Of a DNA stretch of 64,000 bases, positions 1 through 64,000 are shown piece after piece. Below the pieces are notes generated by a model that searched no databases, was not told where the DNA came from, and worked only from the letters and a program-made list of their open reading frames with translations. Made by a program: the position numbers and the translations under genes. Location of the stretch: assembly GCF_009914755.1 (NCBI RefSeq), contig NC_060928.1, one strand, 5' to 3'. Numbering within the stretch: the stretch's first letter is position 1; the number at the start of each line of letters is the position of its first letter. This DNA comes from the human T2T-CHM13v2.0 reference genome, Homo sapiens.

Positions 1-1427
1 TTTAGTATTATTGACTCATGCAAGGATAAATTAAATGATCAAACTTTCTAAAGGCTTAATTAGCTTCCTATGGCTACGATCTGTTCCAGAGGTTCTCCTG
101 TGTATAAATAATATCCTAATTAAAATACACTGAGGATTTTCTAAGATTTGCTACTGATGTCACAAGTGTCTAGATCATGACAGAGGCAGTGAAGAAAGCT
201 CCAACCCATTCAGCTCTCTGTCCATAGCAGCATTCAGAGAAGTACTTTATGAAGCTAAAGTTAGTTCGTAACTGAATCAACTCCCATAAATAGGAAGTGT
301 ATACATTTTAGCAAGTTATAAGTTATACACAGTGAAGTTATGATAGCAGTAACCAGCATCCTAATGAAATGCCTCAGCCACTGTTGGAAAATAATTGTTC
401 CTCTAAAATGGTCTGGATTCCTTTTTTCTCCACTTTGTCTAAGTTCTATCGATCCTTTGCTCTATTTGAAATTGTTCTTTTCTCACCATAACCTTTACCA
501 CAATGTCACTTTCTTTTATTAGGACTCTTATTACTCTTTGTAAAAGTCACAAAGAAAGAGATCCTGAAATTGCAGTTTAAGTCCAATGATTTTTAGCAGT
601 GCATTACCAATGAAGTATTGTTTCCTTAGGGCACAAAATCTAAATGCTGTCTGTTTTCCTTACTACACAGCCTCACTTAGCACTAAAGCTCTGTATCATT
701 AGGATGGATTCCAATATGTGTTTTCTGCATTGTTTTGAAGAGAGGAATATTTTTATATTTTTTTTTTGTGGAATATGATTCAAAAACTGGATCCATTTTC
801 TCCCATTGAGCCCAAGCAGGCGTATCTTGACTCTTTCTATGTAACTCTATTAAACATCCTTCTCTGCAGCATTTTTGGGACTGTAATCCATTTTACATAT
901 AAACTATGTGGAGCATTTAGAAACAGTTCTGTGTGTTCTGTTTGTAGTGTCTGATTTTAATTATCTTTAGGTTAAATTTCCAATTCTTTCTTACAAATAT
1001 TATGCTCGTTTAATATCTAAATGCCAGCTGTGACTTTATTTCTTACAAACAAAGAGAAAATGCAATCAACATAACCAAACCCATTTAGTTTATTTCTAAT
1101 TTGAGGAGACCTTAAAATGTTTTCATATTCCAGTAAACATTGCCATGGGTATTTTAGGTATAAACACATTACATGTAAACAGAACGCTTTTGCCAAACAG
1201 ATTGACTTGAAGAATATTCACTTGAATTATGACATAATGTAGCACTGTCAGGCAGATTTGAGGCATTGTTAAGACAGTCTTCTAAGAAATGTTATTTTGC
1301 TAGTTTTGACCACTGTGAACATCAGGATCTTCATTCCTAATAAATATATGTGGTTCCCTAATACAGGTCTTGACACAAACAGTGCTTTAACTAAGAACGT
1401 TGTGATGGTCAATCTACATTTTCTAAT

Positions 1428-1665
1428 ATTTACTGAGCACATACCATGGGTATATGCATTGTGCTAAGCATCTTATGCTACTTATCTCCTTTTATCTTCA
1501 TGAAAGTTCTGTGTTATTATTTTTCTCCAATTTATAGGTATAGACACTGAATCTTAGAGAAATTAAATATCGGTTGGTGCAAAACAATTGCAGTTTTGCC
1601 AATGGCTTTTGCACCAACCTAATGTGTAATAACTAGCTTCTTGCTCTAATTTTAAATGCTATTAT
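1428..1665 (-). mobile_element. MIR fragment interrupted by MADE1
   Basis: MIR-like core: tactgagcac...gtgctaagca...ctccaatttataggtatagacactgaatcttagaga. Confidence 0.65.
1570..1622. mobile_element. MADE1 (Hsmar1-derived MITE), internally deleted
   Basis: Terminal inverted repeats ggttggtgcaaaa ... ttttgcaccaacc(taa). Confidence 0.88.
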
Positions 1666-2577
1666 TCAGCTTACCAATAACTACTATTAGTAAACTATAA
1701 AGAATAGAATGGGCTCTGATATCAGACTTTCACTTCTCTTACCATTCTTAGTGAAATGACAAATTTAACTTGAGTAACCAAGTGAATAGTCCTGATCTAT
1801 TTTAGCTCCTGTGTCTAATTTCTGTAGGCCAAAGAGCTCAAGACAATGCAGGAAAATGGTATTGTTTATGACATATAAAACGACAGCATAAAAACATTAT
1901 TCTCTGGGATCTTTTCTAAACAGCATTTTCTTTGCAGCATTGTAAACTTAAAATTGATATTCTATTTCGGCAGGGCTATTACTCCTTAATAATAGCTATC
2001 AATATTTTGGATGTTACAGAAGGATTGTAGTTAAGTGGAAATTTAAATAGAGATGAAAAATATAAAATTTGGTCAATAGACTATTTATATAGTATCATCT
2101 GTGGATCAACAAAAGGGAAGAGAGAAAAAATAACTTTAAGTAGAATTAAATAATAAATCATTCACTTTTACAATAATACTGCTGTTGAAAATTCAGTTCC
2201 CAAATGCAATCATCTTCCCCAATGGCATTACCTTATTGAAATTTTAAAAAGCACATTTCCTAATATTAAAAGTGAATAAAAAAGTGAACCAAGTGTCATT
2301 TTTAATCATTCACCTGCTGAAATTTGAATTAATTGCCTCATATCCATTATTTTTAAACGTGTAATTTTATTTTTCTATCTACTGTTTTTAATTACATACT
2401 TAATATCCAAGTCTTTTAGTGTTTCTTTTTAAATATACTGATATATCTGAATGGCAGAGAAATTATGAAGATCTTCAGTAGTAACATAAGTGAGCAAAGG
2501 CGTGTAACTCAGAAAGGGATATATTTATTTCAAGAATATTTGTTACATACTTAGAATGTTAATAAAAAGTGAGGTGT

Positions 2578-2859
2578 GGCCGGGAGCAGTGACTCACACC
2601 TGTGATCTCAGCCTTTTAGGAGACCAAGGCAGGAGGATCACTTGAGACCAGGAGTTTGAGACCTGCCTGGACAGCATAACGAGAGACCTTCTCTCTACAA
2701 AAAAATTAAAAATCAGCCAGGTGTGGTGGCACATACCTATAGTCCCAGCTACTTGAGAAGCTGAGGCAGGAGGATAGCTTGAGCCTGGGAAGTCAAAGCT
2801 GCAAGTGAGGCATGATCATGCCACTGCACGCCAGCATGAGCAACAGAGTGAGACCATGT

Positions 2860-2888
<29 letters not shown>
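2578..2888 (+). mobile_element. AluJ
   Basis: Diverged dimeric Alu with poly(A) tail. Confidence 0.9.
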
Positions 2889-2890
<2 letters not shown>

Positions 2891-3521
2891 GAGGCTTTTG
2901 ATTCAATGCATTTGAGTGTCATTTTCAGGGGACAATTACTGACGAACAACTTTAGAAGATCATTTGTTAAGAATATCCCTCTAAAATGGTGTTTCCTAAA
3001 AGTAGATTTTAAAGTTTGTTATTTTCTTTTTGTGTGATGTCATGTAGAACAAACCTCCAGTGCCATGTGAAACTGTTTATGTGGTGTTGGCATAATATAA
3101 TAGATCCAATGTGTTGACTTTTAAAAATCTTGAATAGCACTGTCAATATACGATAATAGACTTGTTTTGCCACACACCTAGAGAAAACACTGGCATAGTT
3201 TTTAGTTTGTCAGGAACTGATTATGTCATCACGCACGTGTTTACGGAGAAAAAAGTGTCATAGGTAAATGTATGGTTAGTGTCTAAGTAATTCCAAAGCA
3301 AATCAAAATTTAGATCTCAAAGTTTACATGTTGGGAATCTTCGAGGGTGGAAAATAGCAAAACTGAGGGTAGCCATATTACTGTGTTCCCTTTTACTTCT
3401 TAGAACCCTTTTTTAAAAGATAAAAAAGGAAGGTTTTTAAATGTTTTCTACACTCTGCTTAGTTAACACTGATATACATTGTTGCATTTAACTATTTAGT
3501 AAAATAAAAAACTGTTTCTGA

Positions 3522-3891
<370 letters not shown>

Positions 3892-4259
3892 TAATTATTT
3901 AGTACAACAAAAAAATTTGTTTTGGAGTGTGAATACCCCAGTTAGTTTATTTAGTCTGTTTAGTACATTTAGTTAGAATGTGTAAAATTAAATATGAAAA
4001 AGTCTTTATGAGTTAAGTCTAAAAGTGTGTAGAATTACTGAGTAGGTATTTCTCTCCATAGAGGAATCCTGAACTCATCATCTTTTATTTATTTATTTAT
4101 TTATTTATTTATTGTTTTTTACATGCAGCTGTGTTTAGAGCATGTTACTTTTAAAAACTACGGTTAACTCCGCTCTTGCCATCACCAGCTACTCACTAGA
4201 AAGGAAACTTTAGTGCTATAGAGGTGTTCTTTTTGGTAGTTTATCCTTCTTTCCATGCT

Positions 4260-4365
4260 TGTTTTTTGTTGGTTGGTTGGTTGGTTTTGTTTTGTTTTTT
4301 GAGACAGAGTCTCGCTCTGTCACCCAGGCTGGAGTGCAGTGATGTGATCTCGGGTCGCTGCAACC
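4260..4365 (-). mobile_element. 3' fragment of an Alu right arm
   Basis: T-rich tail followed by gagacagagtctcgctctgtcacccaggctggagtgcagt...ctgcaacc. Confidence 0.85.
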
Positions 4366-4634
4366 ACCCGCTCCTCTCCAGGTGTGGAGCCACTGCCCCT
4401 GGCTGAAAGTCCCTAACTGAATTCTGTGTTTGGTCTTTCTGGTGACCAGCCCCCATCCTGATGCCATTAGAGGCCCCACTTTGGGTCACCCCATTAGCAT
4501 AAACTCAGCTGTGTTTGAAGGGGCTCCTTATGAATAACAAAAGACATTCCTATCGCTCATGAAATTCTAGGGTTTTAGGAGATCTATGCTAGGAACCAAG
4601 GCTGAAGAACAAATATGTTTTTTAGTATACCACA
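4366..4634 (-). mobile_element. MER21-type LTR fragment
   Basis: ggtctttctggtgaccagcccccatcctga...cattagcataaactcag...tgaataacaaaagacattcctatc; ends in ccaca. Confidence 0.75.
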
Positions 4635-5489
4635 GTCTGACTTCTGGGGAGGGTGAAATATTACTCAGATTGTCCCTTCGCAAACCATCAGTAAGCTTTC
4701 ACAGTTGTTTGCTGTTCCATCAGTTGCTAATTGTTTTATGTTTTACTACTTAATTTCACTTTTGGCTGCAGAGCTTTAGTATAATGGCTATGAAAATACT
4801 TGGAAAAATGTAAAAGCACCTTCTGGCTACAAAGTTTTATTATTACTTGAGTTATGTTGAAGAACATTTCCCCCGTAGAGACACTAAAGAAGCCTGCTTG
4901 TGTTTGTGTCCTCAGTCTCTTAGCCAAGCAAGAGTGTTACCTGAAAGCTACCTTCTAAAGCTGTTTCTCTTTAACTACATGATTTGCATTCCTGAAGTTG
5001 ATGATTACATATGGTTCCTAATATTCGAGATTTATTCTTACTTTCCAGGTTTCCCAGTCATAGTCCCAAAAGACAGGTTTCATTTGTAAAGCTCAACAAG
5101 GGAGAGCTAGATGTAAGAAGCATGAGGTGTAATGATTCCCTAACATAATTGTTTTTATTTATAGCCTCTTCTCTATAGCCTGAACTTAAGAGATCTATTA
5201 CTTGGCATTGCAAGCATATCTATCTTTTCTGGTAATTATGGATGTTGATACATGACAGTCATGACAGTTATCATTTGCAGATATGGTTTAGTTTATTTTC
5301 TAAGAAATCATCTCTTTGTATGTTTATAAGCCAGAGCATCTGGGAATTTATTGCCTCTTTATTGGTAGGATTGTATATGTGTGTGAATATGCTTCTATTC
5401 ATATTCATTAGAAGGAGTGGTGAAATTGTAATGGAGGGCATCCAGAGAATTTACTGGACAATACTTTCCTCCCTCGCAGAATTGAAGTA

Positions 5490-6575
5490 AAAGTAGGAAA
5501 CAGAAGAAACCATCCAGCACCCATGTGTTGTTTTCTAGTAGGATTCTCTAATAAAAACACCAGCCTCCTTGGAGGAAGGGCTGATTCTAGGGCTAGGGGA
5601 TGAAATATACAAAATAAATCTGGAGAATCTTGTAGCACCAAAAGTAAGGAAGTGCTCAAAAAATAATTTGATAGGAATATGTCAAAGTGAGACAGGAGCA
5701 GTCAAACTAAAAGATCTCTCATGAAAAAGCTGAAAAATTTATGCAAAAATTAAATAATGTAATATTGGATTATCTCCTAGAATATAAAAATAAAGTCATG
5801 AGTTCCTACTGATAAAAATAAATGCATGGGTGAGTAAATACGTGAAGGAGAAGAGACAAATCTCCTGTAGAAAAGAATTCCAAGTAATTGGTGCAGATAC
5901 TTCTTCCTTAATGAGATGGAGCTTAATCCCTTCCTCTTCAGTGTGGGCTGCACTAACTTGCTACCAAAGAATACAGTGAGGAAAGAGGAAAAAAGTAAGT
6001 TTTCACTTGAGAAAAAAACTTAGAAGACACTACCTTTGTCAGATGATGAAGTTTAACATCATTAGTGATAAGTCAGATTAATAGTACTTACTTTTGATTA
6101 TGATGTGATCAAAATGGTATTTCACCTCTGTGGTCATCCTTCCAAAAATCTATGATCTCAGTATAACCATGAGAAAAGGACATCAGACAAACACAGATTT
6201 AAGGACTTTCTGCCAAATAGCTGACCGGCACTCCTCAATGTCTTTAAACACACCCTAAGTGTAAGAAAGTATCACAGACCAGAGGAAGCTAAGAAGATAT
6301 GACAACTGAATATAATGTAGTATCCAGGATGGGATTCTGGGACACAAAAAAAAGACATGAGGAAAAATTAATGAAATTTTAAAAACTATGGAGTTTAGTT
6401 AATGATAACTTACGAGTATTGGTTGATTAGTTGAGACAAGTGTACCACAGTAATGTAAGATATTAAAAATAGAAACTGAATGCTGGCTCTAGGGAAACCC
6501 CATGTGTTTGCAAGTTTTGTGTAATAAACTAGGAACTATCATCTTTCTAAACTGTAAAATAGAATGTTAATTACA
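5490..6575 (+). mobile_element. Ancient L1 3' region (L1MC/L1MD-like)
   Basis: Typical L1MC3-like 3'UTR blocks: aaggaagtgctcaaaa, ttcacctctgtggtcatccttccaaaa, ggatgggattctgggaca. Confidence 0.75.
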
Positions 6576-7042
6576 CAGAAAAAGAAATAAAATTAAGAGA
6601 CCAAAATATCAGATTCATGTAGTTGACTTAGTTTTTATATTGAAGACTATTTTCTGGAAGCAGTCAAAGCTAGAAAAAACTCTGAAGAATATAAAGTACA
6701 TGTTTGCTTGTTTTTCCACAGAAAAGAGTTCTGACTTAAAACTCATTGTTTAGTGAGTGGATTAACTATAGATAAATAATATTGATATATTGATAAGAAA
6801 TACTGATAAACATTATTTTTTCACTTTTTAAAAATTAACTGGGATTATAGAAAATATCAAGAGATTTATGTTCTTTCTGATATCAGCATGCTGTTGACAG
6901 GCTTAAATATATGGAGACCTTAATAACTCACCTTAAACCATTCAAAATAGTTCCATGAGGATTATGAGCTATTAATGAAGAAAAAAAAATACTTGCCTAA
7001 TAGTCACCTAAATAGTGACAGATGTAATTTCTTTCTTTTTTT

Positions 7043-7345
7043 TTCAGCCACTATTTATTGAATGCCTACCATTTTCTAGGCTATAGGGATATAAACCTAG
7101 TCCCGAATTTTGAGGATGTTACAGTAGAAGGCAATGGGTATATAATTAAAAGAGCAATTAAGTAAACTCTGTGAGGGTTCATTAAGAATATTGAAAAAGG
7201 AGTCATTAATCCCAGACAATAGGAGACAGTTGAAAAAGGCTTTACAGAACAGGTGAGTCCAGAACTTAAACATGTCTCACCATACCGAAAGAGTTGGGAA
7301 ACCTTAGGTATAGTCAGAGGCATGAAGCAGTCTATCAAATTCAAG
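7043..7345 (-). mobile_element. L2 fragment; the element continues in pieces to about 10290
   Basis: Antisense L2 3' end (tatttattgaatgcctac) and later blocks such as gagtttgagatgcct near 9370. Confidence 0.55.
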
Positions 7346-7350
7346 GAACT

Positions 7351-8159
<809 letters not shown>

Positions 8160-8210
8160 TGCCTGCCTTCCTCCCTCCCTCCCGCCCTCCCTCCTCCCTC
8201 TTTCTTCTTC

Positions 8211-8269
<59 letters not shown>

Positions 8270-8378
8270 CTCTTTCTTTCCTTCCTCCCTTCCTTCCTTC
8301 CTTCCCTTTCTCCCTCCCTCCCTCTCTCTCTCTTTCTTTCTTTCTTTTTTTCTTTCTTTCTTTCTTTTCTTCTTTTTT
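8160..8378. repeat. (TTTC)n/(CCTT)n tract
   Basis: Read directly from the sequence. Confidence 0.95.
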
Positions 8379-8495
8379 CAGACAGGTGTCTTGCTATCTT
8401 ACCCAGGCTGGTCTCAAACTCCAGGCCTCAAACAATTCTCCCACCACAGCCTCCAAAAGTACTGGGCTTGCAGGCATGAGCCACTGTGTCTGGCC
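8379..8495 (-). mobile_element. FLAM / Alu left monomer
   Basis: Antisense monomer ending gagccactgtgtctggcc. Confidence 0.8.
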
Positions 8496-8885
8496 CCTGC
8501 TAATTTCTTAATCATGCTGGGAGTAGAGTATCTACAGGAGAAAAGGTTCTATAAGGGAAAGCCTAGAAATACAGGCATAGTTCAGGTTGTAATGGGCTTT
8601 GTACATTAGGCTAGAGTAAGTAAGGAAATAAGATTATCAAATCATTCTAACAGCTTTTTATCAAGGAAAATGAGGTTGGCTTCCCTATCAGAATGTCTTG
8701 GGGGGATTTTAATTTTCTGCCAACCAACCACTGCTAGTTTTCTCCACTATGATGAAACAGTGTACTTAAGAGTGGTGTCAAAACAGCCCCGAAGAGTGAT
8801 GGGTCGGAAAATTGAGAAGAACTTTGGAGGGGGTCTAAGATTATAGATTATACACAGCCGAGAAAGGTGTTGGACAACTGTTGTG

Positions 8886-9143
8886 TTTTTTTTTTCTTTT
8901 CTGTCTTTTTCCTTCCTTCCTTCCTTCTTTCTTCCTTTCTTTCTTCCTTCCTTTCTTCCTTCCTTTCTTCCTTTCCTCCTTTCTTTCTTCTCTCTTTCTT
9001 TCTTTTTTTGCAGTCAAAATCTTGCTGTGTCACCCAAGCTGAAGTGCAGTGGTGCATTCATAGTTCACCAGGCTCAAGCAATCCTCTCGCCTCAGCCTCC
9101 CAATTAGCTGGGACTGCAGGCAAGCACCACCATTCCCACCTAA
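8886..9143 (-). mobile_element. Alu right-arm fragment with CT-rich expanded tail
   Basis: tcttgctgtgtcacccaagctgaagtgcagtgg...tagctgggactgcagg. Confidence 0.8.
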
Positions 9144-9432
9144 TAGCACAATTGTTTTAATAGTCCATTTGGGAGGGTTACATTAAGGTTTAGTAATAAT
9201 AATAGGGACAAAGGCAGATGTGAGAAACTTTAATGAGGCAGAATCATTGGGAACTTGATCATTGGTAGGTGGTAAGTGTAAAGAAAAGGTCACAAATGAC
9301 TTCTCATTATTGAAAGGAACAGAGGCCGCTTTGTGGGAAAAGATAATGTATTAAGTTTTTGCATATTGAGTTTGAGATGCCTACAGGATACAAAGGTAAC
9401 ATAACCAATGGCAGTAAATTAAATGATCTAGA

Positions 9433-10085
9433 GAGAACTTGGCAAACTTTTACTATAAAATACCAGATAGTAAATATTTCAGTCTTTGCAGGCTATGTAT
9501 GGCCTCCCTCACTGCTCAGTTCTGTGGTTGTAGCCTAGAAGCATCCATAGATAATATATAAACAAATGAGCATGGCTGTGTGCCATTAAAACTTTATGAA
9601 TATTGGCCAGGCATGGTGGCTCACGCCTGTAATCCCAGCACTTTGGGAGGCCGAGGCAGGTGGATCACCAGGTCAGGAGTTCAAGACCAGCCTGACCAAC
9701 ATGGTGAAACCCCACCTCTACTAAAAATACAAAAACTAGTCTGGCGTAGTGGCGTGTGCATGCAATCCCAGCTACTCAGGAGGCTAAAGCAGGAGAATCG
9801 CTTGAACCTGGGAGGCAGAGGTTTCAGTGAGCTGAGATTGTGCCACTGCACTCCATCCTGGGACACAGATGGAGACTAGGTCTCAAAAACAAAAAACAAA
9901 AACTTTATGAATATTAAAATTTAAATGTCATATAATTTTCCCATAATGAAGTATTTGTCTTCTTTTGTTTGTTTGTTTGTTTTTCGAACTATTACAAAAT
10001 GGAAAAAACATTCCCTACTTGTGGGCTGAACAAAAACAGAGAGTGGGTCAGATTTGGCCCTTCGTTCTTAATTTGCTGACCCTTG
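9433..10085 (+). mobile_element. MER58B (hAT-Charlie MITE) interrupted by an Alu
   Basis: TIR remnants ttggcaaac / tttgctgacccttg and an atctaga-type Charlie TSD on both sides. Confidence 0.8.
9605..9898 (+). mobile_element. AluS (Sg-like)
   Basis: Perfect 17-bp TSD aaaactttatgaatatt at 9588-9604 and 9899-9915. Confidence 0.92.
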
Positions 10086-11974
10086 ATCTAGAAAGAAGTC
10101 TGACTTAGAAATGGGAGTTTTCTGTTATTTACATATAGAGAAAAGTCTAAAGCTGTGGCTGTGAATGCAATCACCTCTTTGGATTGATGGGGATAAAAGG
10201 ATGGCTAGGATATGGCTAAGAGACAATTAAAATTTAAAAGATCGGAGTCAATAAAAGAGATTTGGGAGGAAAAACAAATCCTGAATTGTGATGAATAAGC
10301 CTATAGTATTGTTTAATACATACATTAACTTTATAAAATATATGTGTATATACTATCCTGTGAACACTTCTGGACTCATCCCAGCCTTCTTTGTATTTTT
10401 CAGTGCTTGGTGTAATTGTACCACCTGAAATAGAGCTGACATTTGAAAAGTCTGTTTAAGGGATGGATGGTTAGCAAAATGTTAAATACCTCCTTATTTA
10501 GAGGTGTTTCATTTAAAACCTGAAGTTGTGGGCTGTTTTGTTTTTTCTACATATTAATTTAGATAAGCAGAAAGGAAGCTACATGAAATACTTAGAATCT
10601 TTGAAGTAATTTGCAAATCAAGTAATAATAAAAATATCTGTAGTGACAATATGGCAAATTAGTGACTAAATTTAATTTTGTTATACTCCAGTCATGATGA
10701 TGTTAAATGTTTTTGTTTTCATAATTCTGTGATGTTGAAAAATGATTAGTTAAAAACACATTAGTTAATAAAGCTCCTAATCATTAGGTAGGTTTTAGTG
10801 AACCAAACTTCACATTGACTCCATACCATTTTTTCTCTTTACAATGTATAAGTTGTCCAAAAGCATGACATAGAAACAACAGTAACCTCATGAAGTTCTG
10901 TAAGATACAGAAGAAATTTAAATGTAAATAAGTTTTAAAACACTATTAGAACATATTTATAACTTAGTTCAGATTAAATGCTGAGGAATAACTGAGACTA
11001 TGTGTCTGCGATAATGATCTATTTCTGTGGTGTGTAGTACTAAAGTGACATTATTCTTACTAAAAAGGGAAGCACTCAACAGAGCTGGTTTTCTCATCAG
11101 GAAAACCAATTTTAAGGGAAACAAGTCAGTGCCTAGTTATTTATGTTAAAGAAATAAATGACATTGTCTTTTTCCAGTGCTTGTCTGAGTTAGAGAAATA
11201 TGGTCTTAACTGCTTTTAGGTTGACAAAATAACAACACTATACTAAAAGTGAAGAAATATTTCTCAAAATAAAAATCCTTATACTCACCTGAAAAAAATA
11301 GAGATAAAGGTGTATATCAATGTTTACTGTTTTGAAACAAAGCTTCTGCTGCAGGGCATGCTTCAGAGTTCCTTGTAGACAGTCTTGATTCAGTAGGTTT
11401 TGGTTGGCTGGGCATTGGTAAAACCTTCCCAGGTGCTTTCCAACATGTAGCTTAAAGTTAAGAAACACAGTTGTGTTCTGTGGGTGTGCATATGTGTATG
11501 TTTTTTTGGTTCTTTCTCTGCAACCAACTTAGGACAACTGAACTGAACAACAGTCCCATTTCTCCATCCCCTCACGTCTTTTTTGGTCTTTTTCTTTAAC
11601 AATATACAGATAAACGTAAGCCCTTTTACTTAACTAGCATTGTCCAAAATCAAATTATCAGAGTTGGAAAGAAATGTGGAATTATTTGCGTTACTGATCG
11701 GAAAAATGAACAAATTTGCCCACAAGCAGAGATCGGGTAATAGCCACTGCCAACTAATCCTTTTATCTCTCTGGATCGGGGTGGAGTAGAAGACTTTTAT
11801 GATGCTGGCATCAATTCAGTGTGCCGATGCCAATATCTGGGCCCCTTTGTTGTTGCCAGCATTATACAATTCTTATCCACTCTACTCCATCTGCGGTCCT
11901 TCCCCAGAGTGTCATGGCTAAGTTGTGAGTGAAATGCCTCATTCCAGTGCAGTCATATCTCAGAACCCTTTCAT

Positions 11975-12215
11975 ATTATTAATAGCTGCCATGAGAGTGC
12001 CTGTCATATGGCAATTACTCTTCTTTGTGTTTTATACTTTCTCATTTAATGATCATCATAATATTATTAGATAGTTATTATTATCATCATCCTCTTACCA
12101 CAAATAACAAAACTGAGCCTTAGCAAGTGCAAAGTAACATAACAGCAATAGAAAGTGATAGAGCCAGGATAGGAACCATGTTCAGTCTGATCGTTAAGTC
12201 TTTGCATTTTTTCCT
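11975..12215 (-). mobile_element. MIR
   Basis: ttctcatttaat...aaaactgagccttag...gagccaggataggaacc...tctga. Confidence 0.65.
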
Positions 12216-12439
12216 AAGCCACACTGCCAAATATTACGGCATTAAATCACTCATCATTTTGTGTCAAACTGAAGATTTCTACATAGTAAATATTGAAATC
12301 TATTTCCAAGTATAGTGAAGATGAAAACACAATTTTGAAATAGGATAGGTTCAGCAGAGCAATTGTGTCCACTTGTTTATTAAGAAAACCAATTTCAGGA
12401 TTACCAGGGAAGGACCAGGAAAAGCTGAGAGTAGGGGTG

Positions 12440-12635
12440 TATATCATGATTGTTAAAAGCAAGGATTTGGAAATAAGGCATATATTTGAATTTATATCCA
12501 GTGCTTATAAGATGTGAATTTAGGCATCTGGGAAATGGGGATAATAATTGCACAGGGTGTTGTGAAGATTAAATCAAATAACCTGGGTTATTGATTTATG
12601 GTAATACCTGCTAAATGTTTAGTGCTCATAAATGT
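12440..12635 (+). mobile_element. MIR
   Basis: catctgggaaatggggataataat...gttgtgaagattaaat. Confidence 0.65.
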
Positions 12636-12802
12636 TTGTTTGGAAAAGGGTTCTGAAAGACTGGGTTGGAGGGTTGCATTGAATCAAGGAATTAATGGGT
12701 TGGAAAATTAAACCAAGAAATAGTATGCTTGATTGAGCAACAATCTTGACAAAGTCAAGCCAAAATAGATACAAAGATGATACCTTTTGGATTAGGTGGG
12801 GT

Positions 12803-13580
12803 TGTGATTATCTGTTGGTGCACAATTACCTCAAATTTGGTGGCATAAACTATCATTTTATACTGCTCATGACAAGAATTCATGAGCAGAATAAAATGAA
12901 TTCTTGTCATGAGCAGAATAAAATGATAGTTATTGATAGTTTATGTTACCAAATTCATCTAGGGCATAGTAGGATTGGTTTGTTTTTACTCCACCATGTC
13001 TACGGACACAGCCAAGAAGATTTGAAGATTGGAGGTGACTTCGGTGAATGGAATGGAGTCATCCAGGAGGTCCTACACGTACATGTCTACTGCTGGGCTT
13101 GATTACTTGAAGGCCCGCCCTACCTGGAACTGACAAGCGGAACACCTGCATGTGGCTTTTCCACGTAGGATTGACTTCACAACACAGCTTCTACTTTCTG
13201 AAAGGGAGTGTCCCAGATGAAAGCTTCTAAACAGCAAATGTTCCAAGAAATAGTAGAAGCTACACAGCCTTTTTTACATAGCTTTGCAAGTCATATAGCA
13301 TCACTTTGGGAACATTCTACTGGCACAAGGCTGTCATTAAGGACAGACAAGATTGTAGAAGAAAGGAATTAGACTATCCCTTTTCATAGGAAAATGGTAA
13401 GGTAGAGTGATAAAACTTCTTTGTTTCCCCATGACTTAGGGGGTTACCATGACATGGGTCTTTCCATTTTAAAACTAGGAAAGTCCCAGGAAAACTAGAA
13501 CAAGCTGGTTTCTCTATGGCAAGGTCACATTCAAAAGAACATTGGGAAGAAGAGATTTTTGCTCAAAATACAGTCTGCAC
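12803..13580 (-). mobile_element. Old MLT1 (MaLR) LTR containing a palindromic rearrangement and a MER81 insertion
   Basis: caattacctcaaatttggtggcataaac start, gaagtc-like ..acagcatcactt block, and aaaatacagtctgc end. Confidence 0.7.
13403..13516. mobile_element. MER81 (hAT-Blackjack MITE), 114 bp
   Basis: Ends tagagtga...tctcta, internal aaaactaggaaagtcccagg, and 8-bp TSD tggtaagg / tggcaagg. Confidence 0.8.
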
Positions 13581-13904
13581 CCCAGATGAGAACTAAGGGA
13601 CAGAGCTGTAACTATGACCAGCCAGAGTCTAGATCAGCCAAATCACAGGCATTGGAACGATGTTTCAGCTGGCATGGCCCACTTTTTAACTCGAGTTGTT
13701 TGTTGGCATTGTCAACTGTAGTTCAGGAGAGAAGGAGATGGGACCGGGATATTATGCTGAATAATCTAACCCTGAGGTAAAACAAAGCCTGTAGTTCTCC
13801 TCTCACACATGTTCCTTGATATTATGTCCCACCACCACCAGCTTTGGGAATTAGGGCTCCTCTGCTCCAAGTCTCTGTAACCAATAATGGCCTTCCCCTC
13901 CTTA

Positions 13905-14091
13905 GTATTGCAATTCAGAGTGTGATCCCTGGACGAGCAGCATTAGCATCCTCTGGGAACTTGTTAGAACTCCAGATTCATGGTCTCTATCCTAGACTGC
14001 TGAATTCAGAATCATTGGGAGGTGACCTAGGACTCTTTTGAAACAAGATCTCCCAGTGATTCTGATGCTTGCGAAAGTTTGAGAAGCACTG
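13905..14091. mobile_element. MER5A
   Basis: agcagcattagcatcctctgggaacttgttagaa...tgattctgatgc...aagtttgagaagcactg. Confidence 0.85.
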
Positions 14092-14110
14092 CTCAACACT
14101 ACCACTAGAT

Positions 14111-14262
14111 CAGTGGTTCTCATCCTGGGAGTATATCCAAACTAAATGTTTGGGATTTTGAGGGGGTGGGGGTGAAGGGAGCTTATTTTAAATCAGACTA
14201 AATTCAGCTTCCTAAGTCCTGTCACCACAGTGATTCTAATTGAGTAGGCTGGGGAAACAGTG
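14111..14262. mobile_element. Second MER5-type element (degraded)
   Basis: Begins cagtggttctca and contains cagtgattctaat. Confidence 0.55.
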
Positions 14263-14416
14263 GTATAGGTGAAAAACATGACTTGGATTTCAGAAACCAG
14301 GGTTGGCAGTCCAGCTGAGCCACTCCAATACTGTGTGACTCCTCTCTGAGAAGTGCTAGTGGAACCAGATGAACAATGTGATCCTTTTTCATTCCGACAT
14401 TCCACAATGTGCATGA

Positions 14417-14801
<385 letters not shown>

Positions 14802-17800
14802 TGGGCATCATTCTTTCTCACTCATTCCATTCCACCTCTTTTAGGAAAGTGGACATTTATCTTGGTAGCAATATGCAAACAGACACACATATATGTACAT
14901 ATGAAATAGCTTTCTTTTCAACCATGATTTAATAGAAGGCTTACAAATATATTAGTTGTGGGAGGAATTTAGGCATTTTGTAACTTTAAGGTAATAACTT
15001 TTTATTGGCAACAAAAGGCACAAAAATCACTGCCAGCATGAGGGCAGTTTGAAGAGATTAAAATCATACAAGCATTGTTTCATAAACATCCATTTTTGTC
15101 TGGCATGGTCTTAGCAAAAGCTGATTTTTCAAAGGATATTTTAAGTATGCTCAATCAGGTGTTTGGAATGAAATCCTGTACTGCAGTTCTCCCTATGAAG
15201 GTTTGGTCAGAATTGATTATTTCTAATGTCTAGTTCTGCAAGAGAATAAAAGGAAAATGCTCTCAAACATTTATAACATATATTTTACATGACAGTAGCT
15301 AGGTTGTCATCAAAATCTTGAAAATAACCCGGACATATTTAAGTGGAAGATACTGTACTCAATGCTGCTATAGGAACAAACTGTACTATGTACCTTATCT
15401 CTGAAAATTCAGTTACTGAGTAAAACTTCTTAGTTTTAAAAGCTGGTAATAATCTATTTAGATCTTCTTTTTAAATCAGATTATTCATTAATGATTGCCA
15501 TATATTAGTTCTCATATATCAGTGAATTGGCAAGAAATATTGAAAATTGGCCCATAAAAATAACTTCTCTAAGTCAATAACAATTTCCCCATTGGATTTA
15601 AGCTCCAGATCAGAGCATGAAGGCAAACTAACTAGTTTTGTCTGCTGTGCAAAAGGACTTGCATGACCCTCAGTAAATATCTGAATGTCAAACATAAAAC
15701 CTTGGCTCTTCCCTGTCTTGCATTTGATTCTGAACATTTCAAAGCCCCAGAGTATCAGATACTTAACGTTAATTGAGCTCCACAAAAAGCCAAGCTTTTA
15801 GATGTTATTGTGATAGTCACTTACTGCCAAAAACACATGCAGAAACTATAGTAATGCTGGCTTTAGAAGGACAGAATTTTTGTCTATGATTCCTTTTATT
15901 TGTGCTTAGAATAACTTTATACTGCTGAGACAACAAATAAAGCTAAGGTCACCAGCAGAAACTGGAGCAAATCATGGAATTTTCAACGACGATTCTTTTG
16001 AATCTGGTGCTGAACCAACTGAGAAAAAATAGTGTTAAATTTACTGAGCTGAGGGAGTTCTCTGAATAGAGCCCCAAAGACACATAAAAATAACAGTTTT
16101 GGAAAACAGGTAAAATTGTGAAGCTGTGGAACTAAAATGAAATCAACGGAAGCATAGAATGTAATGTTTCACTTAATTGTATTTTGTTGTTGTTTTGTTT
16201 GAGGGACATACACTATCACGTTTGTTACTTTGACTCAAATGGCCAAATATGCAGAACCTAGTGATTTTTAGCCTGTTAGGGTAAACTATAGAAGCTCTTC
16301 TTTATGCATGAATTTTTGTAATCTGCATGTCACTCGTCTCTCGCAGAATGAGATTGGTTTACACTAAGCATAAACTACGAAATAAAATTTTGGTCTTAAG
16401 AATAAAATGAGTATTTTCATAATCAATTTTCTGTGGACAAAAGAATTCTCTAAGATATGTTTGGCTGACTAATAACTGTATCTGTAAGCAGTTAGCTATT
16501 GCCCACCCCCATATACAAGCTACTTTAAAAAAAATTCTCTAAATCTAAGTAGTTTTGAAAGAAATTATTAGGCTTTTACCTTTCCACCAATTTGAAGCTT
16601 GTGGGGGTGTCATCTGGGCAGGATTTTTTTAAAATAGCATATATAACTGGAAGGCTGTGGTTTGACATTTCAGTATACTAAAATAACCAGCTAGATTGTA
16701 AATAAGCACATTCAATAAGGAGGATTTCAAGACCAATCATAAAACAACTTTATTCTGACTGTACCATATGCTTTCGTTGCCCATATAGCTCCTCCTTTGC
16801 ACCACAAACATTACTTTTAGTCCTAAAATAATCCAGTTATTGAAATTCAGTGTACAGTTCCAGATGACAGTAAAATTTCTGAACTTCATTTAAAGTAAGT
16901 TTCTTCACAATGTTCTCCTCTTTTCAGTTCTTGCCATGCAAAACAGGTGTTTAGTGGGTTTCTTCTCAGTTTCTCCACCTGATATTTCCACTTGACTCTT
17001 GTTTGCTAGACTACCTCTGACTCCTACATGGTTAAGATGGAAGGAAGAGGGAGAGGGGAGCATAAGTTTGGGCAGGAAAGGTCTTAAGTGACTGTCTTTG
17101 ACAGAATCCAGTTTCAGTTTTTTCATAGGAAGATGGATAAAGATGAATCTCTCACTTAGGCAGATTTTTGAAAGCTGAATGGTAGTATAAGTGATTTCAT
17201 GGGATTTTTGTATTACCCCATTGAGGAAAGTTTGACAGTGAAAATGAATGATGCATGTTCTTCCATCTGGATGACCATTTACATTTCCTTTTTGTGCTCC
17301 TGGGAATCCAGTTGTATACCTTTTCTGTGGATATCACAGACACCTGCAGAAAGTTGCTTTGGGCTTCCAGGCAAGCACCATCCCCTGCCCCTGAGAAATT
17401 TATGCAGCCTTCCTTTCACTTTTGTAGTGGAATTGTAGCTAGCTCCCTATGCATCTTAGTCTCTGTTTCTCTGCTTTGTCCTCAGACTCTACGGCAAACG
17501 TACTAAGCTTCCATGAATCCCTTATCATTACGTTTAAATGAGGGGAAAGCATCAAATCAACCTCTGTTCTGAGTATGGCAGAGGGACAAGAGAGGAGAGA
17601 AGAGATGCCATAGCCCTTCACTAACGTAAATAGACCTGCTAGTGGCATGAGATACTCTGCTCATTGGAGTGTGTTCTTCATGTTCACGCACAAGTTTTCA
17701 GGAGCATAGTGAACTTCCTCAGGATCATCTGCAGTCTTTAATGACATCAGGTTTGTGTGCTCTGCAGCTGGTCAGCCTGTCCTCGGCATTATATTCTCTG

Positions 17801-18478
17801 TGTTAGGAAAAGCTCAGGTGCTATTAGTACTGGCCCAGAGCTACTTCATTCTCTTGCTTCCTGTCAGTGCTGAGGCTGGAAAACACTCAGATTTGAAAAT
17901 GCCTCTAAGCTTTCCAATATGCCTTCTGAAACTTCATAATGAAGGAACTCCTCATACAGCCAGTGCTTTCTCTGAAGACTCTTCTGGCATTAACTAAAAT
18001 GCGTCTCTCCCCTGAGAATACCCTCAGGCCCTCTTTGAGGGAAGGTTATTTTCTCATGTCTGTTGTAATTCTATTTTAAGGATTAAAGGTAGTGTCACAT
18101 CGATCAATCCTCCATGTGCTTGTTGAATAACAAAATTAAACAAGACAAAGAAAAGTCCCTCTGCTTTTTTGAAGATCCTGGTATTGAGATGCACTCCCAG
18201 AGAGTCAACAATAAGCACAGTAAAGATTATGCACAGACCATATAAGGATTATATTGACTTTGTGGGGAGCTTCTTTTAGTTACAACATGGAAAATTCATA
18301 TGTACTTGGCCTTCAAATCCTGTTTTTTAGGTAAAGAATTTTAATAGTAGAAAGAATTATGATACCAGCCCATATCTATTTTTTTAGCAGATATCCTAAG
18401 GAATTTTGCATTATTACAATTAGATTAAGCCAAACAAAAATTGGCATCTAAACATAAGTGATTTAAGATTGTAGGAGA

Positions 18479-19050
<572 letters not shown>

Positions 19051-20219
19051 CAATAATCTAGAGGCCACTTAAGCCATCCTCAAACTGTGCATATTTATAA
19101 TCCTTTCATCTTCTTGTTAATAGATAGCATAGATGTATCACACTTTTTATAAATATGTGGATTTTTTTATATTATTTTCTTGAGATATAGTCCCCTAAGT
19201 GGGTGTATAAAGAGAAGGGCTTATAATGGGGTTTTCTTTCATTCTCTACATGTTGTCACTTTATAGCTTTGATTTTCTTTGCTTGAAGCTTTATAATATC
19301 CTGTTTTAATATTAGTTATAGAAAATTCAGCTTAGCTAGTGGTTTACATATGCACAAAAAATTTAAATTGAATCGTATACTTTCTTGTGGAGATATATAT
19401 ATGTGTGTGTTTTCTTTTGTTTGACAATACATAAAATATGTCTTTGGTTCTTAAATATCCTAGAAATATCAAAGTAATTCAGTGATTGAGACTGAATTGA
19501 AAGTAATTCAGTGATTGAGACTTTTAACAAGTTTCTGTAGATTTTTTTTTCCATCCATTTCTCTCCCCATAGATCTCAGGGAATCTCAAATTTCAGCTCT
19601 GATTCTTTTAAAAATCAAGCGATTTCTATCTCTTTTTCTTCTCTCTTTCTCTCATTATTAGCATCATCTATCCACACATCTAACTCTAGCACCTTTGACT
19701 AGGTAGCCACCAGATCTACATATCTAGCCCAACCATTTTCTGAGCCCCAGTTATGGATTTCCAAATCCCTGCTTGACATCTCTGTCTCTATAACAAACGA
19801 ATGAAAGGAATGCACTTTACAATGCACACTACCTTTTTCACTACCACTGTCACTGTGACCCTACTTGCCTTTAACTTTACTGTTGATTATAATAACAACC
19901 TCTAAACTTGCCTTTCTTTTTTTTCTCTTCTATATTCTCCAGCTAAATTAATCTTTCTAAAACAGAACTCCATTCTATGTTCACAAACCTCAACAGAAGC
20001 TTTAATATCTAATTTGGTAGACAATTAAAGTCCTTGGCAAGGCATTTCCAGCTGCTGAAAAGTTTCACCTCAGCCTATCTTTGCAGCTTTGCCTGCCTTG
20101 GTTCCTATGCTCACTCACTTTCAGACTCTGCTTTTGCAACCCTAATTAAACTGCTTTCCAGCGATGCTATTAATTGTCCAAGTACTACCACAATGGACCC
20201 AAGATCTACCTCAAAGGTA

Positions 20220-20583
<364 letters not shown>

Positions 20584-20601
20584 TGAGAGATTTAAAAATG
20601 A

Positions 20602-20913
<312 letters not shown>

Positions 20914-20921
20914 AAAAATGA

Positions 20922-21368
<447 letters not shown>

Positions 21369-21454
21369 CTATTGTTGGGACTCAATGTGGTGTTGAGATT
21401 TAAAACAGCACAGTTCTATAATTGTTGACAGTTTAGTAAAACTTGAGTTGCTTA

Positions 21455-23097
<1,643 letters not shown>

Positions 23098-23114
23098 AGC
23101 TAAGAAAAAAAGAT

Positions 23115-23425
23115 GCAGAGAGGCATATTCTTTTCTCTTGCTATCCCCTCTACCTGAAATGATCTTCCCTGTTTATCTGTGTGGCTCACTGCCTCATTGC
23201 CTTCAAATGTTACCTTTCAGTTACGCCTGCCTTGATAACTAATCTAAATGTCAAAAATTTCTTCTTTATACTTACTACTAACATCCAAATATTTGACTTA
23301 TTTTCATATTTATTGTCTACTTCCTTATGAAGTGAGGAATTTTTGTTTGTTTGATTGCTTGCTATAATTCTAGCTTCTAGAAAATGCCTGGCACACAGTG
23401 TATGTTTAGCGAAAATTTGAAGTGA
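23115..23425 (+). mobile_element. L2 3' fragment
   Basis: cctctacctgaaatg...tctagaaaatgcctggcacacagt. Confidence 0.7.
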
Positions 23426-25040
23426 CAGATAACACTTAGGTCTCAAGCAGCCTGGTTTGTATGGACACCGCAAGTGGTTCTTAGTGGCTGGATCATAGTG
23501 TGTGTCGGATGTGATGATAAATAAGTCAGTAAAGGAAGGGAAAAGCCCTGTGACTGAAAATCTTACATAGACATATTAAGTACAGACAAATAGAGAATGA
23601 TGGAAGGAAAGTGAGCAGAGAAATAAAGTGATAGTCATGTTGCATTAGTGGCAGCAGAGAATAATGCCTGCCAACATACCATTTCTTCCTTTCGCCCTTC
23701 CTTCTTTCCTTTTTTTTTTTTTTCTTAATAAGAAGTGGTCTCTGAAATTGTTTGTTTTTTTATTCTCCCACCCTTTCCATAATAGTTTATGTTATCAAGT
23801 AGTTAGAAGTATTGGTGACACTAAAGATATATAATTTGTAGGATTAATTTATAATTGTTTATTATTTTATTTTAGACTATTCTCCCCCAGGTTTCATTCA
23901 GACATTTACTTATTCAGTTTCAAGTCAGTTTCTAGTCTCAATGTTAACCTTGTTTAAAAAAAAAAAAAGAAAGAAGAAATTTAGACAAGATAAAACACTT
24001 TGCCATCCAGAAAAAAATATATATGTCTTCCCAACTTTCCTTGACAATTAGCAGCATTTAGATTTTCATGCCAAAATCAGGGTAACAAGCAATGTCCATG
24101 GGCAAGGTGAGAAAAGTAACAATTTTTTATTTGGTTTGAAATTATTATTTAGGCCAAAAATTGTGAACCTAAACTGATTGGTGTTTATTTTACCCTTTAA
24201 GGGAAAAACCTATTTATCGACCAATAAAGAAATTACAATGCTTTCTTTCAGTTCTTTGTTTAAAATGCACTGTAGTGCCGTATGATTTGCATGTTAATGA
24301 TGTGAATCTAACTGTATAATAAATAGGAAGAGGAAGATAAAACTTGTTTCAAAGAGCAGGCTTGTTTTACTTGATTTCCTCCTTAAATGTTTAACTTGAG
24401 AACGCATCTATGAGGTATGCTTATGTGAAAGCTAATAATTAGTGATCATCAAATGGAGTGTCAATGAAGCCAGAAGTTTCATTCTCAGATTTCTCAGTCA
24501 GAAAGCAACTGGACACTGGAGGCATTGAACATCGTTGAAAGGCAGATATAATGTAGTAAACAAGAGGCACACAGAATTTCTTCTGTGCAGTATAATCTCT
24601 GAAATCAAAAAGCATGAAGCCTCCACAATTTCTGTTTCTCTCTCCAACTTCCCTCCCTAACCTAATTCAAGCGTGCAATTGAGATGCTTTGTATTTTGTG
24701 CTTTGCATTAGTTTCCTGATATGTTGTTACGCATGTTCTCCTTAAGTAAAATAGCAAAATAAAACCAATTTTTAAATAGTAATGTGTGATTTGAGGAAGT
24801 GTGTCTTAGAAGCACTGAATCACTAGAAATTGAAAAAAGCATAATCTGTATTTCTGAAAGCCATCCAGTTTCCGTTTATTTACAACCTTTGAGCCATTTC
24901 ACAAATTGAAAAGCAACCATCCAGCCATTTCATGTTTATATTATTATATATTTAAAAGATCCTAAGACCATTATCAGCATGCAGTAGCCCTCTCACTGAA
25001 CAAAGACAGATTAGAGGTAAATGAAGAAATTCCTCTAAAT

Positions 25041-25271
25041 CATTGTTTCTCAAACATGGGTGATTTTCCCTTCCAAAGGACATTTGGCAGTTTCTAGAGA
25101 TATTTTTGTCACAATGAGAGGTAGTGAGTGCTACTGGCATCTAGTGTGTAGAGTCCATGGTTGTTGCTAAACATCCTACAATGCAAAGAACAACTCTTTA
25201 CACCCAAACTCACACAAGAAAAGAATTGTGTGGCCTAAAATGTCAGTTAGTACCATGTTTGAGAACTCTTG
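25041..25271. mobile_element. MER20
   Basis: ggacatttggcag...tgctactggcatctagtg...gctaaacatcctacaatgca; 8-bp TSD ctctaaat / ctctgaat. Confidence 0.88.
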
Positions 25272-25344
25272 CTCTGAATAAAGATATGAAGCCAGATCAT
25301 ATCCTAAATTTTAAAAGCTTTTCCTATTGTGGAAAGCATTAGGC

Positions 25345-25860
25345 TTGTGTTACTTACTAATAAATAACAATGCTACGGCAAACTTAATGGCTTAAAACAA
25401 TACACATTTATTATTTCAGAGATTCTCTGTCAGGAGACCAGGTACAGCACAATCCTAGTGCTACTCTGGATGAAGTTCTCATCTGAAACCTTGACTGAGG
25501 AAGAATCTGTTTCCAAGCTCATGTGGTTGTTGGCAGTGTTCAGGTCCTTGTAGACTGTTAAACTAAGGGCTTCAGTTTCTTGCTGGCCACTGGTCTCAGC
25601 TCCTTGTCCCATGGCTCTCTTCTTGGGTAGCTCACAACATGTCAGCTTGTTTCTTCTAAGCCATATGGAAAATCTGCTTACAAGATTAAGTTAGAGTTTG
25701 CTATAATGTAATCACGTGCACATAATCACATACATCCCACCACCTTAGCCTTATTCTATAAGATATAAGCAAGTACAGGCTCCACCCACATTCAAGGGGT
25801 GGGAAATACACAGAGCTGTGAATATCAGCAAGAGGGGCCACTCTAGAGCCTGTCTGCCCT
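25345..25860 (-). mobile_element. MLT1 (D/E/F-like) LTR
   Basis: aacttaatggcttaaaacaa...gaatctgtttccaagctcatgtggttgttggcag. Confidence 0.75.
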
Positions 25861-26088
25861 AGAAAAGTCATCTTTCTTCTCGTTTGTTTGCATGTGTTTT
25901 TTTTTTTTCATTTAAAGAATATTGCTATGTATTTAAAGTTAATAGTCTAAATGTGAAAAGTCTGCTAGTAAAATATACATACCATTATCCAGACAACTAA
26001 GAGAAGGGGAGACCACAGAACCCCCTCACGTGATAACCATCACCACTTTTTCATTTGTGTAAAATATTTTCAACGACATCAAAATGCT

Positions 26089-26397
<309 letters not shown>

Positions 26398-27193
26398 CAA
26401 AATGCTCTTTTATAGTCAACACACAAAATTGCCTAGTTTTATTTGTGCCCTTTGTTCTGTAGACCTGCACTTTGTCACTCTTCTTTCTGTTTCATTTTCT
26501 TTCTCTATGTAAAAGACTTTCCACATTATTTGGGGTTGGAGGATTGAGGAATGGAAAAGCCATCTTGGATTTTTCTTCATTGCCAGTGGTAGATGGAAAT
26601 TCTCTTGCATTTAGAATACATAATTATAAATAGGATAAATGGAATAGTGAAAGACTAATAAGGTAATGTGAGTCACATAACACAAAAATAGTTATTGAAT
26701 CTCTCTCTACCCTAAATTAAAATGGACTTGTTATAATAAATTTTGTTTACTAGATCTTTGCTGGAGAACATTGTTTATTATACTTTTAGTATAAGCTGAA
26801 TGTTCATTCCTTGATACTGAACTCTGTTTTCCTTTGCTTATAATATAAGTCAACTTAATTTCTACATAGTGTTGGAAACTAATTTCAAAAGTGAAAGGGT
26901 AATACTAAAAAGATAATATTAAATAGATTCACTGTTAAGCAAGGTGATACAAATATTGCTAAATACGAGTTTTATGATTACATTGAATTTTTTTATCCAT
27001 TGTCTTCTTTCGAGGTCTACAAATAACTAGAGTTCTTTTCAGATACTATTTTATCTATTTGATTTGTACTGTAAGGCATATTCTGTGGTCAACATATGTG
27101 AGGACTGATGATACTGCATTATGTCAGATTGAAAGTGTACTTTGCACTTTTTTAGGAGACACCAGAATTTCTGTTTTACATAAATTGTACCCA

Positions 27194-27338
27194 GGCCAGG
27201 TGCAGTGGCTCACGCCTATAATCCCAGCACTTTGGGAGGCCAAGGTGGGAGGATCTTTTGAGTACAACAGTTCAAGCCCAGCCCAGGCAGCATACAGTGA
27301 AACCCTGTCTCTAAAAAAAAAATAGAAAAGAAAAAAAG
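27194..27338 (+). mobile_element. FLAM / Alu left monomer
   Basis: Monomer with A-rich tail. Confidence 0.8.
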
Positions 27339-27998
27339 AGCTGTATTCATAATGCAATTTTTAGGAGATGTGGAAATTATATCATCAAATAGTTTTTTTT
27401 TCCTTTTTAGATAATTTCCCTATATGTTTGCACTGCTTGCATATCTCATATGATTTTTCACATGTATATCAAATATTTAAAACCTTTATTCAGCACTTGT
27501 TATGTATCAGAAACTGTGCTGGATTGCTGGATGCTCAATATTACAGTATCATTCATAAGTCTATTTTATCCAGTTTTTTTTTTTTTTAAGGGAACAACAC
27601 TTAGTCCAGTTTAGGGACTTGCCCAAAGTTTCACAGCAAGAAAATACAAGAACTGATACTCATAAAGAACTGTTTCTTCCCCTGATGCACGGCCTTGCCT
27701 GGCTAGTGGTATAAAATATGACCACTTTCCAGCAAGAATGAAATTTTGAATTCTTTTCCTGAATTAATGTCTAGAAAATAGCCATATGATGAATACAGAT
27801 GTAAGTAATCCAAAAATGACAATTTCACTCTACTTTTTTTATTTTCTGCTTACAATCATTACAAATCACAGATATTCAAACAATTAGTGATATAATTAAG
27901 TAAACGGAGTTGGGCCTGGGAGGGAAGAAGAGAGTAGAGAGTATGAGAAATAAATGCCTGGGAGGGAAGAAGACAATAGTGAGTTTGAGAAAGAAATA

Positions 27999-28213
27999 AC
28001 CCTAAAACTCAAAGTATAATAAAAAAAATAAAATAAAATAAAATAAAATGGGGAGGCATGAATAATCCACCCCTTGTTTAGCATATCATCAAGAAATAAC
28101 CATAAAAATGGACAACCAGCAGCCCTCGGGCTGCTCTGTCTATGGAGTAGCCATTATTTTATTCCTTTACTTTCTCAATAAACTTGCTTTCACTTTAAAA
28201 AAAAAAAAAAAAA
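27999..28213 (+). mobile_element. Extremely 5'-truncated L1PA with a 3'-transduced MER41 LTR fragment
   Basis: L1PA terminus accctaaaactcaaagtataat plus A-rich tail, then MER41 sequence up to aataaacttgctttcacttt and a second poly(A). 11-bp TSD agaaagaaata at 27988-27998 and 28214-28224. Confidence 0.85.
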
Positions 28214-28846
28214 AGAAAGAAATATCCACATCATTGAAGATGAGAAGGGACCTTTTAAGTACACAGGAAATAAACCCAGGATGATTAGAAGAGAAAGAGC
28301 AAAGGTGAGGAGCTCAAGTGGAGGTTTGAGAGGTTAGCAGAACATGGATTGGAGGGCTTTTTACAACAAGTTTGAGGATTCTGAATTGATGAAATCGATG
28401 GGAGTTTTTAAAGTGAGAGAACATCAAATTTGCATGTTTCAAAGGTCAATCCTGCTGCAAGATGAAAGATAGATGGTAGGAAATCATGGGATGATGCAGA
28501 GAGATGATTTAACTATTGGTACACACAACAACGTGGGTGGACCTCAAAGCATTATGCTTAGTGAAAAAGTCTACCTCAATGGTTCCCTGCTGTATGATTT
28601 CATTTATATAACATCCCTGAAACAGTGAAACTATAGAGTTGTAGAACAGTTTAGTGGTTGCCAGGAGATAGGGATGGGGTGAGTAGTTGGTATGAATACA
28701 AAGGAGTAGCACAACACAATTCTTTAATAGTGATGAAACAGTTCTGTATCTTGAATGTGGTTGTGGTTATACAAATCTGTACATGAGATAAAATTGCAGA
28801 GAACTACACACATGCACACATGAATGGAGACTTTTTGAAATGGTGA

Positions 28847-29637
28847 TGTATTAGTTTGCTAAGGCTGCCATAACAAAGTAACAGGCACTGGCTGGCTTAA
28901 ACAACAGAAATTTACTGTCTCACCATTCTGGAGGCTAAAAGTCCAAGCTTCAACTGTCTGTAGGTTTGGTTTCTTCTGAGGCCTCTCTCCTTGGTTTGTA
29001 GATGACCACTGTCTCATTTTGTCTTCACGTGGTCATCCTGATATGGTTTGGCTCTGTGTCACCACCCAAATCTTATCTCAAATTGTAATACCCACATATC
29101 AGGGGAGGGACCTGGTACATGACCATTAACTTGGGAGGTGATTGGATCCTGGGAACAGTTCCCCCATACTGTTCTCATGATAGTGACTGAGTTCTCATGA
29201 GACCTGATGATGATTTTAAAAGTGTTTAGCAGTTACCCCTTCACTCTCTCTCTTGCTTGCTGTCATGTTAGACATGCCTTGCCTCCCCTTCACCTTCCGC
29301 CATGATTGTAAGTTCGCTGAGGCTTCCCTAGCCATGTGGAACTGTGAGTCAGTTTGACCAATTTGGTATAAATTACCCAATCTCAGGAAATGTCTTTACA
29401 GCAGTGTGGAAACAGACTAACCCACATCCTTTTGCTGTGTAATCTATGTCCTAATCTCCCCTTCTTATAGGGACACCAATCATATAAGATTAGGGACCAA
29501 CCATGTGACCTCATTTTACCTTAGTTACTTTTATAAAAGCTCTATGTCTCCAACTAAAGTCACATTCTGAAGTACTCAAGATTAGAACTTCAATGTATGA
29601 ATTTTGGGGAAAGGGGAGCATAATTGAGCCCATAACA
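28847..29637 (-). mobile_element. MLT1B-like LTR interrupted by THE1
   Basis: tgtattagtttgctaaggctgcc...cccataaca; 5-bp TSD ggtga at 28842-28846 and 29638-29642. Confidence 0.85.
29039..29424 (+). mobile_element. THE1D/MSTA-type solo LTR
   Basis: tgatatggtttggctctgtgtc...gactaaccca; 5-bp TSD catcc at 29034-29038 and 29425-29429. Confidence 0.88.
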
Positions 29638-30585
29638 GGTGAAAACTGAATAATGTCTGCAGTCAAGTTAATGATCATATAATCAGTGTTTGTTTTTTGG
29701 GTTTTGTATATTACTATAGCTATAAAAGTCATTGTCATTGAGGGAAGCTGGACTATCTTTGCAACTTCCTGTAAGTCTATAAGTATTTTGAAATAACATT
29801 TTTTTGAAAAAGCTATTGTAGTAGAACAGACATATTAGTGTGAGAACAGTCAAAAGATGAAGTAGGGTGATCTCCTCTGGGTACATGAATGATCACATTT
29901 GTGAGTCCCAATGTTAATATTTTGGAGTAAATCAAGATTGTTGATGTTAGAGTTCACTTATTTATCAACTATTATTTGACCCCTCTTCTGTGTCACATGC
30001 TGCTCAAGACATTGAGAGTTGTTGTCAAGCAAAACAGCAACAGTCTCTGTCTTCATGGTGCTTTTGGGGTAAAATTTGGTCTGCAGAGTCTTACATAAAT
30101 TTTTTACATTCCCCTGTGTGAAGATCAGTCTATGCTTCCAAGGGCTAAGGTATGAGTAGAATTCCATTATCACTCATTGACTCTTAAATTCTATGGGCCA
30201 TCTACAATTATGATTCCAAAATAGTTTGATCTTCTTCATATTGTACATTTTAATATTGATGTAATATGTCCCTTTAAGATTTTTTTGAAAAGATTGTTAT
30301 ATTCTTTATGCCCCAATTTTCTATCATCTGAAATGTTGAAATATCATAGAGTAGGCAAGAGAATTTGAAGAAATATTTTTCTCTCTTTAGAACTCTCCTG
30401 AAACAGAGTTGACAATATATTGGCATAATCTGAATTTGATTATAATGTTACTATTGCTGAATAACATTATGTGTTACTGAATAACATATTGTGTGTCAGT
30501 ATTACTAAAATAAATATAAGAATTCTGATTGATCCTCTGGGCAGATTTCCCTAAGCAATTTGCTGCTTTGACCCATTTATTACTA

Positions 30586-30912
30586 CAGATTGTATATCCC
30601 TTATCTGAAATGCTTGGGACCAGAAATGCTTCAGATTTCAGACCTTCTCAGATTTTGGAATATTTGCATACACATAATGAGATATCTTGGTGATAGGATC
30701 CAAGTCTAAACACGGAACTAATTTATGTTTTATAGTCACCTTACACATGTAGCCCAAAGGTAATTTTATACAATATCTCTAATAATTTTGTGGACACATC
30801 ACATGTGGTCAGGTGTGGAATTTTTCACTTGTTTTCATGTTGGCACTTAAAAACTTTTGGATTTTGTAGCATTTCCAGTTTTGGATTTTCAGCTTAGGGA
30901 TGCTTCACATGC
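30586..30912. mobile_element. MER46C-like (Tigger MITE)
   Basis: tcccttatctgaaatgcttgggaccagaa...ttggattttcagcttagggatgct. Confidence 0.8.
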
Positions 30913-31004
30913 ACTTGTGGAAAGCAAGACTCCATATTCTTAAAAAGAAAACAATCAAGAGAAAGCAAAATTGGGAGGTCTTCAGGTCTTTATTACTCTA
31001 TTAA

Positions 31005-31312
<308 letters not shown>

Positions 31313-32663
31313 ACTCTATTAATTTAAAAGGCGGTGGGTAGGCTTGGTTGGCCATAACAGTAGAAAGAAAATAAAGTGGTGCATAAGTGATTGAGGAGAA
31401 GTTACTAAGTCCTCAACCTACAGACTAACTGAAAATATTTGTCTTAGAGATAAACATCCAGAATTCTCTTTCCAAATCCATATTTAAAAATACATTGTCC
31501 TGATTACTCAACCACTTAGTCATTAGTTCCAAATAGGTGATTCCTGTTCTTTCTTTTATTTCTAGAGGAAAGTAATTATGAATTAGTGGTATCTATACAA
31601 ATACTTAAGGTTCCTTGAGACACTAGATCTATAATTTCTGATTCTAGTATTATGATGACTAAAAATATGCAAGTTAAAATTTAAAACTTGTATTAAGTTT
31701 TGTTATAAAATTTAGTCTGGAGTGTTAATCAAATTTTTAATTCAAATTTATCAAAGTCACAGTATAATTCAGACATAGTAGTATACATAGATCTTCTGAA
31801 AATATACTTTTCAAAATAAATTACAGATATTTATTTTGTCACTCACCCATTATGCATCTATTGAGTACTTACTACAAGGCAGGTAGTATAAGGAAAACAA
31901 AGTGGAATGCCAAATTTCCTTGCACTTAAGAAGAACTGTATAGTTTACATGTGGTTGTGGTAGAATGACTTAATTTATCTATCAAGTATATACTCTGTAC
32001 GCTGATTATTAAGTGTTTTAGAAGGATTTACAATTTTTTTGTGGTTTCACTTGAATTCAGGAATCATTTATATGCCAATTATGCAGCTCTTTCTTTTTCG
32101 TTATTTAAATTACTTGAAAAAAATGAAATGTTTAATGGCCTCACCAGTCTTAGAGAAAATTCAGTGAGTCTCATTATTAGATAGTCACATTGAAGAGTCA
32201 AGCTTTAACTCTACAACCCACGATAAAATTAGACTCCTCAAGGAGTCTCAAGCTCTTTGAGGAAAGGGGCCTTGTTTTACTCAACCATGTATTCCCATTA
32301 TAGCACCTAGTTGGATCCCCTGTTTGTTTCATCCTTATGTTTATTTGATGAAAAATCAATACTAAAATTTTTTTAAAGATATATTTTGAGATACGGTACT
32401 TGAAAAGTAATATAATCTCCTCTGTGTTCCAGACTCTAAATATAAACAACAAAACAAATAATCAAAATAGGGCCTTACATTTTATCTGTTTATTAGAAAC
32501 GAACAGATATAACAAAGATGAATGCATGTTTATTCTCTAAGCATCTGCAATAGATCAAAGTTACCAGAATTGCATTCTTAAAAAGAAAAATACTTGAAGC
32601 TTAAATTATAGGCTTGTTTTTACTGTTCACTTTAAATTTTCTATTTCCAAACATGGAGGATAA

Positions 32664-32964
<301 letters not shown>

Positions 32965-33729
32965 AATTTTATTTTTCTTGAATTTGTTTTAACTTCATAC
33001 TTATGCATAACTGAATCTTCCACAACATTTATATTCTGGTATCCCTTTATCATCATAGGTAAATTACAGTTCACAAGTTAATATAAAAATATGTGTCACT
33101 AGAAATATTAGGCAATAACTTCAGTAACTAGGTGACAATGATGTCAAAACTCGAGAAATAAAATACAATATTGAGGCTAGCCCTAAGAAAAGAGTCTAAA
33201 TCTATACCAATTCAACTACTTAACGCCCTTGGTATGTTTTGTTGTTCACTGAGAAATCTGTCAACTCTGATTCAGTTGAACTGAATCTCCCAGTTTGTTT
33301 CTTTATTTGTTTTTATGTTTTTCTCACTGCCAAAGTTTGTTTGAAATTTCCATTAGTTAAAACTTCTAGCAATTTCACAGTAATGAGAACACTAACATAA
33401 TTGTATTAACATTTTCGTACTGTTCGAGGTCAGTATATTTATTTGGTTGTTTCAAGTTTAAACAATAATAATTGAAATGGAACTATAGAAGAATTTGTAT
33501 AAGAAGGACAAATTCATTTCACTACAATGAAGAAGCAAACATTAGTTCAATTCAACCAACAATGACTGAAGGGCTACCATGTGCCAGTGAGTATCATGGT
33601 ATCCATACTCAAAAGCCACCGCCACGTGTCTTACACCCCCATGCTGTATTATGTATGTATATATCCATATCATTCTAATTGTCATTATCACCATTACCAC
33701 CACAGATGTTTAGCCAAATAGGTACATGG

Positions 33730-34695
33730 ACTCCTCTCCCATTCAGTCACTCTTCAACACAACAACTCAAGTGATCCTATTAAGTGAAAGTTGTATGACA
33801 TCATTTCTTTGCTGAAAGCCTTCCAGTGGCTTCCCACACCACCCAGAGTAAACGCCAAAGTTCTCACTTTGGCCTGTCAACACCCATATGCTGTAGCCCC
33901 CATCACCTCTCTGTCCTCATTTCACACTGCCTTTCATATGGCTCACATACTGTGCTCCAGCCACATTGCCACCTCACTGTGTCTAGACCTTTGCAGATGC
34001 TATTCCCTCTGCTTAAAAAGTTATTTACCTCCCTCACTTTGCCTCTTTTATCAAAATCTTTATTGTCATCTTAACAGTCAGGCTATGCTTGACACCCACT
34101 TAATACTTGCAGCTGAGCATGGTGGCTCACGCCTATAATCCCAGCACTTTGGGAGGCCGAGGTGGTGGATTGCTTGAGGTCAGGAGTTCAAGACCAGCCT
34201 GACCAACATGGTGAAACCCCGTCTCTACTAGAAACACACACATGCACACAAAATTAGCTGGGCATGGTGGCAGGTACCTGTAACCGCAGCTACTGGAGAG
34301 GCTGAGTCAGGAGAATTGCTTGAACCCAGGAGGCAGAAGTTGCAGTGAGCCGAGATTGTGCCACTGCCCTCCGGCCTGGGCATCAGAATGAGACTCTGTC
34401 TCAAAAAACGAAACAAAACAAAAAAATTTGCAAGTCGCCTCCCCCAACACAGCCTATCCCCTTCCTCTGCTTTTCTTCTTCTTCTTATCCTTAGCACTTC
34501 TTAATATCTAATATAATGCATGTTTTTACTTTTATCCTATTTATCGTCTGTCTCTCCTACTAATGTAAGCTCTATAAGGGCAGAGATTGTTATTTTTGGT
34601 TGTTTTCATTGCTTACTTCTGTATCGCCAGCACTTAGGATAGTAGTTGGCATGTGGTAAGCAATCAATAATTCTTGGTTGAGTTAAGGAATAAAT
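33730..34695 (+). mobile_element. L2a 3' region interrupted by an Alu
   Basis: ccttccagtggcttccca...taatgtaagctctataagggcagaga...caataattcttggttgagt. Confidence 0.78.
34111..34426 (+). mobile_element. AluSx-like
   Basis: Dimeric Alu with (CA)n in the linker. Confidence 0.9.
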
Positions 34696-34709
34696 AACAA
34701 TATTACTAC

Positions 34710-34900
34710 CATTATGAAACATTTATTAAGCTATTATTCTCTGCCATATACTTTGCTAGGTACTTTAAATGCATATTTCCATTATTCTCCTCAAATAAAT
34801 ACAAGTATATTATTATCTCCATTTAGCAGATGAAAAAAATCTAAGGCACAGAGAGGCATTACAATTTGTCCAAGGTTACATCGCTTTTAAATGATGGAGT
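34710..34900 (-). mobile_element. MIR
   Basis: attatctccatttagcagatgaaaaaaatctaaggcacagagag...tccaaggttaca. Confidence 0.7.
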
Positions 34901-35854
34901 GTTTATTTCATTATATTGTAAGAAGATATGTCTGTTACTACTACAGTTTTTCATTAATTCTAATAGTCTCATTATTTTACTCTTAAACATCTCATGAGTT
35001 GGGATGTGCCTAACCATTGAAGGCATGTCAGAGTTAAATTGACAGATTTTTTTTTTCTTTCTAAGTGGTACATAGAATAATTGATGATGTTGTAGCGTCC
35101 ATAAGATACAGTTTATTAACTCTTCTTGAGGGTAGTACTCTTTGCTTCATCTCTGAATCCCCGATGCCCAGCACAATGTGTAATGCAAGACAATTACACA
35201 ATGTGTAATGCAAGACAATCAATAAATATAGGCTGAATGAACAGAGTTTGTGTATTTCTCCTCTTTGTATTTTCTATCTTCTTTGGTAGCTTTTTCCATA
35301 AGGCTTTTTAGAGAAGGCTTCCATGAGAGCAAGGAACATAATAATTATTATTCAACATTTTATTCCCAGTACAATGCCTGTCACATGATAGTTGATTAAT
35401 AAATATGGATGGAATAAATTAATCTTATAGTTCCCAGAGCTGAGCTCTCTCACAGGCATATAACATATGCCATATTCTGATACTTTTTAAAAATTACTTC
35501 AAACCTTTATCGGTTCATCAGAAAATATGGGTACATATAGGTTCTTGAGTCAAACTGCCTGCATTAAAATTCTGGCTCTACCACTTGTGAATGCTATGAG
35601 ATTGGGAAATTTATGTAACCTCTCTGTGCCTCAGTTATGCATGTAGAGCTTTAGAACACTGCCTGGTACATAATAAATGCTCAAGAAATGCCAGAGATTA
35701 TTTCACACTATTGTTTCCTTGTTGTTTATTGACTTATTTGTATGCTGAACTCTATAGCAAGCTTTCTAGAATCAACAGTTTTTTCCTTAGGTGGTCCTGA
35801 ATCCTTACTTAGGGGATTTAAACTGCCGTAAACAAAAATAAATTAGCTCTATAA

Positions 35855-36211
<357 letters not shown>

Positions 36212-36226
36212 AAGACCCAACTCTTA

Positions 36227-36645
<419 letters not shown>

Positions 36646-36649
36646 CAGT

Positions 36650-36862
36650 GGGTCTCCTTAACAGTGCCCATGTTGTTCCATTGTTCTACTTATGAATTTG
36701 TAACCTTTGGAGAATTACTGAATCTCTTCGAGACTCAGTTTTGCCATCTGTAAAATAATGATAATTAATAGTGCCTTCTAACAGATTTGTTGTCCTAATT
36801 AAATGAGTTAGTCCTTGTAAAGTGTTCAGAATATTGCCGGGCCCATAATAAGTGCTCAGTAA
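36650..36862 (+). mobile_element. MIR
   Basis: ctcagttttgccatctgtaaaataatgataat...taagtgctcagtaa. Confidence 0.75.
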
Positions 36863-36984
36863 GTTCCCAGCAGGTCTGGACCATAGTAACGCCTATAAAA
36901 GCATATGTGAGCAGTATTTGGGACAAATTAATTTCCAAATCCATTAAAATTTTTACATATGTTCACATATGTGTTAAAGTTTCA

Positions 36985-37210
36985 ACAGCATTGTCCTAGT
37001 GGAAAGGGATAGATTTTAATAGACCTGGATTAGAATCATGATCCTATCAATTACCAGCTATGTAAGCTCGGGGGAATTATTTAATTTAACCTATTTCATC
37101 TCTGAAATGAAGATGAGTATGCTTACCCAAAACTTGTTGGGAGTACTAAATTAGACAGCACATATGTAAAACATTCAGGACAGTTTCTGGCATGGTAGGG
37201 GCTAAATATG
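36985..37210 (+). mobile_element. MIR
   Basis: tagtggaaag...agacctggattagaatc...catctctgaaatga. Confidence 0.65.
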
Positions 37211-37911
37211 CACCAGATAATATAAATAAATGCCCCCCAAAATCTTATATTTTTGCTTATCTTATATGATAAAGCCACTACAATTTTGTGTTTATTTAAA
37301 CAGATAGCTTCCTCAATATCCTTGCCATGAAAGAACTAGAAAGTATAAATGGATCCAATTACAAAAATAAATATGCTTTCATATTGCTGATAGTCTGTGG
37401 AGTTTCACTATCTCGGGAGGCCATGGAGCCAAGTATTAAAATGAATTCTGAAGAGAATTAGATAATTTCATGACCGATAATATGAATGCTTCTTTTTAAA
37501 AACTAGATGTAATCAAATCTGCTGCCACCAACTGATAGCCATGGGGTCTCAGGCAGAATTTCCTCTTTCTACCCAGGGCACTGCACAAGTAGCCAAAAGC
37601 TACTGACAGCATTGTTATGGTTTCAGTTTTCTTATTTCCTTTATTAGGCCCTTGGGAAGGTTTCTTCAGTAGTGGACTTTGGATGTAAATGAACACTTAA
37701 AGGGTGGGGAGAAGGAAATGCTTCTGTAGTCAGCCAAAAGATTGTCTACTAGAGTGAAGTTAGCACAAAAGAAAGATTTGTAAAGGGAAAACCATGAAGA
37801 AAGGTACATATTTAGAGAGGAAAGGAAAATATGAAGGAGAATAAAAAAGAAAATTAATACATTTTATGAGTAGAAGATAAACCTTTCTTCTCTTGTGAAG
37901 TTTAGACTACA

Positions 37912-38455
37912 TTTGTTTGTTTGTTTGTTTGTTTGTTTGTTTGTTTGTTTGTGACAGAGTCTCACTCTGTCGCCCAGGCTGTAGTGCAGTGGGGCAACCT
38001 GGGTTCACTTCAACCTCTACCTCCTGGGTTCAGGCGATTCTCCTGCCTCAGCGTCCTGAGTAGCTGGGATTACAGGCGCCCACCATCATGCCCGGCTAAT
38101 TTTTTTTTTTGTATTTTTAGTAGAGACAGGTTTAGCCATGTTGGCCAGGCTGGTCTCAAACTCCTGACCTCAGATGATCCGCCTGCCTCAGCCTCCCAAA
38201 GTTCTGGGAGTACAGGCGTGAACCACTACACCCAGCCTTCTTTGCCTATTTTATTACTGATATCATCAGTGAGACTATAGTCACCCACCACCATGCTCTG
38301 GCTAATTTTATTTATTTATTTATTTTTTTATTTTTAGTAGAGATGGGGTTTCACTATGTTGGCCAGGCTGCTCTCAGACCCCTGACCTCAGGTGATCTGC
38401 CCTCCTCAGCCTCCCAAAGTGCTGTGATTACAGGCATGAGCCACTGTGCCCAGCC
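37912..38455 (-). mobile_element. Composite Alu: recipient Alu carrying an inserted copy of the Alu at 45002-45301 plus its flank
   Basis: One tail, two left arms, and outer TSD tagactacatttg (37903-37915) / tagactatttttg (38456-38468). Confidence 0.85.
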
Positions 38456-38855
38456 TAGACTATTTTTGATTGTATAATTTTATATTCTCTCTTATTAATT
38501 TTTTTTAGAAGATGCCCATCCCAAATAATAAAAATATTTGTGATCAAGAATAGTAATGCTTTACTAGATTCTTTTTATTTCCTTCAGCTTCTTCTTAAAG
38601 TGTTAAGGAAGACTTATAATTATATAATGCATGAAATCATTGAGAATGACATTTTTAATAGCAAAGTATTAAAAACATGGAATATGGAGTCAGAGAATGC
38701 CTGTTTAGTTACTACTTGTATGATTATAATTCACTTACTAGTTAAGCCTATATTTTCTCATTTTTAAAACTAGGAATATATAGTAATAATTACTCTACAC
38801 ATTTTTTTGGTCTGAATTAAATGAGATGATAGTGACTTTAAAATATTGCAAAACG

Positions 38856-39212
<357 letters not shown>

Positions 39213-40434
39213 CTATTATTGTACTCCACAAGTTATAACTCGTAATAGCATTCAAAATAATGTTTATTCTTTTCAAGGCAGGCTGAAGGAAAAAAATTAA
39301 ACAAATCAAATTCTAAGAAAGAAACGAGTTATGAACAGTAAATTTCAAAGGACAGGAGAATTAAAATTTTCTTTGGGAAGCAAGATTATGAGGGTAAAAT
39401 GCTAAGAAGGAGTTTTGTTTAGTTATTTTTATGAAAATACTAGTCCGTATAAGCACAATGAGCACAAAAACAGTGATGATATAAGGAAAATTGCAAAATT
39501 TTAATAAAATGTCATATGTAAATAGTCACTCAAACTTAATTTCTTTTAGACAATGACTTTTCTCTGATATACAAACACACAAAGCACTTATAACACATAG
39601 TTTTATTAAGCTAGCTATGTCATCAGGTAAGATTCAATAACAGTATATATTGAAAAAGTGTCATATCGCCTCTCCATTGCTGGAATATAAACTCTCATAG
39701 CCTATAATATAGGCTAGAACTTTGCCAATCAGTGACTGTTCAGCAAATCTATATTTTTTTCTCTTGTATTTAGCAATAAGATGAATCCTTTCTTGGGCGC
39801 TGGTGACAGCATGTCTATCACTAGTACCTATTCTGCCAAAAGTTGGCATTGAACAGAGCCTGCGGTAGTCTTACATAGCAGTAAATGGAAGGGTGGGTAT
39901 GGGGGATCAGGGACAGCCTTTAAAATCAATTTTAATTCTGCTTAAAGTTAAATGGAATGGTATGACCCTGCTTGTAGACATCTCTCTGTGGCACAGTTCC
40001 ATGAAAATAAGTTCTATATTGATCCCTAACATTAGTATGTCTATTAAACTAAGTCCTTCCAATGTCTTTCATAACAAATTGAAGTTTTTTAAAAATACCG
40101 TATCATTGTTATTGCTTCATAAGAGTATATTCACTTTAAATCTAATTGTTCTGAGATAGGATCATTTGGGGGAGAGGGAGCTTTATTTTCTTCCTGAATA
40201 TTTCCACTTTGTCTAATGGACAATGTAAAATGCATTTAAGAAATAATTTTTTCAGTCTGTTAATTGTACACACTCTTAACCACCCCATTTGCTTGTCCCA
40301 CTTTATCCTTTCTCTTATTTTGTGATGCTTCTCTTTTTGTGGGATACTATATTCTCCACTGCCTTCTTGACCTAGTCCTGATGTTCACCTACCTTTACTG
40401 AGAGCTCATTTACTCCTAGTCGGGCACAATACTA

Positions 40435-40870
40435 AAAGCTAAGGAATTAATCCTAACAACACATATTAGTGTATAACCCAGTCTTGGTAAATTTGAAAAG
40501 GCTTCTTGATAGAAATAACATCCAAGCTAAGCTGAAAGGATAAATAGCAGTTAGTTAGCCAGGTGAAAATGGGGGCAAGAACACATTGCAGGATGTGCAA
40601 AGGCCCTGAGGCAGAAAGAACAGGGTGCAGCTGGGGAACCACTGGTAATTTTCTATGGTTTAAAGAATATACTTAAAAGATGAGGAAGCATTATAATGAG
40701 TTGGAGAGAGAAATTCATGAAGGGCTTGGGCATGAAGAAAACAATTCAGCTTTTGTTTGAAGGGCAGACAGAAACCATTTAAGCACTTTAATCAGTAAAC
40801 TAACATATTCCAACTTATACCCTAAGAGTATCTCTGGAAAAAGGTAGAGAATGATTTGAATAGGGTAATT
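40435..40870 (-). mobile_element. L2 fragment
   Basis: aagctgaaggataaatagcagttagttagccagg...tgcaaaggccctgaggcag. Confidence 0.65.
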
Positions 40871-41632
40871 TTAGAAAAAAAATAAAGAACATTAATTTTC
40901 ATTACATGGTACTGGTGCTGTTGTTAAATTATGTTTGGTTTCATTCTATTATCTTTAAAAATCTGAAATCTAAACCACTTAAATAGAGGACAAAGATATA
41001 TTATTAAACCCATGCTAAAATACATATATCACACAGCAAGCAAAAATCTTGTGGTGGTGTGCCATGGCCCGCTGTGCATGATTTGTGCAGTTGAGACAAT
41101 AGGCTGGAGAAATCTTGCACTACGTGTGTAACTGTGTAGTTTGTCATAGTGAAAATGATTGCTGAACAAATCTTTTCACCTCCCAGAGAGTTATATGCTG
41201 ATTAAAATATCTAATCGAAGAAAGGTACCTTCATTTAGAAAGTATTCATCAGTACCTACATAATCCTCGAGAAGGGAAAGAAGACAATTGAAAAACAGAG
41301 CTTCTATTTTACAATTAATTCTTACTCTAGTTCAGAGGCATCCTGAACAAGTTCATTTGAGCATGAGATTATTTAACTAATAATAGGTAACTGCTATGAA
41401 TCTCCATTTTTACATGATCAAACTAAAGAAGACAAAGAAGAAATAGCAATGCTTTGTTTGAAACAAAAACTGTAGCTTATTATCAATGAAAAGATTATAG
41501 TCCCTGTCAAAAAATTAAAAGTTGCTCAAAACGGTCCCTTCAGAAGTACAAATGAGAGCTGGCATTATTTGAATTAAAGGAGTTGGAGAAAATAGTTGGA
41601 GTTAGCTTTTAACTATTGCCTTACTACTTCCC

Positions 41633-42041
41633 TATCTTAGTTCATTTTCTACCACTGTAACAATACCCAAGACGGGGTAATTTATAAAAACAGAATAGTT
41701 TCTTATAGTTCTAGAGGCTGAGAAGTTCAAGGTCAAGGGGCCCACAACTGGCAAAAGTCTTCCTGCTGCATCATCCCATGGCAGAAGGCAGAAGGGCAAG
41801 AGAGCATACAGTTGAGGGGGAGGGGCGGGGACAGGTGGGAGGGGGCCAAACACACATCCTCTTATCAGAAACCCATTTCCAAGATACCTAGCCCTCTCCC
41901 ACAATAATGGCATTAATCCATTCACGAGGGCAGAGCCCTCAGGACTTAATTCCTTCATAAAGGTTCCACTTTTCAACACTCTTACACTGGGGATGAAGTT
42001 TCTAACACATGAACTTTGGGGGACGCATTTAAACTGTAGCA
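41633..42041 (-). mobile_element. MSTB-like solo LTR
   Basis: Ends tatcttagttcatttt / aaactgtagca; 5-bp TSD ttccc at 41628-41632 and 42042-42046. Confidence 0.87.
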
Positions 42042-43946
42042 TTCCCCACGTAGTATGATGTCAAAAAAGATTTTTTTGTCAGCTGGAAAAATAGCACAAA
42101 ATGTTCTTACATCTCAGCAGTGACACCATTGACACACTTTTTTTTAAGCTAATACTATGTAAAAATTTAGTTTTTAAGTTACTCAATTTTCTTTATTGTA
42201 GGTAATGTTTTCTTTTTAAAACATTTGATTTATTATATATGCAAATTATATATATTAGAGACATTTTTATTGTGTATAGTTTTAAGCTTTCAATTGCACT
42301 TAATATTTTGAAATATGTTATTGAATTTTATGTTGGGATTGTGTTATATGTTCAGTGTCAACTTTATTTTATGAATCACGAGCTTTGATTTGGCAAAAGT
42401 AAATATTGAAATGACTATATTGCCATTTTGCTCTGCTACTGCTTTCGTTAACAAATGTTGATGATGGGGAGCTGAACGTAGATAGTGATGATTAGAAAGA
42501 AAAAAATAGATGGATTTCAAATAGAGGCATGAGACAGAATCAAAAAGACTTGGTTATTTGGGAGATATAGTATATGTGGAAGAAGGAGGGAAAATAAGAC
42601 ACTCTGCCTTCTTGTATGAAATTTGAGTAGATGCAATTCTGAACATTACCATTCATATGGAAAGGGACCATGAGAGAAAGAGAAGGAAAGTTGAGAAGAG
42701 AGGGAGGGAAAATAGAAGAAAGAGGCAAAAGACACATAATAGACAGCATCACTTCAAAAAATACTACAATTTCAGTGATGAAATATTCAAAAATATCCCA
42801 TCCCTTCACCATGTCTCTCCTGTTTCTTTGGAAGCTTTATATACACCAAATACATTGTGAATGAACCTGGGGACCTCCTCGGGGCAGCGGAGATGATGAT
42901 ATTTTAAGGGAAGTAGAAAATGAATTACAAACAGCTAGAGACTCATATCAGAATGCCCTACATCTCCTTAAACATGAGTGATCTTGAATCAGACTAGAGC
43001 CAATATCCCTACAGTTTATTGCCAGTAAGTGAGGTTAAGAGTAGTTTCTAATCTTACAGCTAGGTATGCAGTCTGTGTACAGGAAGGACAAGCATACTCT
43101 TGCATTTCCATGATGAGAATATGAATATATTTTCCGAGAAAGATGATTCTTTGCAGTGGTTAATTCCATAGTATGCCTATTCCTTGGAAACATAGGTTCA
43201 ATTACCTAACAAAGAACCTAACTATTTTATTTGGAACTTGGAATACATTTTCCCATTCAAACAATCTTGTTAGAGGATAATTTAGGGTTGTAACTATTTG
43301 GAAACTACTTATACTTTACATTAATGAAAATCAAATTTGAAAATTGTGTGAAGGTGAGTCAGTTCTAAGAGCAATAAAGTAGATCACTAAGCTACTCCAG
43401 TTTGTGTTTAAGGAGACTATATTCAGGATTGCTCTTTATTTTTTAGCTTGTCAGCAGTTTAATTTCTGTTTCCTTTTTTTTTTTTTGTCCTCTCACCTAT
43501 TTGCTGCATATTTAGAAATCCATATTACACTTCATGTGAAAATAAAATTTTATATATAGTTCTCCCTTCTATACAAAGTTTGATAATTCTAAGGAGAGGG
43601 CTTAAAGTTTTAATCATCTAATTGTCAAAAAGGCTGAGAGCATTAGGAAGCTTACTGAAGAGTTGAGTTGTGCTGTAATTTTGTTTCTGGGATTTGAGTT
43701 TCGAAGAACCCTTAAAAAGCTTGTGTTTGGCAGTGGTCAGATGGTTGTTTTGATACTCAAGTGGCATCCTGATACCTTGGTATTGGCTTATTTTTGCCAT
43801 GTTTAAAATGAAAATCAGGTTGAAGACTTCTAGAGCTTTAAAGCTCTTTGAACTGTCAAATAAAAACAATTTCTAAAGTACTAGGACATCTTGAGGTCCT
43901 CCTGTGAACAAGCAATGTAGGTGTTTTCTTTCTAATTTTATTTCAG

Positions 43947-44249
43947 ATATCTCTACCACAGGACCTCTTGGCATGGGAAGCACTACCACCAGTACCACCC
44001 TTCGGACCACAACTTTGAGCCCAGGAAGGAGTACCACCCCGTCAGTGTCAGGAAGAAGAAACCGGAGTACTAGTACCCCATCTCCAGCTGTCGAGGTACT
44101 TGATGACATGACCACACACCTTCCATCAGCATCGTCCCAAATCCCAGCTCTCGAAGAGAGCTGTGAGGCTGTGGAAGCCCGAGAAATCATGTGGTTTAAG
44201 ACTCGTCAAGGACAGATAGCAAAGCAGCCATGCCCTGCAGGAACTATAG
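43947..44249 (+). CDS. ADGRL3: ADGRL3 coding exon, 303 nt, phase 1-1: Ser/Thr/Pro-rich linker and N-terminal half of the hormone-binding (HRM) domain
   Basis: Acceptor ttttatttcag|AT and donor ATAG|gtaagt. Encodes DISTTGPLGMGSTTTSTTLRTTTLSPGRSTTPSVSGRRNRSTS...EESCEAVEAREIMWFKTRQGQIAKQPCPAGTIG, recognised as latrophilin-3. Confidence 0.97.
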
Positions 44250-44311
44250 GTAAGTCTGTGCTAAAGCACTAAGTTAAAACTGTTGTGTTGCTTTGGCTTT
44301 ATTTTCTAGTA

Positions 44312-44460
44312 TTCTTTTCCTTTTCCTTCCTCCTTTCCTCCCTCCCTCCCTTCCTCCCTCCCTCCCTCCTTGTCTCTTTCTTTCTCCTTCCTTCCTTCCT
44401 TCTTTCTTTCTCTCTTTCTCTCTTTCTTTCTTCTTTCTTTCTTTCCTCTTTCTTTTTTTT
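44312..44460. repeat. CT-rich tract just downstream of the 303-nt exon
   Basis: Read directly from the sequence. Confidence 0.92.
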
Positions 44461-45001
44461 CATTACAACATATTTTATTACTTCACATTTGACTAAATTC
44501 TGAACTCAGCTAAATTACAATTTAAAGCTATCTATTTTCCAGAGTTTGAAAATGTAACCTGATTAAGTCACAGGTAACCTGTGAGACCTGCACTTTGCCC
44601 TCATAGTTTCAGGTCTCTGGGTCAAGGTAAAGTTAGGCTGTAGATGTACTGGCTACTCTAGAGGCTCAGCTTTTCTATACAGCAGTCCAGAGGGGATCAC
44701 TTGATTGCTGGGAGTTAGACTCATGCTTGTCACCAACCATCAGATATTGATTGCAGAAAATGAGGTTGAGGACTTCTATATTAGAAGATTATCATGGAAA
44801 TGACCTAATATGTAACAAAAAAGAAAGTTTGACTCTCCTTTTCATCAGCCATTGTAGTTGTCCTCTGATGGTCAAAGGCTCTTAACACTGTCAGGGACCA
44901 TGCTGCAGGAGTCAACCTGGCACTCACTCATGCATCCACCAGAGAACAATCCTGCATTGTTTCCTCTAGGGGATAGATAAGAACTCAATATTTCTTTGCC
45001 T

Positions 45002-45301
45002 TTTTTTTTTTTTTTTTTTTTGAGACGGAGTCTCACTCTGTCGCCCAGGCTGGAGTGCAGCAGCATGATCTCGGCTTACCCTCCGCCTCCAGGGTTCAAG
45101 TGATTCTCCTGCCTCAGCCTCCTGAGTAGCTGGGATTACAGGCGCCCACCACCATGCCCGGCTAATTCTTTTTTGTATTTTTAGTGGAGACAGGTTTCGC
45201 CATGTTGTCCAGGCTAGTCTCAAACTCCTGACCTCAGATGATCAGCCCGCCTCAGCCTCCCAAAGTTCTGGGAGTACAGGCATAAGCCACTGCGCCTGGC
45301 C
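45002..45301 (-). mobile_element. AluS; donor of the copy at 38 kb
   Basis: TSD ttctttgcct at 44992-45001 and 45302-45311. Confidence 0.92.
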
Positions 45302-45974
45302 TTCTTTGCCTATTTTATTACTGATATCATTCATAATATCTTCACCTGTTAACCATATTATTATTTATTTTGCTTAAGCAAAGGTATTCTGATTTTCTTA
45401 TTGTTACGTACATTGGTATTCATAAATGAATACTTGGCACATTTGCATTATTCTCTAAAATATGTAAATAAGAGAAATTCACAACGTCTGTCATCCAGCA
45501 TTCTCAGGGACTTTCTCCTTGGGTATTATTGATTTGGATACTTTAAGGAAAAAAGTTTTTCTTAGAAAGTTCTGATATGGGTATATCATTTCATATTCCA
45601 TGGTATAGGAAATGGTGGGTGGGAAGACCAAAGGGTATCTTGGTTTTTATAAAAAATACACTTTTTTCCAGCAAAATATTTTAAAATATTCAAAAATACT
45701 CATTTTATTTAGGAAAAAGAGGGAGAATCCTGTGATCCTGGAATCAGAGAACAGTTGGAAACCATCTTTTTTCTTAGCTCTGTTTTCTTGGTTGTGGTCT
45801 CAGTTCCTTTACTTCTAAAAGAAAAATAATAATAGCCCCTTACTGCAGACCTTTGTTTTGAAGATTAGTGAAACACTTTATTTGAAAGCACTTTGCTCTA
45901 CAGAAATGTGTCATTATTTTTCAGTGACAATTGGAAAAGATATTTTCTGAAGCCCTCAGGGATTACTGTCAATA

Positions 45975-46460
45975 CACCCCAGTCTCATTTTTACCCATCT
46001 GTGTCCATTCTGTTATGCCTTTGTCTAGGCCCCCACAGTCTCTCACTTGAATTATTGCAATAGCTTCCTCACCATCACGCCATTACTCTCTGAAATTCAT
46101 CTTCCATGTTTCTGCCAGAGATATCATTCCAAAACTCAAATTTGCTCATCATCTATCTCCTCTTTTAATATTCTCATTGATTTTCCGGCACCCACAAATG
46201 ATAGACAAGGGAGTTTATGATCTGGTTTACTTTTCTACTTTCATTAAATACAACTCCCCAGTCCAGTAGACCCCAGTTCAAAAAAACTTGAAGTTTCCCA
46301 AAGAACATATATTTTTCCACCTGGAATATCCTTTTCCACCTTGTTTTTTTTCTGAAAAACCTGCACACTTATTTTAAGACTCAACTGCTACCTTGCCTCT
46401 ACAAAGTCAAGCACTAACCTCCATGGAGGCACATATCACATCATCTCATCCATGAAATTC
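45975..46460 (+). mobile_element. L2 fragment
   Basis: tctctcacttgaattattgcaatagcttcctcac...tgccagagat. Confidence 0.7.
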
Positions 46461-46476
46461 TTTAAAAACAGTCCTC

Positions 46477-46824
<348 letters not shown>

Positions 46825-47021
46825 TCAAACATATTGTATGTTTTTGTTTGGAGTACTACATTTCTCTAGTGCTAAATGCTTACTGGCACTGTATCTGGTG
46901 TTTTAATAAACATTATATCAATTTAATTATCTCATTTTTACCTTTGCTTATTTTAAAATATACCATGGATGTGAAGTCATTCTAAGAAAAAGAAACAGAT
47001 ACATTTCTCTCATTATTACAG

Positions 47022-47125
47022 GTGTATCAACTTATCTATGCCTTGCTCCTGATGGAATTTGGGATCCCCAAGGTCCAGATCTCAGCAACTGTTCTTCTCC
47101 TTGGGTCAATCATATAACACAGAAG
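47022..47125 (+). CDS. ADGRL3: ADGRL3 coding exon, 104 nt, phase 1-0: C-terminal half of the HRM domain
   Basis: Acceptor tttctctcattattacag|GT and donor AAG|gtaaat. Encodes (G)VSTYLCLAPDGIWDPQGPDLSNCSSPWVNHITQK with the C..W..PDLSNC HRM motif. Too short to appear in the ORF track. Confidence 0.97.
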
Positions 47126-49077
47126 GTAAATCTTGTGACTGACAAGAAAGTCTTTGCTAAAACTATATCATCTGTTGTTGATGATAGCTGTTGGAAAAAA
47201 AACAGTCAAGAATTCTTTTAAAATCAATGTAGAAAATTTCACATTTAATGACAACCTCTAATATGTTATGAGCTAATTCTAGAATTTTGTTGTTTTTAAA
47301 GTGCAAATCCATGAATTTCTTCTTATATTGCTTATAATAATTTTATTATTAATAAAATTTCTCTGGTATTGTGCACTACAGCTATAAAAGTCCAAGAGGC
47401 ATTATACATTAAGCAAGTAAAAGTTTCTAGCATGTATACTTACGAGTTTTCTTGTGGAAATAATTATAATTTTTCAAAGTCTACCTTTGGAATCTTAAGC
47501 CATCTGATAAATGTTCTGTAACCTAATCATTTATCAATGATAAAAATATACACATGTGTGACAGAATCTTGCAGACTCAAATTTTCAGGGCTTATTTGGT
47601 TGCAATATGTTGAACATTTTTATTATTAATGCACTGTGGGGCTTTGAATTGATTTCATTACAAACAGAGACCAGATGTGCATTTATGCCAAAAGGGTTAT
47701 GGGATGAATCCTTATTATAGCAATTTATGTGGATTTATGCACTCCTAAAATGGAGAGTCCTTCTATGGCACATTAGCTATGCTGAGGAATTTCTGAGAGA
47801 GATTTTCCCGAGAAATATTACAAATGATGGCCTTACTAAAAGCCTGCCTGTGCCATTTGCTCTTTTCTCTATTTGTTTTTAACCAGACTTATCCTCAATA
47901 ATATACTGTATAATAATCCATAAATATCTACCCAGTAGATCATTTAGCAGATGAGCCATAACTATCTATTTACCCTAAATCATGGAAGAATAGTGGTTAT
48001 ATTGACTCTAGTTACCCTCTTACATATGCATCTCCGTACTTGTTGCTATTCATAATGATGCTTCTCCAGTTTCAGCACTGTTCCTGCCACAGTTTTTATG
48101 TCCTTTGATTTTATTACAATGTAGCTCAGACCCCTGGGCAAATAACTCTTGCTGGATGTGATCAGATTAAGAGATCAGTAGCATATCTCCCTACATTAGC
48201 AATTCTTTAAAAACAGTCCCTAGATACTTAGCCCAGGGGTGAATATAAATTCAATAATAATTCTTCTAGAAAAGGCTGAATGTTTTCACGATAATTTCTG
48301 AATATAGTTGGACCATTTTATTGTAGAAATTACTAGGTGACTTTAACTGATAATGATGCTTAATTCTTTTCTTTTCTCTGCAGCCCAGCTAATCTTAGGA
48401 CAAAAGATAATTCCTTTCAAAGACCAGACAGCTGTTGTCCATCTGATTTATGGACAGGATGTTTTTGTTTTGTAAAAAAATACCTCCTATTCTTCCAGTG
48501 CATTTTGTTTCATCCTGTAGAGTCTGTAAAACTATGTTATGTGATCATTATATTTAAACTTAAAGAACTTAGTTGATTGGAACTTATTAAAAAAACCTTA
48601 GATTGATTACTCAAAAATTTATAAAATCTTAAAAAGTGTAACAAGAGGCTTTTGAGCATTCTGAATCAGCTTATGTAACTTGTCCAAGGTCAGTGGTGGA
48701 GCTAATATTTTAGTTGAGATTACCTTCATCAAGACATCATACTTAACCACAACACTGGTTAAACCATGGATAGCTTATGATTGGCTTCACAGCCTTACAC
48801 TCAGTTACCTATGCTGTCCCTCTGCACTCTGCCTACTCTTTTACTTGGTTGTGTCCCTTATGCCTCCAAATATTTATGCTACTCATTGACTATAAATGAT
48901 AGTTGAGCAGGTTTCTTTACCACAAAACTCTAACACTTTTAAATATTAGTATTGAAAACTTCAAGAATCTGTTGTAGTGTTCACAGGATTGTTTGTCTAT
49001 ATTTTATCCCCCACCTCCCCAGCTGTCTTTCATAGAATTCATCCCTTTTCTCATCTCCTTCCTCTCATTGTAATACC

Positions 49078-49535
49078 TGTGTAGTACCAGAGTCCACACA
49101 GATGGAACACTTGAGGAGGTTTTGTTTACAATGGTATTGGGGCAGTAAAGGCAAACTGCAAGGGATTGAGCAGAAACCCAGAGCTTGTAGCAGGGAAGGA
49201 GCTGTTCCCAACCCCAGGCCTGTAGGGTACCAGATCAAAGGAGTGACCAAAAATAAGGAGCAATTTGTCCTTGGGAAGAAAGATGATCTTAAGGCAAGGG
49301 ACACAGCTTAGCCCCAGGTGGCCTTTCAGAAAGGAATCCAGGAGAATGAATACCCTGACCTTACTTACCCTCCACCCTCCATTTACCTGTCAAGCGACCC
49401 CACTGGCCAAACCCAACCAGAAGCCAAAGAAGGACACACTTAGTGACTATCATGTAAGTCCACCACGTAGGGCAGAAGGCAGGATGGAGGAGGGTAGAGA
49501 GTAGCCCTGAACTAGCAAATGGGAGGTACCCAACA
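49078..49535 (-). mobile_element. LTR33-like (ERVL) solo LTR
   Basis: cactggccaaacccaaccagaagcca...gggtagagagt...gcaaatgg. Confidence 0.7.
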
Positions 49536-49598
49536 TAGTCCTTGGCTTTTCTCCACTCCCTTCTCTCACCCTTCTTCTTTTTCCCATTGAATCAGCAT

Positions 49599-50527
49599 TG
49601 TTGTCTAAGGTAAATACCCATGGCTCATCATCTAGAGCCAAGAAGATTAAGGACACAGACACACACAAGGAGTGAGTTTAGGAGCAGAGTTTTAACAGGC
49701 AAAAGAAGAGAAAGGAGAACAACTCTCTCTCTTGTGAGAGAGAGAGGGGCTCTAGAATGGGAATTCTGGCCCAGAGTGGTAGTGCACCAGATTTTATAGG
49801 CAGGCTTGAGGAGATGGTGTCTGATTTATGTAAGGCCCAAGATTGGCTGGACCAGGTGTGATGTTTACACAGCCTGCCGGGAAGACTGGAAGGCTAGAAA
49901 TCTCACCCTAATCTTTTTTTTTTTTTTGAGATGAAGTCTCGCTCTGTCACCCAGGCTGGAGTGCACTGGCACAATCTTGGCTCACTGCAACCTCCAACTC
50001 CCAGGTTCAAGCAATTCTCTTGCCTCAGCTTCCTGAAGCTGGGACTACAGGCACACACTGCAACACTTGGCGAATTTTTTGTATTTTAGTAGAGATGAGG
50101 TTTCACCATGTTGCCCAGGCGGGTCTCAAACTCCTGAGCTCAGGCAATCTGCCTGTCATAGCCTCCCAAAGTGCTAGGATTACAGGAGTGAGCCACCATG
50201 CCCCACCACCCTAATCTTATTATGCAAATAGGCTTTCCACTTGGCAGGCCACGTTGCCTGCTCCTTACTGTACACATGGCTGGGAAAGGGAAGGAGCTGC
50301 CATTTTGATGCCTACTCCCAGGTAGCCTTCTCCTGTTGGCACAGCTGCCACCATTCACCTGTGCAAGCTTCTAGCTTGCCTTTCTACCTCTGCAGCTCCA
50401 TTTTACAGGCTGCTCTTTGTTAGAAAAGAAATGATTTGGGGGCTGCTTTTCATTAACAGGAAAACCTTACTGAGGACTTTCTTGCCTCACTATCTGCCTA
50501 AATAATTTCTTTTTAATTCCTATATCA
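49599..50527 (-). mobile_element. ERV1 solo LTR (LTR9/MER61 group) interrupted by an Alu
   Basis: Reverse strand begins tgatataggaattaaaaagaaattatttaggcagatagtgagg; TG..CA termini; TSD gcat / ccat. Confidence 0.75.
49916..50206 (-). mobile_element. Alu (S or J) inside the LTR
   Basis: TSD caccctaatctt on both sides. Confidence 0.9.
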
Positions 50528-50909
50528 CCATCTCCTTCTCTTTCCTTTGCCCTTCACCTCCCCTCTCCTCCCTCTTTGATTTCCTTTTTCTCACACCCTT
50601 CTGCTCTGATCTCCTACCTCTTTCCATTTCTGCAACTGATTTTTTTCCTGCCATTTGCCATGTTGAAAAATTGAAGTCAAATAGATATCTTTAATGTTTC
50701 ATTCTCCCCTTTACCCTCCCCCTGCTGCCAGTATAGTTTTGTGAATTTCAAACTTGTAAAGCAAAGGAACACTTTTTACCCCCAATGGAAACACAGGTGA
50801 AAAAAAACCACAATATACACATGCAAAAAAAAAGTATATATTTGAAATAGTAGTTTTCTTCTTCTCAGGGATTTTGTGAATTAATGTACCCTGAAGGGTG
50901 AACCACTTC

Positions 50910-51296
50910 TTTCTTAGTCCACTTGGACTGCTATGGTTTATGGTTAAAACAAACAAACAAACAAACCAACCATAGACTAGGTAGCTTATAAACAACAGAA
51001 GTATATTTACTATGGTTCTGGAGGCTGGAAAGTCCAAGATCAGGGTGCTGGCAAATCCTTTCTCTGATGAGGGCCTGCTTTCTGGTTCATCAGCAGCACC
51101 TTCTCACTGAATCCTCACATGGTGGAAGGGACAGCTCTCTGGGGCCTCATTTATAAGGGTACTAATCCCAGTCATTAGGGCTCTGTCCTCATGATCTAAT
51201 CCCTTCCCAGCGGCCCCACCTCTTAACACTATCACATTGAGGATTCAGTGTTAACATGTGAATTTTGGAAGGACACAAACATTCAGACCGTGCAAC
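50910..51296 (-). mobile_element. MLT1A0-like LTR
   Basis: tcttagtcc...gttctggaggctggaaagtccaagatcagg...ggacacaaacattcagacc. Confidence 0.85.
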
Positions 51297-51954
51297 CTCC
51301 TTCTCATCTTTACAGTGTCCCTGGAGAACTCCTGAGGACATGAAGGAAAGAGCACTGACTTGAGGATCTTGATAGTTGAGTTATGGTGGACATATCATTA
51401 ACCTCTGGATTCGTTTCCCCATCTGTAAAATGGAGTAGATCATTAATTTTATTATCAGTATGTGCTCACTGTATGTCACCACCATTATAGATTGCATAGG
51501 TAGCAATTATACTCAACTAAATGCACCAAGTTGCTGACTTTAGTTCAAAAAAGAAATTTTACATTTACATTTTCTTGAAAACATGAATTATGTTTTTTTT
51601 TCCCCCAGCAATCAGGCCAAGTGGAAGAAAACAGGTAAAGAATCTTGATGGTTTCAACTCAAAAATGAATTTGAGTCACTCATGTACTGGTAAAGTTAGA
51701 GATTAAATTCTGTGTGACACTAAAGAGTGGATTACTTTTCACTAGAGAAGATGTAAGCTGTTAAAGTTAGAATATCACAAAGGAATTTGTTGCGAATAAA
51801 CTAGCTGGAATACATTCATAAAGATGAGATTTAATAAAAAACATAATTTGTGCAGAAGAGAAAGGAGAAAAGCATAAGTTGTACAAAAGGGGACCTTTAC
51901 TCCAGCAATGAGATAGAGAAAAAAGAGAGGGAAAGGGAGAGGAAAAGGAAGACC

Positions 51955-52105
51955 AGTAGGTGGGTGGATGGAAGTCTTGATGGATGTAGGTGGATGGATG
52001 GATGAATGGATGGAAAAATAGGGAGAAGGATAAATGAACAGATAGATACATAAATAGATACATATCTATATACATATCTACATACATTGGAAGATAGATA
52101 TATGT
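51955..52105. repeat. Degenerate (GGAT)n/(TAGA)n simple repeats
   Basis: Read directly from the sequence. Confidence 0.75.
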
Positions 52106-53599
52106 CTCCAAATTAATGTTCTTAAAAAAGTTTCCAGTTTTTATTGAAAGCCAACAAGTTGACTCAGAGCCATGCCTCCTGAAACATATGCGGCAAAATA
52201 CCCGATTTCTCACCTATCTTAATGACTGCTGTAAAATCATAGTCTCTTGCCTCAGCTTGATCTCCAGCTTGCACTCAGTTTTTCAAAAAGGAGACTATTT
52301 TGCATACTTTTAAAGAATGCATTGTGGTTTATAATTTCACCCGTCTTTTTTCACTTCAACTTTGGTGATAGTATAGTTCTGTATAGCTTCTTTATTATTT
52401 ACATGCAAAGAGAAGTCAGCTTCCTACTCTGTTACATGATTCCACTATTACATGAAAAAGAATTGTCTATATTGTAATGGTGAGAATAGTCTCTTCCTAT
52501 TTCTAACAAACCAAAGTGTCTCTGTTTCTGTTTGTATACAAGTTACTGATAGATTTCCAGATACCGCGAGGTTATTCCTGTACTTTCTAAAGAAGGATGT
52601 GAAAATCTAGAAATAATGTTGCCATTTTACATCATTTGACATTTTACAGTATTTTACAACGTTTGACAACGAGTCAGTTATTTCCCCTAGAAACTAGGTT
52701 GAATCCTGTCTCCTATATCTTAAATTCCCCATTTTATCTTCCTTAGATCCAGCATGAAATGAAAATAAATTGCTTCTTTATTTTATCAGAGATTGGTGGC
52801 AATTCCAAAATTTTAGACTTATTTAACTTATGTTTAATTGTAAGATAGAAGCATTTTGTTGCTTATATACCCACCTGACTCAGATTTATAGTAAAATAGA
52901 CAGATCTTTCAAAGAAATGGTAGCTATGTACTTCAATGCTATGTGTAATTCCTTTATAAATTGTTTTGGCCCTTGATTAGTGGTTGATATGATAAAATCT
53001 CAATGCTGAATTTTAAAAAATTGTTTTGACTTGTATCAAAACTTAACATGTTATCTGTCTCTGTCATAATTATTATTTTTAACTAAAGCTACTGGGTTTT
53101 CCCTCCCTGATTCAAGTCCTAGATATAATCCCACCATATCAATATAGGCATTAATTTACTAATCCTCACAAAACTCATAACATTTCTCAGTGTGTATGTG
53201 CTTATTTCTGAGAAAAATTTTAGTAGAATTTAGTAAAAGAAGTTAGTGAGGTCTTTAAGCTATGAGATGTGGAATAAATGTATTTCAGCCCTGCCTATGT
53301 GCACAGAAAACTTGAGGCACATTCAACATATATGTATATTTTTATATGGAAATAAGATCATTATAGTCTACAATAACTGGAGTGAGAGAAGTAAACAGGG
53401 GGATCAGAAAGATATTCACTTTGGGTGCCACTGGAGAGGATGTGGGCCATTACAGCTGGACAGAAAATGTGGCCATGAAACTGAATTGGGAGCAGCTGTG
53501 GGAGAAATCAGTTAATGGTACCACCGTGGAGTTAGGAAAACCAGAAACCCAAGAATGGCTTTTGGTGACTCCCTTTCCTTCCCCTCCCGCACCCAGTCA

Positions 53600-54310
53600 G
53601 ACACTAGTCCTGTCAGGTGTAACTGTAAATTCCTCTCAGGCCAGGCCACTGCTTTTCACTTCTCTCCATGCCCACTACCCCAATCCATAGCAATTTCTCA
53701 TCACCCAGATCTCCTTTCATTCACTCCTGAACCCTCTAATCCTTTCCCCTGAATTTGACTTCAAATACAAACCTAATTAGACGGATCCTATTTAAGCTCT
53801 TCAGGACCTTCCCATTATTCTTAATGTAATTCCCCAAATCTTCATCATGACTTCTAAACCAGAACTACTTACTCTTCTCCTTGCTCACCTCTCCAGCTGC
53901 CTAAACTCCAGATATGGTGCCCTTTGTGCAGTTTCTCTAAGACTCCATGCCCCTCCCTCCTAAAAGCTGTTCCCTCTGCCCAGAGGCCCCTACCCACATC
54001 CCAATCTAATTTCTTCTTTCTATTCCATCTCAAATGAAACATTCTTCCTCAGAGAAGCATTTCCTAAATTATTCCCTAATCACATACACCAGGTTAAAAT
54101 GTCTACTCTACCACACTGGGATTCTGTATTGCTCTCAACAAAATTAAAATTATATATTTGTACAGATAAATTTTTAATAACTCTTTCCATGGCTAGTATA
54201 TAAGCTCCCTCTTACTAGAAAATATTTTATTCAACACTGACCTTAGCACAGGACTGTAGAGATTCAAATGTTCATCAGAGAACAAATGAATATGTAGGCT
54301 GAATGAACAA
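53600..54310 (+). mobile_element. L2 3' region
   Basis: gctgttccctctgcc...tcttcctcagagaagc...gtatataagctccc...gaatgaa. Confidence 0.7.
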
Positions 54311-54829
54311 TCAGTGAAATAATAGATGGATAGATAAGCGGATGGAGATAGCTAGACACAAACACATGGATATGCAGGTAGCAATATTGGATTCTGAAGG
54401 TATAAAAAATGTTTTTTCTTCTTGTTGTACCTAGTACTATGTCTACTCAAACCATGTTTATTCTAGACCTTACTTTTTATGTATCATATTCTTGGCTTAT
54501 TCTTTCCCCTCAATAGCACCCATTAGTATTCCGTTGTACCTTGTATCCCTCAACTTACCTTTCAAGGTTTCACTTGGTGGTTACTTCTTCTTGCCCTCCC
54601 TCACCTTTCCAGTTGTTCTGTATTCCCATAATACGTCATACACTTTCCTGTCACAACAGCTGAATTGTTGAATTCATATGATCTTTTATGCACCTCGTCC
54701 CAACCCCATGAGGGCAAGAGCTGTATAAGATTCATCTTTTATTTCCTCAGGAAATAACAAGTGTGCAAAGAAGCATTGAAAGAATGAAACATTTTTGCTA
54801 TGATTTATTCACTTTAAGATGAAGAGAGG

Positions 54830-54935
54830 GCCTGTAGCCCTAGCTACTTGGGAAGCTGAAACAGGAGGACTGCTTGAGGCCAGGAGTTCAAGGCTGCAGT
54901 TAGCTGTGATTCTGCTGCTGCACTCCAGCTTGGGA

Positions 54936-54967
<32 letters not shown>
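54830..54967 (+). mobile_element. 5'-truncated Alu right arm
   Basis: gcctgtagccctagctacttggg...cactccagc followed by poly(A). Confidence 0.82.
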
Positions 54968-55051
54968 GAATAGAGGGTCAGAAAATAATTTGTTATAGCA
55001 GTTTTTATTTTACTTTAAAAAGATACTTTTTATATTTTTACTATAAACATA

Positions 55052-55485
<434 letters not shown>

Positions 55486-55599
55486 TGAATGCCAAAATAC
55501 TGTTACTATTTTCAAGAGAATTCATTAGAGATTTTCTTATTTTACTTTCTGGTTTATAAAACTGCACTGTTGTTGACACATATATGGGCAGATGAATTT

Positions 55600-55732
55600 G
55601 CCTGGCTATTTTTTGTAGAGATGGGGTTTCGCTGTGTTGCCCAGGCTGGTCTCGAACTTCTGAGATCAAGTGATCTGCCCACTTCAGGCTCCCAAAGTGT
55701 TAGGATAACAGGTGTGAGCCATTCGCCTGGCC
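55600..55732 (-). mobile_element. Alu left-arm fragment without tail
   Basis: gcctggctattttttgtagagatgggg...gcctggcc. Confidence 0.82.
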
Positions 55733-56814
55733 TTCTTTATTATCTTTTGTATTGAGAATAATTACATTTTGACTTATTGGTCATCTACAATTTCAACTTT
55801 TTCATTACTGCACATAAAGAAAATGTTTAATTTTTTACTACCCTTTGATATCAATAAATTTTTATATAAGAGAATTGCATAGGCCTTCTTTTCCACCTTT
55901 TCGTTTCCCACTCCAATAATACAATAATTAATATTGAAAACTATGTTTGTATAACTACACAGAAAAAAAAAAGAAATGGAATTACAATATGAAAATACCA
56001 GTACCACTATTTCATTTTGTTCTCTATTTGATGACTAATTTTGCTATTCATAATGATCATTGATAGATGTAATTAAAGTCAATACTTGTATCCTTCGTTT
56101 TGAAGATATATTAATGAAGGAAATGAATTACCTAATTTAGTAGATCTCAAACTTTTGTCACCGTGGTACATTTAAGTGAATCATAAAACCTCAGAGGTCC
56201 ATCAAACTCTGACTTTTTTCTTATAGAAACAATATTGTGTGGTAACAAAGACGGAGAAGGAAACTTAATAATAATAACAACAAAATAATTACATAAGAAC
56301 CCATGATTAACAAAATAAAACAATAGTAATTCTACAAACATATTATTATAAGAGTATAACAGGTGAAAAATTATAACCTGCAGAATACTATGAATGGCAC
56401 ATTAATTAAAATAATGTCCCTTTGGAACATTATAGGAATTCCAGCTATCTTAGATATTTCTATGCCCAGTGGGGGAGTTTTGCAAAGTATGAGTTGTATC
56501 AGATATCTAGACTTCTTGATGGAATATTGAATTTGAATACTTATACTATACCAACATCTCACTAAATTAACTAATGAATACTGAATTTTAGAATGCGTTA
56601 CTTGATTTACTGTATTATCAGTAAGTAGCCCTAATTTATGTACAGAAATTTAAATGTATGAATTTTAATCACATTTATATCACTTTATGAACACTTAAAA
56701 GTACATTCATGACCCACCAGTGGGCCACAAATGCTACTTTGATCTACATTGAGTTTGTTACATACATATCCTTGAACCCTATAATGTATTCCATTTAGTC
56801 TTACAGGTATTTTA

Positions 56815-57219
<405 letters not shown>

Positions 57220-57399
57220 TTATATAATAATTGTTTAACATATTTTTCATGTAAAATTTTAACATTATAAGTAAGGATTTCTCTTTTCATTATAGGTAAG
57301 GATTTCTCTTTTGAGTCTCTTTTTAGGCTTTGTTCTATATATTTAAATATATAGAAATTCACATATATAAATAAACAAAAATATTGTATATATTATCTT

Positions 57400-58015
57400 T
57401 TTCACAAGTAGCATATTTACAATTACTTATGTAGTGTGTTTGTATTTCTCAATAGCATGCAAATATTTATTAGCATATATATGTAAATAACTCTCATATC
57501 TGCATTTATTTTAACTCAACAATATATCCTGAAGACTAATCTTAACATTATTGATCTCCTTCATAATTTTACACTTGGATAATATTTCATGGTATGGGCT
57601 GATCAGATGGTAGTGGATTATCAAAATTTATTAACATTAGTGTCAATGTACTTGCTATACAACCCCCACACTGCCAAATTTGACTGTCTTAATTTAAAAA
57701 ATTAATTTAAAAAAATTCCAGGGTATGAATCTGCCTGCAGAGTTTTATATAGTCATAATCCATTTTATTGTTTATCATAAACAAGCTGGAATCAACATCC
57801 TTGAACATTTCTCTTTGTATATCTGTGGGATTATTTCTTGTGGTTGATACTTTGAGTTACACAGTCTTCACATGTCAAAGTTTAATAGACAATGGTAATT
57901 TACTCTAATAGGAGCAATACAAATATACACTACCAATAGTAGTTTATGGAGGTGATATTCATTGAAACAAACCCTTGACACCACTTAATGATATTAAACT
58001 TTTTTTTTTTTTTAC
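57400..58015 (-). mobile_element. Ancient L1M fragment hosting the Y RNA copy
   Basis: ataaacaagctggaatcaacatccttgaacat...caaatatacactacca. Confidence 0.55.
57597..57690 (+). pseudogene. Y4 RNA (RNY4-type) retropseudogene
   Basis: ggctgatcagatggtagtggattatcaaaatttattaacattagtgtca...tatacaacccccacactgccaaatttgactgtctt follows hY4 along its full length. A-rich tail and degenerate TSD aatatttcatggtatg (57581-57596) / aaaattccagggtatg (57712-57727). Confidence 0.92.
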
Positions 58016-58347
58016 TTTTTGAGTTAGGCTTTCCTACATACATGAGAATATGACTGTAAATAATTTAGGTGTTCTAATCAGTTTAATTAATTTATTGTTT
58101 CTTTAACATTCAATCCTGATATAAATGCTAAGCATCCCAAGTAGATCATGATAATCGATAACCTACCTATTTAAATAAGAGTTTTAGTTGTGCCCCTTTG
58201 AGCTTTCTGAATACCCATTAGTCAAACAGCTTACAAAGAGAATAGCTTTCTCTTTATGTTCCCATGTTCTGTGTTGGACTGCCTTTAAAAAGGGGAAGAA
58301 AATAATTTTGTACATAATGATACTGTTATATATTTAAATAGTAATGG

Positions 58348-59262
<915 letters not shown>

Positions 59263-59309
59263 GTAGGACAGGTTAAAGTTTGAAAAGATACATATCAAAT
59301 GATTAACAA

Positions 59310-59598
59310 ACTCCTGGTGGCTAACAACTATACTCTCAGTGTTTTGGGAGGCCAAAGTGGAAGGATAGCGTAAGACCAGGAGCCCCATCTCTACAAAACT
59401 GAAAAAAAAATTAGCCAGGCATAGTGGGTGCACACCTGTAGTCCCAGCTACATTGGAGGATGAGCTGGGAGGATGCCTTGAGCCCAGGAATTCAAGGTTA
59501 CAGTGAACTGTGATGAGCTATGATTGTGCCCCTGCACTTCTTCAGCCTGTGTGACAGTGAGACCCTGTCTTACAAAAGAAAAAAAAAGAAAAGAAAAA
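59310..59598 (+). mobile_element. AluJ (degraded, internal deletion)
   Basis: Diverged dimer with tail. Confidence 0.8.
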
Positions 59599-59908
59599 GG
59601 CCGGGCGTAGTGGCTCATGCCTGTAATCCCATCACTTTGGGAGGCCGAGACGGGTAGATTGCCTAAGGTCAGGAGTTCAAGACCAGGCTGGGCAACATGG
59701 TGAAACCCCATCTCTACTAAAAATACAAAAATTAGCTGAGCATGGTGGCGGGCGCCTGTAATCCCAGCTACTTGGGAGGCTGGGACAGGAGGCAGCTACT
59801 CGGGAGGCTTGAACTCAGGAGGCAGAGGTTGCAGTGAGCCGAGATCATGCCATTGCACTCCAGCCTGGGCGACAAGAGCAAAACAACGCCTCAAAAAAAA
59901 AAAAAAAA
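59599..59908 (+). mobile_element. AluS inserted in the tail of the AluJ
   Basis: Full-length, with a small internal rearrangement near 59785-59808. Confidence 0.9.
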
Positions 59909-60399
59909 GTCTCTGGAAAGTGAGAATATAGCAAGGTGAAATAGAGATGTTCATTATTTTTACTTTGTACACTTTTTATTTATTTAGTGTAAATGTGTTA
60001 TAATCCTGTTTTAGTTTATTAATTTTAAAACAAAGAAGATTATAACTTGGGAAATTATGCTTATTTACTTATTCTTGTTTCTTCTTTCTTGTTTCTCATG
60101 ACTTTCTTACCAATTAATATATATTCCTAACTTCGAATTACCCATGGCTATCAAATTTGTTCTAGTGATGATGAGGTATTAGGTCTTTATCTGTTTTAAT
60201 ATTTTTGGAGTGTTGACCATTTGACATATTCTTGTAGAATGTACTTGAAAAAATCAGCATGTAGTTTCAGAGAAGAAAAATACTTGAAACTAAGCAATAG
60301 TTTGCTACCCAGCATACTGGGAGCAAAATTCCTTATACAGTTAGTAAGAAGATGAAAATCACTTTGAAAAGCCTGGATTTTATTTCTGTCAATTTTCAC

Positions 60400-60720
60400 A
60401 GAGCTTAGTAGCTGATGAGTATTCACTGTGAACTAAGTGCTAAACCAGACACAAAGGAAAATTTGCACTTGCCTCTGAGAACTTACAATGTGGTTGGGGA
60501 TTTACAAGACACACGCAACTAAGTCCACTTTAGAAACTCACAGAGAAAATAATAGGGCAAACCTTAGACTTAACGACCCAAATAGATAATTAAGGTAAGC
60601 ATGATTTTTCAAAGTAAGTTTCCTCAGGAGGAGCTTTCTGAAGACATGCGTTTAAAGTCAAGTTTTCAAGAAAAAGATTAATTCGCAGGAAAAATTGGGG
60701 AGTGTATTCCAGATGAAGAT
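60400..60720 (-). mobile_element. L2 fragment
   Basis: cttgcctctgagaacttacaat...gtgtattccagatgaag. Confidence 0.55.
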
Positions 60721-60843
60721 GAAGTTTAACAACTATTTCTTGAATCGATGATTACAATTACATGCAAACATGATCGTTGAAAGAAAGCAATAAAAGTATT
60801 TATGTGAGATCTCTTTCCTTTGTATTCCATTTAAAAATTATAG

Positions 60844-61029
60844 TTGAAATCTGGTGAAACAGCTGCCAACATTGCTAGAGAGCTGGCTGAACAGACAAGA
60901 AATCACTTGAATGCTGGGGACATCACCTACTCTGTCCGGGCCATGGACCAGCTGGTAGGCCTCCTAGATGTACAGCTTCGGAACTTGACCCCAGGTGGAA
61001 AAGATAGTGCTGCCCGGAGTTTGAACAAG
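60844..61029 (+). CDS. ADGRL3: ADGRL3 coding exon, 186 nt, phase 0-0: start of GAIN subdomain A
   Basis: Acceptor tag|TTG and donor AAG|gtaagg. Encodes LKSGETAANIARELAEQTRNHLNAGDITYSVRAMDQLVGLLDVQLRNLTPGGKDSAARSLNK, in frame with the previous exon. Confidence 0.97.
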
Positions 61030-61045
61030 GTAAGGACCCTAATTA

Positions 61046-61049
<4 letters not shown>

Positions 61050-61084
<35 letters not shown>
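61050..61084 (+). repeat. (TG)17 microsatellite 20 nt downstream of the exon donor
   Basis: Read directly from the sequence. Confidence 0.97.
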
Positions 61085-61085
<1 letters not shown>

Positions 61086-63912
61086 TTTAAAGTTGTAATA
61101 AAATCAGAAAGACTTCACTGCTTAATTTTCCTCCTTCTACAGAATATGATCATTATAAAGAGAATCAACAGTTATTTTCAATTCCTTTGTTATTATAATA
61201 ATAGAACTGTGGTTCTTAATCTAAAGAAATGATAAATGATAATCTCTCTATATATATTTTGAATTTATAATTCTGTTTTCCATGGCAGTTATTCTGGTAT
61301 GCTAAATTCAGACAGGGTTAATGTAGATAAATGCAATTTCTTTTTTCTTTCAAACTTTTATTTTAAGATAATTGACAATAAAACAAATGTCTAGTCAATA
61401 AGTAAAACTTTAGAACATAATAACAAGAAGATGTTATAGATCTTCTTGTGGAAGAATGGATGGATCTCTATCATCAATTATAGATGATTTAAAAACTGAG
61501 ATAATTTATCCTAATTAATAAAACTTTAAAAAATCTCATAAGGCAAGAAATTAATTTCTACTTCCTTTTGACTTTGAAATCACTCAGATTTTGTATCACT
61601 AACATTAAAATGTTAAAAGCTTAAATATATTCCAGCAAATTTGAATTTGTAAGTAAAATAAATTATTTTTTAACTTCAGGGAAAATACATTTTATGAATT
61701 TTCATTTATATTTACATAAATGAAATAGGCATTTAGTTACATAAACATATAAATATATTTCATATATTTATAAATAATATAATTTATTTATTTAACAAAA
61801 TATCAGGTGGTGAATTAACCCCATGGTAAAACATATTAGCATAGCTACCTTCAAATGACATGGGTTCCCTGACTGGCATTTGTGTAGTAGAGATGTTCAA
61901 TGATTGAAACAATTTTAGGGCCTTGAATATCATGATAGCCTTACTACTTTAAAAAACAAGAATTTGACATTGCCAGACTAATATTCCTGTATGGAATTCA
62001 CTAAAAGAACATTCTCCTTTAGAATGAAAAATGACTCTGCAAAGTAGTCTTTTAATATGGTTAGTTCTTCTGTGTCTTACTAGGGTAAGAATTTCAGTCA
62101 TCAAAAGGAAAGAAATTTTCTAAATAATGATTATTCAACACAGAAAAGCCAGATATTTTATCTGGCAAACAGTTTTTTTTTTTCCCCTGCAATTTCATCT
62201 GTAAAAAACAGGTAAAGTTTTATTATTAGATATAAATTATTATTATTATTATTTTTCATTCTGAGCATAAAGGAGTTATTTTTGTTACTTATGCCCTTGA
62301 TAGAATCACAACCAGTTGCCTGATGGAATATAATCCACAGCTACCTATATAATCTGGGCGTGCTGTGATTTTAATGCGTTGTTGCCCAGACTGGCTGGAT
62401 GCTATTAATGAATATTGCTGCCAGCTATTGTTATCATAATGTACCGGATGTAGTCATTTCTATTAATGTTACATATCCATAACATGACTTGTTATAGCAA
62501 TACTTTGTATCTTTATTTAAAAATGGTGTTGATGTCTGACAATATCAGGTAAAGCTGGCAATTAATGTCACATTCTAACTGGCTACAGCTAATCAGCTTG
62601 CCTACTCTGAATATCAAATAACTAAATAATGGGCAAATTTCCATTTGTGAAGCTTTTTAATGCTTTTCTTTTGTTACCCATTTGGCTCTTTTCAGTTGTT
62701 TATATAATGTGGTTTGTCATATGTTAATTTGCATGATGGGGTAAGGAGATGGGAGGGCAAAGGTTATTCACATGCTTGCTGGCTTGCTCTCATTTCCTGT
62801 GGTTCTCACTTTCCCTGAAGCAGTTATAACCTATCAGATTTGCAAAGTCAACTCAGTACAAATCAATCGTGCTCTGTATTGAAATTCTGGAGGGTTTAGA
62901 GTCCTGCAAACCACGATGCAAGTCAGTGATCCAAGTGACAGCCCTGGCAATTTACTTGCACTCATTCCTTACTTAATTCTTTAGAGGAGTAACTGCTCTA
63001 TGCTCATTGAAGAATGCATGAATTAGAATTGGGAGAGTATAGGCCACACAAAAGGCATCTGGGTAACTGCTTCTTAAAACTGGGTAATTTTCTCCTTCAA
63101 CAATCAAGGCTACTGAGGAAAAAAAAAAATTGGAAAGAAGAGGAAAACCCACAAATGAATTTATAAAAATTTGGCTTATTTATTTAAACATGGTGGATGA
63201 ACTGTTATTAGTTATTCATTTTATCACCAGGAAATAATGTTTGGTGTGTAACAGGAGTTGCTGCTATCCTTTTGCCCAGAAAGACATCACTCTCTATGCA
63301 AACAAACAAACAGAAATATACTTCTTAACCCACCAAAGTTTCTATCATTTGTTTTTTGGTCAAAACTGTCAAAATAAATTCTTCAAGAAATAAAAGCAGT
63401 GATTAATCAGAAAATCACATCCTTTCAATCAGTAGCTAGTTATCTCTAGTATGTGCCCATTAGAATCAAAGAGTCATAATGAATGGGCATTTCTTTTTTC
63501 CTGATAAATAGAAGTTTTTGTATATATGAAGAACATATGATTTGTGGTGTACATTAACCGTTTATATTATCTGTAAACCACAAATAATCTATCTTTGAAA
63601 AATGGGTTCCAAACTTCTGATGCAATTTCCTTAACTTCATGTCTTTGTCACCCATAAATTCATAACTAACCTAATGTGAAATGAATCATTTCAAACGAAT
63701 GAAGTATATTGATTTTTACTAATTTCTACGAAATGTATTCAAAGATTTCTTGCTATCATTAACAACTTTATACCATAGAGTTTTCACTTAGGTTGTTCTG
63801 AAAGGATGTTGGCTACTATTTTTTAAGCCATTGCTTGCTTACATTTTGCTGCTGCTTAGCTTTCATTTTCTTCTGAAAAGTAGTGAATGACAAAATAAGG
63901 TGTTTTGTGTAG

Positions 63913-64000
63913 ATGTGTTCTTTTATTTTTCTTGTTTTCTTCTGTCACTAACTTGTTTTTTCTATTCTGTGTTTAATCTGCTGTCTTAATGGATTCAGCT
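63913..64000 (+). other. ADGRL3: 3' splice site and first 2 nt of the next ADGRL3 exon (probably the short LQKRERSCRAYVQ cassette), cut by the window edge
   Basis: AG-free U-rich zone 63913-63996, branch-point-like CACTAAC at 63946-63952, and ttcag|CT at 63998/63999. CTN would encode Leu in phase 0, the residue expected after SLNK. Confidence 0.7.

What the first reader, a model, noticed from the sequence alone, without database searches (positions are those of the whole stretch)
27988..28224. L1 3'-transduction of a MER41 LTR piece, with two poly(A) tails inside one TSD
Seen, in order: TSD agaaagaaata; the last 22 nt of a primate L1 (accctaaaactcaaagtataat); an A-rich tail; about 150 nt of MER41A/B-type LTR ending 14 nt after AATAAA (28177-28182); poly(A); the same TSD. 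The U5 part of the LTR is missing exactly where an mRNA would be cleaved, and the piece differs from the local MER41 at 58.3-59.3 kb. Known: L1 reads through its weak poly(A) signal and mobilises downstream DNA. Inference: the source L1 sat inside a MER41 LTR and used the LTR poly(A) site. The tag should identify the source locus and sibling insertions, a case that repeat annotation would list as two unrelated fragments.
Basis: partly seen in the sequence, partly recalled or inferred. Interest (0 to 1): 0.72.

Follow-up and report, generated by a model that had tools for sequence, protein, structure and literature searches.

The report
L1-carried copy of MER41 LTR
A jumping L1 element on chromosome 9 read through into the old retroviral LTR it sits in and dropped a 215-base copy of its own tail plus that LTR piece into an ADGRL3 intron, which is a clean but ordinary case of a well-known process.

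Summary
Window 27988-28224 holds, in order:
- an 11-nt target-site duplication
- the last 22 nt of an L1
- a patterned A-rich tail
- 153 nt of an LTR, ending 14-15 nt after AATAAA
- a 16-17-nt poly(A)
- the same 11 nt again

I found the source. At chr9:32.726-32.733 Mb of the same genome, a ~6.0-kb L1 with its own 16-nt duplication splits a solo LTR at exactly the nucleotide where the window's LTR piece begins. There the LTR runs on into U5.

Window and chr9 share four states that are rare or absent in 57 other copies. They are each other's best match (148 of 153, no gaps).

No sibling insertion was found in this genome.

Two features described in print name the LTR as MER41, of the type lacking the 43-bp STAT1 segment (MER41A-like). 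MER41 is a gammaretrovirus-like family dated in print to 45-60 My.

No virus ever integrated at this ADGRL3 site. The piece arrived second-hand through L1, roughly 5-15 My ago (wide error). Ape and monkey empty sites could not be checked.

This is a new instance of a known mechanism, of low general interest.

The parts
27988..27998 (+). Left copy of the 11-nt target-site duplication (AGAAAGAAATA)
   Evidence: chance about 1.4e-6
27999..28020 (+). Last 22 nt of an L1, a severely 5'-truncated stub
   Evidence: Aligns with the 3' end of the chr9 source L1 and of 12 of 12 other L1 copies. One letter (28010) is private to the window: 0 of 12 relatives carry it
28021..28044 (+). Internal A-rich tail with interspersed T, copied from the genomic tail of the source L1
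   Evidence: The chr9 source has a similar 30-nt patterned tail at the same place
28045..28197 (+). Transduced piece of a MER41-type LTR, running from the L1 insertion point in the source LTR to the LTR's own cleavage site. The first 16 nt (28045-28060) equal the duplication that flanks the source L1
   Evidence: 148 of 153 identical to chr9 with no gaps, the best of 30 loci compared. Four rare states are shared only with chr9. The printed MER41B motif matches 28066-28091 at 25 of 26
28177..28182 (+). AATAAA poly(A) signal of the LTR, used in place of the L1 signal
   Evidence: Eleven other LTR copies whose letters I saw end in poly(A) within 3-4 nt of the same site
28198..28213 (+). Terminal poly(A), 16 A (17 if 28197 is counted)
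   Evidence: Absent at chr9, where U5 follows
28214..28224 (+). Right copy of the 11-nt target-site duplication

Best explanation
This is an L1 3' transduction.

1. A MER41-type solo LTR has been on chromosome 9 since early anthropoid times.
2. Much later, a full-length young L1 inserted into it, at an A-run just ahead of ...GGGGAGGCATG, and made a 16-nt duplication.
3. A transcript of that L1 ran past the L1's own poly(A) signal. It was cleaved 14-15 nt after the LTR's AATAAA, about 150 nt downstream.
4. The L1 machinery nicked the ADGRL3 intron and primed on the new poly(A).
5. It copied the RNA back through the LTR piece, the templated A-rich tail and only 22 nt of L1 before stopping. The result is a 215-nt insert between 11-nt duplications.

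Shown: the anatomy, the source locus, the shared rare states and the natural use of that cleavage site.
Inferred: the RNA intermediate, the order of events and the dates.

The retroviral piece is real, but it never integrated here as a virus.
For: - Anatomy.
- Source locus. The chr9 LTR halves are at 32726234-32726574 and 32732602-32732835. An L1 of 5,997 nt (32726575-32732571) plus a 30-nt tail lies between them. The 16-nt AAAATGGGGAGGCATG is on both sides. The LTR is flanked by ACCG and ACCA, and U5 is present.
- L1 ends. Its first 900 nt and last 800 nt are collinear with 39 of 39 other L1 copies each.
- The junction 30-mer occurs exactly only in the window and at chr9. There were 5 matches genome-wide at up to 3 mismatches and 0 in the reversed-pattern control.
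- The window piece matches chr9 best, 148 of 153 with no gaps, against 92-97% for 28 other copies.
- Shared rare states in two independent samples. T at 28049: 0 of 28 and 0 of 29. A at 28112: 5 of 28 and 4 of 29. A 1-nt deletion: 1 of 28 and 0 of 29. C at 28176: 1 of 28 and 0 of 29. No other copy has more than 2 of the 4.
- The cleavage site is the LTR's own. Sixteen other copies end in poly(A) there: 7 of 38 hits and 13 of 38, union 16. I saw the letters for 11 of them.
- The LTR A-run is a repeated target of the L1 endonuclease. Two Alu insertions sit at the same nucleotide in other copies.
- The printed definition of a 3' transduction fits: duplications, L1, unique flank, downstream AATAAA, new poly(A) (PMC4862182, passages).
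Against: - No outgroup genome could be read, so no empty site has been seen.
- The nick site implied by the duplication is T-rich but is not the textbook motif as I recall it.
- The two branches are uneven. chr9 changed at 6 of 175 shared positions plus one 2-nt deletion, the window at 2 of 175. That is more than the rest of the chr9 L1 shows, with binomial P = 0.002 to 0.03 depending on the count used. The excess is unexplained.
- Genome searches scored only 39-40 of about 1,800-2,300 candidates, and some regions are closed. A second copy of the chr9 locus, or short siblings, could have been missed.
Confidence: 0.95

Rival explanations
1. Template-switch chimera. Reverse transcription started on a short LTR-terminated RNA (the R region alone) and jumped onto the poly(A) tail of a separate L1 RNA, with no shared source locus.
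For: The LTR piece starts just after a TATA-like A-run, so it could be taken for a full R-region transcript. Many LTR-terminated RNAs were retrocopied independently.
Against: The same L1-tail-LTR junction exists as contiguous genomic DNA at chr9, with the AAAAT variant on both sides of that L1. The internal tail is patterned like the genomic tail at chr9, not a pure poly(A).
Confidence: 0.01
2. Two separate nested insertions. A 22-nt L1 stub with its tail landed first, and an LTR retrocopy later landed in that tail.
For: A-rich tails attract L1-type nicking. Short LTR-end retrocopies with their own duplications do exist, for example L042.
Against: It would have to recreate by chance the exact chr9 junction and the four chr9-specific states. 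No second duplication is visible around the LTR piece.
Confidence: 0.01
3. DNA-level copying (duplication, or repair patching from chr9) rather than an RNA intermediate.
For: None specific. The chr9 and window stretches are collinear.
Against: The copy ends exactly at the LTR's cleavage site. It carries a non-templated 16-17-nt poly(A) that chr9 lacks, and it is bracketed by an 11-nt duplication.
Confidence: 0.02
4. Same mechanism, but the donor was a duplicate or lost allele of the chr9 locus rather than the reference copy itself.
For: The chr9 branch carries more private changes than expected from the rest of its L1.
Against: No second locus with the junction was found in this complete genome.
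Confidence: 0.03

Closest known systems
L1 3' transduction (read-through of the weak L1 poly(A) signal; described in PMC4862182, passages seen; the first descriptions by Moran, Goodier and Pickeral are recalled, not seen)
   Same: Duplications around the whole insert, L1 3' end, internal tail, unique 3' flank of the source, downstream AATAAA, new poly(A), and a traceable full-length source.
   Different: Nothing in mechanism. The flank carried happens to be retroviral LTR sequence and the terminator is the LTR's own signal. The L1 part is unusually short (22 nt), so it is close to an 'orphan' transduction.
MER41 LTRs (ERV1, gammaretrovirus-like; PMC9963469, PMC7663688 and PMC2897888, passages seen)
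   Same: The 26-nt motif printed as MER41B-like matches at 25 of 26. The family shows the printed 43-bp difference that holds two STAT1 sites 21 nt apart.
   Different: Only 153 nt of the roughly 560-nt LTR are here. It did not arrive by retroviral integration: there are no LTR ends and no 4-nt duplication at this site. It lacks the STAT1 segment.
L1-made retrocopies of retroviral transcripts (as described for HERV-W; recalled, not seen)
   Same: Sixteen other copies of this LTR end in poly(A) at the same site, with variable 5' ends.
   Different: Those copies run upstream into U3 or are simple truncations. None carries an L1 end and tail in front, or the chr9-specific states.
Template-switch chimeric retrocopies (U6-L1 type; recalled, not seen)
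   Same: Two unrelated RNA-derived parts inside one duplication.
   Different: Here the two parts are contiguous in the genome at chr9, so no switch is needed.

Membership tests
L1 3' transduction | One target-site duplication brackets the whole insert | tested here: met
   11 of 11 identical at 27988-27998 and 28214-28224
L1 3' transduction | An L1 3' end followed by an internal A-rich tail lies upstream of the extra sequence | tested here: met
   27999-28020 aligns to L1 3' ends in 12 of 12 copies plus chr9. Tail at 28021-28044
L1 3' transduction | The extra sequence is the immediate 3' flank of an L1 elsewhere, starting at the same nucleotide | tested here: met
   chr9:32732602 onward. The exact 30-mer junction is found only there and here
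L1 3' transduction | The extra sequence ends at a downstream poly(A) signal, with a new non-templated poly(A) | tested here: met
   AATAAA at 28177-28182, cleavage 14-15 nt later, 16-17 A. chr9 continues into U5 instead
L1 3' transduction | The source element is full length | tested here: met
   5,997 nt between the duplications. Both ends are collinear with 39 of 39 other copies each. The middle was not compared and the reading frames were not read
L1 3' transduction | An empty target site with a single copy of the duplication exists in species that predate the event | not testable with these tools
   No primate genomes are on hand
MER41 LTR (ERV1) | Sequence match to what print calls MER41 | tested here: met
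   Motif M2 of PMC2897888 Table 1 ('resembles MER41B') matches 28066-28091 at 25 of 26. Zero matches in 100 shuffles
MER41 LTR (ERV1) | A and B subfamilies differ by 43 bp that hold tandem STAT1 sites 21 nt apart (PMC9963469, PMC2897888) | tested here: met
   L047 has 44 nt where the other copies have 1 nt, with two TTCNNNGAA motifs 21 nt apart. The window and chr9 have the short form
MER41 LTR (ERV1) | Likeness to the print-named MER41 upstream of AIM2 | tested here: inconclusive
   BLAST found no hit in 69 kb around AIM2. A tandem STAT1 pair was found at chr1:158214339. Around it, 64 of 85 nt match L047, z = 5 against shuffles
MER41 LTR (ERV1) | LTR with TG...CA ends and a 4-nt duplication at a true integration site | tested here: met
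   At chr9 only: TGTCAG...GTAACA flanked by ACCG and ACCA, 3 of 4 identical. Not expected in the window and not present there
MER41 LTR (ERV1) | Match to the curated library consensus, with the subfamily letter | not testable with these tools
   No repeat library is on hand. The 'A-like' call rests on the 43-bp feature alone
Template-switch chimeric retrocopy | The two parts are not adjacent anywhere in the genome | tested here: not met
   They are adjacent at chr9

The most novel reading that the evidence does not exclude
The insert put a proven, sense-oriented LTR poly(A) signal, used at least 17 times in evolution, into an ADGRL3 intron during ape evolution. It could therefore give a lineage-specific truncated ADGRL3 transcript end. 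More broadly, this LTR family may act as a combined landing pad and terminator for L1-driven insertions, so some short poly(A)-ended pieces of it elsewhere may be orphan transductions from other sources.
Probability: 0.05. Interest if true: 0.4.

Novelty: new member of a known kind. Interest (0 to 1): 0.2.

Why it matters
- It is a clean, fully traceable example. Source and offspring are both in one complete genome, and shared rare states prove the link.
- It shows that a retroviral fragment in a gene need not mark a viral integration.
- It shows that repeat tables can hide one event behind two labels.
- It gives a dated marker for ape phylogeny at two loci.
- It does not change what is known about L1 or MER41.

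Tried and rejected
**Leads that gave nothing**
- Rfam scan of 27000-29500: no hit.
- AIM2 anchor for naming. I expected the print-named MER41 upstream of AIM2 to match this LTR by BLAST. It did not, with 0 LTR hits in 69 kb. Only a motif scan and a local alignment of 64 of 85 tied the two together. The name therefore rests on the printed 26-nt motif and the 43-bp feature.
- Chuong et al. 2016 is not held. I know it only through passages in reviews.
- Sibling search. I found nothing with the chr9 states among 38 non-self hits and 38. The short poly(A)-ended copies L041 and L042 lack the shared deletion and the shared C. Siblings shorter than about 60 nt, or in closed regions, would be missed.

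**Not in print, as far as I searched**
- A search for MER41 with transduction, LINE-1 and polyadenylation listed 307 papers holding 3 of the 4 terms. I saw only the top-10 listing, and none was about such an event. That is a thin basis.
- Supplement tables of transduction surveys are closed and may list this locus.

**Readings considered and dropped**
- R-region-only transcript with template switching.
- Nested double insertion.
- DNA-level copying.
- The local LTR at 58.3-59.3 kb as donor (opposite strand, 74-81% alike).

**Dating**
- No single clock is safe here, so I give a range built from several counts.

Full report
**1. What is in the window**

Read on the + strand, the region holds the following.
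- AGAAAGAAATA at 27988-27998.
- 22 nt that align with the very end of L1 elements, at 27999-28020. They align with 12 of 12 fetched L1 3' ends and with the chr9 L1.
- An A-rich tail with interspersed T, at 28021-28044.
- 153 nt of LTR sequence, at 28045-28197.
- AATAAA at 28177-28182.
- A run of 16-17 A, ending at 28213.
- AGAAAGAAATA again, at 28214-28224.

The same 11 letters at a fixed place have probability about 1.4e-6 given local composition. Rfam finds nothing here. The reference masks 28002-28229 as one repeat block. The insert is in the sense orientation of ADGRL3 and lies in an intron, according to the gene table supplied.

**2. The LTR piece is real LTR sequence**

A genome-wide search with 27999-28213 scored 40 of 2331 candidates.
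- One hit was the window itself.
- One hit was on chr9 and covered positions 1-199 of the query.
- The other 38 covered only the LTR part, at 90-95% identity.

In the 28 LTR-only copies saved as loci, the sequence continues upstream (U3) and downstream into a U5 that ends in ...GTAACA.

**3. The source locus**

The chr9 hit covers the L1 end, the tail and the LTR piece. Fetching around it and comparing with four LTR copies shows one LTR split in two.
- 5' part: chr9:32726234-32726574.
- 3' part: chr9:32732602-32732835.
- The two parts overlap by the 16 nt AAAATGGGGAGGCATG, which is present on both sides.
- Between them lies an L1 of 5,997 nt (32726575-32732571), followed by a 30-nt patterned A-rich tail.
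- The L1's first 900 nt are collinear with 39 of 39 other L1 5' ends at 96-97%.
- Its last 800 nt are collinear with 39 of 39 others at 98%.
- The LTR itself is flanked by ACCG and ACCA. That fits a solo LTR with a 4-nt duplication, 3 of 4 letters kept.
- At chr9 the LTR runs on past the cleavage site into U5.

The locus lies inside the lncRNA gene LOC105376017, on the opposite strand.

**4. Proof of the link**

- The 30-nt junction string occurs exactly only in the window and at chr9. At up to 3 mismatches there are 5 matches in the genome and 0 for the reversed control.
- Of 30 loci compared, chr9 is the best match to 28045-28197, at 148 of 153 with no gap.
- Against 28 copies picked for likeness to the window and 29 copies picked only for likeness to the chr9 U3, window and chr9 share four rare states:

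| State | First sample (28 copies) | Second sample (29 copies) |
|---|---|---|
| T at 28049 | 0 of 28 | 0 of 29 |
| A at 28112 | 5 of 28 | 4 of 29 |
| 1-nt deletion after 28127 | 1 of 28 | 0 of 29 |
| C at 28176 | 1 of 28 | 0 of 29 |

- No other copy in the first sample has more than 2 of the 4.
- The T at 28049 lies in both copies of the chr9 duplication, so it predates the L1 insertion there.
- Of the 5 differences between window and chr9 in the LTR piece, 4 are private to chr9 and 1 to the window. One of the chr9 changes falls in the poly(A) hexamer. It is carried by 0 of 28 and 0 of 29 other copies, so the signal was intact when it was used.

**5. The cleavage site and the landing site are natural features of this LTR**

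- Sixteen other copies end in poly(A) at this site: 7 of 38 hits and 13 of 38, union 16.
- I saw the letters for 11 of them. Cleavage falls within a 3-4-nt span.
- Their 5' ends vary from the full U3 to about 100 nt, as expected for L1-made retrocopies.
- None carries the chr9 states.
- Two Alu elements sit at the same nucleotide of the A-run in other copies (L036, L037). The spot is therefore a repeated target of L1-type nicking.

**6. Family**

No repeat library is on hand, so the name comes from print.
- Schmid and Bucher (PMC2897888, passages and Tables 1-2 seen) print a 26-nt motif that 'resembles MER41B'. It matches 28066-28091 at 25 of 26, with 0 matches in 100 shuffles.
- The same paper says MER41B has two STAT1 sites 21 bp apart.
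- A review (PMC9963469, passage seen) says MER41A lacks them through a 43-bp deletion. It also says the family comes from a gammaretrovirus that entered 45-60 My ago.
- One copy in my set (L047) has 44 nt where the others have 1 nt, with two TTCNNNGAA motifs 21 nt apart. The window and chr9 have the short form.

I therefore call it MER41 of the A-like type. The subfamily letter is provisional.

The anchor at AIM2 (PMC7663688, passage seen) was weak. BLAST gave no hit. A tandem STAT1 pair was found at chr1:158214339. Around it, 64 of 85 nt match L047, with z = 5.

Naming needed no inner genes, and none were fetched.

**7. Age**

Three dates are involved.

*(a) The LTR family.* Print gives 45-60 My. 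The chr9 LTR is 81-88% like other copies, which fits an old element.

*(b) The source L1.*
- It has 5-10 rare states in its last 800 nt, against a mean of 3.3-5.0 for its nearest group of 13 relatives and 1.1-2.6 for a younger group of 7.
- At rates of 0.09-0.22% per My per lineage (rates recalled, not from a call) this gives about 3-15 My.
- Window, chr9 and 4 of 12 relatives carry A where 8 of 12 relatives carry G, near the 3' end. By recall, that G marks the human-specific subfamilies, so the source would belong to an older subfamily.
- Print places the L1PA6-to-L1PA3 subfamilies between 26.8 and 7.6 My (PMC4083085, passages seen).

*(c) The copy event.*
- It cannot be older than (b).
- Calibrating on the same 153 nt, independent copies differ by 12.3% on average and window and chr9 by 3.3%. 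That ratio of 0.25 gives 11-15 My, with a Poisson range of 3.6-36 My.
- The window branch alone (2 of 175) gives 5-13 My.

Taken together, the event is roughly 5-15 My old. That is after the split from Old World monkeys. Which apes share it is untested.

**8. An oddity**

The chr9 branch changed at 6 of the 175 shared positions and also has a 2-nt deletion. Three of the changes are C-to-T within 15 nt. This is more than the rest of that L1 suggests, with P = 0.002 by the strict count and 0.03 by the loose one. I have no explanation. It widens the dates but does not touch the link.

**9. Comparison and verdict**

Every defining feature of an L1 3' transduction that could be tested is met (definition in PMC4862182, passages seen). 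The outgroup empty site could not be tested.
- A template-switch chimera, a nested double insertion and DNA-level copying are each contradicted by the chr9 locus or by the non-templated poly(A).
- The local LTR at about 58350-59260 (- strand, 74-81% alike) is not the donor.
- No sibling insertion was found, within the limits of searches that scored 39-40 candidates and skip closed regions.

The mechanism is textbook. The instance is clean and probably not described on its own. My one search on this (listing only) is a thin basis for that, and supplement tables that might list it are closed. Interest is low.

Noticed in passing
window 27914-27997: A 42-nt tandem duplication (two copies, 88% alike) lies directly upstream. 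The left target-site copy sits at the end of its second unit.
   Followed up: no
L036 (chr6:30739153) and L037 (chr15:43340789): Two Alu insertions sit at the very nucleotide of this LTR family where the chr9 L1 landed, which makes it a repeated L1-endonuclease target.
   Followed up: partly
L003, L007, L014, L019, L022, L025, L041, L042, L045, L047, L049 and five further hits: Sixteen copies of the LTR end in poly(A) at the same cleavage site, with 5' ends ranging from full U3 to about 100 nt. They look like L1-made retrocopies of LTR-terminated RNAs. I did not follow them upstream, where inner proviral sequence might begin.
   Followed up: partly
window about 58350-59260, minus strand: A related but much more distant LTR (74% and 81% to the two ends of copy L006), interrupted by other masked repeats.
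   Followed up: partly
L053, G000 chr1:158214339: This is the only pair of STAT1-type sites 21 nt apart in 69 kb around AIM2, on the AIM2 strand. It fits the print-named MER41 upstream of AIM2, yet it is only 64 of 85 identical to the B-like copy L047.
   Followed up: partly
L032:1552-1754 (chr9 source, 3' junction): There is an excess of private changes on the chr9 side of the shared 175 nt, including three C-to-T within 15 nt, compared with the rest of the same L1.
   Followed up: partly
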